Part shown: positions 1-64,000 of the stretch, piece by piece | How positions within the stretch are numbered: position 1 is the stretch's first letter | How the letters are laid out: each line of letters begins with the position of its first letter | From: Patescibacteria group bacterium | GTDB taxonomy: Bacteria > Patescibacteriota > Patescibacteriia > SG8-24 | NCBI GenBank assembly: GCA_041667185.1 | Contig: JBAYFM010000003.1 | Coordinates: 16,962-80,961 of the forward strand | Reading direction: 5' to 3' | DNA length: 64,000 bases | Notes under the pieces: model-generated | Told to the model about the DNA's origin: nothing | The model's database searches: none | What the model saw: the letters and a program-made list of their open reading frames with translations, nothing else | Made by a program: the position numbers and the translations under genes

Positions 1-269
1 ATCCGCTCGTCGAGTACAAGCGCCAGGCTTACAGCATGTTCAACGAACTCGTCACGGCCATCAACAAGCAGACGGTCTATTCGCTCTACAAGATCGCCAC
101 GGCCCGGGAGATCGCCGGTTCGCTCATGGAGCGCAAAGGCGTCCAGTTATCGGCGCCGTCCAAAGGCGGGGAGAACGGTTCTTCATCCCACAAGGAAGAC
201 AAGGTCGGCCGCAACGATCCATGCCCGTGCGGCTCGGGGAAGAAATTCAAGAAGTGCCACGGGCAATAA
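1..269 (+). CDS. secA: Preprotein translocase SecA, C-terminal fragment (window starts inside gene)
   Basis: Translation ends in ...[20 protein letters not shown], the characteristic SecA C-terminal zinc-binding CPCGSGKK(F/Y)K.CHG motif. The frame is open from window position 1. Confidence 0.8.
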
Positions 270-286
270 AAAAAGCCCCGGGCGGT

Positions 287-517
287 TCAGGCGCCGGAGC
301 GTTTGAAGGTCTGTCCGCACTTGGGGCATTTCCGGCCCTTCGGCAGAAGAACTTTGCAGGACGGGCAGTAGAAGCGAAAACAGGTGTCCTGTATATCCGG
401 AAAGAACAGGCAGATCGGGCAGAAACCATCTTTGTCCAGGCGTTCGTCGCAGGGCGGGTCGTCGTGGTGCAGGACCAGTTTGGCTTTCTTTGCGGTTTTT
501 TTCGCAACTTTCTTCAT
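287..517 (-). CDS. Small Lys-rich protein with three CPxC motifs (zinc-ribbon-like), hypothetical
   Basis: 76-aa ORF MKKVAKKTAKKAK...CPIC...CPSC...CPKCGQTF. Codon-like GC3 bias on minus strand. No family assignment possible by eye. Confidence 0.4.
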   Translation of the reverse strand: MKKVAKKTAKKAKLVLHHDDPPCDERLDKDGFCPICLFFPDIQDTCFRFYCPSCKVLLPKGRKCPKCGQTFKRSGA

Positions 518-607
518 TCAGGCCTCCTGTTGATGCAAGGAACGACAGAAAGATAACGCGGCCGCGGCGGCCGGTCAAGAGACGCCGACTATGCTGTGAT
601 ATGCGAT

Positions 608-946
608 ATGAGCGAGAAATTTGAACCGACATCAACATTCGCCGAGAGCGAACCAGCCATCCTTGATCGGCCGGAGTTTCAGGATTTCATCCGGGAGCGG
701 CAGATCCGACCGGAGGACTTACCCCTGGTCGAGGAATTGGCGGCTTTTCCGAAAGACCTGGCCATCGCGGAGCTGCACAACCTTTTCAATGCGAATCACG
801 AACGCAGCGGCCAGGCGTTGGAGAATCTGCTGCTCCACGCGCAGGACGGACAGAAAAAGTCGTTGTACGGAACGGCGCTGCGATTTTTCCAGGCGTACGA
901 CTGGACCGTGAGCTATAATCTGACGCGTCTGCTGGAAAAGATCTGA
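608..946 (+). CDS. Hypothetical protein
   Basis: ORF 596..946, with a likely start at MSEKF (608). Balanced composition, followed by a hairpin and T-run near 975-1000. No recognisable motifs. Confidence 0.35.
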   Translation: MSEKFEPTSTFAESEPAILDRPEFQDFIRERQIRPEDLPLVEELAAFPKDLAIAELHNLFNANHERSGQALENLLLHAQDGQKKSLYGTALRFFQAYDWTVSYNLTRLLEKI

Positions 947-1042
947 AAGCGAGCAGTGATCAATAGGATAGCAAAAACCCCAGCCAAAGCCGGGGTTTTT
1001 ACGTCTCTTCGATAGCATGTGTTCGGAGAGGGTCTCGCGGTC

Positions 1043-1189
1043 GAAGTTCGGTATCAGGCTAAACAATGTTGCTAGATCCTGCTGATCTTCGGGACTGAGT
1101 GCATCCTGTCGTATGACGACGCGCGAGGTTTTGTACGGACGATAGGTGGAAGTTCGGTGTCAGGCTGATAACAATGTTACTGAATCCTG
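1043..1189. repeat. Two imperfect ~40-nt direct repeats (gaagttcggt[a/g]tcaggct[a/g]a(t)aacaatgtt[g/a]ct[a/g][g/a]atcctg) about 106 nt apart in an intergenic region
   Basis: Seen directly: copy 1 at 1043-1081, copy 2 at 1149-1189, between a hypothetical gene and maf. Confidence 0.6.
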
Positions 1190-1324
1190 TCTGGCTTCAA
1201 GGTCCTCAGACCCTGCCAATAGGCAACCAATTTGTCCGTCTCAATTGCACTAGACTTTAAGATAGCATATCCTGAAGAAATTGTCAACCTAGCGACCTAC
1301 TTAAGGCTAATCAGGCGCAAAATC

Positions 1325-1900
1325 ATGAAGATCATCCTTGGTTCCGGTTCGAAGTGGCGGGCGAAGATCTTTGCTCAATTAGGGCTAGAATTCGAGACCA
1401 TGGCCCCGGAGATCGACGAAAAAGCCATCCGCCGGGACGATCCCCAGGAGCTGGTGCTGGCCATCGCCGAGGCCAAAAGCCGGGCGCTTCGGGACCGGAT
1501 CCAAGGACCGGCGCTCCTCATCACTTCGGACCAGGTCGTCGCGGTCGGCGGCCGCGTCCTCGAAAAACCGCGCGACGAGGCCGAGGCGCGCGAGTTCATG
1601 CGCCGCGCCGGCGACCATCCGGCGGAGACGATCACCTCGATCAACATCTTCAATACGGAGACCGGCCGGTCGGTCCAGGGCGTCGACGCGGTCCGGATCT
1701 TCATGACCGGTCTTCCAGACGCCGTGATTGACGCGCTCATCGCCAAGGGCGACGTTTTCACCTGCGCCGGCGGCATCGACATCGAGGATCCGCTCGTCCA
1801 GCCGTACATCAAAAAGATCGAAGGCGATCTCGATTCCGTGATCGGTCTGCCGCTCAAATTGACCCGGCAGTTGCTAGAAGAGGCGAAGTCTGGTGTATAA
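1325..1900 (+). CDS. maf: Maf-like nucleoside triphosphate pyrophosphatase (septum formation protein Maf)
   Basis: MKIILGSGSKWRAKIF... resembles the typical Maf N-terminus (I-L-A/G-S-x-S-P-R-R). ORF opens at 1232 but the Maf-like start is at 1325. Confidence 0.75.
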   Translation: MKIILGSGSKWRAKIFAQLGLEFETMAPEIDEKAIRRDDPQELVLAIAEAKSRALRDRIQGPALLITSDQVVAVGGRVLEKPRDEAEAREFMRRAGDHPAETITSINIFNTETGRSVQGVDAVRIFMTGLPDAVIDALIAKGDVFTCAGGIDIEDPLVQPYIKKIEGDLDSVIGLPLKLTRQLLEEAKSGV

Positions 1901-2316
1901 TGCGGAACACTATGGTCCTCAAATCCAATCCGCTCGTCTGTCGTTTGCTCGAACTCGAATTGCCGACCGCTGATTTTGCCGTGTTCGGCAGCGGTCCCAT
2001 GATGGCTCGCGGCTGGCGCGACAGCCGGGATCTCGATATCGTCGCGCGCGGCGCGGCCTGGGACAAGGCCAGACAGGTCGGCGTCGAAAGCTTCACCGCT
2101 GACGGCGCGGTGAAATACGTGATCGGACCGATCGAGGTCTTCGATTCCTGGGCTCCGGGCCAGTGGGACGTGAACGAACTCATCGACGGGGCGGAGCTGA
2201 TCGACGGCGTGCGTTTCGTGTCGCTCGAGAACGTCATCAAATGGAAGCGGCTCATGGGCCGCCCGAAAGATCTCGAAGATATCAAGCTGATCGAGGACCG
2301 ATTGCAGCCGAAATAA
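1900..2316 (+). CDS. Nucleotidyltransferase-fold protein (Pol-beta superfamily; C-terminal R-x-KD-x-x-D motif reminiscent of AbiEii-like NTases)
   Basis: FGSGPMMARGWRDSRDLDIV (GS...D.D NTase signature) and ...KRLMGRPKDLEDIKLIE at the C-terminus. Start codon overlaps the maf stop. Confidence 0.45.
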   Translation: MRNTMVLKSNPLVCRLLELELPTADFAVFGSGPMMARGWRDSRDLDIVARGAAWDKARQVGVESFTADGAVKYVIGPIEVFDSWAPGQWDVNELIDGAELIDGVRFVSLENVIKWKRLMGRPKDLEDIKLIEDRLQPK

Positions 2317-2373
2317 GCCATTCCGGCCCGCCAGCGGCCGCATTGACGGGAACGCGTTTTTGTGTCAATTTGG

Positions 2374-2408
2374 CAGGTCAGCCGCGCTGCGGCTGGACCT
2401 GTTTTTTG
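2374..2408 (+). terminator. Rho-independent terminator
   Basis: CAGGTCAGCCGC-gctg-CGGCTGGACCTG hairpin followed by TTTTTTG. Confidence 0.6.
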
Positions 2409-2433
2409 ACAATCGACAAAAAAGGGGTCGGCG

Positions 2434-4332
2434 ATGGATATCAACGACAAGCGCAAGATCGCCAAGAATTGGCGCGAGTACCTGGCTGAGACCGGGGAAA
2501 GTCTGAAGGTCTTCCGTTGGGTCTGGCGGGATCTGATCGATCCCGCAAGCAGGCGCCTGGCGCGGCTGATGCTGGCGCTCTCCGTGGCGAGTTCCGTTTT
2601 CGCCATGGCCCAGCCCTGGCTCGTCAAGTGGATCTTCGACGGCGTCATCGCCAGGGACCAGCGCCTGATCGTCCTGGGGCTGGCTGGTTTCCTGGCCTGC
2701 CTGCTCATGCGCCAGCTGTTCCATTTCCTGACGCAGTACTGCCGGGAATACATGTTCGGCGCGAACCACGTCCGCATTGACGAACGCCTCAGTGAACTCT
2801 TCTTCGCCAAGTCGCTCGGCCAGCACCTGCGCGACAACAGCACGCTGTCGGTCGGCAACATGGAGAAGGGGCGCGGCCGGGTCATGCATATCCAGGAGAT
2901 GGTCATCTTCAATTGGCTGTCCGTCCTGCTCAACCTGGCGCTCGCCTTCGTCTTCCTCTGGTATCTGTCGCTCCTGGTCGGCTTCGCGGCCACGTTGCTC
3001 ACGGTCAATTATTTCGTCTGGACGGTCTTCCTCAATCGCCGCTGCCTGGAGCTTTGCGTGCCCGTTGACGCCGAATTCCGGAAGCACAACCGCTACCGGG
3101 TCGAACGCTGGGACAAGATCGAACGGGTCAAGACCTGCGGTAAGGAGCGCGAGGAGACCGAACGCATCGCCGGTTGGCTGCGGGAGATCTTCGTCCGCGA
3201 CCGGGGCTTCTGGCTCTGGTTCATCCGGATGATCAATCTCCGCTCGCTCATCGACGTCGCCGTTCTGGCGCTGATCATGGTCTACGGCGTCTGGCGCGCC
3301 TGGGAAGGCGTCTGGACGGTCGGACTGCTGTATCCGCTGTTCAGCTGGAGCCGCGCTTTCACCGACAATCTCGGGGTGGTCTCGCAGATGGAGCACCAGC
3401 TGAACGCGGCGATGCCTTCGATCAAGTCGATGATGGAAGCGCTGACCGCGCCGTCCGATATCGTCGATCGTCCGGATGCGATCGATCTGCCGGCGTCCGG
3501 GTTCAGCGTCGAGTTCCGTGGCGTTGATCATACTTACGTCGCGACCGGACTCGACGAGGATGCCGCGTCCTCGGCAGCCGCCGTCGCTTCCGGCCGGATC
3601 AAGAAGGCGGTGTTGAACGACGTCAGCTTCGCGGTCGGTCCCGGCGAGAAAGTGGCGCTCATCGGTTCGAGCGGCGCCGGCAAGACGACGATCATGCGGC
3701 TCCTGCAGCGTTACATGGACCCGGAGCAGGGGAGTATCCTCGTTGGCGGCCGCGATCTGCGCGACTATCGCCTGGGTTCCTGGACCGCGGCGCTGGGTTA
3801 CATCGCCCAGCAGCCTCAGGTGCTCGACGGCACCATCCGTTCCAACCTGCTTTACGGTCTGGATCCAGGGGAGCGGGAGAAAGCGACGGATGCCGATCTT
3901 TGGAATCTGATCCGCCGGCTGAAGATCGACTTCGGCGATCGTCTGACCGAAGGCTTGGAAACCCGGGTCGGACGGAACGGACTCAAACTCTCGGGCGGCG
4001 AAGCCCAGCGTCTGATGATCGGCGCAGCGGCCATGCGTCGGCCGAGATTCATGATCATCGACGAGGCCACGAGCAGCCTGGATTCTTCGACCGAAAAAGA
4101 GGTCCAGCGCGGCTTGGCCGAGGTCCTCGCCGGCGACATGAGCGCTCTGGTCATCGCTCATCGCCTGAGCACCGTCCGCAACCTGTGCACCAAATTCCTG
4201 GTGCTCCGGAGCAGCGGTGAAACGGCGGAGAGCGGACCGCAGATCGAAGCGTCAGCCGGTTCGTTCGAGGAACTCTACCGGCTGTCGCCGACCTTCCGCC
4301 GTCTGGCCGACGACCAGGGCCTGAAGCTCTGA
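2434..4332 (+). CDS. ABC transporter, fused permease/ATP-binding protein (MsbA-like type I exporter)
   Basis: N-terminal multi-TM domain. Walker A GSSGAGKTT, ABC signature LSGGEAQRL, Walker B FMIIDEATSSLD, H-loop IAHRL. Confidence 0.9.
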   Translation: MDINDKRKIAKNWREYLAETGESLKVFRWVWRDLIDPASRRLARLMLALSVASSVFAMAQPWLVKWIFDGVIARDQRLIVLGLAGFLACLLMRQLFHFLTQYCREYMFGANHVRIDERLSELFFAKSLGQHLRDNSTLSVGNMEKGRGRVMHIQEMVIFNWLSVLLNLALAFVFLWYLSLLVGFAATLLTVNYFVWTVFLNRRCLELCVPVDAEFRKHNRYRVERWDKIERVKTCGKEREETERIAGWLREIFVRDRGFWLWFIRMINLRSLIDVAVLALIMVYGVWRAWEGVWTVGLLYPLFSWSRAFTDNLGVVSQMEHQLNAAMPSIKSMMEALTAPSDIVDRPDAIDLPASGFSVEFRGVDHTYVATGLDEDAASSAAAVASGRIKKAVLNDVSFAVGPGEKVALIGSSGAGKTTIMRLLQRYMDPEQGSILVGGRDLRDYRLGSWTAALGYIAQQPQVLDGTIRSNLLYGLDPGEREKATDADLWNLIRRLKIDFGDRLTEGLETRVGRNGLKLSGGEAQRLMIGAAAMRRPRFMIIDEATSSLDSSTEKEVQRGLAEVLAGDMSALVIAHRLSTVRNLCTKFLVLRSSGETAESGPQIEASAGSFEELYRLSPTFRRLADDQGLKL

Positions 4333-4351
4333 TCGCCCCGTTCTTTCTTTC

Positions 4352-4380
4352 AGCCGCTCCTTCGGGAGCGGCTTTTCTTA
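4352..4380 (+). terminator. Rho-independent terminator
   Basis: AGCCGCTCC-ttcg-GGAGCGGCT followed by TTTTCTT. Confidence 0.65.
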
Positions 4381-4432
4381 TATCATGATCATGAACCGCC
4401 GGTCCGGGTCGTGGTTTGGCGGTGCGCCGGAT

Positions 4433-4463
4433 AAAAAAACGCCCGGCAGTTTTTGACCGGGCG
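4433..4463 (-). terminator. Rho-independent terminator for the 4514..4780 minus-strand gene
   Basis: CGCCCGG-cagtttttga-CCGGGCG preceded on plus strand by AAAAAAA (T-run on minus strand). Confidence 0.55.
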
Positions 4464-4513
4464 CAGAGAGCGATTGTTTTTCCGTCGGCGAGACGGACGC
4501 GAGTTGTTCCGGA

Positions 4514-4780
4514 TCATCGCCTGACGACGCGGATCTTGCCATCGGCCGTCCGTTCGATGTGTCCGAGCCGCAAAGCTTCGTTCAGACCCTCGCGGATGGC
4601 GTTCAGCTTCTCTTGGTGATACTGCCGCAGGATCTCTTCATCGGTATAACCGATGCGGTGCGCGAGTCCGTCGACTAACTTTTTTTCGTCGATACAGAGG
4701 GAGCCTTCTTTGTTCCGGGACAAGGCGCCGATCTCCGAGGCGATCAGTTCCGCGCTGACACCCAAAGAACGATAGGACAT
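4514..4780 (-). CDS. Hypothetical small protein (88 aa)
   Basis: Strong SD (aaggagacaatcATG) before the start at 4780 and a dedicated terminator. No recognisable motifs. Confidence 0.5.
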   Translation of the reverse strand: MSYRSLGVSAELIASEIGALSRNKEGSLCIDEKKLVDGLAHRIGYTDEEILRQYHQEKLNAIREGLNEALRLGHIERTADGKIRVVRR

Positions 4781-5029
4781 GATTGTCTCCTTCCGCGATC
4801 TGATTGCGGGTTGCGTGTCTGCTTATTCATTATCACGCCTCCGGGCTTCGGGCAAGCGCTGTTTAAGCCGTTGGAACGGCGATTTTTGGAGGCTGAGGCC
4901 GTCTGATTGCCAGGGAATGTGTTCCGTAACGTCGTTACTTGTTGCCAAAACTCAGCGCCTGAATTAAGATGATTCGCGACTGCGTTTAACTTTAAAGCGA
5001 GGCGCAAGCCCTCTTTTTGTTCTGCCGCT

Positions 5030-7156
5030 ATGGCTAAGATCTCCGTTAAGTCGTTTTTTTCCGCCATCCTGGGAGGACTGGCCTCTTTGGTCGTCCCGAA
5101 AACTCCGCGCGGCCGCGTCCGTCAGGCAGTTGTTTTCGTGTTACTGCTCATGGTCGTCGCCGGCAACCTCAGCCACCCCAAGTATTGGGATGACGCCGCT
5201 GATTGGGTGAACGGCAAGACGGGGATGAAGATCCCGCATTTCTGGAACGTGCCTTACCGCCTCGGACTTGATCTGCAGGGCGGCGCCCATCTCGTCTACA
5301 CGGCCGATGTCCGCAATATCGCGGAATCTGAAAAGCCGGACGCGATGTCGGGCGTGCGCGACGTCATCGAGCGCCGCGTGAACGCTTTCGGCATCTCCGA
5401 ACCGGTCGTCCAGACCAATAAGTCCGGCAGCGACTGGCGCGTGACCGTCGATCTGGCCGGCGTCAAGGATATCAGCGAGGCGATCAAACTCATCGGCGAG
5501 ACGCCGATCCTGGAGTTCAAGGAAGAGAACACTGATCCGCCGCGGGCGCTGACCGCCGACGAACAGAAACAGCTCGCTGATTTCAACGCCGCCGTGACCC
5601 TGCGGTCCAGGGAGGTTTTGGCCAAGGCTGTGAAAGCGGGCGCTGACTTCGGCGCGCTCGCCGCTGAATATTCCGATGACGCCGCGACCAAGGACAAAGG
5701 CGGCGATCTCGGTTTCGTCAGCTCCCAGGGCGAGTTCGCCGCCGCGATCGACAAGATCGTGGCCAAGAGACTGAAGCCTGGAGCGGTGCTCGCCGAGACC
5801 GTTAGCGATGACGCCGCCATCCGCATCGTCAAGTACGTCGCCAATCAGGAGGCTGGCAAAGAAGTCCGGGCCCAGCACATCCTGATCAGCTGGCAGGGAG
5901 CCGAGCGCAGCGAACAGACGCGCACCAAAGAGCAGGCTCAGGCGCTCATCGCCAACCTGGCTTCGCGCGCCACGGCCGCCAATTTCGGCAGCCTGGCCAA
6001 GAGCAATTCCGATGACGCCGGCAGCGCCGCTTCGAACGGCGACCTCGGCTGGTTCGGCGCCGGCGCCATGGTCAAGCCTTTCGAGGACGCCGTTTTCGCC
6101 CTGGAAAAGGGCGGTATCTCGGCCGTCGTCGAGAGCCCCTTCGGTTTCCATCTCATCCGCAAGACCGACGAGCGGCCGCTCTACGAGTATCAGCTCGCCC
6201 AGATCCTGTTCACGAAGAAGACCTCGGCCGACATCCTGCCGCCGGCTTCGCCTTGGAAGAACACCGAGCTTTCCGGCAAGGACCTGAAGTCCTCCTCGCT
6301 GCAGTTCAGCCCGCAGACCGGCGAGCCGCAGGTCGGTTTGGAGTTCAATGATAACGGCAAGAAATTGTTCGCGGAGATCACCCAGCGCAACGTCGGCAAG
6401 CCCGTGGCGATCTTCCTCGATAACCAGCCGCTCTCGGTGCCGACGGTCAACGAGCCGATCCTCGATGGCAGCGCGGTCATCACCGGCAAGTTCACGATCC
6501 AGGAGGCTAAGCTGTTGTCCCGCCGCCTGAACGCCGGCGCCCTGCCAGTCCCGATCACTCTCGAAAGCCAGTCCACGGTCGGCGCCTCGCTCGGCAAGGA
6601 TTCGCTCGACAAGAGCCTGTTCGCCGGGATCATCGGCTTCCTGATCATCGCGGCTTTCATGCTGCTGTATTACCGGCTGCCGGGCATCGTCGCCATCGTG
6701 GCGCTGCTGCTCTACACCGGCATCAACCTGGCGCTTTACAAACTCATCCCGGTCACGCTGACGCTCTCGGGCATCGCCGGTTTCATCCTGTCCATCGGCA
6801 TGGCTGTCGACGCCAACGTCCTGATCTTCGAGCGCACGAAAGAAGAGCTGAAACGCGGCCGCACTCTCGGCTCGGCCATCGACGAGGGCTTCAAGCGCGC
6901 CTGGCTGTCCATCCGCGACTCGAACTTCACCACGCTCATCTCCTGCACCATCCTGTTCTACACGAGCTCCAGCCTGATCAAGGGTTTCGCCCTGACGCTC
7001 GGACTCGGCGTCGTCGTGTCCTTGTTCTCCGCCATCACCGTGAGCCGCACCTTGCTGCGCCTGGTCTCCGGTTGGCGCGTATTCCACAATTCCTGGTTCT
7101 ACATGCCGGGCCTCAACCGCGCGCCGGCCGTGTCTAAATCGGACGACGAAGCCTAA
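5030..7156 (+). CDS. secD: Protein translocase subunit SecD with inserted parvulin-type PPIase-like domains
   Basis: N-terminal TM plus P1 base (LDLQGGAHLVY...TPILEFKEE). C-terminal SecD membrane core (GIIGFLIIAAFMLLYYR..., GIAGFILSIGMAVDANVLIFER). An internal segment carries the parvulin signature GDLGWFGAGAMVKPFEDAVFALEKGGISAVVESPFGFHLI and an upstream degenerate copy (GADFGALAAEYSDD...GGDLGFV). Confidence 0.9.
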   Translation: MAKISVKSFFSAILGGLASLVVPKTPRGRVRQAVVFVLLLMVVAGNLSHPKYWDDAADWVNGKTGMKIPHFWNVPYRLGLDLQGGAHLVYTADVRNIAESEKPDAMSGVRDVIERRVNAFGISEPVVQTNKSGSDWRVTVDLAGVKDISEAIKLIGETPILEFKEENTDPPRALTADEQKQLADFNAAVTLRSREVLAKAVKAGADFGALAAEYSDDAATKDKGGDLGFVSSQGEFAAAIDKIVAKRLKPGAVLAETVSDDAAIRIVKYVANQEAGKEVRAQHILISWQGAERSEQTRTKEQAQALIANLASRATAANFGSLAKSNSDDAGSAASNGDLGWFGAGAMVKPFEDAVFALEKGGISAVVESPFGFHLIRKTDERPLYEYQLAQILFTKKTSADILPPASPWKNTELSGKDLKSSSLQFSPQTGEPQVGLEFNDNGKKLFAEITQRNVGKPVAIFLDNQPLSVPTVNEPILDGSAVITGKFTIQEAKLLSRRLNAGALPVPITLESQSTVGASLGKDSLDKSLFAGIIGFLIIAAFMLLYYRLPGIVAIVALLLYTGINLALYKLIPVTLTLSGIAGFILSIGMAVDANVLIFERTKEELKRGRTLGSAIDEGFKRAWLSIRDSNFTTLISCTILFYTSSSLIKGFALTLGLGVVVSLFSAITVSRTLLRLVSGWRVFHNSWFYMPGLNRAPAVSKSDDEA

Positions 7157-7171
7157 CCCGGCGCCACTCCT

Positions 7172-8065
7172 ATGAGATTGCCCATCATCAAATACCGGAA
7201 CGTTTGGTTCACCATTTCCGTCCTGCTCGTCATCGGCAGCATCGCGGCGCTCCTCCTGTTTCCGCTGCGCTACGGCATCGATTTCACCGGTGGTTCCATG
7301 ATGGAAGTGGAGTTCACCGCCCAGATCCCGCAGGTTTCTGCTATCAGCGGCCTGCTGAACGAGGCTGGCTACAAGGATATCGTCATCCAGCCGCTCGGCG
7401 AGAAGGGGATGATCATCCGCCTGCCCGGCGTCGACGAGCCGACTCATCAGCAGATCCTCGTCGCGATGAAAGAGAAGCTGGGAGGCCTCGTGGAGCACCG
7501 GTTCGAGTCGGTCGGTCCGACCGTCGGCAACGAGCTCCGCAAGAACGCCGTCTGGTCGCTCACTCTCGTCCTCCTCGGCATCTGTTCGTACATCGCGTTC
7601 GCTTTCCGCAAGGTCTCGAAGCCGGTGGCTTCCTGGAAATACGGCATCATCACCCTGATTCCGGCCATCTTCCATGATGTGCTCCTGCCGATCGGCGTCT
7701 TCGCCGTCGTCGGCCACTACTTCATGGCCGAGATCAACTCGGCTTTCATCGCCGCCTTGCTGACCATTCTCGGTTTCTCGGTCCATGACACCATCGTCGT
7801 CTTCGACCGGATCCGCGAGAACTTGCTCAAGACGAACGGCACGTTCGAGGAGATCGTCGAGCGTAGCGTCAACGAGACTCTGGCCCGCTCGATCAACACT
7901 TCGCTGACCATTTTCTTCCCGCTCCTGTCCATCTTCCTCTTCGGCGGCGAGACGCTGAAATGGTTCTCGATGGTGCTCATCATCGGCCTCATCGCCGGCA
8001 CCTATTCCTCAGTCTTTCTGTGTGCGCCGCTTCTGGTCGTCATGCAGAAGAAATCGAGCCGCTAG
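7172..8065 (+). CDS. secF: Protein translocase subunit SecF
   Basis: Six-TM SecF architecture directly downstream of secD. FDRIRENL motif typical of SecF. Confidence 0.9.
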   Translation: MRLPIIKYRNVWFTISVLLVIGSIAALLLFPLRYGIDFTGGSMMEVEFTAQIPQVSAISGLLNEAGYKDIVIQPLGEKGMIIRLPGVDEPTHQQILVAMKEKLGGLVEHRFESVGPTVGNELRKNAVWSLTLVLLGICSYIAFAFRKVSKPVASWKYGIITLIPAIFHDVLLPIGVFAVVGHYFMAEINSAFIAALLTILGFSVHDTIVVFDRIRENLLKTNGTFEEIVERSVNETLARSINTSLTIFFPLLSIFLFGGETLKWFSMVLIIGLIAGTYSSVFLCAPLLVVMQKKSSR

Positions 8066-8089
8066 TCAGCCAAGCGAATAGCCACTAGT

Positions 8090-8119
8090 GCCGCCAGACA
8101 CGTGTCTGGCGGCTTTTTG
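8090..8119 (+). terminator. Rho-independent terminator after secF
   Basis: Perfect palindrome GCCGCCAGACAcgTGTCTGGCGGC followed by TTTTT. Confidence 0.7.
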
Positions 8120-8182
8120 GTCGTGTTGACGGCAGTGCCGGCATTCAGTAAGATCAGCGCGTTCTTTATCAGGAGGTGAACG

Positions 8183-8512
8183 ATGAGAATGCTGGAACGC
8201 GGCAAAAGCCAGTCAACGGTAGTTCTTTTCTCGGATGACGACAGCAGGAATCCTCATGCTGATTCGCTGGACTGCGAATGGTGCGACTCGAAGCTCGAGG
8301 TCACCATCGATGATATCCAGCTGGCCGAGGTCCCTACTGACAACGGGAACGCCGTTCCCTGGCTTTTCGTGGAGTGCGGCAATTGCCACAGGCCAGTTGT
8401 CATTTGCGACGACAAGCTGCCTCAAGAACTGCTCGTGGAGACCTACATCCTCATTCTGTACCGCCTCGACTGCCCCGGCCGTCGGCTCGTTCTTCGCGGT
8501 TCGGCCCCCTGA
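8183..8512 (+). CDS. Small Cys-containing hypothetical protein (CEWC...CGNC, possible zinc finger)
   Basis: Strong SD (aggaggtgaacgATG). A TTGACG-17-TAAGAT promoter-like sequence lies upstream (~8128-8156). Own terminator. Confidence 0.5.
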   Translation: MRMLERGKSQSTVVLFSDDDSRNPHADSLDCEWCDSKLEVTIDDIQLAEVPTDNGNAVPWLFVECGNCHRPVVICDDKLPQELLVETYILILYRLDCPGRRLVLRGSAP

Positions 8513-8531
8513 TCTTCAGGGGGCTTTTTTT
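8505..8531 (+). terminator. Rho-independent terminator
   Basis: CCCCCTG-atctt-CAGGGGG followed by CTTTTTTTG. Overlaps the stop codon of the preceding gene. Confidence 0.65.
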
Positions 8532-8581
8532 GTTCGCGCGACGTCGGTCAAAAAATAGGTGAGTATTGGGCTGTCAGCTGA

Positions 8582-8610
8582 TTGAAATTCAGCTTAAAAT
8601 AGGCTATGAT
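8582..8610 (+). promoter_or_regulatory. Sigma70-like promoter candidate (TTGAAA-17-TATGAT) upstream of the 8668 operon
   Basis: TTGAAA at 8582-8587, 17-nt spacer, TATGAT at 8605-8610. AT-rich context. Confidence 0.45.
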
Positions 8611-8650
8611 TAATTTAGGCTGGCAGTAGCGTGATTTTTTGTGCCAGACC

Positions 8651-8666
8651 AAGCTTAATTAAGCTT
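8651..8666 (+). promoter_or_regulatory. Perfect 16-bp palindrome AAGCTTAATTAAGCTT immediately 5' of the operon start codon (candidate operator or RBS-occluding hairpin)
   Basis: Seen directly. Ends 1 nt before the ATG at 8668. Confidence 0.5.
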
Positions 8667-8667
8667 C

Positions 8668-10086
8668 ATGCCCACGATAACCATTAATTTCGATTATTTC
8701 CTTCAGCTGGGAAGCCTGCCTTTGCCGCTCATGTTAGCGCGTCTTTTTTTGGACGGCGGCTGGATCTTCATTCTCGTCATTTTCGTCCAGTTCGGCTGGA
8801 TCATGTGGGTGCAGTCGCGTCAGGTCAAGTTCAACAAAGGCGTCAGATACATCCTGCTCGCGATCGACGTGCCGAAAGAGAACGAGCAGACGCCGAAGGC
8901 CGTCGAACAGATCTTCAGCCAGCTCGCCGGCGCCTATTCCGGAGCGGACAATTATGAGAAGTACTGGATCGGCAAGACCCAGTCCGTCTTCAGTTTCGAG
9001 CTGGTGTCGGTCGATGGTTACGTCCAATTCCTCGTGCATACTCCGGCCAAGTTCCGCGACCTGATCGAAGCGGCCGTCTACGCGCAGTATCCTGACGCCG
9101 AGATCATCGAGGTCGAGGATTACGCTGATAAAGTGCCGCTCAAATATCCGGATGACGAATGGGATTGTTGGGGCACGGAGTTCGCCCTGAAGAAGCCGGC
9201 GGCTTTTCCGATCCGGACGCACCTGCAGTTCGAGCACAATCTTTCGGAAGAATATTTCAAGGATCCGCTCGGTCCGATGCTTGAGATCTTCAGCTCGATG
9301 AAAAAAGGCGAGCAGTTGTGGCTGCAGTACATCATCATGCCCTGCGATGATTCCTGGAAGGATGCGAGCGCGGCCATCGCCGATAAGATCCTTGGCCGGA
9401 AAAAACCGGCGCCGAAGACGCTCGCCGATGATCTGGTCGCCTGGCCGCTCGCGGTCGTGAACGAGGTTGCTGGTTTGGGCGGTTCAGCGCCGTCGGAAAA
9501 GAAGGACGCTACGCCGAAGATGCTGCAGCTTTCGCCCGGCGAAAGGAACGTTCTCGAGACCATCCAGCTCAAAGCGGCGAAACATGGTTTTCTGACCAAG
9601 ATCCGCATGGTTTATGTGGCCAAGAAAACGATCGCCAACCGCGGCAAGGTCGTCTCGCCCATGAAAGGCGCTTTCGGCCAATTCGCGGCGCTGGATTCTA
9701 ATGCCATCAAGGTCTACGGCAAGGTCGCGCCGAAAGGGGATTACTTCTGGGAGAAATGGAGCGTGCCAGAGAAGACCAACAACATCATCCGCAACTACAA
9801 GAATCGCAGCGGTCGCGGCGGCAATTTCTTCGTGCTGAACGTCGAGGAGCTGGCGACTCTTTATCATTTCCCGTACAAGACCGTGAAGGCGCCGCTCATC
9901 AAGCGCACTGAGGCGAAGCGCGCCGAGCCGCCGTCGCATCTGCCGACGGCCGACATCGATGCAATCAGGCCTTTCAAGCGCAAGAAAGCGGCTCCGCCGC
10001 CGTCGCATTTGCCGGCCCCGCCGCCGGAACCTGAGGACGCCGAGGGCGACGCCGGCGACGACGGCGATGACTTGCTCAAGATCTGA
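8668..10086 (+). CDS. Membrane-anchored hypothetical protein (2 N-terminal TM helices plus ~400-aa soluble domain and a Pro-rich C-terminus), first gene of a 5-gene operon
   Basis: N-terminus LPLPLMLARLFLDGGWIFILVIFVQFGWIMWV is hydrophobic. The remainder is soluble with a PPSHLP x2 Pro-rich end. A 5-nt gap separates it from the next gene. Confidence 0.6.
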   Translation: MPTITINFDYFLQLGSLPLPLMLARLFLDGGWIFILVIFVQFGWIMWVQSRQVKFNKGVRYILLAIDVPKENEQTPKAVEQIFSQLAGAYSGADNYEKYWIGKTQSVFSFELVSVDGYVQFLVHTPAKFRDLIEAAVYAQYPDAEIIEVEDYADKVPLKYPDDEWDCWGTEFALKKPAAFPIRTHLQFEHNLSEEYFKDPLGPMLEIFSSMKKGEQLWLQYIIMPCDDSWKDASAAIADKILGRKKPAPKTLADDLVAWPLAVVNEVAGLGGSAPSEKKDATPKMLQLSPGERNVLETIQLKAAKHGFLTKIRMVYVAKKTIANRGKVVSPMKGAFGQFAALDSNAIKVYGKVAPKGDYFWEKWSVPEKTNNIIRNYKNRSGRGGNFFVLNVEELATLYHFPYKTVKAPLIKRTEAKRAEPPSHLPTADIDAIRPFKRKKAAPPPSHLPAPPPEPEDAEGDAGDDGDDLLKI

Positions 10087-10091
10087 CGCCT

Positions 10092-12503
10092 ATGCCGGAA
10101 CTCACGCCCTACGATCACGATCATGAGAACGAAGTCTCGCTTTTCGCGGAGACCAACTATCGGAATAACCGGACCAAGTTCGGCATCAAGACCGATGACC
10201 GCCGCCGGCATGTTTACGTCATCGGTAAGACCGGCATGGGCAAGACCACGCTGCTCGAGAATTTCGTCCTGAACGACATCTACGCCGGGCATGGTCTCGC
10301 TTACGTCGATCCGCACGGCGACACCGCCCAGAAACTGCTGGACTACATTCCCTCGAACCGCATCAACGACGTGGTGTATTTCAATCCGGGGGATATGGAT
10401 TTTCCCATCGGGTTCAACATTCTCGAGACCGTCGACCCGAGCAAGAAACACCTGGTCGCCGCCGGGCTCATGGGTGTCTTCAAGAAGATCTGGCCCGACG
10501 TCTGGTCGGCCCGTATGGAGTACATCCTGCTCAACACCATCCTCGCGCTTCTCGACGCGCCGGGTTCGACATTGCTCGGCATCAACCGCCTGCTCGTGGA
10601 CGAGGATTATCGCAAGCGCGTCGTCTCGCTCTGTCAGGACCCGGTCGTGAAGACTTTCTGGGTCAAGGAGTTCGCCGCTTTTTCGGAGAAGTACCGCACC
10701 GAGGCTATCGCGCCGGTCCAGAACAAGGTCGGCCAGTTCCTGTCCGCGTCCATCATCCGCAATATCGTCGCTCAGGTGAAATCGACCATCGATGTCCGCG
10801 AGATCATGGACAAGCGTAAGATCTTCATCCTGAATCTGGCCAAGGGCCTCATCGGCGAGGAAAACTCGCGGCTCTTGGGCGGTATGATCGTGACGCGGTT
10901 GCAGCTCGCGGCCATGGAGCGCGTGGATATGCCGGAGAAAGAGCGGCAGGATTTCTACCTCTACGTCGACGAGTTCCAGAATTTCGCCACGACTTCGTTC
11001 GCGAACATTTTGTCCGAGGCGCGCAAGTACCGCCTGAACCTGATCGTCGCCCACCAGTACATCGAACAGCTCGAGGAGGAGGTCCGTGACGCCATCTTCG
11101 GCAACGTCGGCACCATCATCAGTTTCCGGGTCGGCGCCGCCGACGCCCAGTTCATGGAGACCGAGTTCACGCCGCGATTCACACCGGAGGACCTGGTCAA
11201 TCTCGGCAAGTACGATACGTATCTGAAGCTCATGATCGACGGCGCATCCTCCGAGCCTTTCTCGGCGACGACCTTGCCGCCGATCGCTCAACGGACTGGT
11301 TCGGCGGAAAAAGTGATCAAGGTCTCGCGTGAACGGAACGCGCGTCCGCGAGCCGATATCGAGAGCAAGGTTTTGCGCTGGAGCGGTATGGGGACGTCCG
11401 ACGAGGGTGCCGTGATCGATGTTGAGGATGATGATGAGGCTTTGGCTTCCGAAGAAAAGCTCAAGGAATTACAGGCCACGTCGCCCAAGATCGCGGGATT
11501 GGTCGTGCCGGACAAGAAACCGAAGAAGATGTTCGAGATCGCGTGCTCAGTCTGCGGCAAGATCCAGCAATTATCGTTCGAACCCGACTGGTCGCGGCCG
11601 TGGTTTTGCAAGGAAGATCTGGAGAAGCGGAAATTGTCCGGTGAAGGCGATCGTCCAGCCGCATCCGCAACTCCCGTTGCTGTTGCAGCTCCACGACCGC
11701 CAGCCGTCCAACCGCCGAAGATAATCGTGGTTCCGCCGCGCCCGCCGGTTGCCGCCAAACCATTGCAAGCGGCTCCACCGCCCAAGAAGATCGAGCCGCA
11801 GGCTGCCGCCCCAGCCGCTCCGAGCGTTTCGTTAGCGGCATTGCTGGGCAAAGATTTGACGGCTAAAGAAGAAATGGAGGTCATTGAAGAAGTTGATGAT
11901 GAGGACGCCGGCGACGGAACCGGATCGCCGAAGATCGTCGAAAAGATCGTCGAGACGCCGCTCGCCTCCGCGACTCCGGGAGGCGTCGGTCTGGTGAGCG
12001 TCAGCGCCAAATCGGTCGATCGTCCGAAACCGCGCGCCGTCGCCACGCCAGTTGCGCCCAGACCGGCAGCGAAGCCGGCTCCGATCGCCCCCAATTCTAC
12101 CCGCTCGGCTGCGCCCAGACCGGCCGCTCCGAATCGCGAGAAGAATAAACCGAATCGTCCGCGCATCGTCATGTCTGATCCGAAGCGCCAGTTCGCGGCT
12201 CCGAAAGCGAATATTCAGGTCAATCCGCGCGAGCCTGAACGCCATTCGGATAAGTCGGCGGCTGATGTCGTCAAGCCATCTGTTTCGGTTCAGCCAGTCG
12301 TCGAACAGAAGAAACCCCAATCGATTATCCGACCGCCGGCCGCGGCGAGCAGCGAATCGAAGATCGGTGCCGCGCCGCAAGCACCGGCTCCGATCCAGCC
12401 AGCCGCGCCGACAACTCCTAAACCGGCTGTGCCGCCGCCGGCCGTGAAATCCGATTCCGACGGCCAGCCGATGCGTCCTGGGGAAGTAATTAAATTTTCA
12501 TGA
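10092..12503 (+). CDS. VirD4/TraG/TraD-like (type IV coupling protein family, AAA_10-like) P-loop ATPase with a long disordered Pro/Ala-rich C-terminal tail
   Basis: Walker A VIGKTGMGKTT. Walker B-like FYLYVDEFQNF (the D-E-F is typical of the TraG/VirD4 family). No TM helix of its own. Residues ~420-803 are low-complexity (PAAS/PKKIEPQAAAPAAP...), with a CSVCGK...WFC Cys cluster embedded in them. Confidence 0.7.
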   Translation: MPELTPYDHDHENEVSLFAETNYRNNRTKFGIKTDDRRRHVYVIGKTGMGKTTLLENFVLNDIYAGHGLAYVDPHGDTAQKLLDYIPSNRINDVVYFNPGDMDFPIGFNILETVDPSKKHLVAAGLMGVFKKIWPDVWSARMEYILLNTILALLDAPGSTLLGINRLLVDEDYRKRVVSLCQDPVVKTFWVKEFAAFSEKYRTEAIAPVQNKVGQFLSASIIRNIVAQVKSTIDVREIMDKRKIFILNLAKGLIGEENSRLLGGMIVTRLQLAAMERVDMPEKERQDFYLYVDEFQNFATTSFANILSEARKYRLNLIVAHQYIEQLEEEVRDAIFGNVGTIISFRVGAADAQFMETEFTPRFTPEDLVNLGKYDTYLKLMIDGASSEPFSATTLPPIAQRTGSAEKVIKVSRERNARPRADIESKVLRWSGMGTSDEGAVIDVEDDDEALASEEKLKELQATSPKIAGLVVPDKKPKKMFEIACSVCGKIQQLSFEPDWSRPWFCKEDLEKRKLSGEGDRPAASATPVAVAAPRPPAVQPPKIIVVPPRPPVAAKPLQAAPPPKKIEPQAAAPAAPSVSLAALLGKDLTAKEEMEVIEEVDDEDAGDGTGSPKIVEKIVETPLASATPGGVGLVSVSAKSVDRPKPRAVATPVAPRPAAKPAPIAPNSTRSAAPRPAAPNREKNKPNRPRIVMSDPKRQFAAPKANIQVNPREPERHSDKSAADVVKPSVSVQPVVEQKKPQSIIRPPAAASSESKIGAAPQAPAPIQPAAPTTPKPAVPPPAVKSDSDGQPMRPGEVIKFS

Positions 12504-13486
12504 GCCAGTCCTGTCCTCCTTGTGTTCCGCCGGTAAAATACGAACGGCGTCGTTTGTTGATTTTCATGTTGGGCGTAAGTTGCGCCATCTTCAGTGGTAT
12601 TTTGCTTTGGCGCGGGGAAATTGACCGGCAGTACACTATTGATCGCCAGCAAGCTGAACAATATCTCACTGACCGCCAGACCTTGTTGGAGAAGCGGATC
12701 CGGAAAGTCGAATCGCGGAATGCTGACAATATTTTTTCCCTGGAGGAACAGATCAAGCGTCTGGCTGAAAAGCAGAAAACCACAGCTCCCGTTGCCAGCG
12801 TTTCGGATACCGCGGGCCTTAATTTTTCCATGGAGGATGCCATAGCCTCGATCGTCGAACTGGTCTGCATCGACAATGTTGACCGAGAGGTCTACTACAC
12901 CGGTTCTGGCACAGTAGTCGATCGCAGCGGACTAATTGTCACTAATGAACATATCCTCAAGAGCGGCGACGGATCGTTGATCGGTTTTTGCGGCGTCGGT
13001 TTTACGCGCGATTTGCATAAGCCTCCGCAGATTGAATTTGTGGCCACGACCGCAGCGATCCATAAATCGGCCGACCTCGCCATTATGCGCATCAGCGAAC
13101 GTCTCGATGGTCAGGATTTGCCGGCTAGATTTCAGGCTGTTTCGTTGGCTGATTCCGCCGCCACCTCGCTTGATCTCGCTCTTGGCGACGCCATCTTCAT
13201 CGGCGGTTATCCCGGGGTCGGCGCGGATACTTTTACTTTCACCCAAGGGGTCGTGAGCGGCCGGGTTGGAGAAGATCTCATCAAAACCTCGGCTTTCATC
13301 GATACGGGCACGTCGGGCGGCGCGGCTTTCGACTCGAAGGGTTTATATGTCGGCATGCCGATGGCTGCGGCCAGGGGCGATATCGGCGGCAGCTTGGGTT
13401 ATCTCATCGGAGCTGACATCATCGATGATTTCATGAAAGATTATTATTCCGGTTTGAACCATCTGCCGGAAACGCTTCCAGAATGA
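12500..13486 (+). CDS. Membrane-anchored trypsin-like (S1/DegP-type) serine protease
   Basis: ATGA overlap with the upstream ATPase. N-terminal TM (LLIFMLGVSCAIFSGILLW) plus a coiled-coil. Catalytic triad context TNEHIL (His), DLAIMRI (Asp), GTSGGA (Ser). Confidence 0.65.
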   Translation: MSQSCPPCVPPVKYERRRLLIFMLGVSCAIFSGILLWRGEIDRQYTIDRQQAEQYLTDRQTLLEKRIRKVESRNADNIFSLEEQIKRLAEKQKTTAPVASVSDTAGLNFSMEDAIASIVELVCIDNVDREVYYTGSGTVVDRSGLIVTNEHILKSGDGSLIGFCGVGFTRDLHKPPQIEFVATTAAIHKSADLAIMRISERLDGQDLPARFQAVSLADSAATSLDLALGDAIFIGGYPGVGADTFTFTQGVVSGRVGEDLIKTSAFIDTGTSGGAAFDSKGLYVGMPMAAARGDIGGSLGYLIGADIIDDFMKDYYSGLNHLPETLPE

Positions 13487-14169
13487 GGTCTGTCAGCCAA
13501 GAGATCGTGATCGAGACATCCGACGGTATCTTGCTTTCGGGTTCATATTCAGCCGGTCCGCTCGGAGGTCCGGCGGCGCTTTTGCTGCATATGATGCCGG
13601 CGACCAAGGAAAGCTGGGCGGAGTTCGCCGCTGTCCTGGCGGCGCGCGGATTTTCGACGCTCGCGATCGATCTGCGCGGCCATGGCCGCAGCACGCGCGG
13701 CGCGGACGGACGAAAGCTAGATTATAAATTATTCGAGGATACCGATCACCAGGCCAAGATCATCGACGTCGAAGCTGCGGCGGCCTGGCTCGAGCGCGAG
13801 CGGGGGATCGGGAAAAGCCGGCTTGTGGTTGTCGGCGCTTCGATCGGGGCGAACCTGGCCATCGCTTTCGCTGCCGCTCATCCGGAGATCCCGGCCGCAG
13901 CGGCGTTGTCGCCCGGACTTGATTACCGCGGTGTCACGACCCCGGACCAGGTCCGCAGATTCGGCCTGGCGCAGGGCTTGTTCCTGGCGGCGAGCGTGGA
14001 GGATGAACTGTCTTTCAAGACCGACTGCGAACTCGCGCGGCTCAAACCCGACGCGGTCATCAGGGAATATCAGGGAGCCGGCCACGGTACGGCGATGTTC
14101 TCGTCCCGGCCGGAGCTGGCCGGCGAACTCGCGGCTTGGCTGGCAAACCGCGCCGCTCCGAAGCCGTGA
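13483..14169 (+). CDS. Alpha/beta-fold hydrolase (dienelactone hydrolase/esterase-like)
   Basis: ATGA overlap with the protease. Nucleophile elbow VVGASIGAN (GxSxG). Confidence 0.6.
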   Translation: MRSVSQEIVIETSDGILLSGSYSAGPLGGPAALLLHMMPATKESWAEFAAVLAARGFSTLAIDLRGHGRSTRGADGRKLDYKLFEDTDHQAKIIDVEAAAAWLERERGIGKSRLVVVGASIGANLAIAFAAAHPEIPAAAALSPGLDYRGVTTPDQVRRFGLAQGLFLAASVEDELSFKTDCELARLKPDAVIREYQGAGHGTAMFSSRPELAGELAAWLANRAAPKP

Positions 14170-14171
14170 TG

Positions 14172-15224
14172 ATTATGGAAGGTTTTTTGAGGGTGCAGAC
14201 GGGCGGGTCACCGCGGGATATGGGTCATGACATCGGCGCCGCCTCGCGCGACATCATCCGCGAATTGGTCGCCACGGACCGCGCTTTTTATCGCCGCCTG
14301 ACCGGCCGTTCTCTTGAGGCCCTGCGGCGCATTTTTTTCCGGGACCAGCTGCCGCTCATCGCGCGTCGCTATCCGGACTACGCGGCTGAACTCGCGGGGA
14401 TCGCCGAGGGCGCGCGTCTGCCTTTCGAGAAGATCGCGCTTTTTTCCGCCGAGGAAGACCTGATTGACGCGTGCGGCGGCTGGGAAAAATGCACCAGCGC
14501 CGCCGTGCGGACTCCGACCGGCGTCTATCTTTTGCATAACGAAGATTACATCGGCCGCTATCACGGTCGGTTGATCGTGATCGAGGCCGAACCCGAACGT
14601 CAGCCGGCTTTCGTCAGTTTGGCCTATCCGGGAACGCTGGCCGGCTCAGCCTGCGGACTCAACTCCCGGCAGATCGCTTTCGAGGGCAATTCTTTGCGTT
14701 TTCCGGTGCGCCGTTGCGGCTTGCCGAAGAATTTTCTCCTGCGCGATCTGCTGGCGGCCCGCAGCCTCGCGGATGCCGTCGCGAAGTTCTCGGTTGGCCC
14801 GCGCATCCTCGCGAGCAGCGCGACGCTGGTCGCCGGGCGCAGCCGGCGGATCGTCTGCGTGGAAGCGGTGCCAGACCGCGTGGCCGTCATCCGGCCGGAC
14901 CGCCGTGACGTCTGGGCGCACACCAATCACGTGCGTTCCCTGGAGATCGATACCCGCGACGAACGAGCGACCCTGAGTTCGCGATTGCGCCTGGCGGAGA
15001 TCGAAGCCGCTCTGTCCGACCGGGCCAGCCGTGGTCTCAGCGGTTTCCGCGAAGTGCTGTCGGCTCCGGACCGGCGCTACCTTTATTTCGGCCGATCCGC
15101 GGCTGAACCGACGACTCTGGCTTCGGTAATCATGGATCCGGCGCGGCTGGAAATGCAGATCGCTAAACGCGACGGGAAAAGGCGGAAATTCATCAGCTAT
15201 TCAGTCCCGCGGGCGCATTCCTAG
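14172..15224 (+). CDS. C45-family Ntn hydrolase (acyl-CoA:6-APA acyltransferase-like / peptidase C45)
   Basis: GGWEKCTSAAV (Gly-Cys autoprocessing/nucleophile site), ...YLLHNEDY..., ...HTNH.... ORF opens at 14136 overlapping the upstream gene, and the start could be 14136/14166/14172. Confidence 0.5.
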   Translation: MMEGFLRVQTGGSPRDMGHDIGAASRDIIRELVATDRAFYRRLTGRSLEALRRIFFRDQLPLIARRYPDYAAELAGIAEGARLPFEKIALFSAEEDLIDACGGWEKCTSAAVRTPTGVYLLHNEDYIGRYHGRLIVIEAEPERQPAFVSLAYPGTLAGSACGLNSRQIAFEGNSLRFPVRRCGLPKNFLLRDLLAARSLADAVAKFSVGPRILASSATLVAGRSRRIVCVEAVPDRVAVIRPDRRDVWAHTNHVRSLEIDTRDERATLSSRLRLAEIEAALSDRASRGLSGFREVLSAPDRRYLYFGRSAAEPTTLASVIMDPARLEMQIAKRDGKRRKFISYSVPRAHS

Positions 15225-15313
15225 ATTAGCCAGCTTCCGGTCGGGACGCATTGGACAATTCTCGGCCAGAGCGCTAATCTTTTTTTGGTTCTTTCCAAAT
15301 CCGGAGGTGAAAA

Positions 15314-16030
15314 ATGAGCCGCACCCAGACATTTGAGCGCCAGGCGCAGGAGCTGCTCCGGCGTTTCGACCCCGCGTCCGAACGCAAGCGGCTGCTCGAT
15401 CGCCCGTTCATGTTGGAGCTCTTCGGAACCCCCAAGTCCGGCAAGAGCACGATGAGGGAGATGATCAAGCATTTCTTCAAACGCAACGGTTGGTCGGTAT
15501 CGTCGCCGCTCGAAGGCGCCGAGGCCGTCGAACTGCCGCGCGCCGAGCCGCAGTACAACTTTCAGACCGCGGAGTATGCGCTGTCGAACGCCCGAGAACG
15601 CTTCTACAACAAGCGGTTCCATCTGGTCATCTTCGACCGGGCCATCTATGACGGCGTGACCCGTATGGAGCTGTACCGCCGCAAGGGTATCATCACCGCG
15701 GAGCAGCAGGCCCTGATCGAGGGCTACTACCTGTTGCCCTGGAACGCCGGGATGTTCGATATGCACATCTGTCTCGTCGCCGACGTGGAGACCGCCATCA
15801 AGCGCGAGCTGGCCCGGGCGCTCACCAAGAAACACGGCGAGACGATGAATCCGCAGACGCTCAGCGATCTTCTGGCCGCCCACCAGTCCATGTGGGACCG
15901 TCTCGGCTGCGCCGCAAACCCGGCCATGTGCTGGCATGATTCCTCCAAGGAGCGCGAAGCGGAGACCGCCAAAGCGATCCTGGAAAACCTGTTCGCGGCG
16001 TTCGAACGCCGCCTGCAGCAGTCCCGCTGA
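15314..16030 (+). CDS. P-loop kinase, deoxynucleoside-kinase-like
   Basis: SD ggaggtgaaaaATG. Walker A GTPKSGKST. The FDRAIYDG segment resembles the dNK ERS(V/I)YSD motif. Confidence 0.55.
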   Translation: MSRTQTFERQAQELLRRFDPASERKRLLDRPFMLELFGTPKSGKSTMREMIKHFFKRNGWSVSSPLEGAEAVELPRAEPQYNFQTAEYALSNARERFYNKRFHLVIFDRAIYDGVTRMELYRRKGIITAEQQALIEGYYLLPWNAGMFDMHICLVADVETAIKRELARALTKKHGETMNPQTLSDLLAAHQSMWDRLGCAANPAMCWHDSSKEREAETAKAILENLFAAFERRLQQSR

Positions 16031-16042
16031 TCCGTCTTTTAG

Positions 16043-16070
16043 CCGTCGAGCTGAGCTCGACGGTTTTTCT
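16043..16070 (+). terminator. Rho-independent terminator
   Basis: CCGTCGAGC-tga-GCTCGACGG followed by TTTTTCTT. Confidence 0.65.
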
Positions 16071-16140
16071 TATCTGCCGATCGCCCGGACAGCGGCGCTC
16101 TTGGCTAACGGCTGACGGCTAGCTATGATGTTTCCTGACT

Positions 16141-16701
16141 ATGGAATTGCCCATCGGCATCGATCTCGACGGCACCATCATCGACCATACCGCCAACAAA
16201 CAGCGGCTGGCCGCGGACTTGGGTTATCGGTTGACGTCCTGCGAGACGAATTCCAATATCATGAGCCGGTTCATGTCGGAGCGGCATTACGAGGAGCTGC
16301 AAGAGCGTCTATATAAGGAAATGACGCTTGAGGCTCCGCCGGTCCGGGGCGCGCTCGAGGTCTTGAGCCGACTCGGCCGCCCATTCTTCCTGATCTCGGC
16401 GCGGCGGCCGGAAACTATCCCGTTCGCCCAGGCTTGGATCGACAAGTGGTTGGTCCGCGACATCCTGCCGCCGGAGCGGACGATCTTCTGCGGCAGCGGC
16501 GCCGAGAAGCGGGGACACTGCGATCGTCTCGGCGTCGGCCTGTATCTGGACGACAAGGTCGGCGTGCTGCAGAAATTGTCGTCCGGCGTGGCCAAGGTCT
16601 GGTTCGACGAACACGGTCTGGCCGATGCTTTGTCGCCGACGGCGGATATCAAGATCGTCCGCACGTGGGTGGAATTCGGCGAGCTGCTGCGGCGCGGTTG
16701 A
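16141..16701 (+). CDS. HAD-superfamily phosphatase (5'-nucleotidase-like)
   Basis: N-terminal HAD motif I IGIDLDGTI (DxDGT). Size ~186 aa, consistent with the NT5C-type nucleotidase fold. Confidence 0.55.
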   Translation: MELPIGIDLDGTIIDHTANKQRLAADLGYRLTSCETNSNIMSRFMSERHYEELQERLYKEMTLEAPPVRGALEVLSRLGRPFFLISARRPETIPFAQAWIDKWLVRDILPPERTIFCGSGAEKRGHCDRLGVGLYLDDKVGVLQKLSSGVAKVWFDEHGLADALSPTADIKIVRTWVEFGELLRRG

Positions 16702-16731
16702 TCTGAAAACAGCGCTTCCAATCCTGATCGC

Positions 16732-17832
16732 ATGAACAAGAAACAGCGCAAAACCATAGTGGTCGGTATGTCCGGCGGCGTTGATTCCAGCGTCGCCGCC
16801 GCTTTGCTCGTGGCCGCGGGTCATAATGTCATCGGCGCGTTCATGAAGAATTGGTCCGACACCAAGGATCCGCTGACCGGCGCTTGCGCCTGGCGGACCG
16901 AACGCCGCGACGCCGAAGCCGTGGCCGCGCATCTCGGCATCCCGTTCCACACTTTTGATTTCGAGCGCGAATATCGCGAGGCCGTGGTCGAATATCTGTT
17001 CCGCGAATACGCCGCCGGCCGCACGCCGAATCCCGACGTCCTCTGTAACAAGTACGTCAAGTTCAATTTTTTCCTGAAGGAAGCGCTGAAGCTCGGCGCG
17101 GATCTCATCGCTACCGGTCATTACGCCCGCGTGCGGCAGCGTGCCGGCCGGGTCGAACTCCTGGCCGGATCGGATCCCAATAAAGATCAATCATATTTTT
17201 TGCATCAGCTGAGCCAGGAGCAATTGGAGCGCGTCGTCTTTCCGGTCGGCGGCATCCTGAAACCGGAAGTGCGCCGCTTGGCGCGCGAGTTCGGTCTGCC
17301 CACGGCTGACAAAAAAGACAGCCAGGGCATCTGTTTCGTCGGCAAGGTCGATCTCAAGACCTTTCTTGGCCGCCGGTTGCCGGAACGCCCGGGTGTCATC
17401 ATCACCATGGAGGGCGAGGTCGTCGGGCGGCATAAAGGCATGGCGCCTTTCACCATCGGCCAGCGCCACGGGCTGGATCTCGGTGGCGGCGATCCATATT
17501 TCGTCGTCGAGAAGGATCCGCTCCGCAACACCGTCGTCGTCGCCCGCGGCGCGGCACATCCGGCGCTGTTCGCCAAGCTGCTCTTGGCCGGCGACGAACA
17601 TTGGATCTCTGGCCGCGCGCCGCGTCTGCCTTTGCGCTGCGAAGCCCGCATCCGTTACCGCCAGCCGCTGCAGCGGGCCGAAGTCCGGCGCGTCGAATCC
17701 GGCGGCTTGCTCGTCAGATTCGCGGCCCCGCAGCGCGCGGTCACGCCCGGCCAGTTCGTCGCATTCTATCGCGGCGAGATCTGTCTCGGCGGCGCCGTCA
17801 TCAATTCATCATTGACCGCGCCCGCGCGATGA
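16732..17832 (+). CDS. mnmA: tRNA-specific 2-thiouridylase MnmA
   Basis: PP-loop IVVGMSGGVDSSVAA, CNKYVKF, and the conserved C-terminal region. Confidence 0.9.
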   Translation: MNKKQRKTIVVGMSGGVDSSVAAALLVAAGHNVIGAFMKNWSDTKDPLTGACAWRTERRDAEAVAAHLGIPFHTFDFEREYREAVVEYLFREYAAGRTPNPDVLCNKYVKFNFFLKEALKLGADLIATGHYARVRQRAGRVELLAGSDPNKDQSYFLHQLSQEQLERVVFPVGGILKPEVRRLAREFGLPTADKKDSQGICFVGKVDLKTFLGRRLPERPGVIITMEGEVVGRHKGMAPFTIGQRHGLDLGGGDPYFVVEKDPLRNTVVVARGAAHPALFAKLLLAGDEHWISGRAPRLPLRCEARIRYRQPLQRAEVRRVESGGLLVRFAAPQRAVTPGQFVAFYRGEICLGGAVINSSLTAPAR

Positions 17833-17884
17833 GTTAAATTGCGTTCGGTCTGCAGCTGCCTTTTTATCAACTCGCACAGGAGGT

Positions 17885-18163
17885 GTGCCGATGATGATTA
17901 TCGGGTTGGTTCTGCAATACAGCTGGGTTCTTTTCGTGGTCGCGCTCGTCACGAGCATTTGGTCCCAACAACTCTTCCAGCAGGGTAATTTCGCTCGAGG
18001 CAAGAAGATCCTCGTCGTGTCGTTCTGGTGCGCCGCCGTCCTCGCCGTGACGAACGGCGTCGTCGGCTTCGTGGCCCGCGACGGCATGTCGCTCTTCATG
18101 GCCGCCATCTGGGCATATTTCGCCTGGCGCGACCAGCAGATCCTCAAGCGGCTCGGCGGCTGA
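17885..18163 (+). CDS. Small hypothetical membrane protein (3 predicted TM segments)
   Basis: SD caggaggtgtgccgATG. Hydrophobic segments throughout. Confidence 0.45.
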   Translation: MPMMIIGLVLQYSWVLFVVALVTSIWSQQLFQQGNFARGKKILVVSFWCAAVLAVTNGVVGFVARDGMSLFMAAIWAYFAWRDQQILKRLGG

Positions 18164-18343
18164 GGCTCCTGGCCGGCCAGCGACCTCTATCGGGTCTGAC
18201 TCCAATCACCAAGCGCACCCGTCCTGGGCGCGCTTTTTCTTTGCTCCGGAACGCGGCCTGACCGGCGCCAACGTCCACCGCAAAGTTGTCAGTTTTACCG
18301 TCGTCGGTTATTCTTTCTTAATATCAGCCACCTTTTTGATCAT

Positions 18344-18979
18344 ATGAAACATCACTTTCTAGCCCCGTCCTTGCTGCTCATCGGCCTCGTTCTCGCCGGA
18401 GCCGGTTGCGCCGGCGCGGCCGACGAACTCGCGGGCGACGCCCTGAAACCAACGGCGGTTCCATTATCCGCTTTGAACCTGGCCAAGCAGCTCACGGCTC
18501 AGGAACAGGCGCGCGCCAACGCCGAGGCCGACAGCATCGCCAACGAAATGACGGTCGCCATGGTGATCACCGAGAACGCGGCCGTTCCGCCAGGCATCGA
18601 GCCAGGCGCGACTTTCGGCTGCAGCGACCGCTCGGCTTACACCAAGGTCGCGCGCGAGTCCGATTCCGGCGATGTCCTGCGCGACGCGCTCCAGAGCCTG
18701 TTCGCGGTCCGCGACACCAACTACGACGGCCTCTATAACAGCCTAGCCTCGTCCTCGCTCGCGGTCGACAAGATCCAGAGCCGGGACGGCGTCACGACTG
18801 AGGTCTGGCTCAAGGGTCAGATCGTCTCGAGTGGCACCTGCGATGACCCGCGCATCAAGGAACAGATCGAAGCCACGGTCCGGCGCCTGAAGCCCGACTT
18901 CAAGATTTTTCTCAACGGTTCGGAAAAGAACTACCGCTGCATCGGCAACCAGAGCGGCGATTGCGCCCAGCCGAAATAA
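18344..18979 (+). CDS. Putative lipoprotein (signal peptide plus lipobox LAGAGC)
   Basis: MKHHFLAPSLLLIGLVLAGAGCAG. Several conserved-looking Cys pairs in the mature part. Confidence 0.5.
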   Translation: MKHHFLAPSLLLIGLVLAGAGCAGAADELAGDALKPTAVPLSALNLAKQLTAQEQARANAEADSIANEMTVAMVITENAAVPPGIEPGATFGCSDRSAYTKVARESDSGDVLRDALQSLFAVRDTNYDGLYNSLASSSLAVDKIQSRDGVTTEVWLKGQIVSSGTCDDPRIKEQIEATVRRLKPDFKIFLNGSEKNYRCIGNQSGDCAQPK

Positions 18980-18980
18980 T

Positions 18981-20864
18981 ATGACCGCCAACGAGATCCG
19001 CGAAAAATATCTGGATTTCTTCCGCCAGCGCGGCCATGCCGTGATTCCGTCCGCGTCGCTCATCCCGGAGAATGATCCGACAGTGCTCTTCACGACCGCC
19101 GGCATGCACCCGCTCGTCCCGTATCTTTTGGGCGAACCGCACCCCATGGGCAAACGCCTCACGGACGCGCAGAAGTGCATCCGCACCGGCGACATCGACG
19201 AAGTGGGGGATAATCGCCATCTGACCTTCTTCGAGATGCTCGGCAACTGGTCCTTAGGCGACTATTTCAAGAAAGAAGCCATTGCCTGGAGCTTCGAGTT
19301 CCTGACGGGTTCGGACTGGCTCAAGCTTGATCCGCAGCGTCTTTACGTCAGTTTTTTCGAAGGCGACGCCGTGGCGCCGCGCGACGACGAGTCGGCGGAG
19401 ATCTGGTGCCAGCAATTCGCCACGGCCGGCATCGACGCCAGGATCGGCGAGCGCATTTTTGCCTATCCCAAAGCCAAGAATTGGTGGGGTCCGGCCGGTC
19501 AGACCGGTCCGTGCGGTCCGGACACCGAGATGTTCTACGACACGCTGAACCTCGCCGATCCCAAGGAGCACGCGCTGGGCTGGGCTAGCAAAGAACCCTG
19601 CCACCCGAACTGCGACTGCGGCCGCTACGTCGAGATCTGGAACGATGTCTTCATGCAGTTCAACAAGAATGCGGAGGGTAAATTCGAGCCGCTCGCGAAA
19701 CCGAATGTCGATACCGGCATGGGCCTGGAGCGCACGACGATGATCCTGCAGAGCGTGCCGACGGTCTTCGATACGGAAATGTTCCAGCCGTTGTTCGCCG
19801 AGATCGAGTCCCGTTGCGGTAAGAAGTACGGCAGTGACGCCGAAACCACGCGCATGATGCGCATCATCGCCGACCACGCCAAAGCCGCGACCTTCATCAT
19901 CGGCGACCCGCGCGGCGTCGGTCCCTCGAACGTCGACCAGGGCTACATCGTGCGTCGGCTCATCCGCCGCGCCGTGCGTTTCGGCCGCAGTCTCGGCATC
20001 GAGGGATACTTCGTGACCGATCTCGCTCGCAAGGTCATCGAGTTGTACGCCGGGGCCTATTCCGAACTGGCGACGAATTCCGACCGCGTCATTCAGGAGC
20101 TTTCCGCCGAGGAGGAGAAGTTCAGCCACACGCTTCAGCGCGGCGCCGAAGAAGTGACTAGATTGATGGTCAGGCACAACCTCAAGAATATGGGGTCTCC
20201 CGGCGTTCAGTCGACTTCGATTACCGGTAAAGAAGCGTTTTATTTGTACGAATCATTCGGTTTCCCGAAAGAGATCACTGAAGAGATCATCGGCGATAAG
20301 ATCGATCAGAACGAATGGGACGCTGAGATGAAGAAACATCAGGACCTCTCTCGCGCCGGCGCCGAACAGAAATTCTCCGGCGGCCTCGCGGACCACTCCG
20401 AGGATGTCGTTCGGCTGCATACCGCGACCCACATGCTGCACGCCGCGCTCCGCCAGGTGCTCGGCGATCATGTCGAGCAGCGCGGTTCGAACATCACCGC
20501 CGAACGTCTGCGTTTCGATTTTTCGCACCCGCAGAAGCTGACGCCCGACGAATTGAAAAAAGTTGAAGCGATCGTCAACGAGAAGATCGCCGCCGACCTG
20601 CCGGTGACGTTCGCCATGATGACGGTCGATGAAGCCAAAGCCGCGGGTTCGATCGGCCTCTTCGAAGACAAATATTCCAAGCTCGGCAACAAAGTGAAAG
20701 TCTACACCGTCGGCGACGATGCCCATGGCGTCTATTCGCGCGAGATCTGCGGCGGCCCGCACGCCGAGCGCACGAGCCAGCTCGTCTCTTTCAAGATCCT
20801 CAAAGAAGAAGCTTCTTCGGCCGGCATCCGCCGCATCAAAGCCGTCGTCGGCCAAGCCGCTTGA
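18981..20864 (+). CDS. alaS: Alanine--tRNA ligase, short form (catalytic plus editing domains, no C-Ala domain)
   Basis: N-terminus MTANEIREKYLDFFRQRGHAVIPSASLIPENDPTVLFTTAGM. Editing-domain HTATHMLHAAL and CGGPH motifs. 627 aa versus ~870 aa typical. Confidence 0.85.
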   Translation: MTANEIREKYLDFFRQRGHAVIPSASLIPENDPTVLFTTAGMHPLVPYLLGEPHPMGKRLTDAQKCIRTGDIDEVGDNRHLTFFEMLGNWSLGDYFKKEAIAWSFEFLTGSDWLKLDPQRLYVSFFEGDAVAPRDDESAEIWCQQFATAGIDARIGERIFAYPKAKNWWGPAGQTGPCGPDTEMFYDTLNLADPKEHALGWASKEPCHPNCDCGRYVEIWNDVFMQFNKNAEGKFEPLAKPNVDTGMGLERTTMILQSVPTVFDTEMFQPLFAEIESRCGKKYGSDAETTRMMRIIADHAKAATFIIGDPRGVGPSNVDQGYIVRRLIRRAVRFGRSLGIEGYFVTDLARKVIELYAGAYSELATNSDRVIQELSAEEEKFSHTLQRGAEEVTRLMVRHNLKNMGSPGVQSTSITGKEAFYLYESFGFPKEITEEIIGDKIDQNEWDAEMKKHQDLSRAGAEQKFSGGLADHSEDVVRLHTATHMLHAALRQVLGDHVEQRGSNITAERLRFDFSHPQKLTPDELKKVEAIVNEKIAADLPVTFAMMTVDEAKAAGSIGLFEDKYSKLGNKVKVYTVGDDAHGVYSREICGGPHAERTSQLVSFKILKEEASSAGIRRIKAVVGQAA

Positions 20865-20908
20865 GCTTAAGGCTGGATAAGCTCAATTCGGTCCTCAGGC
20901 TCAAGCGC

Positions 20909-20936
20909 TTGACAAGCGGCGTCACACTGCTACAAT
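20909..20936 (+). promoter_or_regulatory. Strong sigma70-like promoter candidate TTGACA-16-TACAAT upstream of infA/alpha-operon
   Basis: TTGACA at 20909-20914, TACAAT at 20931-20936. Confidence 0.55.
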
Positions 20937-21023
20937 ATCCAGGCTTAAGAAAGCGCACCTATCGGCTTACCGGCCGGGGCGCGGTTTCTGCATAAATTTT
21001 TTATTTCGCACCGCCCAGCCGCT

Positions 21024-21284
21024 ATGGCTGAGAATACCACAGTCGATCCAGCCGCTTCCGTCGCGGAGGATGTCTCGAAAAAGTTCATCGAAATGCACGG
21101 GGTGATCGAGGAGTGTCTCCCGGCCGCTTCTTTCCGGGTCCGCCTGGACAACGGCCAAGTGATCCTCGGACATCTGTCGGGCAAAATGAGAATGAACCGC
21201 ATCCGTCTGCTTCCTGGCGACGAGGTCAAGGTCGAAATGACTCCCTACGACCTCACCAAGGGTCGGATCGTTTACCGGTATTGA
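21024..21284 (+). CDS. infA: Translation initiation factor IF-1
   Basis: ...[65 protein letters not shown] is an S1-like IF-1 sequence. Confidence 0.9.
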
Positions 21285-21405
21285 TCCGGTGCAACGTTGC
21301 GGACAGGGGGCAGTGGACAGAAAAAAGGCCGTGCTGTACACTGTTTCCGCTTCGCTCAAAGCAAGCTTATTTTATTCAGTTAAGGCGCCTGGCGCCCCAG
21401 CAACA

Positions 21406-21519
21406 TGAAAGTCAGGGCTTCTGTCAAGAAAATCTGCCGCAACTGCAAGGTCATCCGAAGGTTCAATCGCCTTTACGTCATTTGTAAAACCGCGAAGCAT
21501 AAGCAACGTCAGGGCTAAT
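21406..21519 (+). CDS. rpmJ: 50S ribosomal protein L36
   Basis: Manual translation: [37 protein letters not shown] (37 aa, below the ORF-track cutoff). Confidence 0.85.
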
Positions 21520-21556
21520 TGGCTGATCGCCAATAGCTGATAGCTAATAGCAAACT

Positions 21557-21943
21557 ATGGCTGCTCGTATCGCCGGCATCACTCTGCCCAACAAACACAT
21601 CGAGATCGCGCTGACCTACATTTATGGTATCGGCCGTTCTCGCGCTCAGAAGATCCTGAAACAGATGAAGATCAAGTTGACCACCCGCGCCAACGATCTG
21701 ACCGCCGACGAGGTCAACCGGCTGCGCGAGGAGATCGAGAAGAACTACAAGATCGAGGGCGAGTTGCGCCGCGATGTCCAGGCCAACGTCAAGCGCCTGA
21801 AAGAGATCAATTCCTACCGCGGCAGCCGCCACGCCAAGGGTCTGCCCGCTCGCGGCCAGCGCACCAAGACCAACTCCCGCACCGTGCGCGGCAATGTCCG
21901 CCGGACGATGGGTTCGGGCCGCTCCAAACTCACCAAGACCTAA
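21557..21943 (+). CDS. rpsM: 30S ribosomal protein S13
   Basis: [34 protein letters not shown]... Confidence 0.95.
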
Positions 21944-21973
21944 AGCCGCAGGCTGAACTGATCATCAATCACT

Positions 21974-22441
21974 ATGGAAGACGTCAAGAAAAACGATCCC
22001 AAGGCTGCGGAGACTGCCGCCCCGGCCGGAGCCGACAAGGCCGCTGATGCCGCCAAGACGAAAGGCCGGAGCCGCCGCCGCAAGGCTGTGCGTCAGGTCT
22101 CGAGCGGCCGCGCCTACGTCCACGCTTCTTACAACAACACCATCGTTACCGTGACCGATGCGAACGGCAATGTCCTCGGCTGGTCGAGCGCTGGCAAGGT
22201 CGGTTTCAAGGGTCCCAAGAAGGCGACCCCGTACGCCGCGAGCGTGATCGTCAAGGATCTCATCGACCGCATCCGCGACACCGGCCTCAAGGAAGTCAAC
22301 GTCTTCGTCTGCGGCATCGGTTCCGGCCGCGAAGCCTCGGTCCGCGCGCTGCATGCCAACGGCATCAACGTGCTCGCGATCAAGGATATGACCCCGATCC
22401 CACATAACGGCTGCCGCGCGCCTAAGCCGCGCCGCATCTAG
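21974..22441 (+). CDS. rpsK: 30S ribosomal protein S11 (with Ala/Lys-rich N-terminal extension)
   Basis: ...AYVHASYNNTIVTVTDANGNVLGWSSAG... Confidence 0.9.
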   Translation: MEDVKKNDPKAAETAAPAGADKAADAAKTKGRSRRRKAVRQVSSGRAYVHASYNNTIVTVTDANGNVLGWSSAGKVGFKGPKKATPYAASVIVKDLIDRIRDTGLKEVNVFVCGIGSGREASVRALHANGINVLAIKDMTPIPHNGCRAPKPRRI

Positions 22442-22452
22442 CGCCACTGACT

Positions 22453-23082
22453 ATGTCTAGGAGACTCGAATCCAAATGCAAGATGTGCCGGCGGGAGGGC
22501 GAGAAGCTTTTCCTTCGCGGCGACAAATGTAACACGGCGCACTGTCCGATCGTGCGGCGCAATTTCAAGCCGGGCGTTCATGGCCCGACCTCGCGCCCGC
22601 GGCCGACTCCGTACGGCATCCAGCTGCGCGAGAAGCAGAAGGTCAAGGAGATCTACGGCATCCAGGAGCGCCAGTTCCGGAATTATTTCCTCAAGGCCAA
22701 GCGCAAGATCGGCAACACGGCCAGTTTCATGGTCCAGATGCTCGAGATGCGGTTGGACAACGTCGTTTTCCGCCTTGGTTTCGGCCGCGCCCGTTCGCTG
22801 GCTCGTCAGCTCGTGAGCCATGGCCACATCCGGGTCAACAACAAGCGCGTCACCGTGGCCTCCTATCAGGTGAAGCCCGGCGACGTCATCACTTACGGCG
22901 ACCGCATCAAGAAGAGCAAGCTCGTGAGCGCTGATCTGGCCCGCATCGAGAAGCATCAGACGCCGGGTTGGCTCAATCTCGACGCCAAAGAACTGACTGG
23001 CAAGGTCCTGAACCGCCCGGAAGGCGAGGATTTGAAGCAGAATTTCGACCCGACCAAGATAGTCGAGTTCTACTCCAGATAA
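22453..23082 (+). CDS. rpsD: 30S ribosomal protein S4
   Basis: N-terminal zinc ribbon CKMCRREG...CNTAHC. S4 domain. Confidence 0.95.
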   Translation: MSRRLESKCKMCRREGEKLFLRGDKCNTAHCPIVRRNFKPGVHGPTSRPRPTPYGIQLREKQKVKEIYGIQERQFRNYFLKAKRKIGNTASFMVQMLEMRLDNVVFRLGFGRARSLARQLVSHGHIRVNNKRVTVASYQVKPGDVITYGDRIKKSKLVSADLARIEKHQTPGWLNLDAKELTGKVLNRPEGEDLKQNFDPTKIVEFYSR

Positions 23083-23124
23083 CCAAGCCGGCCCGTTCGC
23101 GGGTCGGAACCATGCATCAAAATT

Positions 23125-23991
23125 ATGGAAGACTTATTGCTTCCTTCTAAGGTCGAGATCATCCCCGGCAAGACCGAACGCGAAGCCGTGCTCGTCGTCG
23201 AGCCGTGTTTCCACGGTTACGGCACCACCATCGGCAACGCTCTGCGCCGCGTGATGCTGTCGTCACTCCCGGGCGCCGCCGTCACCGCCATCAAGATCAA
23301 GGGCGTCCAGCACGAGTTTTCGTCCATTCCCGGCGTCAAAGAGGACACGCTCGAGGTCGTCCTGAACATGAAGGCTCTGCGTTTGCGCCTGTTCGGCGAG
23401 GGCCCGGTCCGTCTGCGCCTCTACGCCAAGGGCGCGACCGAAGTCACGGCCGCCGACATCGAAGGCAATTCCGACGTCGAGATCGTCAATCCTGATCTGC
23501 ACATCGCCACCCTGACCGACAAGAAGTCCGAGTTCGAGATGGAGATCATCGTCGGCAAGGGCCGCGGCTACACCACCACCGAGGAGCGCAGCAAGGAGAA
23601 GGCCGAGCTCGGCGTCATCGCCATCGATTCCATCTTCTCGCCGGTGCGCGAGGTCGGCTATCGCGTGGAGAACGTCCGCGTCGGCCGCATCACCAACTTC
23701 GACAAGCTGGTCATGGACATCGAGACTGACGGTACGATGATGCCGTCCGAGGCCGTCGATCGCTCGGTGCGCATCCTGATCGACCATTTCACCCTGATCC
23801 TGAACCGCGGTACGGTCGTTGAGCCGGCTCTGCCGGAACTCGCCGCCGAGGTTGCGCCGATCGAAGCCGCGGAAGCGGTCGAGGTCGCCGCTCCGGCCGA
23901 GGTCGAAGAGACCGAGGAGTCGGATGAGGATAAGAAAGATAAGAAGGCCAAGGCCCCCAAGAAGGCCAAGAAGGCCGCCAAGAAAAAATAG
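23125..23991 (+). CDS. rpoA: DNA-directed RNA polymerase alpha subunit, N-terminal domain only, with acidic/Lys-rich tail replacing the alpha-CTD
   Basis: Alpha-NTD motifs (GYGTTIGNALRRVMLSSLPGAAVTAIKI...). The last ~55 aa are EAAEAVEVAAPAEVEETEESDEDKKDKKAKAPKKAKKAAKKK. Confidence 0.9.
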   Translation: MEDLLLPSKVEIIPGKTEREAVLVVEPCFHGYGTTIGNALRRVMLSSLPGAAVTAIKIKGVQHEFSSIPGVKEDTLEVVLNMKALRLRLFGEGPVRLRLYAKGATEVTAADIEGNSDVEIVNPDLHIATLTDKKSEFEMEIIVGKGRGYTTTEERSKEKAELGVIAIDSIFSPVREVGYRVENVRVGRITNFDKLVMDIETDGTMMPSEAVDRSVRILIDHFTLILNRGTVVEPALPELAAEVAPIEAAEAVEVAAPAEVEETEESDEDKKDKKAKAPKKAKKAAKKK

Positions 23992-24032
23992 GCGCTGGAT
24001 CATAATCGCCAAGCTTAAGTCACTGGAAGAAT

Positions 24033-24383
24033 ATGCGTCATCGGAATACCGGAAAGATCCTCGACAGGAAGATCGGGCCGCGCAAAGCGTTGCTGAAGGG
24101 CTTGGCGACCAGTTTGATCCTGTACGAAAAGATCAAGACCACCAAGGCCAAAGCCAAAGCGGTCCGACCTCTCGTGGAGAAGCTGATCACCTCGGGCAAA
24201 GTCGGCGGCGTGGCCGCGCGGCGCGCCCTGCAACAGTCGCTCACGAGCGAGAACGCCGCTAAGAAGGTCGTCGAAGAGCTCGCTCCGCGCTATAAGGACC
24301 GCAAGGGCGGTTATCTGCGCATCACGACGCTGGGTCGCCGCCAGGGCGACGCGGCCGAGATGGTCCAGATCGAACTCGTCTAG
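24033..24383 (+). CDS. rplQ: 50S ribosomal protein L17
   Basis: MRHRNTGKILDRKIGPRKALLKGLATSLILYEKIKTT... Confidence 0.9.
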   Translation: MRHRNTGKILDRKIGPRKALLKGLATSLILYEKIKTTKAKAKAVRPLVEKLITSGKVGGVAARRALQQSLTSENAAKKVVEELAPRYKDRKGGYLRITTLGRRQGDAAEMVQIELV

Positions 24384-24394
24384 CTGATAAAGAT

Positions 24395-24766
24395 ATGGCA
24401 CGCACTACCGTCAAAAAGAGCAAGACCGTCACCCTCGACGCCGCCGGCCAGAGCGTCGGCCGCCTCGCGACCGAAGTTTCGCAGCTGCTTCAGGGTAAGC
24501 GGGATCCGGGCTACGAGCCGCGGATCGATTCCGGCGTCGCGGTCGAGGTCAAGAATATCAGCAAGCTGAAGTTCACCGGCAAGAAGCTGGACCAGAAGAT
24601 CTATTATCATTACTCCGGCTACCCGGGCGGCATGCGGGAGCGTCAGCTCAAGGATGTGCTCGCCAGGAGCCCGGCCGAGGTGCTGCGCCGGACCGTCTGG
24701 AACATGCTGCCGAAGAATCGCCAGCGCAAGGACCGGATGAAGCGGCTCACGGTCGCTAAAGAGTAG
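24395..24766 (+). CDS. rplM: 50S ribosomal protein L13
   Basis: ...YYHYSGYPGGMRERQ... Confidence 0.9.
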   Translation: MARTTVKKSKTVTLDAAGQSVGRLATEVSQLLQGKRDPGYEPRIDSGVAVEVKNISKLKFTGKKLDQKIYYHYSGYPGGMRERQLKDVLARSPAEVLRRTVWNMLPKNRQRKDRMKRLTVAKE

Positions 24767-24774
24767 TACCACCT

Positions 24775-25347
24775 ATGACTGCCACCAAGAAACCCGAGAC
24801 CGCCAAACCGGCTGTCAAGAAAGCCGCTCCGAAGAAACCGGCCGCCGCCAAGAAACCGGCCGTCAAGAAGCCGGAAGTCGTCGTCGAAGCCGAGGTCGCG
24901 GTGAAGATCGCTGCTCCGGTCGTCGTTGAGAAACCGGCCGCTGCCGTCGCTGGAGCTTCCGGTTACATCTACGCCCTGGGTCGCCGCAAGCGCGCCACCG
25001 TTCAGGCTAGACTGTATTCGAACGGCAAGGGCGAGATCAAAGTGAACGGCAAACCTTTGAAGGAATATTTCACCACCGACGTTCTGCAGAGCACGGTCAT
25101 GGCCCCGCTCAAGGCTGTCGGCCTTGATGACAAGGTCAATATCGATCTCAAGGCCATCGGCGGCGGCATGGCCGCCCAGGCCGGAGCCGCCCGGCACGGC
25201 ATTTCGCGGACGCTCGTGAAGATGAACGAGGAGTTCCGCAAGACCCTGAAACCGATGGGCTTCATGACTCGCGATCCGCGCGAGAAGGAGCGCAAGAAGT
25301 ACGGTTTGAAGAAAGCGCGCAAAGGACCGCAGTGGGCCAAGCGCTAA
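24775..25347 (+). CDS. rpsI: 30S ribosomal protein S9 (with ~60-aa Lys/Ala/Pro-rich N-terminal extension)
   Basis: ...GYIYALGRRKRATVQARL...GGGMAAQAGAARHGISR...KKARKGPQWAKR. Confidence 0.9.
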   Translation: MTATKKPETAKPAVKKAAPKKPAAAKKPAVKKPEVVVEAEVAVKIAAPVVVEKPAAAVAGASGYIYALGRRKRATVQARLYSNGKGEIKVNGKPLKEYFTTDVLQSTVMAPLKAVGLDDKVNIDLKAIGGGMAAQAGAARHGISRTLVKMNEEFRKTLKPMGFMTRDPREKERKKYGLKKARKGPQWAKR

Positions 25348-25363
25348 CAGCAGAACTGAAATT

Positions 25364-25388
25364 CCCGGCCGTGAGGCCGGGAGTTTTG
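25364..25388 (+). terminator. Rho-independent terminator after rpsI
   Basis: CCCGGCC-gtga-GGCCGGG followed by AGTTTTG. Confidence 0.6.
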
Positions 25389-25395
25389 ATATATC

Positions 25396-25454
25396 GATCA
25401 GGTGCCTGGCATCGATCGGGTGTCTGGCTCCCCGCGGATGCCTGGCACCTGATC
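25396..25454. repeat. Perfect 18-bp inverted repeat (GATCAGGTGCCTGGCATC ... GATGCCTGGCACCTGATC) with a 23-nt loop
   Basis: Seen directly. The loop segment GGTGTCT is also complementary to AGACACC just downstream (25461-25467). Confidence 0.7.
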
Positions 25455-25469
25455 AAAAAAAGACACCGA

Positions 25470-25502
25470 AATAAAAATCCCGACGGCCGAGGCGTCGTCG
25501 GG
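25470..25502 (-). terminator. Rho-independent terminator for the 25523 minus-strand gene
   Basis: CCCGACG-...-CGTCGGG hairpin preceded on plus strand by AAATAAAAAT (U-run on minus strand). Confidence 0.55.
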
Positions 25503-25522
25503 ATCGATATCGAGGAAAGGAA

Positions 25523-26533
25523 CTATTCGGTGGGTGCTTCGCGTCGGAAGAAGACCAGCCAGATGCGCATGAGGTAGTCGACGGCCTTTTCCTTGCCGTG
25601 GGCGTGGATGTAGTACTCGCCCTTGGTCACGTTCTCGCCATAGAACAGCCGGTGCAGATTCTGGCGCGTGTCCGACCAGTCGATGCTGATGACGCTCTTG
25701 CGCCAGCCGATGGTGATCTCGCCCAGGTGCATCCGGAACTTGAACCACGGGGCGCAGCGCTCGCAGTCGCAGTAGCCGTTGGGGATGGCTTCGAGCTTGG
25801 CGTCGCCGTAACCGGCGGCTTGGAGGATCTCGCTAAAATATTGTCGCATCTCCTGCTCGCGGTGCTGGCGATTGCACTTGCGGTGATAGTAGCGCCGAAC
25901 GTTGAAGAGTGCTTCGTCGCCGGGCTGAATGACGTAGTCGTCGTCGATACCCTCGCGTTCGCCGACCTAGCCGAGTTTGTTGATCTTCGCATCCGGATAC
26001 TTCGGATCCGACCGCATATCGATGAAGCGATCGTTGCGGATCGAACTGCCGCCCGATTGGATGAAGTACTCGGCAGCGCGCCGGCGGGCGAAGACTATTT
26101 TGACCTCGCCGAGCGTCTGGCCGACGAATCGGGTGAGGTCGACGACCTTGGTGTCGCAGGTGGCGTGGAAGTCGTGGCAATCGGCCAGACTCCAGTATTC
26201 GCCGCAGTGCGCACAGCAAATGGATCGCGGCGGCGCGGGGACCTCGAGGGCGACCTCGATCCACGTATTGGCCGGCAAGTAGTTCCAGAGTTCCTTTTGC
26301 GGCAGGACATCGGGCAGACCCAGGACCATCTCTTTAGGGATATTCTTGCCGGTGATCCGGCTGAAGTTACCGCAGGAGTCGGTGGTCCAGCGCCCGAGGA
26401 TCACGAAGTCGTTCAGCCGCTCATGCCGCTTGTAGCCGGCCCGGAAGCGGTCGTCGATGAGCCGGTTGAGACCCTCGAGGTCGGTCAGGTATTTGGCTAT
26501 CCCTTCGGCGGTATCGTACGGTTTCGTTGTCAT
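25523..26533 (-). pseudogene. Cys-rich hypothetical protein interrupted by an in-frame TAG (at 25967-25969); pseudogene or recoding candidate
   Basis: ORFs 25967..26620 and 25523..25849 are in the same frame, and the 117 nt between them has strong GC3 codon bias. Motifs CCAHCGEYW, CHDFHATC, YCDCERCAP. Likely start at MTTKPYD (26533). Confidence 0.5.
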
Positions 26534-26719
26534 GATCTGACCTTTCGTTGGGTTGTGAAAGTACTTGGTGTTTACGGTCAGGATGAACAAATATATAGCT
26601 AAAATACGGCTAGAGGTCAAGTTATCGCTCAGTCGGAACCGCTGGGTGCCTCCGGATATACTTAAACTATGGTAAAATGGATCACGTTCGGTTCATCTAA
26701 TAAATGTTCAAACGGATAT

Positions 26720-27220
26720 ATGAATAAGAATATCGCGCTCCTGGTCATGGCCGCGGCTTTGGTGCTCGTGGGAGCCGGGTGCGGCAAGACGACGACGATG
26801 ATTTCCGGCGACCAGGCCGCGTCAAGAGACCAGGTCGTCCGGACCGCCGCTTTTCTGGATCTGAGCAATCAGGGCCTGACCAAGGTGCCGGCCGATGTCT
26901 TCGGTCGGACCGGGTTGGAGGTGCTCGACCTGTCGAATAATCGTCTGACCGGGGCCATTCCCGCGGAGATCAGGCTGCTGCAAAAATTGAAGACGCTGAA
27001 TCTGAGCAACAATGAGATGACCGGCCTACCGGCCGAAGTCGGACAATTGCGCGACCTAGAGGTGCTGGATCTGTCCAATAACCAGTTGACGGGTTTGCCG
27101 AACGAACTCCGCAACCTGTCGAAACTGCGGACCTTGAATCTCGCCGGAAATCCTTATTCCGCGGCTGATCTCGAGTACATCCGGCAAGGCTTGCCGAACG
27201 CCGTGATCATCATCAAGTGA
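26720..27220 (+). CDS. Leucine-rich-repeat lipoprotein
   Basis: MNKNIALLVMAAALVLVGAGC lipobox, then 5-6 LxxLxLxxNxL repeats (LEVLDLSNNRLTGAIP...). Confidence 0.7.
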   Translation: MNKNIALLVMAAALVLVGAGCGKTTTMISGDQAASRDQVVRTAAFLDLSNQGLTKVPADVFGRTGLEVLDLSNNRLTGAIPAEIRLLQKLKTLNLSNNEMTGLPAEVGQLRDLEVLDLSNNQLTGLPNELRNLSKLRTLNLAGNPYSAADLEYIRQGLPNAVIIIK

Positions 27221-27249
27221 AGCGGCGCTGACGAAATGAAATGAAGACT

Positions 27250-27275
27250 CCCCGGGCTGAAACCCCGGGGTTTTC
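27250..27275 (+). terminator. Rho-independent terminator
   Basis: CCCCGGG-ctgaaa-CCCGGGG followed by TTTTC. Confidence 0.6.
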
Positions 27276-27337
27276 GGCGGAGCCGCGTCGTTCGCGAATG
27301 ACATGTTTTGGTGTCAGGCACCAGCGGGGGAAGGGGA

Positions 27338-27366
27338 TAAAAAAACGCCCGCAGAAGTGCGGGCGC
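27338..27366 (-). terminator. Rho-independent terminator for the metzincin gene
   Basis: CGCCCGC-agaagt-GCGGGCG preceded on plus strand by AAAAAAA. Confidence 0.55.
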
Positions 27367-27372
27367 TGGGAG

Positions 27373-28050
27373 TCAGTCGCAGTCGTAGACGAGGCAGAAT
27401 TCATCCAGGTCAGCCTCGGTCAGGTGGGTCTCGAGCACGGCTATGCCCGTGACATACTCGCCGCTGTTCATGATGCCGGGCCGGTTTTCGAAGTGGGCCA
27501 GGCCGATGAAATGTCCCAATTCGTGGAGCACGAGCGGGCGCAGGAACGCGACGCAGTCCGCGTGGAGCCGGTCAGCGCCGTATTCGAGGAGATAGGCCTC
27601 GTAGTCGCCATCCGGCCTTTCCTGGTAGTACGTATCCTCGGCGCAGTACCAAGGCAGCAGAGGTCCGTGGTTGGCGGAGATCAGGACGTCGCCGTAGGTC
27701 CCATAGCCGCGTCCTTCGCCGGTCACCGATTCGAGCTCCAGAAAATCCGGCGTCGTCTCGCTGATGCGGTAGATGACGTGCTGATCGTCCTCCAGATCGT
27801 GAAGGTGGAAAGTGTCCGCGGTCCGGCCGGTGACGACGAGCACTGGTCCGGGCCGGCTCAGTCTTGAGCCGGCCGCCGAATTCCATTCGGCGATCGCTTG
27901 CTCGATGCTCTCGAGTTCCATTCCGGTCCAGGCGTCTTCGATCACGATTTCGAGCGGCAGGTCCCGGCCGCAGGCGGACAGGACGGCCGCGAGCGGCAGG
28001 ATCAGCCGGAGCGCGCTGTTCAATTCAGGTCGAAAACGTAACCGAGCCAT
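27373..28050 (-). CDS. Secreted/lipoprotein zinc metalloprotease, metzincin family (HExxHxxGxxH)
   Basis: Signal/lipobox LAAVLSACG. Active site HELGHFIGLAH. Confidence 0.7.
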   Translation of the reverse strand: MARLRFRPELNSALRLILPLAAVLSACGRDLPLEIVIEDAWTGMELESIEQAIAEWNSAAGSRLSRPGPVLVVTGRTADTFHLHDLEDDQHVIYRISETTPDFLELESVTGEGRGYGTYGDVLISANHGPLLPWYCAEDTYYQERPDGDYEAYLLEYGADRLHADCVAFLRPLVLHELGHFIGLAHFENRPGIMNSGEYVTGIAVLETHLTEADLDEFCLVYDCD

Positions 28051-28553
28051 AGCTGGCCTCCGATCAGTGCGTCTTTGTAGATGGACAGGGCGTAATTGCC
28101 GTAGTAGAGCGGCACAGAGGTCGGATCAGCCAGAAAGGCGCGCCAGTCCACGGAGATGATGTGGCGCCCGCTGATCTTCCATTCGATCCCGCAGCCGATG
28201 GTCAGGTCGAAGAGTCGGTCGATCTTGGGATGATTCACTTTTGCCCAGGGTAGGTTTCCGAACACGCCCAGGTCGAAAGCGTGGACGCGCAATTCTTCGC
28301 CGCGATAGACGTCCAGGAGCAGACCCAGACCGAGTCCGTAGGGCGCGTAGAGATTCGCTTCCAGCGCGAACGGCACGTTCGGGATGTAGCGCACGCGCGC
28401 GGCGAGGAAGGCTCCGCCGTTCATGGCGGCGTAACTGCCGCCAGCGGCGGCCACAGCCCGCTTGTCAAAAAGCGAACTGTTCTCATAAGCTGCCGCCGGA
28501 GCGGTCCAGGCCGTCCCTAAACCCAGTACAACGAGCAGAGTCGAGGTTTTCAT
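28020..28553 (-). CDS. Secreted beta-strand-rich protein (OmpW/beta-barrel-like), hypothetical
   Basis: Likely start at MKTSTLLVVLGLGTAWTAPAAA (signal peptide). Alternating hydrophobic pattern. Overlaps the metzincin start by ~30 nt. Confidence 0.4.
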   Translation of the reverse strand: MKTSTLLVVLGLGTAWTAPAAAYENSSLFDKRAVAAAGGSYAAMNGGAFLAARVRYIPNVPFALEANLYAPYGLGLGLLLDVYRGEELRVHAFDLGVFGNLPWAKVNHPKIDRLFDLTIGCGIEWKISGRHIISVDWRAFLADPTSVPLYYGNYALSIYKDALIGGQLWLGYVFDLN

Positions 28554-28821
28554 GGCACCGTGCCCCCTACCCGCCACCGTACAACGGTTCAACGGATTGT
28601 TAAGGATCATGTCCGCATTCTCTTTACCAGATTTAAGCTCAAAAGTCAATGGTCGACAGCTCGCCATTTCGGGTCGTCAAAACGCCTTTTTATTGTTGGG
28701 TAAGCATCCCTTTTTAATTTTAGTACTCCCTGAAAGCGACCCTACGCCGAGGCTTGGGTGTTCATAGCGGCGATCTCTGCTATATTAATGGGACGATTCC
28801 AGTCATCTCATCTAATATCTT

Positions 28822-29460
28822 ATGCATGACATCATCGAAGCGCTGAACTGGCGCTACGCGACCAAGATCTACGATCCTAAGAAGAAGTTGTCGACTGAAA
28901 AGTTCGAGATACTGCTCGAAGCCTTGCGATTGTCCCCGTCATCGTACGGCCTCCAGCCCTGGAAGTTCGTCGTCGTACGCGATCCGGCCGTCCGGGCTAG
29001 GCTTCGCGTGGCCGGATATGACCAGTCGTCGTTCACGGATGCCTCGCATTTGGTCATCCTGGCGGTCCGCCGCGATCTCGATGGTGCGTACGTCGAGGAA
29101 TACATCCGTTCCATGGCCGTCGCTCGCGGACTCGCGCCCGAAGCCTTGAAGGGTCCACGCAATCAGATACGAGACATCCTACGGGGCCGCTCTCCGGAGT
29201 CGATCCTGGAATGGTCCACCCGCCAGGTCTACGTCGCCCTCGGCGTCCTTCTGACTGCGGCCGGTCATGAACAGATTGACGCGACCCCGCTAGAGGGCTT
29301 CGACGCCAAGAAATTCGACGAGATCCTCGGATTCAAGGAGCTGGACCTCGAGTCGCGGCTCGCGGTCGCTTTGGGCTACCGTTCGCCGGAGGATAAACAC
29401 GCGGCCGAGGCCAAAGTCCGTTTCCCGAAGGAAAAGGTCGTCATCGAGATCAATGGTTGA
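28822..29460 (+). CDS. Nitroreductase-family NAD(P)H oxidoreductase
   Basis: LNWRYATKIYDP N-terminal motif and overall nitroreductase-like profile. Confidence 0.75.
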   Translation: MHDIIEALNWRYATKIYDPKKKLSTEKFEILLEALRLSPSSYGLQPWKFVVVRDPAVRARLRVAGYDQSSFTDASHLVILAVRRDLDGAYVEEYIRSMAVARGLAPEALKGPRNQIRDILRGRSPESILEWSTRQVYVALGVLLTAAGHEQIDATPLEGFDAKKFDEILGFKELDLESRLAVALGYRSPEDKHAAEAKVRFPKEKVVIEING

Positions 29461-29511
29461 AACGGCATATTAAAAAAACCGGCCCAGGAGATGGGCCGAT
29501 CGATCGGTCGG

Positions 29512-29997
29512 TCAGCCGTCGGCGTCGGAGCCGGCGGTTTTGGCCGCCGCAGCGTGGAGCCGATAAAGGCCATAGAGAGCCGCGAGGCCGGCGAGAGTCG
29601 GAAGAGGTGAGTCGAAGCCGAACGAGCACCCGATGGCCGCGCCTTCGAGGAGCAGGGAAGCCAGCACCCAGAGGTAGCCGAGCTTCAGGTCGCTCTTCAT
29701 GATCGGCGCGAAGAAGATCGCGACGATCGCGGCCGAGACCGCCGCCATGATGAGGACGACATCGGTCGTGACGTTGTGGCCGGTGAGGCCGTAAGCGCCG
29801 TTCAGCCAGGCGACGAAGGCTGTGGCCGTGACCGCCCAGAGCTGGGTCGGCTTGGCCGAGATGCCGACGACCGCGAAGATCGGCAGAAGTGCCGCGATGA
29901 GCGCCATGATCGGTCGGGCGCCGCACATGCAGGCGATCGCATACCCGCCGAGCGCGGCGGCGACGGCGAAGCACTGGGTCCGGATCAGTAGTTTCAC
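29512..29997 (-). CDS. Hypothetical multi-TM membrane protein, GTG start coupled (GTGA) to upstream gene
   Basis: Hydrophobic throughout. GTG at 29997 overlaps the TGA of the 29994..30494 gene. Confidence 0.4.
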   Translation of the reverse strand: MKLLIRTQCFAVAAALGGYAIACMCGARPIMALIAALLPIFAVVGISAKPTQLWAVTATAFVAWLNGAYGLTGHNVTTDVVLIMAAVSAAIVAIFFAPIMKSDLKLGYLWVLASLLLEGAAIGCSFGFDSPLPTLAGLAALYGLYRLHAAAAKTAGSDADG

Positions 29998-30494
29998 GGG
30001 TGTTCCTCCCAGGCGTCGATCAGACACTTGGTGGCGACCTCCCATTGCTGGAACGAACAGTTCTTGACGCGCTCCACCCAAGGCCCGAACGTTCCGAAGA
30101 ACTCGGCCAGCCGCAACCGCGCCATGTTGACGCCGAAGTGGGTGGTCAGGAAGCCTCGCTGGGCCACGTAGCCGTCGTGTTCGGTGATCAGATTTTGGCC
30201 CTCGGTTTGAAGATTGCGGGCTTCTTGATCGTAGGCGGCGCATTGTTCCGGGTGGCCGGGTTCGAAGTAGCACCGGTTGGTCTGGTGCGCCTCGACCCGC
30301 TTCAGGAAGTGGTCCCAGCGGATCGTGACGTCGACGATGTTCGATTCGACCACGGCCAGCGCTTGGCCGGTTTGGATCGAGTCCAGGACCACGGCCTTGA
30401 ACTCGTCCATGGTGGTCGGAGCCTGAGCCCGCGCGGGCGCGGCGCCGATGACCGCCAGAGTCAGAGCGAGGATGTAAAGAGCGGTTCGTTTCAT
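29994..30494 (-). CDS. Secreted hypothetical protein (signal peptide)
   Basis: MKRTALYILALTLAVIGAAPARAQA signal peptide, followed by a soluble domain. Confidence 0.45.
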   Translation of the reverse strand: MKRTALYILALTLAVIGAAPARAQAPTTMDEFKAVVLDSIQTGQALAVVESNIVDVTIRWDHFLKRVEAHQTNRCYFEPGHPEQCAAYDQEARNLQTEGQNLITEHDGYVAQRGFLTTHFGVNMARLRLAEFFGTFGPWVERVKNCSFQQWEVATKCLIDAWEEHP

Positions 30495-30700
30495 GCGTTC
30501 CTCCTGTCGGTTGTCTGTATGTTGCCCGATTTTTCGGACAGCCCCCGCATATTAAGGCCGCGACCGCCGGGTGTCAATGTGGGTTGATTCAAGTATTTAG
30601 CGGTCGGTAAAATCCGGCCCAACCAGGCCATATTTTCGTCTGAATCACCCACAGCCGCCAGGGTTGCCGGATCAGGCTGAAACGACTACAATTCCTGCGT

Positions 30701-32167
30701 ATGGCTGAGGGGCGTGTTGCAAAAAATACGGCCTATTTGTTATCTGCTTCCGTCGGGCAGAAGATCTTGGCGTTCATCTATTTCACCATCGTCGCGCGCT
30801 CGGTCGGCGTCGAGGGGACCGGCCGCTATTTCGTCGCCGTCTCCTTCACCACCATCTTTTCGATCTTCGTCGATCTCGGCCTCGCCAACGTCCTCGTCCG
30901 CGAGGTCGCCAAGGTTCCGGAGAACGCCCAGAAACTCCTCGCCAACGTCCTCGGCCTCAAGGCTGTCCTGGGCGTGCTCACGGTCGCGGCGGTCCTCCTG
31001 GTCTCGCGGCTCATCGGCTATCCGGCCGAGACCCGGCTCCTCATCACCGTCGCCGCCGGCGTCATGGTGCTCGACTCGATCCACCTCGTGCTCTACGCGG
31101 TCATGCGCGGCTTCCAGAACCTGCGCTACGAGGCCATCGGCGTCGTGACCGGCCAAGCCGTGATCATCACGACCGGCATCGTCTTCGTCCTACTGAAACT
31201 GCCGCTCGTGTCGCTCGTCATCGCCCTCCTCTGTGGCAGCATCTGGAACGTGGCTTGGGCCGCCTGGATCCTCAACCGGCAGTTCGGCGTGAAGCCGATC
31301 CTGCGCTTCGACGAGGCGGTCATCAGATTCTTCGGGCAGGTCGCTTTGCCTTTTGCGTTCGCCGGCATCTTCTCGCGCGTCTACTCCTACATCGATTCCG
31401 TGATGCTCTCACGCCTCGTTTCCGAGGAAGCGGTCGGCTACTATTCGGTCGGCTACAAGCTCACGTTCGCTTTCCAATTCCTGCCCATGGCTTTCGCCGC
31501 CGCGATCTATCCGGCCATGAGCGAATATTACGTCAAAGATCGCGCCAAACTGGCCGCTGTTTTCATGACCGCCATCAAATATCTGCTGCTCGTGGTCGTG
31601 CCGCTCACGGTCGGTACGTTCGTGCTTGCCGGCCCCATCATCCACCTGGTCTACGGTCCGGCCTATGACAAATCGGTCCTGCCGCTCCAGATCCTCATCT
31701 TCTCGCTCGTCTTCGCTTTCCTGTACTGGCCCTGCGGCTCGCTGCTCAACGCTTGCGACCGCCAGTCCCAGAACACGACGGTCATGGGCGTGACCATGAT
31801 CGGCAACATTATCCTGAACGTCTTCCTGATCCCGCGGTTCGAGGCCGTGGGCGCCGCCTGGTCGGCCCTCATCGGCAACGCCGCCCTCTTCGGCCTGGCG
31901 TTCTATTTCGCCTCGCGCGTCGTGGTCATCGATAAGCAGCGGCTCCTCTCCATCATCGGCCGGATCGCCATCGCCGGCGCCGCCATGGGGATCATCGTCG
32001 AGTTGCTCGATGGCGCGGCGTCCTTGGCGTTCATGGTGCCACTCGGCGCCCTGGTCTACGCCGCCCTGGTCTTCCAGCTCCGCATCATCACCTGGACCGA
32101 AGCGAAGAACATCATGAATCTTTTCCTGCGCCGGGGCAGGGGAGGGGTGTCCGACATCGTCTCATGA
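30701..32167 (+). CDS. Polysaccharide biosynthesis protein / Wzx-like oligosaccharide flippase (MOP superfamily)
   Basis: 12-14 TM protein. The N-terminus KNTAYLLSASVGQKILAFIYFTIVARSVG is typical of the PF01943-like family. Confidence 0.75.
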   Translation: MAEGRVAKNTAYLLSASVGQKILAFIYFTIVARSVGVEGTGRYFVAVSFTTIFSIFVDLGLANVLVREVAKVPENAQKLLANVLGLKAVLGVLTVAAVLLVSRLIGYPAETRLLITVAAGVMVLDSIHLVLYAVMRGFQNLRYEAIGVVTGQAVIITTGIVFVLLKLPLVSLVIALLCGSIWNVAWAAWILNRQFGVKPILRFDEAVIRFFGQVALPFAFAGIFSRVYSYIDSVMLSRLVSEEAVGYYSVGYKLTFAFQFLPMAFAAAIYPAMSEYYVKDRAKLAAVFMTAIKYLLLVVVPLTVGTFVLAGPIIHLVYGPAYDKSVLPLQILIFSLVFAFLYWPCGSLLNACDRQSQNTTVMGVTMIGNIILNVFLIPRFEAVGAAWSALIGNAALFGLAFYFASRVVVIDKQRLLSIIGRIAIAGAAMGIIVELLDGAASLAFMVPLGALVYAALVFQLRIITWTEAKNIMNLFLRRGRGGVSDIVS

Positions 32168-33330
32168 AGCCGCTTCTTTTCGTCACTCTGGAATATCCGC
32201 CGCAGATCGGCGGCATTGCGGTCTATCTGTCGCGGCTCGTGGAGAGTCTGCCGGCCGGTCGGACGCAGGTCATGGCGGACGTTTGTCCCAAGACGCACGA
32301 GACCGATATGCGATGCCAGGCTCCGATCTATCGCCGTCAGCTGTTGCCGGGCTGGATTCGGCCGCGCTGGCTCGGCGCTCTTTATTGGACCGACTGGTTC
32401 TGCCGTAAAGAAGGCCGGCCGGAAGCCATCATCGTGAGCCATCTGCTGCCCATGGGACTCGTCGCCGATCTGATGCGGCGTTTTCGGCGCGTCCCGTACG
32501 CGGTCATCATCCACGGCATGGACGCCGCTTTAGCGCTCGCCGCCCGCGGCTCCAAACGCCGCTCCGCGAGCCGTGTCGTCGCTAATGCCGCGCTCGTGGT
32601 CGCGAACAGCTCGTACACAGCCCGACTTGCCGAGACTTTGGGCGCGGCCAAAAGCAGGATTACCATCGTCCATCCGTGCCCGCAATTCCAGCCCCAGACC
32701 GACGTCGTCGAGTCCCGAGTCGCCGCAATCCGCGTCAAATACGGCTTGAGCAAGGATTTCACCCTGATCTCGGTCGGGCGGCTGGTGAAACGCAAAGGTT
32801 TTGATACGGCAATCAAGGCGGTCGCTGAGCTGAAGCGGTCCGGCCGGCAGGTGCGGTTGGTGATCGTCGGCGACGGTCCGGAAAAACCGACGTTGCAGGC
32901 CTTGAGCGTCGAGCTCGACGCGGCCGACCGGGTGGTCTTCACTGGCATCGTGAGCGACGAGGAACTCGCCGAGCTCTATGCCGCCGCCCACGCTTTCATG
33001 CTGCTGCCGCGAAGCCTCGGGCCGGACATCGAGGGGTTCGGCATCGTCTATCTGGAAGCCAACTTGTTCGGCTTGCCGGCGATCGCGTCCAGGACGGCCG
33101 GCGTGCCTGACGCTGTGCTCGACGGCGAGACTGGCCTGCTCGTGGAGCCTGACGACCATTCCGGAGCCGCTTACGCCGTCGGCCGGCTGATGGACGATCC
33201 CGGACTGCGCCGGCGTCTGGGCGACCGCGGCCGGGCGCGCGTGCGCGAGGAATTCACCTGGGAAAAACAGGCGGCCAAATTTACTCGGGCTCTGGAAACG
33301 GCCCTCGGGACGGCTGACGTTAAACAATGA
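32164..33330 (+). CDS. Glycosyltransferase family 4 (GT-B)
   Basis: EGFGIVYLEANLFGLPAIASRTAGVPDAVLDGETGLLVEP (E-x7-E motif region). Confidence 0.85.
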   Translation: MKPLLFVTLEYPPQIGGIAVYLSRLVESLPAGRTQVMADVCPKTHETDMRCQAPIYRRQLLPGWIRPRWLGALYWTDWFCRKEGRPEAIIVSHLLPMGLVADLMRRFRRVPYAVIIHGMDAALALAARGSKRRSASRVVANAALVVANSSYTARLAETLGAAKSRITIVHPCPQFQPQTDVVESRVAAIRVKYGLSKDFTLISVGRLVKRKGFDTAIKAVAELKRSGRQVRLVIVGDGPEKPTLQALSVELDAADRVVFTGIVSDEELAELYAAAHAFMLLPRSLGPDIEGFGIVYLEANLFGLPAIASRTAGVPDAVLDGETGLLVEPDDHSGAAYAVGRLMDDPGLRRRLGDRGRARVREEFTWEKQAAKFTRALETALGTADVKQ

Positions 33331-33334
33331 TCCT

Positions 33335-34063
33335 ATGACCGAGCTGAAACCGAATACAGCGCGTCCGACCGTCAGTATCGTGATCCCGTCCTATCAGCAC
33401 GGCGGCGAGATCGCCGAGTGCCTGCGGAGCATTCTTGATCAGACATTCAAGGATCACGAGATCATCGTCGTGAACGACGGTTCGACGGACAACACTCTGG
33501 AGGAGCTACGGCCGTTTCTCGACCGGATCCAGCTCATCAATCAGGAGAACCGCGGCGGCAACGCGGCGCGGAATCGCGGCTTCGACGCGTCGGTCGGCGA
33601 CTTCGTGCTGTTCTGCGACGCGGACATCGTCATGCGGCCGGACATGCTCGAAACAATGCTCCGGACCTTGCGCGCGAATCCCGGCGCTTCCTACGTCTAC
33701 TCGTCGTTCCGTTTCGGCTGGAAGGTCTTCCGGCTCTGGTCGTTCGACGCCGCCAAACTGCGGCAGATGAATTACATTCACACGACCTCGCTCTTGCGCC
33801 GCGGACATTTTCCGCGTTTCGACGAGAAGATCCGGCGGCTGCAGGACTGGGATCTGTGGCTCACCATGCTCGAACAGGGCCATGTCGGCGTCTGGATTCC
33901 GGAGATCCTGTTCAAGGCCATCCCGCACCAGGGCGGCATCAGCACCTGGGTGCCGGGTATTTTTTATCGCATACCTTGGCGGAAATTCGGCATCCGCATC
34001 GCGACCGTGGAGAAGTTCCTGGAAGCCGAGCGCATCATGCGGGCCAAACATAAGCTGCCGTAG
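33335..34063 (+). CDS. Glycosyltransferase family 2
   Basis: VSIVIPSYQHGGEIAECLRSILDQTFKDHEIIVVNDGSTDNT. DAD motif. Confidence 0.8.
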   Translation: MTELKPNTARPTVSIVIPSYQHGGEIAECLRSILDQTFKDHEIIVVNDGSTDNTLEELRPFLDRIQLINQENRGGNAARNRGFDASVGDFVLFCDADIVMRPDMLETMLRTLRANPGASYVYSSFRFGWKVFRLWSFDAAKLRQMNYIHTTSLLRRGHFPRFDEKIRRLQDWDLWLTMLEQGHVGVWIPEILFKAIPHQGGISTWVPGIFYRIPWRKFGIRIATVEKFLEAERIMRAKHKLP

Positions 34064-34065
34064 TT

Positions 34066-34923
34066 ATGGATCTGAGCATCGTCATCGTGAACTGGAAGGT
34101 CCGCGATCTGCTCGAGAAGTGCCTGGCTTCGGTTTACCTGGAGACTTCCGGGATCGAGTTCGAGGTCCTGATCGTGGACAACGATTCGCGCGACGGCTCG
34201 GTCGAGATGGTCGCGAAAAAGTTTCCGCAGGCGGATCTCATCGCCAGCAACCGCAATCTCGGTTTCGCGGCCGCCAATAACGAGGCGATCGCCCGCAGCC
34301 GCGGCGAGTTCATCCTGCTTCTGAATCCCGACACGGAGATCCGGGACGGCGCGCTCCAGAAGCTGGTCACCTTCATGCGGCGCGAGCGGCAGGCGGCCAT
34401 CTGCGGCCCAAAACTCGTGAACGCCGACGGCTCGCTTCAGCCTTCGGTCCGGCATTTCCCGACGCTCGGGGTCCAGGCGGCAATCACTTTGAAATTACAT
34501 CGGCTGTGGCCTGGGCTGCCGGGCGTGAAGCGTTATCTGGCCGCGGATTTTGATTATTCCCGGGCGTCGGCCTGCGATCAGGTGATGGGCGCGGCTTTGA
34601 TGTTCCGCCGGTCGCTGCTCGAGGACATCGGTCCGCTCGACGCCGGTTATTTCATCTGGTTCGAGGAAGTGGATTTCTGCAAGACGGCGGCCGAGAGAGG
34701 TCATCAGACCTGGTATACGCCCGAAGCGTCCGTGCTGCATCACGGCGGCGAGAGTTTCGGTCAGCTGCTGGCGCCGCGCAAGCAGCGGATCTTCAACGCG
34801 AGCGGCCGCCGCTATTTCCTGAAACACCACGGGCGTCCGGCTTGGCTGGTCCTGCTCCTGCTGCATCCGCTCTCCATGCTGCTGGCCGTCGCCGGAGCGC
34901 GCGTTGCCGCCAAAAAGTTATGA
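34066..34923 (+). CDS. Glycosyltransferase family 2
   Basis: LSIVIVNWKVRDLLEKCL...VDNDSRDGS...NLGFAAANN. Confidence 0.8.
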   Translation: MDLSIVIVNWKVRDLLEKCLASVYLETSGIEFEVLIVDNDSRDGSVEMVAKKFPQADLIASNRNLGFAAANNEAIARSRGEFILLLNPDTEIRDGALQKLVTFMRRERQAAICGPKLVNADGSLQPSVRHFPTLGVQAAITLKLHRLWPGLPGVKRYLAADFDYSRASACDQVMGAALMFRRSLLEDIGPLDAGYFIWFEEVDFCKTAAERGHQTWYTPEASVLHHGGESFGQLLAPRKQRIFNASGRRYFLKHHGRPAWLVLLLLHPLSMLLAVAGARVAAKKL

Positions 34924-36512
34924 ACGAACGCCTGACCGTCATCCGTCAGACTTTCCGTGCCGCGGTCCCGCTCCTGGTCCTCGCGGAGATCCTGTCGTTC
35001 TGCGGCCTGCTTTTGCCGCCGTTCGCGGACAGCGGTTTCTTCATCATCATCGGTCTCGTCGCTGTCCTGGCCCTGCTGCGCCCAGGCCTGGCTTTCCTGA
35101 TCCTGCTCGCGGAACTATTCATCGGTTCGCAGGGCGGTTATCTTTTTTCGTTCGGCGCCGGTTCCGGGCTGTACGTTTCCTTGCGCATCGGGTTGTTTCT
35201 GGTCGTGTTCGGCGCCTGGCTGGCGCGGACCGTGGCGACGCTCGTGCGGCGGCGCGGCGACCTGAAGTCCCTGGAATGGCTTACGGATATGCGCCGAGCG
35301 GGCTTATTTTGGCCTTATCTCGCGCTTTTAGCCGTCTTCGCGGCGAGCGCCGTGAACGGCATCTTGCGCGGCAATCAGTTCGATGACGTCTTTTTCGATG
35401 CCAACGGTTACGCCTATTTCGCGCTGTTCCCGCTCTTCATCGAGCAGCTGCGCGACCGCGAACTGCCGGCGCGGATCGCGGGTCTCCTGGCGGCGGCCGT
35501 GACGACTTCGATCATCAAAGCCCTGGCGGTGCTGTATTTCTTTTCGCACCGGATCTTTGTCGTCGCTTCGCCGCTCTACACCTGGGTCCGCGACACGCGC
35601 GTGGGCGAGATCACCATCATGACGGGGGACTTCTACCGGATATTTTTCCAGTCGTTCGTCTTTTCGCTCGCGGCGATCTTCGGCCTCCTGCTCTTCGCGG
35701 CGGCGGCCGGCAAAGAGAAAGACAGCGGCCGAACCGAATCCCTGATCCTGGGGGTTTTCGCGGCGACCGGGCTCGTGATGAGTCTGTCGCGCAGTTTTTG
35801 GTTCGGCGGTTTCGTCGCGGTCATCGCGCTGGCCATCCTCCTGGCGCGGCTGCGGCTGCCGACGGCTTTCTGGAAACGCCTTGCGCTGATCTCGGCCGGG
35901 ACCGCGATCGCCGCCGTCGCGCTCATCGTCGCGGTCTACTCGATCCCGTTCCCGCGCAAGGGCGCGGACGTGGCCTGGGCGTCGTTCCTCGGCGGCCGTG
36001 CCTTCTCCGTGAGCGGCGAAGCCGCGGCGAACAGCCGCTGGGTGCTGCTGCCGGAACTCATGAAAGCCGGCCTGCGCCATCCGTTCGCGGGTTCGGGCTT
36101 CGGCACGACCGTCACTTATACGACCAGCGATCCGCGCCTGCTCTCGACCAATCCGACCGGCGCTTACACGACGTTCGCTTTCGAGTGGGGTTACCACGAT
36201 CTCTGGATCAAGTTCGGCCTCTTGGGGCTCGCGGTCTACGGCTGGTGGCTCTGGCGGATCATGCGCTTGCTCGCCGCGCCGCTCGACCGGACGGTCCAGG
36301 AAGCGGTGCCGGATGAAGTGCAACAAAAAACGGCCCTGCTGGCCGTCGCGCTGCTCACTGCCATGGCCGCCATCCTCGCGACCAACGTCTTCAGCCCGTA
36401 TCTGAATCATCCTCTGGGCATCGGCATCCTGATGCTGCTCGCGGGTTTCGGAGCGCAAAATTCCCAGAAGTCCATTTCCGCGGACGCGGAAATCCGGCCG
36501 GAGATCCTCTAG
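34920..36512 (+). CDS. O-antigen ligase / Wzy-like polymerase family membrane protein
   Basis: Start at MNERLTVIRQ (overlaps the preceding stop). ~12 TM segments with a large loop. ORF track opens earlier at 34842. Confidence 0.55.
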   Translation: MNERLTVIRQTFRAAVPLLVLAEILSFCGLLLPPFADSGFFIIIGLVAVLALLRPGLAFLILLAELFIGSQGGYLFSFGAGSGLYVSLRIGLFLVVFGAWLARTVATLVRRRGDLKSLEWLTDMRRAGLFWPYLALLAVFAASAVNGILRGNQFDDVFFDANGYAYFALFPLFIEQLRDRELPARIAGLLAAAVTTSIIKALAVLYFFSHRIFVVASPLYTWVRDTRVGEITIMTGDFYRIFFQSFVFSLAAIFGLLLFAAAAGKEKDSGRTESLILGVFAATGLVMSLSRSFWFGGFVAVIALAILLARLRLPTAFWKRLALISAGTAIAAVALIVAVYSIPFPRKGADVAWASFLGGRAFSVSGEAAANSRWVLLPELMKAGLRHPFAGSGFGTTVTYTTSDPRLLSTNPTGAYTTFAFEWGYHDLWIKFGLLGLAVYGWWLWRIMRLLAAPLDRTVQEAVPDEVQQKTALLAVALLTAMAAILATNVFSPYLNHPLGIGILMLLAGFGAQNSQKSISADAEIRPEIL

Positions 36513-37474
36513 TCCAGTCTCGAGCCGATCAGGTCCGGATAGCCGTTCAGGATCGCGCGTCCGTCGACCGCAGTCTTGCCCTCAAATTGGACCTTGAGCA
36601 GCACCAAGGCCTGTTTTTTGGCGTTCACGGCCGGATAACCGGAAGCGGCGCGGAAGACAACGCCCGGCGCTACGCCGGCTGACTCGTCCGCCACTTCGCC
36701 CCAGAGAATCTTGAATCTGAGCGGTTTGCCGCGGCGCTGCCAGACGGCGTATGCCTGCGGCCAGGTCGCGAACGCCCGGATCTTCCGTTCGATCTCCGCG
36801 GCGGTCTCGTCTTTCCAGGCGATCAGTCCATTCTCTTTGGTGATGATCTTGGTGGCGGTGGCCGCCGCGTGATCTTGGGCTAGGGCCGGGAGCGCGCCAT
36901 CCGCGTATAAGTCGATCTTGTCGATGAGCAGTCTGGACGCCACAGTCGCGAGATCGGCCTGCAGGGAGCGGAAAGTGGTCTCTGGTCCGATGTCGACCTC
37001 GGCGGTCGCGACGACCGGACCATGGTCCATCAGCTCATCCATGACCATGAGGCTCACGCCGGTCTTTTTTTCGCCGGCCATGATGGCGGCTTGGATCGGC
37101 GAGGCGCCGCGATATTTGGGCAGGAGGGACCCGTGCAGGTTGAGCGCGCCGAGACGCGGGATCGCGAGCAACGCGACCGGCAGGATCTGGCCGTAGGCGG
37201 CCACGACAAAAAGATCCGGCCGGAGTCCGGCGAGGCGGTCGCTGAAAGCCTGGTCGCGCCGGACCTTCTCCGGCTGGAGGATGGTCCAGCCGCGGCTCTC
37301 GGCGAAGGTCTTGATCGGGCTGGGCTTGAGCATTCCGGAGCGTCCGGCCGGGCGGTCGGGCTGGGTCACGACGGCGAGCAGCCGGTAGCGGTCCGGAGCC
37401 GCGGCCAGGGCCTCGAGCGGCGGCACGGCGAATTCGCTGCTGCCGAAATAGACGATACCCAGAGGCTCGATCAT
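36509..37474 (-). CDS. fmt: Methionyl-tRNA formyltransferase
   Basis: IVYFGSSEFAVPPLEAL...LNLHGSLLPKYRGASPIQAAI. Confidence 0.9.
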   Translation of the reverse strand: MIEPLGIVYFGSSEFAVPPLEALAAAPDRYRLLAVVTQPDRPAGRSGMLKPSPIKTFAESRGWTILQPEKVRRDQAFSDRLAGLRPDLFVVAAYGQILPVALLAIPRLGALNLHGSLLPKYRGASPIQAAIMAGEKKTGVSLMVMDELMDHGPVVATAEVDIGPETTFRSLQADLATVASRLLIDKIDLYADGALPALAQDHAAATATKIITKENGLIAWKDETAAEIERKIRAFATWPQAYAVWQRRGKPLRFKILWGEVADESAGVAPGVVFRAASGYPAVNAKKQALVLLKVQFEGKTAVDGRAILNGYPDLIGSRLD

Positions 37475-37480
37475 AGGAAA

Positions 37481-37933
37481 CTATTTTTTCAGGCGGTCGA
37501 TGAAGAGGACGCCGTCGAGGTGGTCGTTCTCATGCTGCAGCACGCGGGCGAAAAAACCTTCGGCCGTGAATTTCAGTCTGCTACCGTCGATGGCCCGGGC
37601 TTCGACCTCGAGCGAGCGGTAGCGCGGCACCTGGCCGAATTGGCCGGGCACGGACAGACAGCCTTCCTCTTCGGTCACGGTCTTCGCGGAGTGTCCGGTG
37701 ATGACGGGATTCGCGAGCGCCACCGGTCCGTCGGAGCTGTCGGCGATGAAGACCCGGAGGCTGACGCCGATCTGCGGCGCGGCGATGCCGACGCCGTTCG
37801 CGGAACGCATGGTCTCGATGAGGTCGTCGACGAGTTGAGCCAGGTCTGCGGTACCAAAAGACTCCGGCGGCACTTCTTCGGCCCGTACCCGGAGCACCGG
37901 ATCGCCTTCAACGACTACTTTTCTTATCGCCAT
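37481..37933 (-). CDS. def: Peptide deformylase
   Basis: GIAAPQIG, EGCLSVPG, HENDHLDG motifs. Confidence 0.9.
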   Translation of the reverse strand: MAIRKVVVEGDPVLRVRAEEVPPESFGTADLAQLVDDLIETMRSANGVGIAAPQIGVSLRVFIADSSDGPVALANPVITGHSAKTVTEEEGCLSVPGQFGQVPRYRSLEVEARAIDGSRLKFTAEGFFARVLQHENDHLDGVLFIDRLKK

Positions 37934-38030
37934 AGTTGTCGTATTTTAGCTTGTTCTGGCTCAGAAAAGGGTATCGGTTTTCGCCAGAACGTCATCGCAG
38001 GATAGCATTTTCAGGCGCGTTTGTAAAGAC

Positions 38031-38331
38031 TCAGCGCTTGGGCAGGCCCGGCGGCGCCGCCAAGCTGGTCTTGCGGCATTTCCAGAAGAAAAGTTTCGCC
38101 GGGTCTTTGGCGTTGCTGTCCCTGACCTCGGAGAAGATCACTCGCGCCCGCGCCGCGCCGACGCGCTTGATGACGCCCAGATACATCCCGAATTTTTTGC
38201 GTTCGCCGAAATACGAGCTGACCTCGTCGGTCAGCGCGTGAATGTCCGAATGGATGTTGGTGTTGGCCTTCTGCTTCAGTCTGGCCTCGAGGGTCTGCTT
38301 GATGCCTTCCATATCCCGTGAGAGATCCATT
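38031..38331 (-). CDS. Hypothetical small protein (100 aa), tentative
   Basis: In-frame ATG (MDLSRDMEGIKQ...) inside the long artefactual ORF 38031..39212. Directly downstream of the 38384..39178 gene. Weak support. Confidence 0.3.
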
Positions 38332-38383
38332 GTAAAAAAGCCCGGGACGGGCCGTCGGCGGCAGCGCTGCGGACCGGACGCAC

Positions 38384-39178
38384 TCAGGTGATGCGCATGC
38401 CGGCCACGAGGTAGCCCACGCCGAACGGTTTTTCGTAAGAGATGATCTCGGTCTGGTGTTTGACGTCGTCCATGATGCCGGCCAGCACCGCGAGGACGTT
38501 CATGCCGCAGGCTTTGGCTTCGTCGCTCCAGGCCGCGTCGATGTCGAGCAATCCGCGGAGCTGATCCTTTTCGACGAGTTCGCGGATCTTGGCGTCCAAC
38601 TCTTCGCCGCGCGGCGAATAACCGGCTGGTGACTGCGGACCCACGCGATGCGACAGGTCGGCCGAAGCGATGACCGCGATGCGTTTGGTCGAGCTCATGA
38701 GTTCGTCCTTCAATTGCCGGCCCAGTTCGTAGTGGGTCTTGAGGTCGAGCTGCGAAGTCAGGAGCGGGGCGATCTTGATCTGCGGCAGATGGGCCGTGAG
38801 GTAGCACAAGGGGACGCTCATACCGTAATCCAGCGCTTCGGAACTCATGAGCGCGAGCGGCAGGTGCTTGATCTTGAAATCCTCGCGGATGCGGTCGATG
38901 AGCATGAAGTCGGACTTCCAGCGCTGCTTGGTCACGAGGTCGCCGAACTCTTCGAAATTGGTGACGTACTCGGGGTTGGCGTTCAGCGTGATGGCGTCCG
39001 GCAGGATGTCGCCGTGCGGCGAGATGATGAGGACCGTCTCCGGCTGGGCCAGGTACAGGTCCTGCTCCAGTTTTTCCATGGCTTTTTTGGTCTGCTCGAG
39101 CAACGCCAAATTTTCCTTGCTCACGGTGGGCATGAGCAGGGGAGTGTGCGCGGTGATGCAGGTGAAGACCAGCGACAT
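38384..39178 (-). CDS. LigB/MEMO1-like class III extradiol dioxygenase-fold protein (AmmeMemoRadiSam system protein B-like)
   Basis: CITAHTPLLMP and LIISPHGD motifs, ~264 aa, consistent with the Memo/LigB fold. Confidence 0.5.
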   Translation of the reverse strand: MSLVFTCITAHTPLLMPTVSKENLALLEQTKKAMEKLEQDLYLAQPETVLIISPHGDILPDAITLNANPEYVTNFEEFGDLVTKQRWKSDFMLIDRIREDFKIKHLPLALMSSEALDYGMSVPLCYLTAHLPQIKIAPLLTSQLDLKTHYELGRQLKDELMSSTKRIAVIASADLSHRVGPQSPAGYSPRGEELDAKIRELVEKDQLRGLLDIDAAWSDEAKACGMNVLAVLAGIMDDVKHQTEIISYEKPFGVGYLVAGMRIT

Positions 39179-39282
39179 AACGATGATATTTTAGCACATC
39201 GTTAAATTTCAAGGGAGAGCCGCGACGGGCGAGCGGTCAGGTCTAGTTTGGCGCTGTCGTTTCCACATTCATCAGCCGCCAG

Positions 39283-39311
39283 TTGACGTTCGGTTTCTGT
39301 TCGGGTATGAT
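39283..39311 (+). promoter_or_regulatory. lexA promoter (TTGACG-17-TATGAT) with embedded GTTC-N7-GTTC direct-repeat LexA-box candidate
   Basis: TTGACG at 39283-39288, TATGAT at 39306-39311. GTTC at 39288-39291 and GTTC at 39299-39302, separated by 7 nt inside the spacer. Confidence 0.5.
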
Positions 39312-39352
39312 GAAAGCGTGAAGTCAACCTTGTGGATAAGTCTTTCAGACAT

Positions 39353-39988
39353 ATGACCACCAAAGAACCGGCCAAACTCACCAAGCGGCAGGCCCAGATC
39401 ATGAAGTTCATCGTGGACCGGATCCGGGACGATGGTTATGCGCCGTCCTACCGCGAGATCGGCGAGAGCCTGGGCGTGAGCTCGACTGCGACGATCCATG
39501 AGCACATCAAGAACCTGGAGGAGAAGGGTCTGTTGGAGCGCGATTGGCGGGCGGCGCGTTCGATTCAGGTCGCTCCGGCGGTCATGCGCGAGACGCGCGG
39601 CGTCAGTCTGCAGCTTGCCGGACTTATCACGGCCGGCGAGCCGATCGAAGCGATCGAGGAGCAGGAGCAGATCGACGTGCCGGCGCAGCTGGTCTCCGAT
39701 CCGGCCAATACCTATGTCTTGAAGGTCAAAGGCAATTCCATGATCGAGGACGGCATCAATTCCGGCGATTACGTCATCGTCGAGCGGCGCAACACTGCCC
39801 GCGACGGCGAGGTGGTCGTGGCCTTGCTCGAGAACATGTACGCCACGCTGAAACGGTTCTATAAGGAGAAGGGTCGCGTGCGGCTGCAGCCGGCCAATAG
39901 CACGATGTCGCCGATCTACGCCACCGATGTCGCGATCCAGGGCGTGGTGCGCGGGCTGATCAGAGATTTCAACGCCGCTTCATTATAA
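39353..39988 (+). CDS. lexA: LexA repressor (S24 peptidase)
   Basis: N-terminal wHTH (LTKRQAQIMKFIVDRIRDDGYAPSYREIGESLG). Cleavage/catalytic region VKGNSMIEDGI...GEVVVALL. Alternative start at 39332. Confidence 0.85.
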   Translation: MTTKEPAKLTKRQAQIMKFIVDRIRDDGYAPSYREIGESLGVSSTATIHEHIKNLEEKGLLERDWRAARSIQVAPAVMRETRGVSLQLAGLITAGEPIEAIEEQEQIDVPAQLVSDPANTYVLKVKGNSMIEDGINSGDYVIVERRNTARDGEVVVALLENMYATLKRFYKEKGRVRLQPANSTMSPIYATDVAIQGVVRGLIRDFNAASL

Positions 39989-40013
39989 TAATTGATATTT
40001 TGGACCCGATTTT

Positions 40014-40295
40014 ATGTCCTCACTTAACGAGAATTTACGGTCAGTTGTCGCTTCGGACGAGGTGTTTCGCAGAGACAATAATATGACGGCGGCCGCGATG
40101 GAAGAAACGCTTCTCGGTGTTCAAGAAGCCGTCGTTAAAATGTGGGCTGATTGTCGGCATGGGACCCGGGAAACAATGGGTAGGCGCGCCGCCAACCTGA
40201 TTTACGGAGCGCTGTTGGCCGTCAAATCTGCTGGGATCGATGATATAGACAGCGCTTTGAAGAAGCGACTGGAGGAGATCAATTCAACACCCTAA
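40014..40295 (+). CDS. Small MazG-like NTP pyrophosphohydrolase-fold protein (tentative)
   Basis: 93 aa with the EE..E..D helix pattern (AMEETLLGVQEAVVKMW...LAVKSAGIDDIDSALKKRLEEI). Immediately downstream of lexA. Confidence 0.4.
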   Translation: MSSLNENLRSVVASDEVFRRDNNMTAAAMEETLLGVQEAVVKMWADCRHGTRETMGRRAANLIYGALLAVKSAGIDDIDSALKKRLEEINSTP

Positions 40296-40507
40296 TTTTC
40301 ATTAATAAAATGGAAACGCCGCCCCCGTGGAAAGGAAAGCGGCGTCTCCGGCGAGCGGCCGGCCTAAGCCGGAAGCTCAGCCACGCGGAGTGGCACCGTC
40401 ATCGTATCATCTGTATGGCGCATCGTAAATTAAGGGCGTTCTATCGTCAGCTCTTCGGATCCCTGCTGGACGTCCTGTCCCTGGCGTAACCCCCATTGCT
40501 TGTCTTG

Positions 40508-40548
40508 AAAAGAACGACTCCTCGCATGAGGAGCCGTTCTTTTTTTTG
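40508..40548. terminator. Bidirectional rho-independent terminator between the lexA operon and clpB
   Basis: AAAAG-GAACGACTCCTC-gcat-GAGGAGCCGTTC-TTTTTTTT. Confidence 0.7.
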
Positions 40549-40552
40549 TTGG

Positions 40553-43180
40553 TCACTTGACCGAGATGGTCAGTTCTTCGCCCTTGGCGTCGATCGAGAC
40601 CGTGGCTTCGTCGCGGACCTCGCCGTTGATGATCTTGAGCGCCAGTGGATCCAGGATCTCGCGCTGCAGCGCGCGCTTCAGCGGCCGCGCGCCGAAGACC
40701 GGGTCATAGCCTTTCTGGGCCAATACTTTGGCCGCTTTCGGCGTCACCTTAAGCTTGATACGCTTGGCGGCCAGGCGCTTGGCGACGCGCTCGATCTGGA
40801 TGTTCACGATCTCGGCGATATTCTCCGGCGAGAGCGACTTGAAGACGATGATCTCGTCGAGGCGGTTCAGGAATTCCGGTTTGAAGCGGTCCTGGAGCAG
40901 GCCCAAGATCCGGCTTTTGGTCGAATCTTTGGGCGCGGAGTCGCGGTCGCCGAAGCCGATGGTGTCGAGTCTGGTGCCGGCCTCGAGGATGACGTCGGAC
41001 CCGACGTTCGAGGTCATGATGATGATGGTGTTCTTGAAGTTGACGCGTCGGCCTTTGGCGTCCGTGAGGCGGCCGTCATCGAGGATCTGCAAGAGAGTGT
41101 TCCAGACGTCGGGGTGCGCCTTTTCGATCTCGTCGAAGAGCACCACCGAATACGGCTTGCGCCGGACGAGCTCGGTCAGCTGGCCGCCCTCTTCGTGGCC
41201 GACGTAGCCGGGAGGCGAGCCGAGCATGCGCGAGACCGTGTGCTTCTCGCCGTACTCGGACATGTCGAGGCGGATCATGGCGCTCTCGTCGTTGAACAGG
41301 TATTCGGCGAGCGCCCGGGCGAGCTCGGTCTTGCCGACGCCGGTGGGACCGAGGAACAGGAACGAACCGATCGGCCGGTTTTCTTCGGCGATGCCGGCGC
41401 GCGACCGGCGCACGGCGTTCGCGATGGCTCGGACCGCTTCGTCCTGGCCGATGACGCGACGGGTGAGCACGGTCTCAAGCTGCGCCAGCTTGGCCGCTTC
41501 CTCCTCGAGCATCTTGCTCACCGGGACGTTCGACCAGCGCGACACGACGGCCGCGATGTCCTCTTCGGTCACTTCTTCTTTCAGATAGCGTTTGTCTTTC
41601 TGGAGTTTCTTGAGTTTGATCTCGGCGGCGGCCATCTTCTTTTCCGCTTCCGGGATGCGGCCGTAGCGGATCTCGGCGACCTTGTTCAGGTCGGATTGCC
41701 GTTCGGCGATCTCCGCTTCCTGTTTCAGTTTTTCGATCTCTTTCTTGCCGCCGCGGATGGAGCCGATGACCTCTTTTTCGCTCTTCCAAGCCAATTCCAG
41801 GCCGCCATACTTTTCCTTGAGATCGGTCAGTTCCTTTTCCAGTTCTTTGAGCCGGGCGAGCGATTCTTTGTCCGACTCTTTCTGCAGGGCGCGCTTCTCG
41901 ATCTCCAGACGCATGATGTCGCGCTTGAGTCGGTCGAGTTCCTCGGGTTCGGAGTCGATCTCCATCCGGAGCGCCGAGGCGGCTTCGTCGATGACATCGA
42001 CGGCCTTGTCCGGCAGGAAGCGATCCTGGATGTAGCGCGCGGTCAGTTTGACCGCCGCGACGATGGCTGGGTCGGTGATGCGGACGCCATGATGCAGCTC
42101 GTAGCGGTCCTTGATGCCGCGCAGGATGGCAGTGGCGTCCTCGACCGACGGTTCGTTGACCAGGACCGGCTGGAAGCGGCGTTCGAGCGCCTGGTCCTTC
42201 TCGATGTGTTTCTGGTATTCCTTGAGCGTGGTCGCGCCGATGGCCCGCAGTTCGCCGCGCGCGAGAGCCGGCTTCAGCATGTTCGAGGCGTCGAGCGAGG
42301 AGCCGTCGGCGGAACCGGCGCCCACGAGCGTGTGCAGTTCGTCGATGAACAGGATGATGCGGCCGGCGGACTGTTCCACTTCTTTGACGACGGCTTTCAG
42401 CCGATCCTCGAATTCACCGCGGAATTTCGAACCGGCCACCATGGAGCCGAGATCGATGGCGACGACCTCCTTATCCTTGAGCGTCTCCGGCACGTCGCCC
42501 GAGACGATGCGCTGGGCCAGGCCTTCGACGATGGCGGTCTTGCCGGTGCCGGCCTCGCCGATGAGCACCGGATTGTTCTTGGTGCGGCGCGAGAGGACCT
42601 GCATCACGCGGCGGATCTCCTCGTCGCGGCCGATGACCGGGTCGAGTTTTTCCTGGCGCGCGAGCTTGGTCAGGTTGCGGGAATATTTTTCCAGAGCCTG
42701 ATACTTCTGTTCCGGCTCCGGCGAATCCACTTTTTGGGTGCCGCGGATCTCGGCCAGGACCTTCAGGACCGGTTCGTGGGCGACGCTGGAGCGTTCGAGC
42801 AGGGTTTTGATCGGAGAAGGGGATTGTAGCAGCCCCAGGAGCAGGTGCTCCGTGGAGATGTATTCGTCGCCGAAACGCGAGGCTTCTTTTTCCGCGATCG
42901 CGAGGATCTTGGCCACAGCCTGCGAGACGAGCAGTTGGACGGTCTCGCCGCCGTGTTCGGCGGTCGGCAGCTGCTTCCGGGACGTTTCGGCGGCTGCGAT
43001 GAGCGCGCCGATGTCCGCGCCGAGTTTTTTCAGGACTGAAAGGACGACGCCGTCTTTCTGGTGCAGCAGCGCCAGCAGCAGATGCAACGGTTGGAGTTCC
43101 GGATTTTGCGCCTCCATGGCGAGGGTGTAGGCGGCTTCGATGGCTTCGCGGGCTTTAGTAGTGAAATTTTGTGGCAACAT
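40553..43180 (-). CDS. clpB: ATP-dependent chaperone ClpB
   Basis: Both AAA+ modules ([30 protein letters not shown]) and a long M-domain coiled coil. True start at [21 protein letters not shown] (43180), and the ORF track extends artefactually to 43561. Confidence 0.95.
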
Positions 43181-43188
43181 ATTATAGA

Positions 43189-43215
43189 TTAGCACTCTCA
43201 ATGCTTGAGTGCTAA
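43189..43215 (-). promoter_or_regulatory. CIRCE element (HrcA operator) TTAGCACTC-N9-GAGTGCTAA immediately upstream of clpB, with TTGACA/TAAAAT promoter-like hexamers further upstream
   Basis: Minus strand reads TTAGCACTCaagcattgaGAGTGCTAAtctataatATG, a perfect match to the CIRCE consensus. TTGACA(n16)TAAAAT at ~43221-43249. Confidence 0.7.
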
Positions 43216-43376
43216 TCCGTATTTTACCCGCGCCGGCGCGGTTGTCAAGCTGGCGGATAGCCGGATCGTCAGGGTGGGGGAGCGTGATCAAGCTCCAGGC
43301 AAGCACTGGTTTAATGGTAAATCTGCGGCTATTCTCAGCGTCGGAATGATGAGGTAAACTGACCGCGCAGCGTCTT

Positions 43377-44123
43377 ATGAAAGTGGATATCTTAGGGGTC
43401 AAGATAGATGCGGTGACGAGGGCCGAAGCCCGACAGCGGGCGGTCGATTTTTTGGCTGGTTCCAGGGGTTTTCGGGTCTTTACGCCGAACCCGGAAATGC
43501 TGGTGCTGGCGTCCCGCGACGCTGATTTCAAAAAGATCCTGAATACGGCCGACCTGGCCATTCCGGACGGGATCGGCTTGCTATTGGCGGCTCGCTACGG
43601 CGGGCGGTCTTTGCCCGAGCGGGTGACCGGCACGGACCTGATGCAGGATCTTTGTGCCGCAGCCGCGTCTCGCGGGTGGAAAATCTTCCTGTTGGGCGGC
43701 GAGAATGGCGAAGCAGCGGCGGCGGCCGCGGCGCTCAAAGAACGCCATCCGGACATCAAGATTGTCGGCCATGACGAAGGCGGACGGGCGTTCACGGACG
43801 CGAGTGGCCGGGTCAGGCTCCAGGCGGCTGTTTTGGATAAGATCAAGGCCGCGGCGCCGGAGATCCTGTTCGTGGCGCTGGGCCATGGTCGGCAGGAGAA
43901 ATGGATCGCTGATAATTTGGCTGAACTATCATCCGTGCGCGTGGCCATGGGTATCGGCGGCGCCTTTAATTTTATCGCCGGCCGGTCGCTTCGAGCTCCT
44001 CGGTTCTTCCGGCAAAGCGGTTTGGAGTGGCTGTGGCGCCTCGCGGCCGAACCCTGGCGCTGGCGCCGCATCTGGACCGCGGTCGTCGTTTTCCCTTATT
44101 TGGTGTTAAAATCGGAACGCTGA
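43377..44123 (+). CDS. WecB/TagA/CpsF-family glycosyltransferase (GT26)
   Basis: [14 protein letters not shown]...[11 protein letters not shown]...[11 protein letters not shown] is the characteristic TagA-family N-terminus. Confidence 0.8.
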
Positions 44124-44138
44124 TATAATGTATAGGTT

Positions 44139-45638
44139 ATGAATACTGTTCGAGTACGCTTTGCGCCATCTCCGACGGGTTTTTTGCATATCGGCGGACT
44201 CCGCACCGCTCTCTATAACGAGTTTTTTGCCCGGCGCCATGGCGGAACGTTTCTTTTGCGTATCGAGGATACCGATCAGACCAGATATGTGCCCGGAGCC
44301 GTGGAAAACCTGTTGCGCACCTTGGAATGGTCCGGAATCAAGCCTGATGAGGGTCCGTATTTGGACGCGGCCGGCCAGATCCAGGAAAGAGGGGAACACG
44401 GACCTTATATCCAATCCCAGCGTCTGGAGATTTATCGCCAGTATATCGCGGAATTGCTTGAAAAAGGCCGCGCTTACCGCTGTTTTTGCACGTCTGAAAC
44501 ACTTGATGAGATGCGCAAGAATCAGGAGGTTTCCGGCCGTCCAGTCATGTACGATCGCCGCTGTCGGTCAATCAAGCCGGAGGACGCGGCGGCGCGCGCG
44601 GCGGCCGGCGAGAAACACGTGATCCGCCTGCTCGTGCCGGCTGTCGGCCACACCGTGGTCGAAGACGCCATCCGCGGCACCGTCAGTTTCGATAATTCCG
44701 TGGTCGACGATCAGGTCCTGATCAAGTCCGATGGTTTTCCGACCTATCATCTGGCCAATGTCGTTGATGATCACCTGATGGGCATCACACACGTCATCCG
44801 CGGCGAGGAGTGGCTGCCGTCGACGCCGAAGCACGTGCTGCTTTATCAGGCTTTCGGCTGGATCGTTCCAGTTTTCGCTCACGTGCCGCTGCTCTTGAAC
44901 CCCGATCGCTCGAAACTTTCGAAACGGCAGGGCGACGTGGCGGTCGAGGATTACCGCAACAAGGGCTATTTGCCGCAGGCCATCATCAATTTCGTCGCGC
45001 TGCTCGGCTGGAATCCTTCCGGCACCCAGGAGATCTACGCGAAACAGGAACTGTGCGACAAATTCGAACTCGGCAAGATCAACAAAGGCGGCGCGGTCTT
45101 CAATAAAGAAAAGCTTGATTGGCTGAACCGGGAATACATCAAACAGATGAGCGAAGAGGATCTGTTGGCCGCCGTCCTGCCGTATTACGTCGCGGCTGGC
45201 TATGCGGCCGAAGCCCTGACGAGCGGGGTGTTGAGCCAGGTCTTCCGCCGGGCCGTCGCTCTCGAACGTTCGCGCGTGGCCGTCCTGTCCGAACTCGTGG
45301 CCGGTACGGAATATCTTTTTCAGAGTTCGCTCGTCTACGACAAGGCGATCCTGCCCTGGAAGAAATCGACCGCCGCCGTGGCCGTCGAACGCCTGCGGGG
45401 GATCATCGACTTGTTGGAGAATATTCCGGAAACGTCTTTCGACGACGCCAAGGCCATCGAGCAGGAAGTCATCAGGTTCATTGCCGATCGCGGCTGGACC
45501 AACGCCGAGACCTTGTGGCCGATGCGGGTGGCGCTCACCGCGCGGGCGGCTTCGCCCAGCCCGTTCGAAGTGGCTTGGGCACTCGGGAAAAAACTCACTC
45601 TGGAACGTCTGAATTCCGCCTTAAACGCGTTGAAATGA
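44139..45638 (+). CDS. gltX: Glutamate--tRNA ligase
   Basis: RFAPSPTGFLHIGG (HIGH) and KLSKRQ (KMSKS) motifs. Confidence 0.9.
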   Translation: MNTVRVRFAPSPTGFLHIGGLRTALYNEFFARRHGGTFLLRIEDTDQTRYVPGAVENLLRTLEWSGIKPDEGPYLDAAGQIQERGEHGPYIQSQRLEIYRQYIAELLEKGRAYRCFCTSETLDEMRKNQEVSGRPVMYDRRCRSIKPEDAAARAAAGEKHVIRLLVPAVGHTVVEDAIRGTVSFDNSVVDDQVLIKSDGFPTYHLANVVDDHLMGITHVIRGEEWLPSTPKHVLLYQAFGWIVPVFAHVPLLLNPDRSKLSKRQGDVAVEDYRNKGYLPQAIINFVALLGWNPSGTQEIYAKQELCDKFELGKINKGGAVFNKEKLDWLNREYIKQMSEEDLLAAVLPYYVAAGYAAEALTSGVLSQVFRRAVALERSRVAVLSELVAGTEYLFQSSLVYDKAILPWKKSTAAVAVERLRGIIDLLENIPETSFDDAKAIEQEVIRFIADRGWTNAETLWPMRVALTARAASPSPFEVAWALGKKLTLERLNSALNALK

Positions 45639-46918
45639 AGCGTTTTGATTTAACATCGAAGGCGAAGATCGCGGCCGCGGCCTTGCTTGTCGCCGGCTTG
45701 AGTTTCGCGTCCATGTCGTTGCCGGTCAGTGCGGTGGAAGACGCGGCGTCCACCAGCGCTGTCGCGGAGGGTTCCGATCTGCGCGATCAGATCAATGAGA
45801 TCAACAGCGATGTCAAACAGAAGAAGACTGATCTCGAAAATCTGAATCGCAAGATCGAGGAGTACCGTGCGCTCGTGGCGAAGAAACAGATCGAGTCGGC
45901 TTCGCTCGAGGATGAATTGGCCCTGATCGACAACAAGGTCGCCAAAGAGGAGCTGTCCATCGATATCGCGCGGAGCGAGATCCGCAGTTTGGAACTGGAG
46001 ATCGACACGCTGAACAAGCGCATCGCGGCGGATGAGGAACAGATCGCCGAGGAGAGGAAACTTCTGGGCGGACTGGCGCGCAAACTTTATCGCACGCAGA
46101 TGAATCGTGGCACGTTCGAGATCCTGCTCGCGAACAAGAATTTCTCGGATTTCTTCGACGCCTTACATTCGATCACGCGGCTGCAGCTCGCGGTGGATTC
46201 GACCCTGGGCAAACTAAAGGTATTATTCGACGATCTGCAGACGGAAAAAGCCGGGCGCGAGACCGCTCGCCAGGACAGCCTGGCCCGGAAGCGCGCCCTC
46301 GAGGTGGCCAAGATGGAACTCGAGGACGAGAAAGCCCTCAAGGACGAACTGCTCACCAAGACCAAATCGTCCGAACTAGAATATCGCTATCTGCTCGCGG
46401 ACCTGAAGCATGAGCAGAGCGAAGCTGATTCCGAGATCATTTATCTCGAGAAGACGCTGCGCCAGAAGATGAACATCGCCGATCGCCTGGGCAATTCGAG
46501 CGCGGTCCTGTCCTGGCCGGTCGTGCCGGCCCGGGGCCTGTCTTCGATCTACCATGATCCGGATTATCCGTTCCGGTACGTTTTCGAGCATCCGGCGATC
46601 GATATCCGCGCGTATCAGGGCACGCCAGTGCGGTCATCAGCCGCCGGCATCGTCACCAGGGCCAAGAACGCCGGCATGGGCTATAGCTACGTCATGATCA
46701 TCCACAACAACGACCTGGCGACTGTTTACGGCCACCTTTCCAAGATCACGGCCAAGGAAGACACTTTTGTGGAAAGGGGAGAGATCATCGGCTATTCCGG
46801 CGGCATGCCGGGTACGCCAGGTGCCGGGCGCATGACCACCGGACCACACTTGCACTTCGAGACTCGCCGCGGCGGCATCCCGGTCGACCCGATGAATTAC
46901 CTGGTCGCGGCTTACTAG
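45635..46918 (+). CDS. M23-family metalloendopeptidase with N-terminal signal and coiled-coil (EnvC/LytM-like)
   Basis: ATGA-coupled to gltX. Signal peptide, long coiled coil. C-terminal HPAIDI...GPHLHFE M23 motifs. Confidence 0.8.
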   Translation: MKRFDLTSKAKIAAAALLVAGLSFASMSLPVSAVEDAASTSAVAEGSDLRDQINEINSDVKQKKTDLENLNRKIEEYRALVAKKQIESASLEDELALIDNKVAKEELSIDIARSEIRSLELEIDTLNKRIAADEEQIAEERKLLGGLARKLYRTQMNRGTFEILLANKNFSDFFDALHSITRLQLAVDSTLGKLKVLFDDLQTEKAGRETARQDSLARKRALEVAKMELEDEKALKDELLTKTKSSELEYRYLLADLKHEQSEADSEIIYLEKTLRQKMNIADRLGNSSAVLSWPVVPARGLSSIYHDPDYPFRYVFEHPAIDIRAYQGTPVRSSAAGIVTRAKNAGMGYSYVMIIHNNDLATVYGHLSKITAKEDTFVERGEIIGYSGGMPGTPGAGRMTTGPHLHFETRRGGIPVDPMNYLVAAY

Positions 46919-46930
46919 CTCAGAACATCA

Positions 46931-46970
46931 AAAATACCCGCCTCCGACCTCTAGGGGAGGCGGGTATTTT
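46931..46970. terminator. Bidirectional rho-independent terminator
   Basis: AAAAA-TACCCGCCTCC-gacctcta-GGAGGCGGGTA-TTTT. Confidence 0.65.
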
Positions 46971-47356
46971 AAGGCCATCTAGTGTCTCACAATATATCTT
47001 AGACGACACATGTATCTTAATTATAAGGCTGGCGTGTGGTTTGGACGCACCTCTGATTCCTGACGTCTGTGGTCAGGATTTTGTATCCGATCATCACATC
47101 ATTATTTTCGCGCCGCTGGGTCGCCTGCTGGGCTCACTGGTCTTGTTGGCCGACTTTGCACGTCAATCGGTCACGATGTCTTTACTGGCCGGTCGCAAAT
47201 TCTTTAACTCCATTATTTGGCTAACTTTAGCTAAATTATTGACTTATAAGCTTGTTTTTTGGCTTATTTAAGCCATTTTTTGATCTTCAAACGCGACAGG
47301 GAATTGTGATCGGCCCACTCACCCATCTCCGATCTTTACGCCGACACGATCATTAC

Positions 47357-47387
47357 AAAAAAGCACCACCGGCAGAGCGGTGGCGCT
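47357..47387 (-). terminator. Rho-independent terminator for the 47405..48274 gene
   Basis: GCACCACCG-gcaga-GCGGTGGCGC preceded on plus strand by AAAAAA. Confidence 0.55.
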
Positions 47388-47404
47388 TGAGAGCGGATCG
47401 GCGA

Positions 47405-48274
47405 TCAGCCGATGAGATTGAACTGGAGTTCGTCTTCGGCTGCGGTTGCGGAGACGGCGCCGGAGATCTTTGTCCCATTTTCGATCGAGACGGTCTTTGA
47501 GGTCCGCTTCGGAGCCTGGCTGGCGGCGGCGAATCGCCGGTCGGCTGAGGCGTTGTCCGTGGGCGGAACTTGCGACCGGACCATCTGACGGGCCACGTAG
47601 TTCACGGCGCCCAGGCGCGATCTTCGTTCCTGGATGCCGGAAGCGAGTTCCATGGCGACCGTGAGCCAGGCCGATTGATCGAAGTTCACCTGGAGGTGAG
47701 CCGCGACGTCGGCGAGCGCGATCGCGAGTCCGATCCGGCAATCCGTGTCCGTGATCAGGTGGTTGAATTGCTGGGCCTTGAGGTACGCGGCCGTGGCGAG
47801 CGCAGGCTGGCCGCTGGAATATGCGAGCTTGGCCATGGCGCAAGCCTGGCGCGTCGCCAGGAACACGCGGTTCTGTTTGCTCGGCGTCCAGTAGCGGTCA
47901 TTGTCCAGCACCTCGAGCGCAGCGACCAGCGCCGGCCGCGTATTGCGGTTCAGGCGAGAAGCGGTCGCGGCGAGATCCACGAAAGCCTGCAGGCGCTTGG
48001 CCTGGCTTTCGATGTCGTGTGCTATGATGAGCGCTTGCTCTTCGACCTGGCGCAGACAAGCGATGACCTCGGCGTGAGCGGCATACCGGACCGGAGGCCG
48101 CAGCCGCGACAGTAGGGCGAAGCCGCTCGCGAGGAGCGCGGACATCTTTCGGACAGCGAACCGGGCGACTTCAGCCGCGCGGTTGAATTTGGCGGTTGCG
48201 CCAGACTTGATCCGCGACAGATGTTCATTCAGCGATGTTCGGAAGTCAGCAGTTCGCAAAGAAACGCCGTTCAT
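47405..48274 (-). CDS. Hypothetical helical protein (290 aa)
   Basis: Strong SD aaggaggacatcATG (start at 48274). ORF track start at 48373 is likely an over-extension. No recognisable family. Confidence 0.5.
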   Translation of the reverse strand: MNGVSLRTADFRTSLNEHLSRIKSGATAKFNRAAEVARFAVRKMSALLASGFALLSRLRPPVRYAAHAEVIACLRQVEEQALIIAHDIESQAKRLQAFVDLAATASRLNRNTRPALVAALEVLDNDRYWTPSKQNRVFLATRQACAMAKLAYSSGQPALATAAYLKAQQFNHLITDTDCRIGLAIALADVAAHLQVNFDQSAWLTVAMELASGIQERRSRLGAVNYVARQMVRSQVPPTDNASADRRFAAASQAPKRTSKTVSIENGTKISGAVSATAAEDELQFNLIG

Positions 48275-48410
48275 GATGTCCTCCTTGATCAAAGACTGAT
48301 GGTGATTTGTAAGGTGCGATATCCGCATAAGATACGGACCTCGTTTTTTATCATAAAAAAGCCGTTTTGTCAACCCTCGGACGCATGAAAAGTCAGCCTT
48401 ATTTTTGAAT

Positions 48411-48438
48411 AAAAAAAGACGCCCTCAGGCGGGCGTCT
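48411..48438 (-). terminator. Rho-independent terminator for the 48438..48884 gene
   Basis: AGACGCCC-tcaggc-GGGCGTCT preceded on plus strand by AAAAAAA. Confidence 0.6.
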
Positions 48439-48884
48439 TAACTGTCGAGTTTCTCAACCACGCGCGTCAGGCGCGGCATGGACTTGATCCGGCTGCGGAT
48501 GCAGGCGACCTGCACCACGTCGCCGGGTTCGACTTGGAGATAGAGATGGCGCGGAACCTCGATCTCGACCGGTCCCCAACCCGCATCAACGGACAGGGTG
48601 TGGAATTCCGGCTGGCAGACCTCGTACATCATGGGCAGCTGACCCATCGGCTGGAACTGCCAGTCCTCGGTCATGTGCTCGGGTACGTAGTGCTTGGCGA
48701 GAACCCTGGCTCGCGTCTTGGTCTCCAGAAGCCACCAGTTGTCCATGGCGTGGATGATGCCGGCGATGAGCGCGGAGCTCAGGATCGCGAGAAAGACCAA
48801 TGCGATCAGCGCGATGGAGATGCGACTCCAGTCGATGGCGGCAAACGCTTGTCGCAGCATTTGATCGAACAGACCTGCGTTCAT
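48438..48884 (-). CDS. Hypothetical single-pass membrane protein (148 aa)
   Basis: SD aaggagcgtatcacATG (start at 48884). One TM segment (ISIALIALVFLAILSSALIAGII). Confidence 0.45.
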   Translation of the reverse strand: MNAGLFDQMLRQAFAAIDWSRISIALIALVFLAILSSALIAGIIHAMDNWWLLETKTRARVLAKHYVPEHMTEDWQFQPMGQLPMMYEVCQPEFHTLSVDAGWGPVEIEVPRHLYLQVEPGDVVQVACIRSRIKSMPRLTRVVEKLDS

Positions 48885-49019
48885 GTGATACGCTCCTTGG
48901 TTGTTGAAAGAACCGTTTCTGTTTGGCTGCGGGAACGTCAAAAATATAGTCTTTTTCGCGAAAAAGTCAAGGTGGTTTATCCCCTATCACCGCCTCGGGA
49001 GGTGTTTAGGTGATAGGCT

Positions 49020-49301
49020 TTAGTTGTCAGCCGCCGCCTGTTTCCAGAAAAACAGATCGAGCAGGATCGCGAGGACGAGTCCGATGATCTGGTCGCGGCC
49101 CCAGACGCCGTGATACCAGTGCAGGACCGCGACATACCAGACCAGCGTGTACGGGGCGAAAATGAAACCCAGGAGCGGGATCCACCAGTCCCGAAGCAGG
49201 CCCTCGAACCAGTCGTTCAGGATCAGGTAGATGAAGACGCCTCGCGGGGCCAGGAGTCCGGACATGATGATGAGCCAGCGCATATGGAATAAGTATAGCA
49301 T
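49020..49301 (-). CDS. Small hypothetical membrane protein (~93 aa, 2-3 TM)
   Basis: Internal start MLYLFHMRWLIIMSG... within ORF 49020..49445. Hydrophobic and Trp-rich. Confidence 0.35.
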   Translation of the reverse strand: MLYLFHMRWLIIMSGLLAPRGVFIYLILNDWFEGLLRDWWIPLLGFIFAPYTLVWYVAVLHWYHGVWGRDQIIGLVLAILLDLFFWKQAAADN

Positions 49302-49405
49302 TTTTACGCGTTCGCCGCGCGAGGTCCTCTCTGACTGGGTTGGCGCCAGCGGGGCGGAGGAACAAAAAACGCGCCGACGAGCGGCGCATTTTTGGTTTTC
49401 AGTCC

Positions 49406-50014
49406 TTATTTGACGGCGATGAAGATATCCTTGTCCTCCGCCCAAAGGCGTTTGCCGGCGCGGATGGCCGAGGCGGCATAGCCGTTGCCAGCGTTGCAGC
49501 CGTTATGGCACTGCGTCGCATAGACGGGATGTTCGGGATAGCCGTTGCGTTCCAGATAATTCAGCGTCCATTCGGCCGAGCATTTCAGGTCTCGCGTGCA
49601 TTCGAGCGTGATCTTGTGAAGTCTGTAATGGATCTGAAAATACCCATGCGCGCGGCCGTTGTCGCCGATAGCCAGGCCGTAGAAACGCGATTCCTTCCAG
49701 GCCATGCCCAGGAGGGTTTGGGCGCAATCCTCGTCGTAGCCGCTGGCTTGGCAGACCTCCAGCAGGATCTGTTTGATGGTTGGGGGCTGCTCGGGGCCAT
49801 AGACGACCGGTTCAGCCGACAGTGGCTCCGCTCCCTGGTAATTCAGATCAGCGGTCAGGGTTTGGCCGGTGTAGAGGTCGAGCAAGGAGGCGCCACCCGT
49901 CGCGGCGGCTGGTACGGCCGACCAGGCGAAACCGACCATAAAGACGGCGATATAAGCCCGTCTTAAGGTCCACCAGGAGGCTGGCGCGATCAATTTTTTG
50001 GCTAATTTATGCAT
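49406..50014 (-). CDS. Lytic transglycosylase (SLT-domain) with N-terminal membrane anchor
   Basis: ...LGMAWKESRFYGLAIGDNGRAHGYFQIHY matches the SLT motif (E-S..F .... G..G.MQ). Start at MHKLAKKLIAPASWW (50014). Confidence 0.6.
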   Translation of the reverse strand: MHKLAKKLIAPASWWTLRRAYIAVFMVGFAWSAVPAAATGGASLLDLYTGQTLTADLNYQGAEPLSAEPVVYGPEQPPTIKQILLEVCQASGYDEDCAQTLLGMAWKESRFYGLAIGDNGRAHGYFQIHYRLHKITLECTRDLKCSAEWTLNYLERNGYPEHPVYATQCHNGCNAGNGYAASAIRAGKRLWAEDKDIFIAVK

Positions 50015-50221
50015 ATATTTTGGAGGGCCGTTTGGAGACCCAACCGAGCAGACTAGCACGTTTTGATCGTTTTGTCAACGGTGGGAGGTGGTTGGTGGCA
50101 GTGGTGTGAGGCTCGGTTAAGGCGGGGTGCGGGGCTTTGTTTGGGGTCGTGAGGAGCGGAAAACTTACGGCGTAACCTCTCTTTTCAACCTCGGCTGACG
50201 CCGAGGTTCTCTGATAGTGGC

Positions 50222-50252
50222 GAAAAAAAAACGACCCCTTGGAAAAGGGGTC
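50222..50252 (-). terminator. Rho-independent terminator for ftsH
   Basis: GACCCCTT-ggaa-AAGGGGTC preceded on plus strand by A9 (U9 on minus strand). Confidence 0.65.
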
Positions 50253-50281
50253 GGGTGTGGAGAGAAAGAACGGGGGCCGGA

Positions 50282-52108
50282 TCAGAGCGTTCGGCGCGGA
50301 CCGAGGATCTGGGTGATCTCGGGGGTATAGATCGTTTCACGCTCCAGTAAGACCTGGGCCAGAGCGTTGAGAAGCTCGCGTTTTTCGGAGAGGAGCTTCT
50401 CCACTTCGGTGTTGCAGTCGGCGATCATCTTGACGATCTGTCCGTCGATGAGCGTCGCCGTCGTCTCACTGAAGTCGCGGTCGCCGTAGCCAGAATCAAG
50501 GAAGGCTGCCCTGTTCTTGGCTCCGAACGTCCGCAGTCCCAAGGCCGGCTCGTCGGTCATCGCATAGTCGCAGATCATGTGATGAGCGAGATTGGTGGCT
50601 CGCTCAAGGTCGTTCGACACTCCGGTGGTGACATCGCCAAAGACGAGATTTTCGGCCATGCGGCCGCCCAGGAGTATCTTGATCTGGGCGAGGAGTTCGG
50701 ACCTGCGGTAGAGCGGCATGTCGCGTTCGGGCAGGCTGAGCGTGACGCCGAGAGCGAGGCCACGCGGGATGATCGAGACCATGTGGACCGGGTCGCAGCC
50801 GGGAGTGAACCACCCGACAAGCGCGTGTCCGGCCTCATGAAAAGCGATCGTCCGTTTGGTCTCGGGAGTGAGGAAAGAGCTTTTGCGCTCCGGCCCCATG
50901 ATCACTTTTTCGAAGGCGTACGCAACGTCTTGGTGGTCGACGCTTTTCTTGTCGGCCTTGGCGGCGCGCAGAGCGGCTTCATTCAAGAGTTCCTCGAGGT
51001 CGGCGCCGGTCATGCCGGGCGTACCACGGGCGATGACGCTAAGGTCGACGTCAGTTGCCAGTTTGACGCCGCGAGCGTGGACTTTGAGAATGGCTTCCCG
51101 GCCGACGAGATCCGGCTTCGGGAGGACCACCTGGCGGTCGAAGCGGCCAGCGCGGGTCAGCGCCTGATCGAGGATCTCGGGGCGGTTCGTGGCGGCGATG
51201 ATGATGACGCCGGCGTTGTTGGAAAAACCATCCATCTGGACCAGGAGTTCGTTCAGGGTCTGTTCGCTTTCGTTGTGGCCGCCGCTCGAGAAACCAGCGC
51301 CTCCGCGTTTGCGCCCGATCGCATCGATCTCGTCGATGAAGATGATGCAGGGTGCGTGGCGTCTCGCTTGCGTGAAGAGGTCACGGACGCGCGCGGCGCC
51401 GACGCCGACGAACATCTCGATGAAGCCGGAGGCGCTCGCTGAAATGAACGCCACGCCAGCCTCGCCGGCCATGGCGCGCGCGAGAAGCGTTTTGCCGGTG
51501 CCGGAAGGGCCGACGAGCATGATGCCTTTAGGCGCCCGCCCGCCCAGCGTCGTGAATCGCGACGGGTTCTTGAGGAAGGTTACGAGATCTTTGACCTCGT
51601 CGACTGCCTCATCGACCCCGGCCACATCGGTAAAGCGCGTTTTGATGTCCTTGCTTCGGATGAGTTCGAATTGGGACTTTCTATGATCCTGAGCTTTGTC
51701 GAAATTACCGCTCGTTTTTTTGTTCCATTGTAAGAAGCCCCAAAGAAGAGCGATTGGCAGTACGAGCTTCAGGATCAGTATCCAGCCCCAGTTGCCTTTA
51801 CCCGATGCCGGGTTCTCCGCGAATTTGACGTCGTGTTCTTCAAGTTCGCGGTAGACCAGTTCGGTATTGGTGGAGTAGCTGCGCACGATCTCGTTCGATT
51901 TGGTCCGGCTGTGGATCCGGCCCTGGTCGATCGTGGCTTCAACGATCTCTCCCCTCTCGACGAGATCGAGGAATTCGCTGATGCCGACGGTACGTTCAGG
52001 GCGCGCCGCGTCGCCACGCTTCATGTAATTGAAGACCAGGATGGCAAGAGTGACGAGCGCAATCCAGAGCAAGAATGATCGGATACGGTTACTGTTTATC
52101 TGGTCCAT
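50282..52108 (-). CDS. ftsH: ATP-dependent zinc metalloprotease FtsH
   Basis: Walker A GPSGTGKT, SRH region, HEAGHALVGW zinc site. SD aaggaggtctgcccATG. Confidence 0.95.
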   Translation of the reverse strand: MDQINSNRIRSFLLWIALVTLAILVFNYMKRGDAARPERTVGISEFLDLVERGEIVEATIDQGRIHSRTKSNEIVRSYSTNTELVYRELEEHDVKFAENPASGKGNWGWILILKLVLPIALLWGFLQWNKKTSGNFDKAQDHRKSQFELIRSKDIKTRFTDVAGVDEAVDEVKDLVTFLKNPSRFTTLGGRAPKGIMLVGPSGTGKTLLARAMAGEAGVAFISASASGFIEMFVGVGAARVRDLFTQARRHAPCIIFIDEIDAIGRKRGGAGFSSGGHNESEQTLNELLVQMDGFSNNAGVIIIAATNRPEILDQALTRAGRFDRQVVLPKPDLVGREAILKVHARGVKLATDVDLSVIARGTPGMTGADLEELLNEAALRAAKADKKSVDHQDVAYAFEKVIMGPERKSSFLTPETKRTIAFHEAGHALVGWFTPGCDPVHMVSIIPRGLALGVTLSLPERDMPLYRRSELLAQIKILLGGRMAENLVFGDVTTGVSNDLERATNLAHHMICDYAMTDEPALGLRTFGAKNRAAFLDSGYGDRDFSETTATLIDGQIVKMIADCNTEVEKLLSEKRELLNALAQVLLERETIYTPEITQILGPRRTL

Positions 52109-52228
52109 GGGCAGACCTCCTTGGTCCAGGTTGCAGTGGTTGTCAAAGATCCAAACAGGCTTATTTCTAAGCCAAAAATGACCTTAGCAAAAGGCCCGAG
52201 ATAAGGGAAGTGTCGCCTCGCTGCCGCC

Positions 52229-53263
52229 TTATTTGGTCGATCCGTCCTTGAAACGGATGAAGATCCGTTCATCGTAGCGCAGGTCGATATAATCCAATTC
52301 CGACCGCCGGTCGCCAATCTTGTCGCGAAGGACTACAGCCAGACGCGAGGCCTGGACGTCAAAAGGCGTGTTCGAGGTCAGGTAGACGCGCCAGCCGGAC
52401 TCCATGACGGCTTCGACCGAGTCTTTGCCGTTCATGAGTCTGAACCAGACTGATTGTTCGGCCAGGTCCGGCAGCCGGGCATGCGCCTGCAGGATGAGCG
52501 ACAGGAGCGCCGGCGGAACCACGACATCGCCGGGCGCAGCGGTTTTTTTGTCAGCCGCGCCGATGATCAAGGGATAGCCGCCGTCTAGCCGGTCGGAGGG
52601 TGTTTTGGTCTGGATGGCCGGTGGTTTGGTTGATGGTGGCGATAATGGCGCGGCCGCGGTTTCGGCGGCGGCGGTGGTGGCGGCGTCGGCCGGCGTTTCC
52701 ATGGCGCTGATCTCAGGCGGCAACCGCGTGATGGTCTTGATTTCGCGGTCGTTGGTTTCACGTATCACGAAACCGGTCCCATCGAGCGCCCAGAAACGTT
52801 CGTTGTCCCAGTAAACGGCGCGGACGGTTTTTTCCCTGACGGAAATAGTGAGCTGGTTCGGTAGTTTCTTTTCGATCTTCAGGTCGTCGAAGATGAAATT
52901 ATCGCTGATCATCCGCGCGGCCGAATCGACGTCGAAGATCAGGATGTTGTCCTGCGGCAGGATCAGCCAACTCATCCGGCGGAATTGGCCGTAGATAAGT
53001 TCTTTTACGGAGTCGACCGTCGACGGCGAGGCGTTCTCGATGCGGACGTCGGTGATGCGGAACCAGGGCGCCCAGAACGCCGCCCAGAAAGCGATGATCA
53101 GGACGGCGCCGGTCGTGGCTGTAGTCAGGAACAGGCGCGAGGGCCAGAAAGGGCGGTGGTTATTTTGTCCCGCCCGGCGCGGCGCGGACCAGCCACTGCT
53201 CGAGCGGCGGCGCTGCCAGGATCCGGCGATGGAGATGGGGCGTCCGCGTTGAATGCGTCTCAT
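52229..53263 (-). CDS. ftsQ: Cell division protein FtsQ/DivIB-like (POTRA domain)
   Basis: Single TM, then FRITDVRIENASPSTVDSVKELI...ILPQDNILIFD... (POTRA). Ala/Pro-rich linker. Position right after ddl. Confidence 0.65.
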   Translation of the reverse strand: MRRIQRGRPISIAGSWQRRRSSSGWSAPRRAGQNNHRPFWPSRLFLTTATTGAVLIIAFWAAFWAPWFRITDVRIENASPSTVDSVKELIYGQFRRMSWLILPQDNILIFDVDSAARMISDNFIFDDLKIEKKLPNQLTISVREKTVRAVYWDNERFWALDGTGFVIRETNDREIKTITRLPPEISAMETPADAATTAAAETAAAPLSPPSTKPPAIQTKTPSDRLDGGYPLIIGAADKKTAAPGDVVVPPALLSLILQAHARLPDLAEQSVWFRLMNGKDSVEAVMESGWRVYLTSNTPFDVQASRLAVVLRDKIGDRRSELDYIDLRYDERIFIRFKDGSTK

Positions 53264-54387
53264 AAGTTTTTCTTTCCCCCACTCTGTCCGGGCGCGTAGA
53301 TCCGCGTCAGACGGCCGTTTCGGCGCCCGCGTTTCAGGGCCAGGGCGATGAGTTTATCAATGAGCCGGCCATAGGACAGGCCGGAGGCCGCCCACAGCTT
53401 GGGGAACATGCTGATGCTCGTGAAGCCCGGCAGTGTGTTGATCTCGTTCAGGTATACTTTCGGCTGTTTGTCGCGGCTGAGCAGAAAATCAACGCGAGCC
53501 AGACCGTAGGCTTCGAGTGCGGTGAAAGTCCGGGCGGCCAGCTGGCGGATGAAGGCGGCGAGAGCCGGTGGTAGCGGCGCCGGGATCAGCGCTTGGGAGC
53601 GGCCGTCGATATATTTGGCTTCGTAATCGTAAAATTCGTTGGAGGGTACGATCTCGCCCAGGACCGAGGTTTCGGGCGCATCCGTGCTGCCGAGGACCGC
53701 GCATTCGATCTCTCGCGCCCGCTCGACCGACTTCTCGACCACGACCTTGAGATCATAACTCAGGGCGAGCCGGATGGCGGCGAGCAGTTCTTTGAGGTGA
53801 TGTGCTTTGCTGATGCCGACCGAGGAGCCGAGATTGGCCGGTTTGACGAAGACCGGGAAACCGAAGCGATTGATGATATCGCGGACGATTCCTTCTTGGT
53901 TCCGTTGCCAGGCTTCATCAGTGAAATCCAGCCAGGGCACGACCGGCAGCTTTTCGCGTTCAAGGATCTTTTTTTGTACGGCCTTGTCCATGCCGACGGC
54001 TGAACCTAGCACGCCGCTGCCGACGTAAGGGATACTCGCGAGTTCCAGAAGACCCTGGAGACAACCGTCTTCGCCGCCCGTGCCGTGGACGAGCGGAATG
54101 GCGACGTCGATGCCGACGGCGCGGCGGTTGGCGCCGTTGAGCCAGCTTGACCCCGGTTGCGCCAGAACCGCCCCGGATCTTTTTCCGGACATTAGGGTTT
54201 TGGCCTGTCCCGCCGGCAACAGCGACTGGTCGCGCAGCCAGCGGCCGGCGCGATCGATGCGCACGGGCAAAATCGAATATTTCGCCGGATCCAGCGCGGC
54301 GATGACCGAGGCGGCGGACTGGAGCGAGACTTCGTGCTCGCCCGAGCGTCCGCCGCAGATGACGGCGATGTTCAGTTTCTTTCTCAT
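53260..54387 (-). CDS. ddl: D-alanine--D-alanine ligase
   Basis: Start at MRKKLNIAVICGGRSGEHEVSLQSA (54387). ORF track extension to 54561 is artefactual. ATP-grasp motifs. Confidence 0.9.
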   Translation of the reverse strand: MRKKLNIAVICGGRSGEHEVSLQSAASVIAALDPAKYSILPVRIDRAGRWLRDQSLLPAGQAKTLMSGKRSGAVLAQPGSSWLNGANRRAVGIDVAIPLVHGTGGEDGCLQGLLELASIPYVGSGVLGSAVGMDKAVQKKILEREKLPVVPWLDFTDEAWQRNQEGIVRDIINRFGFPVFVKPANLGSSVGISKAHHLKELLAAIRLALSYDLKVVVEKSVERAREIECAVLGSTDAPETSVLGEIVPSNEFYDYEAKYIDGRSQALIPAPLPPALAAFIRQLAARTFTALEAYGLARVDFLLSRDKQPKVYLNEINTLPGFTSISMFPKLWAASGLSYGRLIDKLIALALKRGRRNGRLTRIYAPGQSGGKKNL

Positions 54388-55538
54388 TTGGACGGAATTC
54401 GCGGCGTCAGCGGATTGATCCGCGTGACCGCTTCGTAATTGATCGTTGAAAGCCGGGCGGCGAGTTCCTCGGCGGAAACGCGGTCGCGGCCCTGGGAACC
54501 GATGAGGGTGGCGATCTCGCCGGGTCTGAGATCCGGCACGGCGCTCGCGTCGACCACGCACATGTTCATGCAGACGCGGCCCACGACGCGGCAGCGCCGG
54601 CCGCGGATCAGGACTTCGCCGACCGAGGACAATCCCCTGCCGAAACCGTCCCAGTAGCCGACGGGCAGGACGGCCAGCTGCGCGTCTTGTTTCAGGCGTT
54701 CGGTGAGTCCGTAGCTCACTGGCGCGCCGGCTGGCATTTTTTTGACCTGGGCGACGACGGTCTTCCAGGCGAGAGCCGGGCGCAGGTCGAGTCGGCGGCC
54801 GAAAGCTTTGGTCGAAGCTTTGGTCGAAGCTTTGGTCTCGGGCGACGGCCAGAGGCCGTAGAGCGCGATGCCGACGCGCACGGCGTTGAAGCGCGATTCC
54901 GGGTACAGGATGGCGGCGGCGCTGCAGGCAGTGTGGATGAATTTCGGTTTCAGGCCGGCGTCAGCGATGGCAGCGAGCGCGCTGTGGAAACGCTTGAGCT
55001 GCAGCCGGGCGTAGGTCGGATCGGTCGTGTCCTCGATGTTGGCGTAGTGGGTGGAAACGCCTTCGAGAATGACGTGCGGCTGGCGTCTGACGAGCTTGAG
55101 GATCGCGGGCAGATCAGCGGCCAGTACGCCCTGGCGCGAGGTGCCGGTCTCGATCTTCAGATGGATTCTGGCCGGGTGTTTTTTGGTCGCCAGACGACCG
55201 GCGGCTCTGATGGTTTCAGGATTATAAACCGTGAAGCTGAAGCCGGACTTTATCGTTTCTGCCAGCGAAAAATTCGGGGTGTAACCGAGGATGATGACGG
55301 GTCGGCGGACGTCGGCGGCGCGGATCGTTTGAGCCTCGGATAACTGATCAACGGCAAAAACATCGACGGCGTTTTTCACGGCGCGGGCGACCAGGGCCAG
55401 GCCATGGCCGTAGGCGTTCGATTTGACCACGGCGATGAGTCTGACCTCGCGGCCGATGAGCCGCTTCAGCTCCCGCGCGTTATGCGCGAGCGCCGAGGTC
55501 GATATCTCGAGCCAGGTTTTGCCGGGGGGCGTCTTCAT
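54384..55538 (-). CDS. alr: Alanine racemase
   Basis: AVVKSNAYGHG PLP-lysine motif. ATGA overlap with ddl. Confidence 0.9.
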   Translation of the reverse strand: MKTPPGKTWLEISTSALAHNARELKRLIGREVRLIAVVKSNAYGHGLALVARAVKNAVDVFAVDQLSEAQTIRAADVRRPVIILGYTPNFSLAETIKSGFSFTVYNPETIRAAGRLATKKHPARIHLKIETGTSRQGVLAADLPAILKLVRRQPHVILEGVSTHYANIEDTTDPTYARLQLKRFHSALAAIADAGLKPKFIHTACSAAAILYPESRFNAVRVGIALYGLWPSPETKASTKASTKAFGRRLDLRPALAWKTVVAQVKKMPAGAPVSYGLTERLKQDAQLAVLPVGYWDGFGRGLSSVGEVLIRGRRCRVVGRVCMNMCVVDASAVPDLRPGEIATLIGSQGRDRVSAEELAARLSTINYEAVTRINPLTPRIPSK

Positions 55539-55578
55539 GTTAGGGCGGATCGGGTGCCTGACACCGGATCGCGGGTCA

Positions 55579-56847
55579 TCATTTCGCGCCGATGACCGTG
55601 CGGCCGCCCATGTACGGGACGAGCGCCGGCGGGATCGCGATGGAGCCGTCCTCCTGCTGGAAGTTCTCCATGATGGCGATGAGCATGCGGCCGATGGCGA
55701 AAGCGGTGCCGTTCAAGGTGTGGGCGAATTGCAGTTCCCCGCTCTTGCGTTTGACGCGGATGTTCAGACGGCGCGCCTGCCAGTCGGTGCAGGTCGAGGT
55801 GGAGTGCGTCTCGCGATAGGTGTTTTGCGACGGGATCCAGGTCTCGATGTCGAACTTGCGCGCGGCCGGGTCGCCGAGGTCGCCCGAGACGATGCCGAGC
55901 ACGCGGTACGGGAGGCCGAGGCCTTTCATCAGGCGCTCCTCGATAGAGAGTAGGAATTCATGTTCGGCGTCGGAGTGCTCCGGCAGCGTGAAGGAGAACA
56001 TCTCGATCTTGTCGAACTGGTGGACGCGCAGGATGCCGCGGACGTCTTTGCCATAAGAGCCGGCCTCGCGGCGGAAGCAGGTCGAGAAAGCGGCGTAGCG
56101 CTTCGGGAGTTCGGTCTCCATGAAGATCTCGTCGGCATGCATCGGACCGATGACATGTTCCGAGGTGCCGATGAGGAAGAGGTCGTCTTTTTCCAGATGG
56201 TAGATCTCGTCGCGGCCGCGTTCGAGGTAGCCCATGGCGCCGAGCGATTTTTCGTTGATCATGACCGGGGTCACGAGCGGGACGAATTTTTCGGCGAGCA
56301 GGATGTTCCAGGCGTACTGGATGAGCGCGAACTCGAGCAGCACCGCCTCGTTCTTCAGGAAACCGAAGCGGGCGGCGGCGACCTTGGCGGCGCGTTCGGT
56401 GTCGATGAGGTCGAGTTCCTCGCCGAGCGTCATGTAGTCGCGCGGCTTGAAACCGAAGCTGGTGGTCTGGCCGACGGTGCGGATGCTGTAGTTCTCGGAA
56501 TCGTCCTTGGCAATGACGACGTCCGGCCGCGGCAGATTCGGGATGAGGCGGAGCAGTTTGTCGAGTTCGGCGGCCGCGGTCTCGAGCCGGGCTTCGATCT
56601 CCTTGAATTGGTCCTTGAGTTTCTTGAGTCCGACGGCTTTGGCTTTCTTGACCTCGACATCCTTTTCTTTGGCCAGCGCCTCGGATTCGCGGTTCTGCTG
56701 GGCCTTGATCGTCTCGGATTCGCCGATGAGCGTTCGGCGTTCGGCGTCCAATTTAAGGATGGCGTCCACGTCAACGTCGATATTCTTAGCCTTGGCGCCA
56801 GTCCTCACGGCTTCCGGATTTTCGCGAATGAATTTGATGTCGAGCAT
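55579..56847 (-). CDS. serS: Serine--tRNA ligase
   Basis: MLDIKFIRENPE... N-terminal coiled coil, class II motifs. Confidence 0.9.
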   Translation of the reverse strand: MLDIKFIRENPEAVRTGAKAKNIDVDVDAILKLDAERRTLIGESETIKAQQNRESEALAKEKDVEVKKAKAVGLKKLKDQFKEIEARLETAAAELDKLLRLIPNLPRPDVVIAKDDSENYSIRTVGQTTSFGFKPRDYMTLGEELDLIDTERAAKVAAARFGFLKNEAVLLEFALIQYAWNILLAEKFVPLVTPVMINEKSLGAMGYLERGRDEIYHLEKDDLFLIGTSEHVIGPMHADEIFMETELPKRYAAFSTCFRREAGSYGKDVRGILRVHQFDKIEMFSFTLPEHSDAEHEFLLSIEERLMKGLGLPYRVLGIVSGDLGDPAARKFDIETWIPSQNTYRETHSTSTCTDWQARRLNIRVKRKSGELQFAHTLNGTAFAIGRMLIAIMENFQQEDGSIAIPPALVPYMGGRTVIGAK

Positions 56848-57173
56848 ATGAATCAGTCATGGGACAACCCCCGGCGTTCTTGAGGCCGGAAGGTTTATCC
56901 CCGCGTTTTCAGCGCGGCAGCTAGCCGCCGCATTTTCTGCGGAGTGGGATAAAAAAATAAGGCAGTGATCAGCCTTAATATGATGCCACTTTTAAGCCCG
57001 AGCCGCAAGAATGAGGTGTGCTTAAGTCTCTCTCTGCAGCCTACTAACTCGGCGGGATTGCTTCGGCGCTGCACGCCTCGCAATGACGGCGGGGCTAGGT
57101 ACGCGCTTTCCCCTTTCATCCAATGGACTGCGAGGGACGGGTTGCGGTGATGACATGAATAGTTTCATGTATC
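56848..57173 (-). promoter_or_regulatory. Unusually long (~325 nt) structured 5' leader of serS; candidate cis-regulatory RNA (T-box not confirmed)
   Basis: No credible ORF. Multiple GC-rich hairpins. AGAGAGAGA run. Lies between the lysS terminator and the serS start. Confidence 0.3.
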
Positions 57174-57197
57174 AAAAGAGGAGCCTTGTGGCTCCTC
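57174..57197 (-). terminator. Rho-independent terminator for lysS
   Basis: GAGGAGCC-ttgt-GGCTCCTC preceded on plus strand by AAAA (minus strand: hairpin followed by TTTTGAT). Confidence 0.6.
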
Positions 57198-57239
57198 TCA
57201 TTGGTATTTCTGGATTCCCGCCTGCGCGGGAATGACATT

Positions 57240-58721
57240 CTAGTCTTTTTCCTCCGGCCGTAGCGTCGGGAACAGGATGACTTCTTTGAGGTTGTGCGAG
57301 CCGGCGAGCAGCGCGGCCAGGCGGTCGATGCCCATGCCGAAGCCCGCGGTGGGCGGCATGCCGACCTCCAGGGCCTCGATGTAATCTTCATCCAGCCGCT
57401 GCGCCTCGGCGTCTCCGGCCTCGCGGGCCTTTTCTTGCTCCATGAAGCGCGCCCGCTGGTCGATCGGATCGTTCAACTCGGAGAAAGCGTTGCAGAGCTC
57501 AGTCCCCTGTCCGAGGACGAGCTGGAAGCGTTCGACGTAGCGGCCATCCGACGGCATCTTTTTCGCGAGCGGCGAGAGTTCGAGCGGGTGGTTGGTGATG
57601 AAGGTCGGGTTGACGATCTTCGGGCGGACGAATTTCTTGTAAAGGTTATCCATGAGCTTGCCGCGGCCGTCGGAATCCTCGACTTTGACGCCGCACTGGG
57701 CGGCGACGTCCGCAAGCGAATGGCGATCGGGATATTTTTCCAGATCCGGTCCGCCGAACTTGATGAGCGCGTCGCGGAACGTGAGGCGTGGATACGGCGG
57801 CGTGAAATCAATGACCTGCCCGTCATGCTCGACCTGTAGCTTGCCGCAGGCTCGGTCGACGATCTGTGGCAGCAGCCGCTCCGTGAGCTTCATCAGGTCG
57901 TTGTAGTCGGCGTAGGCCTGGTAGAATTCGATCTGGGTGAATTCGGGATTGTGCAGGTGGTCGATGCCTTCGTTGCGGAAGCAGCGGGCGATCTCGAAGA
58001 CGCGCTCGTAGCCGCCGACGATCAGGCGCTTGAGATAGAGTTCCGGCGCGATGCGGAGGTATAGGTCCGTATCTAGGGCGTTGTGATGCGTGATGAACGG
58101 TTCCGCCGTGGCGCCGCCGGCCAAAGGCTGCAGGATCGGCGTCTCCACTTCCATGAAGCCTTCCCGCGTGAAGAATTCGCGGATAGTGCTCACGATGGCG
58201 CTGCGTTTCACGAAAATGGCGCGGACCTCGGGATTGGCGACGAGGTCGAGATAGCGCTTGCGGTAGCGGATCTCGGTGTCCGAGAGACCATGCCACTTGT
58301 CCGGCAGCGGGCGCAGGGCCTTGGCGAGGATCGTGAGGGCCGTCGCTTCGACGGAGCGCTCCCCTCTTTTGGTCAGGAAGGCTTTGCCCTCGACGCCGAT
58401 GAAATCGCCGTGGTCGACGTTGGCCTGGAAAAAATCAAAGACCGACGCGCCTAAAAGGTCGCGCTTCAGGTGCAGCTGGATCTTGCCGGTACCGTCCTCA
58501 AGGTCGGCGAAACAGGCGCCGCCATGGCCGCGGACCGCGCGAAGGCGTCCCACGACCGCAATCGGCGTGCCGGCGGAAGCGAGCGCTTCAAAATCGGACA
58601 GGACCTGGGCGATGGCGTGCGAACGTTTCGAGATCGCCGGATACGGGTCCACGCCCGCAGCGATCATGTTGCGCATCTTTTCGAGCCGGACGGCTGATTC
58701 CTCGAGAGGATTTTGATCCAT
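57240..58721 (-). CDS. lysS: Lysine--tRNA ligase (class II)
   Basis: OB-fold N-domain, class II catalytic motifs (...[15 protein letters not shown]...). Confidence 0.9.
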
Positions 58722-58741
58722 AAAAGTCAGCGGCTGGGTTC

Positions 58742-59200
58742 CTAGCCGATGGAAATGATGCGATATCTGACCGGTCCGGATGGCGCCGCCACTTCGACCT
58801 CGTCGCCGGCGCGTTTGCCGATGAGCGCCTTGCCGATCGGCGATTCATTGGAGATGAGACCTTGGAGCGGCGAAGCTTCGGTCGAGCCGACGATGGTGAG
58901 ATCCTTCTCTTTGCCATTCACGTTCACTTTGACCCGGGCGCCAATGCTCACGACATCTTTTTTGGTCACTTCAATGATCTCGGCGCGCATGATCTGATCC
59001 GCAAGGTCGATGATATGGCCCTCGGTGAAACTGTATTCTTCCTTGGCCTCCGTGTAATCAGCATTCTCGCTGAGGTCGCCAAGCTCCTTGGCTTTCTCGA
59101 TGCGAGCCGCGATCTCCTGCCGTTTCTCGGTCTTGAGAAAGTGCAGTTCCAGTTTCATCGCTTCCAGTTTTGCCTTCGACACGTACAATGGTCCGTTCAT
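58742..59200 (-). CDS. greA: Transcription elongation factor GreA
   Basis: Start at [19 protein letters not shown]... (59200). Acidic finger region [15 protein letters not shown]-terminal FKBP-like domain. Confidence 0.85.
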
Positions 59201-59424
59201 AGTTCGAGACGCGGTTCGGCCGTTCATCGCGGCGCCGGGTGATTCAATAATAGCGGTCAATTGACCGGCGAGTCAAAGTTTTTCAAGCTCGTCTTGGCAT
59301 AAAGTCCAGAGTAACGGCGCGGGTGGGAGGTGTCAAGACGTGGGAAGTGCAGGAGTCAGGGAGAGACGGAGTCAGGGAGAATTAACCTTGATTGACTCCG
59401 CATCTTCGTTACTCCATGACTGCG

Positions 59425-61398
59425 TCACTTCCTGCTGAAATACCACTCGTAAAAGCGCCGGGCCACGGCCGCGCCTATTTGCGAACCTTCGCCGCCCTCT
59501 TCGACGATCACGGTCACGACGATCTCCGGATTTTCGTAAGGCGCGAAGGACGTGAACCAGGCGTGGGTATTCTTGGTCTGGCTCCATTGGGCCGTGCCAG
59601 TCTTGGCCGCGACGGCCACAGGCAGCGCGGCGAGCGAGCGGGCGGATCCGGTCGTGACCGCTTGCCGGAGGCCGCGGCGGACGATGTTGATCGTCTGGGG
59701 GCTGACCACTTGGGCGTTGAGCAGTTTAGGTTCGACGACCTGGCGCGTGCCGTCGCTCGAGGTCACGGCGTTCACGAGGCGCGGCTGGAAAAGCTTGCCG
59801 CCGTTCGCAAAGACCGAAGTCATGGCGGTGATCTGCAGCGGCGTCACGAGGATGTCGCCCTGGCCGATGGCGAGATGATAGGTATCGCCGATGTACCACT
59901 GTTCGCCCTTGACCGTCTCTTTCCATTCCTTGGTCGGCAGGAAGCCGTCGCCTTCGCCGGCGAGGTCGAGTCCCAGCCGGTCGCCGAGGCCGAAACGCCG
60001 GGCGTAAGCGTTGATGCGATTGACGCCGAGGCCTTCGATTCGGTCGTAGCCGCCGCCGATGGCATAGAAGAAAGTGTTGACCGATTCGGCGAGCGCCTTG
60101 GCGACGTTGGTCGGTCCGTGGCCGCCGGCTTTCCAGTCCGGAAAATACCATTTGTCGATGCGGATGCCGCCGGTCGACAGCACGGTCGTGTTGGCGGTGA
60201 TGAGTTTCTCTTCGAGAGCGGCCGCGGCGATGACCAGTTTGAAGACCGAACCTGACGGCAGGGACGCGGCGATGGCACGGCTGAACATCGGATTGTCGGT
60301 GTCGCCGGCCAGAGCGCGGTAGTCTTCGGTCGAGATGCCGCTCGCAAACTTGTTGTTGTCGAAAGCCGGGAGGCTGACGAGCGCCAGGAGTTCGCCGGTG
60401 CGCGGATCGAGCGCGATCAGGCTGCCGCGGGTCTTGTGCCAGGCTTTCATCTCGGAGACGAGGATGTTCTCGGCTTCCCGCTGAACCTCGAGATCGAGCG
60501 AGAGCACCAGATTGCTGCCCGGAGCGCCGGCGTCTTCCGCGACCACTTCGCGCGAGCGGCGCAGAGCATCCACCTCGATCGTCCGTCGGGACGGCTGACC
60601 GCTCATGACCGCGTCATAGGATCTCTCTAGGCCGCTTTTGCCCACCAGATCAGGAGTGAAAGCGCCGGTCTGGGAGCTTAATTCGGCAGTCGTCGGCCGC
60701 CCCTGATAGCCGAGAACGTGCGCCAGTGATGAAGCGCCGGTCGCCGCCAGGTAATCGCGCCGCGTGCCAATCTTGAGCTGCAGGGCGGGTTGAGAGCCGG
60801 CCTCGATCTCGATCTTAACCGCTTGTTCGTGCGTTAGATGCTCGGCGATCACGACTTGGCCCAGCGACGAAGCGCCGCGTTCGGCGAGCCGTTCCTCGAT
60901 TTCGACCGGGCCGATCCCCAGGATTTCCGCCAGTTGAAGGACCAGGTCGCGCCTGGCTTCCTGGTCGGCCGGCAGGTCGGCCGGAGTGATGGTCACGGAC
61001 AGATCCGGAACGTTCTTGACGAGCGGCGAGCCGTTGCGGTCGTAGATGATCCCCCGCTCCGCCGCCGACCATTCGGTGCGGATGCGGTTGCCTTCGGCGC
61101 GTTCGCGGTACTTCGCGCCGCTGGCGAGTTGGAGCTGCGCCGACCGGAGCACGATAGCCGCGAGGCTGGCGAGCAGGATCATAAAGATCAGCAGGATCTT
61201 TCGTGGCGGCACGGTAAGCCCTAGATAATTGCCGGTTATGGCGAGCTCGTCGCTGGAGCCGGCGCTGACGTCGGTCGGCATATCATCAATTGCGGTCTTG
61301 CTGCCGGCTCCGGTCAAATTCAAGGACGCTCCGGTCTCGTAGTCCGGGAACGGATTGTTGATCTGCGGCTGTGGCATGTTGGATCCGAAGAAGTTCAT
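59425..61398 (-). CDS. mrdA: Penicillin-binding protein 2 (peptidoglycan D,D-transpeptidase MrdA)
   Basis: N-terminal TM. SxxK (SVFKLV), SxN, KTGT motifs. Position in the mreBCD cluster. Confidence 0.85.
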   Translation of the reverse strand: MNFFGSNMPQPQINNPFPDYETGASLNLTGAGSKTAIDDMPTDVSAGSSDELAITGNYLGLTVPPRKILLIFMILLASLAAIVLRSAQLQLASGAKYRERAEGNRIRTEWSAAERGIIYDRNGSPLVKNVPDLSVTITPADLPADQEARRDLVLQLAEILGIGPVEIEERLAERGASSLGQVVIAEHLTHEQAVKIEIEAGSQPALQLKIGTRRDYLAATGASSLAHVLGYQGRPTTAELSSQTGAFTPDLVGKSGLERSYDAVMSGQPSRRTIEVDALRRSREVVAEDAGAPGSNLVLSLDLEVQREAENILVSEMKAWHKTRGSLIALDPRTGELLALVSLPAFDNNKFASGISTEDYRALAGDTDNPMFSRAIAASLPSGSVFKLVIAAAALEEKLITANTTVLSTGGIRIDKWYFPDWKAGGHGPTNVAKALAESVNTFFYAIGGGYDRIEGLGVNRINAYARRFGLGDRLGLDLAGEGDGFLPTKEWKETVKGEQWYIGDTYHLAIGQGDILVTPLQITAMTSVFANGGKLFQPRLVNAVTSSDGTRQVVEPKLLNAQVVSPQTINIVRRGLRQAVTTGSARSLAALPVAVAAKTGTAQWSQTKNTHAWFTSFAPYENPEIVVTVIVEEGGEGSQIGAAVARRFYEWYFSRK

Positions 61399-61964
61399 GT
61401 TGCGCGGCGGAAACGGTTGAGGAAAAAACGGCCGGTCCTTCTGGCTAGGAACATCAGGACGAGCGCGGCGGCGAGCTGGACGGCGAGATCGGCCGCGAAC
61501 CAGCCAAGCCAGTCCGTCCAGGCCTGGTCGGCTAACCTTAGGATGCCGGGCCAGCCCGCGGCGAGGCCGATCAGTGTGAAGATCAGGCGGCTCGCGAGAT
61601 AGGTCAGAGCGTTCAGCGCGGCGAACGACAGGTAGGACAGGTTCGTGAAGATCAGGTTGAAAGCCAGGATCGTGGCGAGGATCGCGGTTGTCCGCGCGAA
61701 AATTTCAGCTCCCGGCGGAGCGGCGAGCAGGATGTCCAGGATGAAGCCGGAGATTACGGCGACGGCCAGAGCCTGGCGATTTCGAAAATTCGCGACCAAC
61801 CCGACCGCGAGGATTAGTGTCGGGTCGGCGGTCGACCAGGGCGGCGGCAAGAACGCACTCCCGGTGGTTTGTGCCAGGGTGAGGATCGGCACGCCGATGA
61901 TCAGCAGATACCAGGCAGACATAGCGCGGGCGTCACTCGGCCGCGTCCAGCTCGACCTGGACAA
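61395..61964 (-). CDS. mreD: Rod shape-determining protein MreD
   Basis: Small polytopic membrane protein directly after mreC. ATGA overlap with mrdA. Confidence 0.65.
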   Translation of the reverse strand: MSRSSWTRPSDARAMSAWYLLIIGVPILTLAQTTGSAFLPPPWSTADPTLILAVGLVANFRNRQALAVAVISGFILDILLAAPPGAEIFARTTAILATILAFNLIFTNLSYLSFAALNALTYLASRLIFTLIGLAAGWPGILRLADQAWTDWLGWFAADLAVQLAAALVLMFLARRTGRFFLNRFRRAT

Positions 61965-62760
61965 TGAGCGGATGCAGAGCAGCGCGGACCGGCGCGATCT
62001 CGGCGGACTGGAACGGATCTTGGGCGTTGCGGCTCACGCGTTCGACGGTGCCGACCAGCAGGCCGCGGCGGATGCCGGACTCGAGGCCCGAGGTCACGAT
62101 TGTGTCGCCCGGCAGGACCTTTTCGGTGTCCGGGATCAGATTGATAGCGAGTCCGAGTCCGCGGTCGCCTTCGAGGACGCCGAGAGTGTTCGCGGTATTC
62201 TGGATCGCGACGGCGACCCGGCTCTGGCTCGCGGTGAGCGGCAGGACGAGCGCGGTGGCGCGGCGGACGGCGGCGATCTTGCCGACGAGGATCCCGTCAT
62301 GCGTCACGACCGCCTGGCCGTTTCTGAGGTCGTGATCCGAGCCGCGATCGATGACCAGGTAGCGGGTGAAGCCGTCGTCATGTTCATAGATGACCCGGGC
62401 AGCGAGCAGTTCGGCGGCGGCGCCATCGCGGTAATCCAGGGCCTCGCGCAATTCCCGAGCTTCTTCGGCAGCGGTCCGGAGGCGCGAGAGTTCAAGCTGC
62501 AAGGCCTCGAGTTCTTCCGGCGTCGCGGTCCGGGTCAGCGCGGCATCATCGGCCGACGAACGCAGGGAACCGAGCCAGCCGGTCGAAGCGGAACGCACGG
62601 CGTTGGCCGGGACGGACAAAAGTTTCGAGGTTGTTCCGATAGCGCCGTCAAGCCAGCCCAGGCCGTACAAAGCGAAAAGCAGCGCGCCGGCGGCGAGCAA
62701 CAGCCAGAGCTTGTTCCGGTTGCGGTTGTTGGTGGGCCTTCTCATATTCAAAGCGGACAC
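61933..62760 (-). CDS. mreC: Rod shape-determining protein MreC
   Basis: N-terminal TM, coiled coil, beta-rich C-domain (VVTSGLESGI...). Confidence 0.8.
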   Translation of the reverse strand: MSALNMRRPTNNRNRNKLWLLLAAGALLFALYGLGWLDGAIGTTSKLLSVPANAVRSASTGWLGSLRSSADDAALTRTATPEELEALQLELSRLRTAAEEARELREALDYRDGAAAELLAARVIYEHDDGFTRYLVIDRGSDHDLRNGQAVVTHDGILVGKIAAVRRATALVLPLTASQSRVAVAIQNTANTLGVLEGDRGLGLAINLIPDTEKVLPGDTIVTSGLESGIRRGLLVGTVERVSRNAQDPFQSAEIAPVRAALHPLIVQVELDAAE

Positions 62761-62816
62761 GACGCCGTTCGTGTCCGATCATTCGGCCGTCTTATTCCTG
62801 ATAAATTAGGCAAAAT

Positions 62817-63875
62817 CTAGCGTTTGTTGTTCTCGGCTTCCTGCGAGGATGGTAGCGCGATATCCCGGAGCAGTTCAGGATTGTCGAGCAGGATGCCGGT
62901 GCCGCGCACGACGCAAGTCAGCGGATCGTCGGCGACCCGGACCGGAATCTCGGCGGCCTTGGAGATGACCGAGTCGAGCGCCCGGAGCAGCGCGCCGCCG
63001 CCGGTCATGACGATCCCCCGCTCGTAGATGTCCGCGACCAGTTCCGGCGGCGTGACCTCGAGCGTGGATTTGATGTTCTCGACCATGGTCCGCACCGATT
63101 TGGCGAGCGCTTCGCGGATCTGTTCGTCGGTGACGATGATCTCGCGCGGCAGGCCGGTGATCATGTCGCGGCCGCGCATCTCCATCTGCATGGGCTCGCC
63201 GGTGTCGGCGGCCGAACCGATCTTCATCTTGATGTTCTCCGCCACTTTTTCGCCGAGGAGCAGGTTGAAATTCTCGCGGGCGTACTGGACGATGTTCTTG
63301 TTCAGGACCTCGCCGGCGATCGGCAGGGACTTCCAGGTGACGACGCCGCCGAGCGAGATCACGGCGATCTCGGTGGTGCCGCCGCCGATGTCGATGACCA
63401 TATTGCCGACCGGTTCCGTGATCGGGAGACGTGCTCCGATGGCGGCGGCCATGGGTTCCTCGACGAGAAAGACCTCGCGGGCGCCGGCGTTGAGCGCCGC
63501 GTCCTCGACGGCTTTGCGTTCGACTTCGGTGAGATCGAGCGGCACGCCAATGATGATGCGCGGCCGCGGCGCGAATAGGAAGGAATTCGAGTTGATCTTC
63601 TCGATGAAGTAACGCAGCATTTTTTCCGTGACCTCGAAGTCGGAGATGATGCCAGCGACGAGCGGTTTCACGGTCGCGATATGCGCTGGCGTCTTACCGA
63701 TCATGTCCTTGGCGGCGTTGCCGACCGCGAGGATCTGTCCGGTCCGGGTGTTCACGGCGACGACCGACGGTTCATTGGCAACGATGCCCTTGTCCTTGCA
63801 ATAGACGAGAGTGTTGGCGGTTCCGAGGTCGATGCCCAGGTCAGTCGAGAATTTTCCGAAAAAACTGTTGAACAT
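62817..63875 (-). CDS. mreB: Rod shape-determining protein MreB
   Basis: DLGIDLGTANTLVY... actin-fold motifs. Confidence 0.95.
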   Translation of the reverse strand: MFNSFFGKFSTDLGIDLGTANTLVYCKDKGIVANEPSVVAVNTRTGQILAVGNAAKDMIGKTPAHIATVKPLVAGIISDFEVTEKMLRYFIEKINSNSFLFAPRPRIIIGVPLDLTEVERKAVEDAALNAGAREVFLVEEPMAAAIGARLPITEPVGNMVIDIGGGTTEIAVISLGGVVTWKSLPIAGEVLNKNIVQYARENFNLLLGEKVAENIKMKIGSAADTGEPMQMEMRGRDMITGLPREIIVTDEQIREALAKSVRTMVENIKSTLEVTPPELVADIYERGIVMTGGGALLRALDSVISKAAEIPVRVADDPLTCVVRGTGILLDNPELLRDIALPSSQEAENNKR

Positions 63876-64000
63876 TTTGCGTGTTCATTAGGCTTGAAGC
63901 CATTTTCGATCCGCAGGCAGTATAGCCGCCCGGACGCAATGGCGCAAGACCGGCTTCAGGCCTGAGCTTGCCCTAAAACGACGCGATGATCAGCGGCGGA

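Follow-up and report, generated by a model that had tools for sequence, protein, structure and literature searches.

How proteins exported through the Sec pathway are handed over to folding helpers without external ATP is a question under active study. Contacts between SecDF and parvulins have recently been argued for, with SurA in Escherichia coli and with a PrsA-like dome in Mycoplasma, on the basis of low-resolution EM, crosslinks, and AlphaFold predictions. The parvulin domains of SurA were predicted to bind the P1 head of SecDF, and SurA binds the holotranslocon (PMC9987972). PpiD-YfgM of E. coli, a membrane-anchored parvulin chaperone at the translocon exit, is located at SecYEG (PMC9643414). 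In Mycoplasma pneumoniae, a folding chamber built from PrsA-like Mdp proteins sits constitutively on SecDF-SecYEG (bioRxiv 10.1101/2025.04.25.650208, 10.1101/2024.09.05.611430). PrsA is a parvulin foldase that the monoderm Firmicutes tether to the membrane outside the cytoplasm, where it handles Sec substrates. In the locus described here, a parvulin module is found within SecD itself, so that a folding helper that is a separate protein in other bacteria would be part of the export machine. No description of a SecD-parvulin fusion was found in the literature searched.

The secD gene occupies positions 5030 to 7156 on the forward strand of the 64-kb window, which is the whole stretch of DNA that was analyzed. 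It starts with ATG and encodes 708 aa in one open reading frame, exactly as the first-pass annotation had described it, and the three motifs quoted there were located in the product: TPILEFKEE at aa 158-166, GADFGALAAEYSDDAATKDKGGDLGFV at aa 204-230, and AQHILISW...FGFHLI at aa 281-376. The product scored 382.1 bits against TIGR01129, a curated equivalog-domain model with a cutoff of 244.4 for SecD, which belongs to the SecDF branch of the RND superfamily. Along the chain, the Pfam matches followed in the order SecD_1st (aa 108-167), Rotamase_3 in two stretches, SecDF_P1_head (aa 410-507), and SecD_SecF_C (aa 511-679). The Pfam matches, the AlphaFold model, and an in-silico excision of the insert all gave the architecture of SecD, with TM1, a large extracytoplasmic P1 region made of a base and a head, and a five-helix core. 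These parts are shared with the canonical SecD and SecDF proteins of Thermus thermophilus (PDB 3AQP and 5YHF) and Deinococcus (5XAN and 5XAP), and so are the conserved Asp of TM4 and a SecF that is separate and adjacent.

TM1 was placed at positions 5117 to 5173 of the forward strand (aa ~30-48; a helix at 26-48 in the AlphaFold model), and the N-terminus of the protein, with its TPRGRVR motif and TM1, was conserved in an alignment of 95 sequences. By the positive-inside rule, basic residues mark the cytoplasmic side of a membrane helix. Since the basic stretch KTPRGRVRQ precedes TM1, SecD was read as N-in and, therefore, all sequence from there up to TM2 would lie outside the cell. The N-terminal part of the P1 base (positions 5255 to 5527, forward strand; aa 76-166), recognized by Pfam SecD_1st and by PDB alignment, ends in the hinge strand ILEFKE, and its aa 76-165 align with residues 33-117 of T. 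thermophilus SecDF. The P1 head (positions 6254 to 6550, forward strand; aa 409-507) is retained, with a SecDF_P1_head match of E = 2.6e-29 over model positions 17-114 of 114, and the protein aligns from this region onward to T. thermophilus SecDF starting at residue 159. The membrane core, TM2-TM6 (positions 6596 to 7069, forward strand; aa ~523-680), was delimited by SecD_SecF_C and the helices of the AlphaFold model. It holds D594 (nt 6809-6811), which aligns to D340 of T. thermophilus SecDF (avDgnvl in that protein, avDanvl here). This membrane Asp of the proton path was invariant in 95 of 95 sequences. The partner gene secF, encoding 297 aa, begins 15 nt downstream of secD (positions 7172 to 8065, forward strand). 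Its product scored 274.8 bits against TIGR00966 (cutoff 160) and matched Pfam Sec_GG and SecD_SecF_C, and secD and secF were adjacent in all 19 complete related loci. Thus, the open reading frame at 5030-7156 encodes a bona fide housekeeping SecD of the SecDF proton-driven export motor, in a Patescibacteria bacterium (candidate phyla radiation) of Uhrbacteria/Parcubacteria type.

What sets this SecD apart is about 230 extra residues, preceded by the N-terminal part of the P1 base and followed by the P1 head. With its linkers, the whole insert spans positions 5528 to 6253 of the forward strand (aa 167-408), as delimited by PDB alignment and in-silico excision. In T. thermophilus SecDF, the stretches that flank it, residues 33-117 and 159-443, are separated by a segment of only about 41 residues, whereas two parvulin folds stand at the base-head junction here. 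Among 149 homologues, the length of the insert segment ranged from 226 to 269 aa, with a median of 243. Rotamase_3 matched the full SecD in two stretches with E = 2.9e-41 and 141 bits against a cutoff of 22.5, and each piece scanned alone passed the Pfam gathering score, the upstream, degenerate one with 43.8 bits (E = 4.5e-11) and the intact one with 103.9 bits (E = 1e-29). Together with the TIGR01129 match, these scores, which chance comes nowhere near explaining, bear out the proposal that parvulin-type domains lie inside the extracytoplasmic P1 region of a genuine SecD. When aa 176-395 were excised in silico, the remainder gave a single collinear match to TIGR01129 model positions 1-250, and the SecDF_P1_head match was unaltered. 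The first-pass annotation had placed the insert between the P1 base and the membrane core. This needs correction, in that the N-terminal part of the base precedes the insert and the fully kept P1 head comes after it. Replacement of the P1 head by the insert was ruled out by the intact head match and the collinearity after excision. The module sits outside the membrane, at the transition of the chain from the P1 base to the P1 head.

A frameshift, a chimeric assembly, or a miscalled gene might also merge a separate ppiC gene with secD and mimic a fusion of this kind. The chance of this is close to nil, and nothing was found in its favor. The parvulins lie in the middle of the reading frame with SecD sequence on both sides, all in one frame, and the same architecture recurs in >140 homologous sequences, including 120 of 120 homologues among the matches listed, on contigs of up to 1.5 Mb. 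An identical 708-aa secD was called on an independent Logan contig, and the identical protein was found in independent assemblies. Species representatives in GTDB carry the fusion as well; there are 20 of them, under the labels Uhrbacteria, Magasanikbacteria, Falkowbacteria, and Parcubacteria, with GC contents of 33-65%. Because the parvulins are embedded in SecD on both sides and the architecture is repeated in the listed homologues and these 20 genomes, the artefact that had been named as a possible refutation was excluded. The SecD-parvulin fusion is ancient.

The better preserved of the two parvulins is the inner one, which was tested as a parvulin PPIase of Pfam PF00639/PF13616 and lies at positions 5861 to 6175 of the forward strand (aa 278-382). 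In addition to its Rotamase_3 and Foldseek matches, it scored 88.3 bits against Rotamase over model positions 1-96 of 97, practically the full model. Its predicted structure (pLDDT about 95) has the four-stranded sheet and four helices of the parvulin fold. In Foldseek comparisons, this predicted model superposed on the PPIase domain of Pin1 with an rmsd of 1.8-2.1 Å and TM scores of 0.83-0.85 overall, and on the Pin1 entry 9ino_B in particular with an rmsd of 1.8 Å over 111 columns at 40% identity (TM 0.83). The catalytic and proline-pocket set is intact, comprising H283, S327, D329, L339, M347, F351, S369, and H374. By a mapping onto Pin1 made by eye from sequence alignments, the counterparts of Pin1 H59, C113, L122, M130, F134, T152, and H157 were near-invariant in 149 sequences. 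This applied to the catalytic His pair, to the residue at the Cys/Asp position, and to the hydrophobic proline pocket (L339, M347, F351); H283 was kept in 148 of the 149, H374 and F351 in all of them, and D or E at position 329 in 146. The inner domain was also better conserved than its outer neighbor (0.66 vs 0.50). Its active site is under purifying selection. The inner domain is a whole parvulin whose active site is preserved, and it probably has PPIase activity.

The near-invariant active site also bears on whether the module could serve a structural or regulatory role, either by gating or limiting the swing of the P1 head or by tethering SecDF to SecYEG/YidC, the cell wall, or an S-layer. 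The placement of the module exactly at the base-head hinge would fit such a role, as would a covariation signal between the inner catalytic loop (aa 329 and 332) and the base strand at aa 510-516. Such covariation of the insert with other parts of P1 is weak, though, and compatible with clade markers, and a conserved parvulin active site is not expected of a spacer. In addition, no SecDF regulator of this kind was found in the literature searched. We therefore consider a purely structural or regulatory module very improbable.

The main part of the outer parvulin-like domain lies at positions 5555 to 5845 of the forward strand (aa 176-272) and was modelled with pLDDT >90. It consists of helices α1-α3, strand β2, helix α4, and strands β3 and β4, without the N-terminal β1, and its Rotamase_3 match covered only model positions 41-111 of 116. 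The missing strand was found downstream of the entire inner domain. This displaced β1 (positions 6182 to 6214, forward strand; aa 385-395), with the family consensus YRLSHILI, closes the outer domain, so that the canonical order, in which β1 comes first, is not followed. A degenerate second parvulin copy upstream of the intact one had been proposed; the copy is present, but it is not a separate upstream repeat, given that its β1 follows the intact domain.

Several lines of evidence point to this topology. In both the full-length AlphaFold model and an insert-only model (pLDDT 94.8 for the latter), residues 263-286 and 372-395 form two unbroken strands of 24 residues each. The best covariation pairs by MI-APC, namely 265-391, 273-386, 271-388, 263-393, and 267-389, form one antiparallel ladder that runs through both parvulins, and other pairs tie the displaced strand to β2 (226-388 and 229-386), α4, and α1. 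These pairs come from about 100 effective sequences only, and covariation may for that reason be inflated by shared ancestry. When the sequence P0025 was re-permuted, its Rotamase match widened to model positions 1-96 and gained 6.4 bits. Positions 265 and 391, which correspond to the catalytic His pair of the outer domain, hold R265 and Q391 in the present genome; across 95 sequences the two were H/H in 30, or about 30% of the family, and N/R in 27. The outer fold is mostly degenerate, and catalytically so in the present genome. A simple tandem of two parvulins was dropped in favor of the nested, permuted topology on account of the AlphaFold models, the covariation, the co-occurrence of H/H, and the re-permutation. 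The models and the covariation thus support two parvulin folds that are nested like a Russian doll, the inner parvulin within a circularly permuted outer one. The predicted order of the outer fold is α1-α3, β2, α4, β3, β4, the entire inner domain, and then β1. That the parvulins are nested and permuted instead of tandem is new relative to the first-pass annotation, and no description of a circularly permuted parvulin was found in the literature searched. Because the outer fold is permuted, the two termini of the module come together, which lets it occupy a loop of SecD. It offers a clean natural case in which circular permutation makes a two-domain module insertable in a host loop.

Comparison with the known foldases gave SurA (PDB 1M5Y) as the best two-domain match to the module, with 236 columns at 28% identity and a phmmer E of 8e-23. 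Judged by sequence, the pairing of an inactive (P1) and an active (P2) parvulin in SurA resembles that in the SecD module. SurA differs in being an unattached protein of the periplasm that has an N/C core chaperone domain and carries its parvulins in simple tandem, whereas the module has no core domain, is nested and permuted, and is covalently held within SecD. Membership in the SurA family was rejected, with 76 bits against NCBIfam NF008038 (cutoff 394) and an aligned region restricted to SurA P1-P2 (residues 200-386). The parvulin domain of PrsA (PDB 4WO7, 6VJ4, and 5HTF) matched the module at 2.5-3 Å; PrsA, in contrast, has a lipobox, an NC chaperone domain, a single parvulin, and a gene of its own. 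It was rejected as a family as well, since NF002827 gave 82 bits (cutoff 343) and NF002846 gave 81 bits (cutoff 361), both over the parvulin part only, with SecD as the flanks. PpiD-YfgM (PDB 8ZHT) was matched by Foldseek, yet PpiD has its own N-terminal TM anchor, a large chaperone domain, an inactive parvulin, and non-covalent binding to SecY, and the score against NCBIfam NF008054 was 58.1 bits with a cutoff of 493. On these curated cutoffs, and because the chaperone domains are missing, the protein was assigned to none of the three families. The M. pneumoniae dome (Mdp444/436/489 with SecDF-SecYEG-SecA) is alike in having a genome-reduced, wall-less or monoderm host and parvulin-type foldases permanently at SecDF. 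It differs in being non-covalent and in using large trimeric lipoproteins that form a chamber, as opposed to the compact two-parvulin module fused here.

It is likely that this secD encodes an export-motor subunit whose module of ~230 residues and two parvulins acts in cis as a PrsA/SurA-like foldase. Its function would most likely be that of a built-in foldase or chaperone for the chains handled by the proton-driven P1 head, and by analogy the fusion would most likely be the covalent counterpart of the associations with SecDF that have been reported for SurA and for the Mdp proteins of Mycoplasma. In the proposed sequence of events, the P1 head would catch an unfolded chain at the SecYEG exit and swing with proton flow, after which the attached module would bind the same chain and the inner domain would catalyze prolyl cis-trans isomerization. 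The outer domain may serve as a pedestal and perhaps also offer a peptide-binding (holdase) surface, like the inactive P1 domain of SurA. In Firmicutes this work is done in trans by PrsA, in E. coli by SurA and PpiD, and in M. pneumoniae by the lipoproteins of the Mdp dome; the SecD module would do it in cis. PPIase activity, hand-over of substrates, and replacement of a free foldase are all plausible for the module, and PMF-driven release may be coupled mechanically to prolyl isomerization. The full-length AlphaFold model had a pTM of 0.47, and any orientation of the module towards the P1 head or the SecY exit that is read from it would be tentative.

Another possible explanation is that the module serves only as a holdase or docking surface that binds emerging unfolded chains and widens the substrate surface of the P1 head, in which case isomerization would be irrelevant. 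The outer domain lacks the His pair in about 70% of the family, the present genome included, and yet is always kept, and the nearest structural match to the two-domain module is SurA, whose P1 domain is inactive and which can do without PPIase activity. Since this activity is either lacking or not required in SurA, in PpiD, and partly in PrsA, a conserved active site is no proof that isomerization is the selected function. Against a pure binding role, the near-invariant His pair, acidic residue, and proline pocket of the inner domain would be needless, and the inner domain would not be expected to be the better conserved one. A holdase alone is therefore unlikely, and a foldase that acts in cis is preferred.

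A more far-reaching version joins three proposals, namely that SecDF is a foldase paced by the PMF, that the module has replaced all free extracytoplasmic PPIases in the clade, and that the undescribed fold arrangement came from a triple tandem. Here, the swing of the P1 head would carry the parvulin module back and forth between the exit of SecY and a site of release, and substrate capture, prolyl isomerization, and release would be timed by the proton-motive force in a compartment without ATP. A plausible origin of the nested, permuted parvulin would be its capture, in a single event, from an array of three tandem parvulins. The three proposals together must be regarded as improbable. No second, free parvulin gene was found in the window, and the roughly 295 kb that surround 20 related secD loci yielded none either, in a search with little power.

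A natural covalent fusion of SecD and parvulins across several candidate phyla provides independent "Rosetta-stone" evidence for a functional partnership between SecDF and parvulins, and the fused SecD is a compact test system for this partnership in a single polypeptide. It also extends the picture of small-genome Patescibacteria that economize through merged functions.

A profile search with the insert was conducted against 1.84 billion representative sequences, of which the best 150 matches were inspected; this was not an exhaustive census. About 20 of these 150 were embedded in SecD. The best matches were mostly unrelated three-parvulin lipoproteins (e.g., P0121) and PpiD-like proteins with canonical tandems, and none of the 150 gave a sign of the nested module in a protein other than SecD. 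Two variants of the gene itself were noted among the homologues. A JGI gene call (P0001) has a shorter start that gives 668 aa and leaves the insert unaffected, and one of the 20 species representatives (L004) carries a fused, single-chain SecDF.

The secD gene (5030-7156, + strand) is a 708-aa ORF with an ATG start. The protein scored 382 bits against the NCBIfam secD model TIGR01129 (curated cutoff 244), and Pfam matched, in order, SecD_1st (aa 108-167), Rotamase_3 and Rotamase in two stretches (best aa 265-381, E = 2.9e-41), SecDF_P1_head (aa 410-507) and SecD_SecF_C (aa 511-679). The first-pass annotation had noticed a parvulin signature within SecD and quoted three motifs, which lie at aa 158-166, 204-230 and 281-376. 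Since the ORF, the Pfam and NCBIfam scores and the motif positions agree, this observation is real, and the profile match is highly significant. Membrane-core D594 aligned with T. thermophilus D340 and is invariant across the family. The secF gene (7172-8065, + strand, 297 aa) begins 15 nt past the end of secD and scored 275 bits against TIGR00966 (cutoff 160). Judged by sequence and model, every defining feature examined was present, and the 708-aa protein is a member of the SecD family. A basic N-terminus precedes TM1 (about aa 30-48) in both the sequence and the AlphaFold model. Because the basic flank of a transmembrane segment stays cytoplasmic under the positive-inside rule, the whole parvulin region is placed outside the cytoplasmic membrane.

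P0001, a JGI gene call of 668 aa, begins at M41, 40 codons further in, and would lose part of TM1. The longer, 708-aa form has the support of its N-terminus (TPRGRVR and TM1), which is conserved across the aligned family, and of a second, independent gene call. An 881-aa ORF (5141-7786, - strand) runs antisense to secD and secF, overlapping two well-supported genes. Its third-position GC is 0.59, compared to 0.7-0.9 in most other long ORFs. Spurious long ORFs are common in high-GC DNA, and this one is almost certainly spurious.

The insertion was located by alignment with Thermus thermophilus SecDF (TtSecDF). TtSecDF residues 33-117 aligned to aa 76-165 and residues 159-443 to aa 413-696, leaving a gap of about 41 residues in T. 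thermophilus and about 247 here. We excised aa 176-395 in silico and rescanned the P1 region against TIGR01129 and the P1-head HMM. The remaining P1 gave one collinear TIGR01129 match (model positions 1-250), and the head match was the same as before (positions 17-114 of 114). Therefore, the module is a clean insertion between the base hinge strand ILEFKE and the head. It lies within the P1 region, and whether it replaces or decorates the P1 head had been left as a question; the intact head match and the restored collinearity rule out replacement, and the module decorates the head.

A separate PpiC gene joined to secD by a frameshift or an assembly artefact was also considered. This was ruled out, since the parvulin region is internal to SecD, with flanks aligned to TtSecDF on both sides, and the arrangement recurs in independent assemblies. 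Among homologues from JGI, ENA, NCBI and Logan assemblies, all 120 listed (55-100% identity, contigs up to 1.5 Mb) had the same Pfam set, and an identical 708-aa gene was called on an independent Logan contig. When one genome per GTDB species was scanned with the insert, 20 loci (GC 33 to 65%) matched its whole length, and each of the 20 ORFs read SecD N-part, insert, SecD C-part. Record titles of insert-bearing loci named the Parcubacteria and Patescibacteria groups and Candidatus Uhrbacteria, Magasanikbacteria and Falkowbacteria; NCBI lists the last of these as a candidate phylum of the Parcubacteria group. secF directly followed secD in 19/19 complete related loci, and the insert measured 226-269 aa (median 243) in 149 sequences. 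In Candidatus Magasanikbacteria RIFOXYC2_FULL_42_28 (locus L004:5437-8526), the insert-bearing SecD and SecF form one 1030-aa chain; thus, the module is found in split as well as in fused SecDF. The homologue P0242 (1015 aa) looks like a fusion of the same type. Several contigs with this Patescibacteria-type secD-parvulin fusion (L001, L011-L013, L016-L018) carry the MAG labels 'uncultured Gammaproteobacteria' or 'Candidatus Binatia', which look like taxonomic mis-assignments or bin contamination.

Within the insert, aa 278-382 alone gave 88 bits over the full length of Rotamase and 104 bits with Rotamase_3. The upstream piece, aa 172-274, scored 43.8 bits, above the Pfam threshold, and covered only model positions 41-111 of 116, without the first strand. 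The full-length AlphaFold model (pLDDT 88-95 over aa 170-400, pTM 0.47) and the insert-only model (mean pLDDT 94.8, pTM 0.76) both contained two continuous strands of unusual length, aa 263-286 and 372-395. Covariation (MI-APC) was calculated from 149 family members, or about 100 effective sequences. The top pair was 265-391, and pairs 273-386, 271-388, 263-393, 267-389, 270-388 and 262-393 gave an antiparallel register that extends into the inner domain (280-379, 278-382). Further pairs tied strand 385-395 to b2 (226-388, 229-386), a4 (240-389) and a1 (189-394) of the outer domain. Positions 265/391 were H/H in 30/95 sequences and N/R in 27/95, the behavior expected of two catalytic His on neighboring strands b4 and b1. 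Across the family, strand 385-395 has the consensus YRLSHILI, which resembles parvulin b1. With this strand moved to the front of the outer domain of the homologue P0025, the Rotamase match covered model positions 1-96 and gained 6.4 bits; the window's own outer domain, which lacks the His, gained nothing from the same change. Together, the modeled strands, the covariation, the 265/391 pattern, the consensus and the P0025 re-permutation argue that the outer parvulin (aa 176-272 plus strand 385-395) is circularly permuted, with a complete inner parvulin nested between its b4 and displaced b1. A plain tandem of two parvulins was rejected on the evidence for strand 385-395. The degenerate upstream copy claimed in the first-pass annotation does exist, only permuted, with its b1 after the inner domain. 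One two-stranded ribbon runs through both domains in the models and covariation, and the module ends would meet at the canonical b1-a1 loop position, as an inserted module needs.

The inner domain superimposed on the PPIase domain of Pin1 at 1.8-2.1 A over 111 columns (40% identity) and, at 2-3 A, on the parvulin domains of PrsA and SurA-P2 (AlphaFold model, Foldseek). Pin1 residues were mapped by eye from pairwise alignments, and conservation was counted in 149 sequences. H59 corresponds to H283 (H in 148/149), C113 to D329 (D or E in 146/149), L122 to L339 (L in 148/149), M130 to M347 (M in 137/149), F134 to F351 (F in 149/149), T152 to S369 (T or S in 149/149) and H157 to H374 (H in 149/149). 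In the outer domain, most members keep S215 and D217, but the His pair survives in no more than about 30%; the window carries R265 and Q391 in its place. Mean majority-residue frequency was 0.66 for the inner domain, 0.50 for the outer and 0.76-0.78 for the SecD parts. We read the inner domain as a putatively active, non-phospho-specific parvulin, with the inactive outer parvulin as its pedestal.

In 89/95 family members, the inner parvulin has two Cys (HILICWxGAxRC). Their covariation ranks second among all pairs, suggesting a disulfide. The window has Ser at both positions, S287 (5888-5890) and S294 (5909-5911), each encoded by AGC, one base from TGC. Since P0002 and P0003, homologues 89-90% identical to the window SecD, are still C/C, the paired loss is recent.

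On sequence grounds, each half of the insert is assigned to the parvulin superfamily. The elements of the outer half are not in canonical order and, in this genome, its catalytic His pair is missing. Identity as PrsA, SurA or PpiD was rejected: the protein scored 58-82 bits where those models require 343-493, and it has none of the corresponding chaperone domains. The fused module probably works like these proteins; SurA P1/P2 has a similar division of labor, with an inactive and an active parvulin.

As described in PMC9987972, which cites Tsukazaki 2011 and Furukawa 2017, unfolded preprotein is bound by the P1 head of SecDF, and proton flow drives the head between the F and I forms. SurA binds the holotranslocon, and its parvulin domains P1 and P2 are consistently placed by AlphaFold against the P1 head of SecDF (PMC9987972). 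PpiD-YfgM is located at SecYEG (PMC9643414), and in M. pneumoniae crosslinks connect SecD to PrsA-like lipoproteins, which make up a folding chamber containing SecDF-SecYEG-SecA (bioRxiv 10.1101/2025.04.25.650208, 10.1101/2024.09.05.611430). At the translocon exit, the fused module could receive the chain from the P1 head; the inner domain would then isomerize prolyl bonds, and the outer domain would give support and possibly bind peptide. Covariation between the insert and the rest of P1 was weak. Patescibacteria are regarded as lacking an outer membrane, and the module would then be a cis-encoded PrsA equivalent. No free PPIase gene was found in the 64-kb window or in about 295 kb around the 20 related loci, which is a weak test of whether these genomes lack one.

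The module could be a segment cut from a three-parvulin array, starting just past b1 in the first repeat and ending with b1 in the third, because its b4-to-b1 spacings of 18 (265 to 283) and 17 (374 to 391) residues are near the 15 of canonical tandem parvulins such as P0121. Lipoproteins of about 370 aa with three canonical tandem parvulins (P0121, P0123; locus L082:1982-3082) were numerous among the best profile matches to the insert and are candidates for the kind of array behind the nested module.

Homologues are publicly annotated only as 'protein translocase subunit SecD'. Their Rotamase domains are visible in precomputed Pfam matches and, therefore, the architecture is already in databases. 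We found no description of a SecD-parvulin fusion or of a circularly permuted parvulin in the full-text literature, where most subscription journals are uncovered and absence is not proof. The components and their functional partnership, otherwise non-covalent, are known already; the novelty lies in the covalent linkage and in the nested, permuted arrangement of the domains. This is a natural experiment, neat and useful to the Sec field, and it bears on the current question of SecDF-to-chaperone hand-over. It overturns nothing, and the function is one that we infer.

Other genes in the window were also noted. Directly downstream of secDF, a 472-aa DUF8128 protein with an N-terminal transmembrane segment (8668-10086, +) is followed by an 803-aa VirD4/TraG/TrwB-like coupling ATPase with a treble-clef zinc finger (10092-12503, +), and the two may be a type-IV-secretion or DNA-uptake-related pair. 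The alanyl-tRNA synthetase (18981-20864, +) has the catalytic core and second additional domain; its 627 aa, clearly below the roughly 875 aa usual in bacteria, suggest that the C-terminal region is missing. A surface polysaccharide synthesis cluster (30701-36512, +) encodes a Wzx/MurJ-like flippase, one GT4 and two GT2 glycosyltransferases, and a Wzy/O-antigen-ligase-like protein.

Follow-up and report, generated by a model that had tools for sequence, protein, structure and literature searches.

Patescibacteria account for much of bacterial diversity, and almost every member has genes for VirD4-like ATPases that lie away from T4SS genes. A published survey (PMC12102498) found VirD4-like (T4CP) homologues in 2,918 of 3,035 Patescibacteria genomes and VirB4 in fewer, 2,417; about 80% of genomes have T4SS genes, t4cp often lies far from virB4, and only 148 of the 5,713 T4CP homologues of the phylum are found near virB4. 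In Southlakia, the T4SS is essential while the t4cp homologue, which is not necessarily an orthologue of the ATPase described below, is non-essential (PMC12102498). Orphan VirD4-like genes in Patescibacteria were known before this analysis, and published work on these ATPases could only point to a possible re-use for another role.

We analysed an ATPase of this type in a 64,000-nt stretch of DNA from a Patescibacteria group bacterium (the window), where it is encoded by the second gene of a co-directional run of five (8668-15224, + strand), directly after a gene for a DUF8128 protein. With moderate confidence, we take the functional unit to be the two-gene module at 8668-12503, likely a DNA translocase, with genes 3-5 recruited to it rather than being parts of the machine. 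The initial annotation had found no match to any canonical conjugation, competence or defence system; the parts are not without known kin, since the ATPase type is already counted as a T4CP homologue (PMC12102498) and the anchor belongs to a Pfam family, DUF8128.

Four described systems resemble parts of this locus. Like the T4CPs (TrwB of R388, VirD4, DotL), the ATPase has a helical insertion in the nucleotide-binding domain and the domains TrwB_AAD_bind and TraG-D_C, and it aligns with TrwB at an hhalign probability of 93.6% over 257 columns. Unlike them, it has no N-terminal transmembrane domain in its polypeptide and no relaxase or T4SS neighbourhood. It has an additional zinc ribbon and a long, basic tail rich in Pro and Ala, and its gene is chromosomal, found almost throughout the phylum and very well conserved. 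The second comparison is with VirB4 (TrwK of R388) and the split TrsD-TrsE of pGO1: as in trsD-trsE, an N-terminal-domain gene is followed by a motor gene, and it is the product of gene 1, rather than the ATPase, that has the VirB4 N-terminal domain fold. However, no virB3, virB6 or virB8 lies nearby, the anchor has its own transmembrane helix, hhalign detected no sequence similarity of DUF8128 to TrwK or to pGO1 TrsD, and the hhalign alignment of the ATPase to the VirB4 proteins TrwK and TrsE is confined to the P-loop region.

CedD is essential for DNA import by the crenarchaeal Ced system (PMC11868833). CedD and CedB share with our pair the order of transmembrane segment, VirB4-like N-terminal domain and FtsK-HerA-superfamily ATPase, and they too are chromosomal with no tie to a mobile element. 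In CedD the three parts form one polypeptide, whereas in the window they are spread across two genes; the NCBIfam CedD model reaches 23 bits against a cut-off of 600, in the P-loop region only, and no CedA-like channel or pilin genes adjoin the pair. The fourth likeness is to the DptH/DndH C-terminal domain and to PADLOC mad8, the latter giving the best single profile score for the ATPase (64.6 bits over residues 35-378). The other components of Dnd, Dpt and MADS are absent, and six other proteins tested gave no system-level PADLOC matches. We rejected a defence-island reading: only mad8 matched, and the ATPase is distributed and conserved like a core gene.

The gene cluster and its transcription signals

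The features of the region are listed below, in window coordinates.

8503-8525 (+): terminator-like hairpin, 10-bp stem then TTTTTTT; closes the small ORF upstream and shields the cluster from secDF
8582-8610 (+): sigma-70-like promoter, TTGAAA-17-TATGAT, the region's best, matching 10 of 12 positions; predicted to serve the DUF8128-ATPase unit
8668-10086 (+): gene 1, DUF8128 (PF26449) membrane anchor, 472 aa (precomputed Pfam, hydropathy, AF2, Foldseek)
10092-12503 (+): gene 2, transmembrane-less VirD4/TrwB-class ATPase, 803 aa (Pfam TrwB_AAD_bind, TraG-D_C, zf_Tbcl_2; hhalign; hydropathy)
10092-11396 (+): motor of gene 2, residues 1-435, then an acidic linker
11523-11627 (+): zinc ribbon of gene 2, CxxC-x17-CxxC type, residues 478-512 (zf_Tbcl_2)
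Residues 513-803 of gene 2 (+): basic, disordered tail, Pro/Ala/Lys-rich, pI 10 (region composition)
12500-13486 (+): gene 3, membrane-anchored trypsin-like serine protease, 328 aa (Trypsin_2, 68 bits)
13483-14169 (+): gene 4, alpha/beta hydrolase, 228 aa (Abhydrolase_1, Hydrolase_4, DLH)
14169-15224 (+): gene 5, C45-family autoproteolytic acyltransferase/hydrolase proenzyme, about 351 aa (NCBIfam NF040521, Pfam AAT)
15314-16030 (+): gene 6, 238-aa P-loop protein with GTPKSGKST and its own Shine-Dalgarno sequence
16041-16065 (+): intrinsic-terminator-like hairpin, 11-bp stem then a T-run; first strong one downstream of the cluster, 3' of gene 6

The layout agrees with the initial annotation: five same-strand genes follow the promoter-like site at 8582, with junctions, in order, of a 5-nt gap, ATGA, ATGA and GTGATG. 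In four related loci (L005, L006, L007, L009), inspection by eye showed a similar element of the type TTGAAA/TTGATT-N17-TAnnnT some 55-60 nt before the start of DUF8128. A second terminator-like hairpin lies at 8090, and together with the one at 8503 it closes the upstream units. A 109-aa ORF (8183-8512) was considered as a member of the unit and rejected: none of the 82 related genome loci has it, and terminators flank it. Spacing of 10 nt or less is found in 16 of the 46 same-strand neighbour pairs of the window, functionally unrelated pairs included, so the tight spacing is not special to this cluster.

The 30 window ORFs scanned include no relaxase or mating-pair-formation gene and no virB3/virB6/virB8-type gene; in the 23 that were scanned besides those of the cluster, no T4SS, relaxase or pilin domain was found, in line with what had been noted at the outset. 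Those of the 23 that match Pfam are housekeeping genes.

The DUF8128 anchor and the ATPase

Gene 1 has a single long hydrophobic stretch (residues 22-48), predicted to be an N-terminal transmembrane helix. In the AF2 model (pLDDT 81.3, pTM 0.76), residues 58-400 or so form a cytoplasmic domain, and a Foldseek search with this model returned TrwK chains as all of the top 13 matches, at global TM-scores of only about 0.3. The fold of DUF8128 is, as modelled, VirB4 N-terminal-domain-like; the evidence for this call is structural only and comes from one AF2 model. The C-terminal peptide is invariant at K407, E420-P421-P422 and P426, in a segment modelled as disordered. PF26449 is assigned in precomputed Pfam to the identical protein P0001 and to nearly all homologues; a scan of 44 family members against a local copy of Pfam gave no match at E up to 10, and the DUF8128 profile had 0 matches among PDB sequences. 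A profile search for DUF8128-ATPase fusions in 1.84 billion representative proteins yielded 3,174 family clusters, of which the best 150 are all stand-alone proteins of 396-691 aa. Our literature search found no paper on 'DUF8128', and neither the fold nor the DUF8128-ATPase pairing had been described earlier in the literature searched.

The Walker motifs of the ATPase are intact (Walker A GKTGMGKT at residue 45, YLYVDEFQNF at residue 289), and the protein shows no transmembrane segment, with 0 windows of 19 residues at a hydropathy of at least 1.6. Its homologues start with the same conserved soluble N-terminus. The earlier description of an ATPase with Walker A and a DEF-type Walker B motif but without a membrane segment is thus accurate. 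Profile comparison, which had been proposed as a check, placed the protein in the VirD4/TrwB class: PF10412 (TrwB_AAD_bind) scores 32.7 bits against a cut-off of 20.5, TraG-D_C is also above its Pfam cut-off, and phmmer against the PDB matches TrwB and DotL. In the structure model, residues 116-240 or so form an all-helical insertion flanked by strands 94-97 and 244-248, and the TrwB alignment covers this region. Scores stay far below the family cut-offs for NCBIfam TraD (41.6 bits, cut-off 366), CD1115 VirD4-like (38.5, cut-off 250) and TIGR00929 VirB4_CagE (16.5, cut-off 643). Within the FtsK-HerA superfamily the ATPase belongs to the VirB4/VirD4 branch, and its nearest relatives by sequence are the coupling proteins TrwB and VirD4. 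The zinc-ribbon residues C485, C488 and C506 are invariant across 42 homologues. An exact-sequence contig look-up for the ATPase returned no record.

Given the VirB4 N-terminal-domain-like fold of the anchor, the pair resembles a hybrid of VirB4 and VirD4 that is split into two chains, and DUF8128 and the ATPase therefore map to complementary halves of VirB4. This description refines the initial proposal of a split coupling protein.

Conservation of the pair, with its proposed substrate and mechanism

We examined 82 related genome loci and counted adjacency in the 72 with enough sequence. In 60 of them the ATPase is the next gene after DUF8128, in the same orientation, and DUF8128 is directly upstream in 41 of 52 metagenomic ATPase loci, while one gene occurs without the other nearby in about 17-20% of loci. 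In some genomes the DUF8128 gene is found beside glycosyltransferase genes instead. DUF8128 and the ATPase are thus a conserved unit, spread across hundreds of Patescibacteria, and the 472-aa protein, already credited with supplying the transmembrane segment, is a conserved partner of the motor. Synteny in related genomes had been proposed as a check on all five genes; genes 1 and 2 are conserved together, but genes 3-5 are not beyond a few relatives. That a large fraction of the motors have a dedicated anchor with a VirB4-like fold gives these orphan ATPases a concrete two-protein machine.

Median identity to the window proteins is 65% for the motor, 42% for DUF8128, 51% for SecD and 50% for MnmA. 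The motor is more conserved than SecD or MnmA by this measure, consistent with a core chromosomal function. The best 120 ATPase homologues listed are at least 72% identical, and their names, where a function is given, are of T4SS/T4CP type or refer to a CxxC domain, with one exception that is an evident misannotation. Outside the closest relatives, the slot after the ATPase is taken by variable, unrelated housekeeping genes, and nucleoside/nucleotide salvage genes stand 3' of it in 14 loci. On the other side, DUF8128 is preceded at a short distance by secD-secF in about 40 of 60 loci, drawn from several candidate phyla; a sigma-like gene often stands in between.

In the mechanism we propose, DUF8128 would be held in the cytoplasmic membrane by its one N-terminal helix, with the VirB4-like domain facing the cytoplasm. 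We infer that it docks the motor at the membrane, perhaps through the invariant C-terminal peptide and the invariant N-terminal strands of the motor. A need for an anchor in trans is supported by the sequence of the ATPase, which has no transmembrane segment, and by three loci without DUF8128 (L116, L118, L129), where a homologous single-transmembrane ORF of 79-87 aa abuts the ATPase in its place. Like its relatives, the motor would assemble into a ring, and ATP would drive the movement or hand-over of a polymer at the membrane. The pair would serve Patescibacteria as a chromosomally encoded housekeeping translocase, by itself or in trans with a T4SS whose genes lie elsewhere.

DptH, TrwB, HerA and FtsK, all relatives of the ATPase, act on DNA; DotL, also a close relative, moves proteins. 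By analogy, DNA is the most likely substrate and our best guess. The conserved zinc ribbon and the pI 10 tail are hints in this direction, as are the salvage genes after the ATPase and, by analogy again, CedD, which has the same domain order and is needed for DNA import. A stronger version of this reading, which we put forward tentatively as a one-in-several possibility, is that the pair is a self-contained, phylum-wide DNA translocase without a T4SS cluster, a bacterial counterpart of CedB/CedD and an evolutionary intermediate between VirB4 and VirD4. If true, it would carry DNA across the membrane and might, for instance, supply nucleotide salvage in organisms unable to make nucleotides. The two-protein machine has a structural tie to the archaeal Ced DNA importer, and it bears on the divergence of VirB4 and VirD4.

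The most serious alternative, which we regard as possible but less likely, is that the pair is the coupling-protein/substrate-receptor module of the Patescibacteria T4SS, working in trans to deliver protein or DNA to host cells. The ATPase belongs to the T4CP family by sequence and fold, the anchor's VirB4-like fold could dock on the same inner-membrane complex, and both the prevalence of T4SS genes and the frequent distance of t4cp from virB4 (PMC12102498) speak for this alternative. Against it stand the very small number of homologues near virB4 and the contrast in Southlakia between an essential T4SS and a dispensable t4cp homologue. Since T4CP homologues are found in more genomes than VirB4, some genomes have a motor without a channel, which also counts against it, and coupling proteins, evolving as they do with their substrates, do not usually keep an identity of 60-90% across lineages.

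We give little credence to the idea that the pair is a non-translocating housekeeping factor of the membrane, for example in assembling envelope or Sec-dependent proteins or controlling their quality, with the adjacency to secDF reflecting function. The recurrence of secD-secF upstream across candidate phyla fits this idea, and VirB4 itself is mainly an assembly ATPase (PMC12102498). However, the pair is insulated from secDF in the window by two terminators and has a promoter apart from it, and elsewhere the sigma-like gene often intervenes. No Sec accessory factor is known to belong to this ATPase class.

Genes downstream of the ATPase

The enzymes encoded after the DNA-translocase candidate are those first proposed. 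Gene 3 has a transmembrane helix at residues 19-37 and the triad motifs TNEH(151), D(192)LAIM and GTS(272)GG. It scores 41.6 bits against HtrA/DegP TIGR02037, below the cut-off of 416, and NCBIfam and Pfam scans found no PDZ domain; its GC3 is 0.59, compared to 0.74-0.85 in the neighbouring genes. Gene 4 matches alpha/beta hydrolase families, and gene 5 matches NF040521 over its full length (176.9 bits, cut-off 85), although its start is ambiguous between 14166 (GTG), 14169 (ATG) and 14175 (ATG). By prediction, the protease domain is on the outer side of the membrane, and the two hydrolases have no export signal.

The protease follows the ATPase only in four loci from three relatives (L003, L004, L007, L008). 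A gene 4 homologue comes directly after the protease in the same four and occurs at varying positions in a few other loci; a gene 5 homologue was found only in L007 among the 82 related genome loci. The protease, alpha/beta hydrolase and C45 hydrolase are thus lineage-specific add-ons of close relatives, and in our model they would have joined the same transcript in one sub-lineage. The protease and hydrolase stay linked to the pair over a substantial divergence (DUF8128 is 47% identical in L008) and may have a functional tie to it within that sub-lineage.

A stoichiometric complex of all five products, as initially suggested from the overlaps, does not fit this distribution, the difference in compartments or the frequency of such overlaps in this genome. 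The related reading, that the five genes form one envelope translocation/processing or conflict system in which the ATPase exports a substrate and the protease and hydrolases process it, draws on four consecutive overlapping or near-overlapping junctions behind one promoter and on the protease-hydrolase linkage in the four loci. It is very improbable, and synteny largely refutes it already: the roughly 56 remaining genome loci with the pair showed no protease homologue behind the ATPase, the C45 gene recurs in one relative, the six other proteins tested include no further PADLOC defence component, the region is a housekeeping one, and near-universal, strongly conserved genes are the opposite of a patchy defence-island distribution. 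The false lead of a new five-gene system that includes the protease and hydrolases is thereby removed.

Gene 6 begins after an 89-nt gap, with GGAGGTG preceding its ATG, and is probably on the same transcript as the cluster. Searches of Pfam and PADLOC gave no family for its product. A homologue of the next ORF (16141-16701) accompanies the gene 6 homologue in L003, L004, L007, L010 and L013. We considered gene 6 as a member of the module and rejected it, since in L010 and L013 both genes lie upstream of DUF8128.

Layout of the five-gene cluster

The window lies on the chromosome of a metagenome-assembled genome from the Patescibacteria (CPR). The five ORFs reported in the initial annotation are present as described, joined in order by a 5-nt gap, ATGA, ATGA and GTGATG, and its domain calls for the ATPase, the protease and genes 4 and 5 match our domain searches. 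The first gene encodes a 472-aa protein, which is Pfam DUF8128 (PF26449); the anchor is already known as a Pfam DUF. This protein is 100% identical to the record 'hypothetical protein WCT10_01440 [Patescibacteria group bacterium]', and its close relatives are labelled Uhrbacteria. The cluster is bounded by the following signals:

8582-8610, promoter-like site TTGAAA-17-TATGAT
8090 and 8503, terminator-like hairpins separating the cluster from secDF and a small upstream ORF
16041, next strong terminator downstream, 3' of a sixth gene with a separate ribosome-binding site

The tight gene spacing is not distinctive: in the window, 16 of 46 neighbouring gene pairs that share a strand lie at most 10 nt apart. 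Among 23 further window ORFs scanned, those matching Pfam are housekeeping genes (aminoacyl-tRNA synthetases, FtsH, ClpB, Ddl, Alr, PBP and polysaccharide synthesis genes), and no T4SS, relaxase or pilin domains were found.

Conservation of the DUF8128-ATPase pair

A DUF8128-profile scan of species-representative genomes gave at least 589 matching stretches, and the best 80 of these loci carry several candidate-phylum names: Uhrbacteria, Kerfeldbacteria, Buchananbacteria, Komeilibacteria, Falkowbacteria, Kuenenbacteria and Paceibacter. Within the Parcubacteria-type lineages sampled for the pair, the ATPase lies directly 3' of DUF8128 on the same strand in 60 of the 72 genome loci with at least 1.5 kb of downstream sequence. 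In the reverse test, in which metagenomes were scanned with an ATPase profile, DUF8128 lay directly 5' of the ATPase in 41 of 52 loci; one partner occurs without the other in approximately 17-20% of loci.

The protease and alpha/beta hydrolase genes follow the ATPase only in four related loci (L003, L004, L007 and L008), and the C45 gene occurs among relatives only in L007. Since the pair recurs while the protease and hydrolases are limited to these few loci, the five-gene operon consists of two conserved core genes and of cargo confined to a single sub-lineage. Much of the novelty claimed in the initial annotation, namely the five-gene architecture, falls. Elsewhere, the gene following the ATPase encodes a nucleoside phosphorylase (7 loci), an IF-2B-family protein (5), UppP (5), thymidine kinase (2), a CarS-like protein (2), MnmA (2) or others.

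The motor is the slowest-evolving gene of the neighbourhood, with a median identity to the window of 65% (DUF8128 42%, SecD 51%, SecF 48%, MnmA 50%). The best 120 listed database homologues of the ATPase are all at least 72% identical to it. Their function-stating names are T4SS/T4CP-type labels, most commonly 'type IV secretion system DNA-binding domain-containing protein', or 'CxxC-x17-CxxC domain-containing protein'; the sole other function name, PhnG, looks like a misannotation.

DUF8128 without a following ATPase was seen in L023, L025, L039, L043, L051, L058, L060, L073 and L084. Most such loci share a similar downstream ORF series, which in L060 comprises a GT4 glycosyltransferase, DUF4012, a DUF11 surface-type protein and TGT. 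In 36 of 60 loci, including L014, L026 and L028, DUF8128 is directly preceded by a protein of roughly 370 aa that combines Sigma70_r4 and HARE-HTH domains. A protein with both domains also directly precedes it in the ATPase-less L060 (8765-9886); the window has no homologue.

The motor, its proposed anchor and their possible role

The ATPase matches TrwB_AAD_bind and TraG-D_C, has intact Walker motifs and contains no hydrophobic segment. Residues 478-512, unmentioned in the initial annotation, form a CxxC-x17-CxxC zinc ribbon, followed by a 290-residue Pro/Ala/Lys-rich tail with a pI of 10. The ribbon cysteines C485, C488 and C506 are invariant; the fourth ligand is Asp in the window genome (CKED; 11607-11618, residues 506-509), where the family consensus is CxxC. 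By hhalign, the motor aligns with TrwB, the R388 coupling protein, over 257 columns at 93.6% probability, and with TrwK, the R388 VirB4, and pGO1 TrsE at the P-loop region only, so that by sequence it falls on the VirD4/TrwB side.

DUF8128 shows no sequence link to solved structures or local Pfam families. A structural search with its AlphaFold model (pLDDT 81, pTM 0.76) gave no match to a RecA or P-loop ATPase, nor to 4ag5, a VirB4 structure of the C-terminal domain only. Independently, Foldseek places 13 TrwK chains at the top, with E values of 7e-5 to 4e-3. In the model the cytoplasmic domain is VirB4-like, and this membrane protein is encoded directly 5' of the motor in about 80% of loci. 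Positive residues follow the DUF8128 helix, and therefore the large domain should be cytoplasmic. The C-terminal peptide KAPL...EAKRAEPP is invariant and disordered. Our literature search returned no paper naming DUF8128, or describing its pairing with the ATPase or its VirB4-like fold.

In three metagenomic loci without DUF8128, homologous single-transmembrane ORFs of 79-87 aa, with the motif RWQ.IWS...LLI.VP..LGF.YLPP, abut the ATPase on its 5' side:

L116, 6724-6969, small single-transmembrane ORF
L118, 2484-2747, small single-transmembrane ORF
L129, 6035-6274, small single-transmembrane ORF

These loci are consistent with a motor relying on an adjacently encoded anchor; the small ORF may be an alternative anchor or part of a second paralogue. 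A precedent is pGO1 trsD-trsE, where one gene of the pair supplies the N-terminal domain of VirB4 and the other its motor (PMC12102498). DUF8128 has no sequence similarity to TrsD.

We propose that DUF8128 would tether the ATPase ring at the cytoplasmic face of the membrane, with the invariant peptide as a candidate docking motif, and that the ATP-driven ring would move or hand over a polymer. By analogy, we favour DNA as the probable substrate. DNA is what the majority of close relatives work on, a zinc ribbon and a basic tail would fit a nucleic-acid-binding role, and nucleotide-salvage genes recur just 3' of the pair. In addition, CedD, which Sulfolobales require for DNA import (PMC11868833), combines the same order of domains in a single chain.

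A plausible alternative is a coupling protein serving a patescibacterial T4SS in trans, as the family membership of the ATPase would allow. It is already published that nearly all Patescibacteria carry orphan VirD4-like genes (PMC12102498). Against the in-trans reading, the same study counts T4CP homologues in 2,918 of 3,035 genomes against VirB4 in 2,417, finds only 148 of 5,713 T4CP homologues near virB4, and reports the Southlakia t4cp homologue as non-essential where the T4SS is essential. The ATPase has the fold and domains of a coupling protein, but it has no same-chain transmembrane domain, does not show the genomic association and stays below the curated equivalog scores. For these reasons it is treated here as a motor that works in the manner of the VirB4/VirD4 class, and as neither a canonical T4CP nor a canonical VirB4.

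The position of secDF, just 5' of the pair in about 40 of 60 loci, hints at a Sec-related or assembly role. In the window, however, terminators stand between secDF and the pair, which is served by a promoter of its own with a motif that recurs in relatives. The five-gene translocation/processing or conflict system of the initial annotation is opposed by synteny, by compartment predictions and by the lack of other defence matches, the ATPase matching PADLOC mad8 at 64.6 bits with the other components absent.

Neighbouring genes

The protease encoded by gene 3 has a single transmembrane helix and a Trypsin_2 domain with residues His151, Asp192 and Ser272; gene 4 encodes an alpha/beta hydrolase, and gene 5 a C45 proenzyme. 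The protease gene (12500-13486) has a third-position GC of 0.59 against 0.74-0.85 in its neighbours, and its orthologues in relatives are 47-58% identical. The recurrent genes 3' of the pair, namely nucleoside phosphorylase (L033, L034, L038, L047, L052, L054, L068), the IF-2B-family, ribose-1,5-bisphosphate-isomerase-like gene (L021, L028, L031, L046, L075) and thymidine kinase (L061, L063), may reflect a link to nucleotide salvage or inherited gene order.

Upstream, a perfect 16-nt palindrome, AAGCTTAATTAAGCTT (8651-8666), stops one base 5' of the start codon of DUF8128, a gene with no obvious Shine-Dalgarno; the palindrome is not conserved in relatives. A 109-aa ORF (8183-8512) has a strong Shine-Dalgarno, two CxxC pairs and a terminator-like hairpin on either side; it matches no family and lacks homologues in all 82 related genome loci. 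Between SecD_1st and the P1 head, SecD (5030-7156) contains an insertion of parvulin-type peptidyl-prolyl isomerase (Rotamase) domains, an architecture shared by the L003 relative (61% identity).

Downstream, a 238-aa P-loop protein without a family match (15314-16030) lies just 5' of a 186-aa ORF (16141-16701) that has no Pfam match at E <= 1e-4 and whose L003 counterpart matches NT5C weakly. Homologues of both co-occur in L003, L004, L007, L010 and L013, and the two ORFs may form a separate small module.

Follow-up and report, generated by a model that had tools for sequence, protein, structure and literature searches.

A conserved CPR gene of 336 codons is interrupted by a single in-frame TAG in a Patescibacteria genome, and the interrupted copy is very likely a young pseudogene, that is, a real and recent nonsense allele. 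The gene lies on the minus strand of the window, by which we mean the whole 64,000-nucleotide stretch of DNA analysed here, and all positions below are those of the window. Judged by alignment to the orthologous codons, the interruption is one G-to-A transition, TGG to TAG. A first-pass annotation of this DNA had left three options side by side, namely a recent pseudogene, a sequencing or assembly error and programmed stop-codon readthrough. We select the first, given that the site is TGG (Trp) in orthologues that are all unbroken, that readthrough finds no support and that an assembly error is effectively excluded.

Results

The reading frame extends from ATG 26533-26531 to TAG 25525-25523, and the TAG at codon 189 (25969-25967) is its sole interruption (Table 1). 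The minus-strand open reading frames 25967..26620 and 25523..25849, previously noted as sharing a frame, are thus borne out as parts of a single 336-codon frame. For the upstream one the coordinates and frame stand but the TTG start at 26620 does not, as the alignment of homologues places the true start at ATG 26533 (MTTKPYDT...); an SD-like AAAGG is found 8 nt before this ATG. The peptides CCAHCGEYW, CHDFHATC and YCDCERCAP, quoted at first pass, and the 39-aa spacer are each present in the translation, and the gene is indeed followed by terminator-like hairpins, in line with the terminators of its own that had been described. C107 (26215-26213) and C110 (26206-26204) are both encoded in the upstream fragment and D206, H217 (25885-25883) and C220 (25876-25874) in the spacer, so neither fragment has all four of the invariant residues C107, C110, H217 and C220. 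The downstream fragment amounts to most of the C-terminal alpha+beta domain and begins within the first helix of that domain.

Table 1 Features of the interrupted gene and its flanks (window coordinates)
Feature	Position	Strand	Remark
Whole ancestral gene, 336 codons + terminal TAG	25523..26533	-	Collinear with 55 homologues
In-frame TAG, codon 189	25967..25969	-	Apparent TGG-to-TAG change, G-to-A at the middle base
Upstream fragment, 188 codons + TAG (NCBI WCT10_01545)	25967..26533	-	P0004, 100% identity, 188 aa
39-codon spacer from the TAG to the next ATG (25849), in neither annotated ORF	25850..25966	-	
Downstream fragment, 108 codons + TAG (WCT10_01540)	25523..25849	-	P0057
Terminator-like hairpins followed by T runs, 25-60 nt past the gene end	25464..25497	-	
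AT-rich (0.42 GC) divergent intergenic stretch separating this gene from that of the LRR lipoprotein	26534..26716	.	

We searched 5.8 billion protein clusters with the concatenated product, in which the stop was written as X, and 55 homologues were returned, 45 of them at E<1e-37. The best homologue, P0001, is a protein of 336 aa that covers 100% of the query at 82% identity, followed by P0002 (63%) and P0003 (62%). Apart from fragments and proteins of ~190 aa that have only the C-terminal domain, the homologues are single proteins of 320-440 aa with 95-100% query coverage, and those with names trace to MAGs of Patescibacteria or Candidatus Sungbacteria. An exact match was obtained only for the upstream fragment, deposited as 'MAG: hypothetical protein WCT10_01545 [Patescibacteria group bacterium]'. 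When 1.84 billion representative proteins were searched with a profile, the result was 2260 family members, each a representative cluster at 50% identity, with 589 at E<=1e-30, and nearly all of the best 150 of these 2260 matches span profile positions ~2-330 unbroken. In GTDB species-representative genomes, 33 of 34 copies are open and uninterrupted. The gene therefore belongs, by full-length collinear homology, to a ~330-aa Cys/His family found mostly in CPR bacteria, and the codons of C107-x2-C110 and H217-x2-C220 are all present in the window frame; the family trait that is broken here, by the TAG at codon 189, is the single uninterrupted ORF.

Whether orthologues are uninterrupted or consist of two separate genes had been named in advance as decisive. 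All 179 full-length homologues are single polypeptides, and the two-gene organisation is found in 0/179 of them and in 0/34 genomic copies. This bears directly on a recent, functional gene fission, in which the 188-aa N-terminal piece would persist next to a 108-aa C-terminal domain re-initiated at ATG 25849 and which we regard as quite improbable. The C-terminal domain does occur in other architectures (the ~190-aa proteins and one ACP fusion), and both NCBI and a JGI assembly call both pieces as genes, but a fission at this point would lose 39 codons, including those of D206, H217 and C220. The proposed initiator, Met-228, is unconserved (Thr in P0001) and sits within the predicted helix 218-239. 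Although GGAG directly precedes ATG 25849, it abuts it at 0-1 nt, an unfavourable spacing for a Shine-Dalgarno sequence. A split gene would be expected to have a start right after its stop, whereas the next start here is 39 codons on, past H217 and C220.

The stop replaces a strongly conserved codon. The four closest relatives of the gene, P0001, P0002, P0003 and P0005, read GGC TGG GTC GGC where the window reads GGC TAG GTC GGC, and in the protein alignment the TAG falls within the motif N-x-x-G-W-V-G. Across the 179 full-length homologues the column of codon 189 holds W in 150, Y in 9, F in 8, H in 3 and C in 2; it is aromatic or His in 170 and a sense residue in 177, with a gap in the other 2. 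C107, C110, H217 and C220 are invariant (179/179), and D206 is present in 178/179. The spacer, which the first-pass annotation had described as coding-biased and as plausible protein, has a GC3 of 0.79 and is identical to P0001 at 31 of 39 residues, far above chance, with a dN/dS of 0.16. Conservation of the spacer at the protein level, the second point on which the earlier reading had been made to depend, is also evident in D206, H217 and C220.

An artefact of sequencing, assembly or consensus calling, with the organism truly carrying TGG, is scarcely credible. It would have to explain only one base that differs from the orthologous codon, and every copy stems from metagenome assemblies, but contigs of ENA assembly ERZ27249449 and of the Logan assemblies of SRR6484324 and SRR18595301 encode the identical 188-aa product and match the window at 100% identity over 6567, 5834 and 5186 bp, respectively, TAG included and with 0 mismatches. 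At least two different runs (SRR6484324 and SRR18595301) are thus involved, the TAG is also present in the NCBI MAG and in a JGI assembly, and the site lies outside any homopolymer or repeat. We regard the error option of the first-pass annotation as effectively excluded because of this identical TAG-bearing DNA in three independent assemblies. The search of 5.8 billion clusters yielded no intact allele above 82% identity and, since the best full-length match is at 82%, the strain has no intact allele in that protein collection. Within-population heterogeneity may be compatible with a TAG known from assemblies. Searching the literature by run accession turned up no paper on where the samples came from.

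The lesion shows no sign of decay around it. The 147 codons past the TAG have no further stop and no frameshift. Pairwise dN/dS against P0001, which mostly reflects history before the mutation, is 0.28 upstream and 0.36 downstream of the TAG. When substitutions are polarised with three outgroups, the window branch has synonymous and nonsynonymous changes in a ratio of 19:11 upstream and 10:10 downstream; no difference is seen between the two halves (p=0.39), nor between either half and the P0001 branch. The neutral expectation from site counts is ~3.7 nonsynonymous changes per synonymous change. Upstream of the TAG, lineage-specific amino-acid changes number 7 in the window and 4 in P0001; downstream they number 8 and 4. 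Neither the pairwise nor the per-branch comparison detected any relaxed selection past the TAG. On these counts almost all of the divergence on the window branch appears to have built up under selection. We take the mutation to be recent because neither a second lesion nor a relaxation of selection could be detected. The lack of decay fits a very recent mutation but would also be expected if the downstream part were still selected, by way of leaky readthrough or as a functional fragment; recency is favoured because the orthologues carry TGG and because TAG is a normal stop here without signs of recoding.

That TAG is a genuine stop elsewhere in the window, as stated at first pass for secF and rpsK, holds well beyond these two genes. 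Among 69 candidate ORFs in the 64 kb, a crude GC3-based set, the stops are TGA in 36, TAG in 17 and TAA in 16, which is not the depletion of TAG at gene ends expected under reassignment or suppression. The TAG-ended genes finish at or near the ends of their profiles: S11 (rpsK) aligns to positions 2-120 of 120, L17 (rplQ) to 5-111 of 112, SecF to 2-279 of 279, MreB to 2-324 of 327 and Def to 1-152 of 156, with fmt beginning 6 nt after def. The interrupted gene itself terminates in TAG. A scan of the window for stops that lie, within one frame, between two stretches of strong coding signal returned four places (this locus, the secD/secF pair, the def/fmt pair and one antisense artefact), and hence no other interrupted gene and no second gene with an in-frame TAG in the 64 kb.

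These observations weigh on the possibility that the UAG is read through, by leaky near-cognate decoding, a suppressor tRNA or a programmed signal, so that the gene stays functional, perhaps at a reduced or regulated level. The downstream frame is intact with no relaxed selection detectable, the TAG is the sole allele in three assemblies, and Tyr, Phe and His are tolerated at the codon-189 column in some homologues. Since these residues occupy it in 20/179, a near-cognate readthrough product could be tolerated. However, programmed readthrough requires the stop to be conserved at the site, and the four nearest orthologues all have TGG. TAG is also a frequent and verified stop, including in ribosomal protein genes, and an efficient suppressor would therefore lengthen many proteins. 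The codon context was checked for readthrough signals, as had been proposed: the RNA fold of the 111 nt around and after the TAG is no better than that of shuffled sequences (MFE -27.1 versus a shuffle mean of -29.6 kcal/mol, z = +0.83), and neither Rfam elements nor tRNA genes were found in the 64-kb window. The bacterial stop-to-Trp reassignments summarised in PMC13462651 concern UGA. The programmed-readthrough option of the first-pass annotation is thus unsupported, and readthrough of any of the three kinds has in our judgement only a small chance of being correct. The more specific proposal that UAG-189 is decoded usefully often, by a suppressor tRNA or by unusually leaky RF1 termination in the reduced CPR translation apparatus, is given a slimmer chance still; if true, the gene would remain functional and would be a natural example, from Patescibacteria, of amber suppression being tolerated where an aromatic residue is conserved.

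A further way to restore the ancestral residue would be A-to-I editing of the mRNA, by which hepatitis delta virus turns the UAG of its amber/W site into a Trp codon. Editing to UIG would indeed decode as Trp here, but the mRNA-editing motif of bacterial TadA is UACG in a tRNA-Arg-like loop, whereas the sequence at this site is CUAGG and no stable hairpin is predicted. We know of no precedent for stop-codon editing in bacteria and consider it extremely unlikely. A prophage or TAG-recoded phage origin was rejected because the gene has its own TAG terminator and host-like GC and GC3.

The composition of the gene is that of its surroundings. Its GC content is 0.606 against 0.604 for the window and a mean of 0.613 +/- 0.026 for window genes, and its GC3 of 0.78-0.87 is typical for the window. 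The lower GC that had been reported for the locus is therefore not confirmed; AT-richness is confined to the intergenic region upstream of the gene (26534-26716) and is normal where promoters lie. As for the accessory origin proposed on that ground, composition gives no support, but the variable neighbourhood is to some extent in favour of a gene that is dispensable or mobile. The downstream neighbour is a different one in the closest orthologue (87% nucleotide identity), and homology with it stops ~60-75 nt outside the gene; only a Sungbacteria orthologue has the same place directly after rpsI. A conserved neighbourhood as a clue to function was rejected, as neighbours differ in each lineage examined. 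In the lineages closest to the window, opposite-strand genes or clear gaps flank the gene, which there looks like a stand-alone unit. A distant member, P0035 (L012:1486-8375, MAG GCA_040384165.1), overlaps its neighbours in a same-strand operon with R2K ATP-grasp-like, ADP-ribosylglycohydrolase, phosphoribosyltransferase and cytidylyltransferase-like proteins; of the contexts seen, this one alone gives a hint of nucleotide or ADP-ribose chemistry.

Several nearby genes of the window have features of their own. The adjoining locus encodes an LRR protein whose N-terminus resembles a lipoprotein signal (26669-27220, plus strand), a protein with a weak matrixin-like metalloprotease match (27373-28050, minus strand) and a protein of 215 aa that matches no family (28020-28667, minus strand). 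The product of rpoA (23125-23991, plus strand; 288 aa) matches alpha profiles only at positions 5-241 of 320, which cover the N-terminal and dimerisation regions. The alpha C-terminal domain is missing from the window's rpoA, 41 nt after which rplQ begins, but is present in the Sungbacteria rpoA of locus L009. Ribosomal protein S9 (24775-25347, plus strand) has a ~60-residue Lys/Ala/Pro-rich N-terminal extension (190 aa versus a 130-position profile), and the S11 ORF (21974-22441, plus strand) has ~35 extra N-terminal residues, although its listed start may be too early.

The family itself has no significant match in Pfam, PHROGs, PADLOC, NCBIfam or PDB sequences, whether searched with the window protein, its orthologues or a 39-sequence profile; the best library matches, HypA (E=0.15) and scattered sub-threshold zinc-finger hits, are not significant. 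AlphaFold2, run on a 39-sequence alignment headed by P0001, gave a model with a mean pLDDT of 95.6 and a pTM of 0.87, in which a helix-plus-beta N-terminal region is followed by a C-terminal unit of helix 218-239, five strands and helix 314-331. The family model has no match among solved structures. The C-terminal ~120 residues share with frataxin (CyaY)/YdhG-like domains the order helix, strands, helix, with a weak Foldseek match to 9t2w (prob 0.92, TM 0.45 on the target), and further weak Foldseek matches of this part are to small phage proteins. This is a resemblance only: all E-values are >1e-3, sequences are identical at 8-15% of positions, and none of the sequence-profile searches gave a match. 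The C-x2-C ... H-x2-C set forms a putative metal (Zn) site with these residues as ligands. The intact protein would be cytoplasmic, probably Zn-binding and two-part, with a frataxin/YdhG-like C-terminal alpha+beta domain and encoded by a stand-alone gene. With low confidence, we suggest a Zn-dependent protein of the cytoplasm whose two parts need covalent linkage.

The C-terminal ~110-aa domain (IPNGYC..C.PWF...IGWRKSVI.IDW...ENVTKG..IHA.G) is also found in the ~190-aa proteins P0046-P0055, in which the N-terminal part is unrelated and to which positions 25523-25885 (minus strand) of the window are homologous; P0051 has it in fusion with an acyl carrier protein domain. The family occurs across CPR phyla (Saccharibacteria, Collierbacteria, Woesebacteria, Sungbacteria, Komeilibacteria, Paceibacterota and CPR2) and also in MAGs labelled as DPANN archaea (Nanoarchaeota/Nanoarchaeia) and Euryarchaeota (loci L014-L061). 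A Polyangiaceae MAG has two copies, gut Clostridia have a shorter form of ~240-260 aa, and several 'Gammaproteobacteria/Pseudomonadales' bins with the family may be mis-binned. One member, in the Candidatus Paceibacterota MAG SO_2016_GW1_64 (JBAYJV010000002.1; L039:3550-3600), is disrupted by a frameshift from +1 to +3 in or beside an A6 run (GAGGAAAAAATCGC), just upstream of the G-W-V-G motif that holds the TAG in the window; the frameshift could reflect a sequencing error in the homopolymer, genuine loss of the gene or a site of slippage.

Discussion

We propose that a G-to-A transition turned the nearly invariant Trp-189 codon TGG into TAG. As TAG is a normal stop here, translation would halt at codon 189 and release a 188-aa fragment, which would be without two of the four residues C107, C110, H217 and C220 and without the entire C-terminal domain. 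With so incomplete a fragment, the strain's copy of the gene would have lost its function or be severely crippled. The lesion appears young, with the downstream 147 codons intact and the signature of purifying selection retained, and the strain that carries it is apparently clonal across several samples. As the TAG allele is found in every sample of the strain, the loss, if it is one, would be fixed and evidently not costly.

Reading the locus as a pseudogene removes a candidate recoding event and calls for a single pseudogene annotation in place of WCT10_01545 and WCT10_01540. It would also mean that a free-living population of the strain can lose this widespread CPR gene without visible cost. 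A large unannotated family is unsurprising for CPR genomes, but its clear definition (2260 clusters), the very confident AlphaFold model, the lack of a counterpart among solved structures and the strictly invariant C-x2-C ... H-x2-C signature make it a reasonable target for structural or functional work.

The proposed lesion resembles that of ordinary bacterial nonsense pseudogenes, in which a TGG codon becomes TAG or TGA by a single transition under the usual GC-to-AT mutation bias: the same kind of change in a Trp codon, intact orthologues, no accompanying signals and fragments annotated as 'hypothetical proteins'. It differs from them in having no secondary decay, in being the sole allele in several samples and in affecting a family without a known function. 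With the stop reassignments of CPR and other bacteria it shares a Patescibacteria host and an in-frame stop aligned to a conserved amino acid (Trp). However, both code 25 (UGA=Gly, in Gracilibacteria and Absconditabacteria) and code 4 (UGA=Trp) concern UGA and not UAG, and here all three stops are in use, TAG-ended genes finish at profile ends and one gene is affected; no UAG-to-Trp reassignment is known in bacteria. An in-frame UAG inside a conserved ORF is likewise common to this locus and to pyrrolysine genes or programmed UAG readthrough, but Pyl genes keep the UAG among orthologues, whereas here the orthologues have TGG, no structure lies downstream and TAG is an abundant stop.
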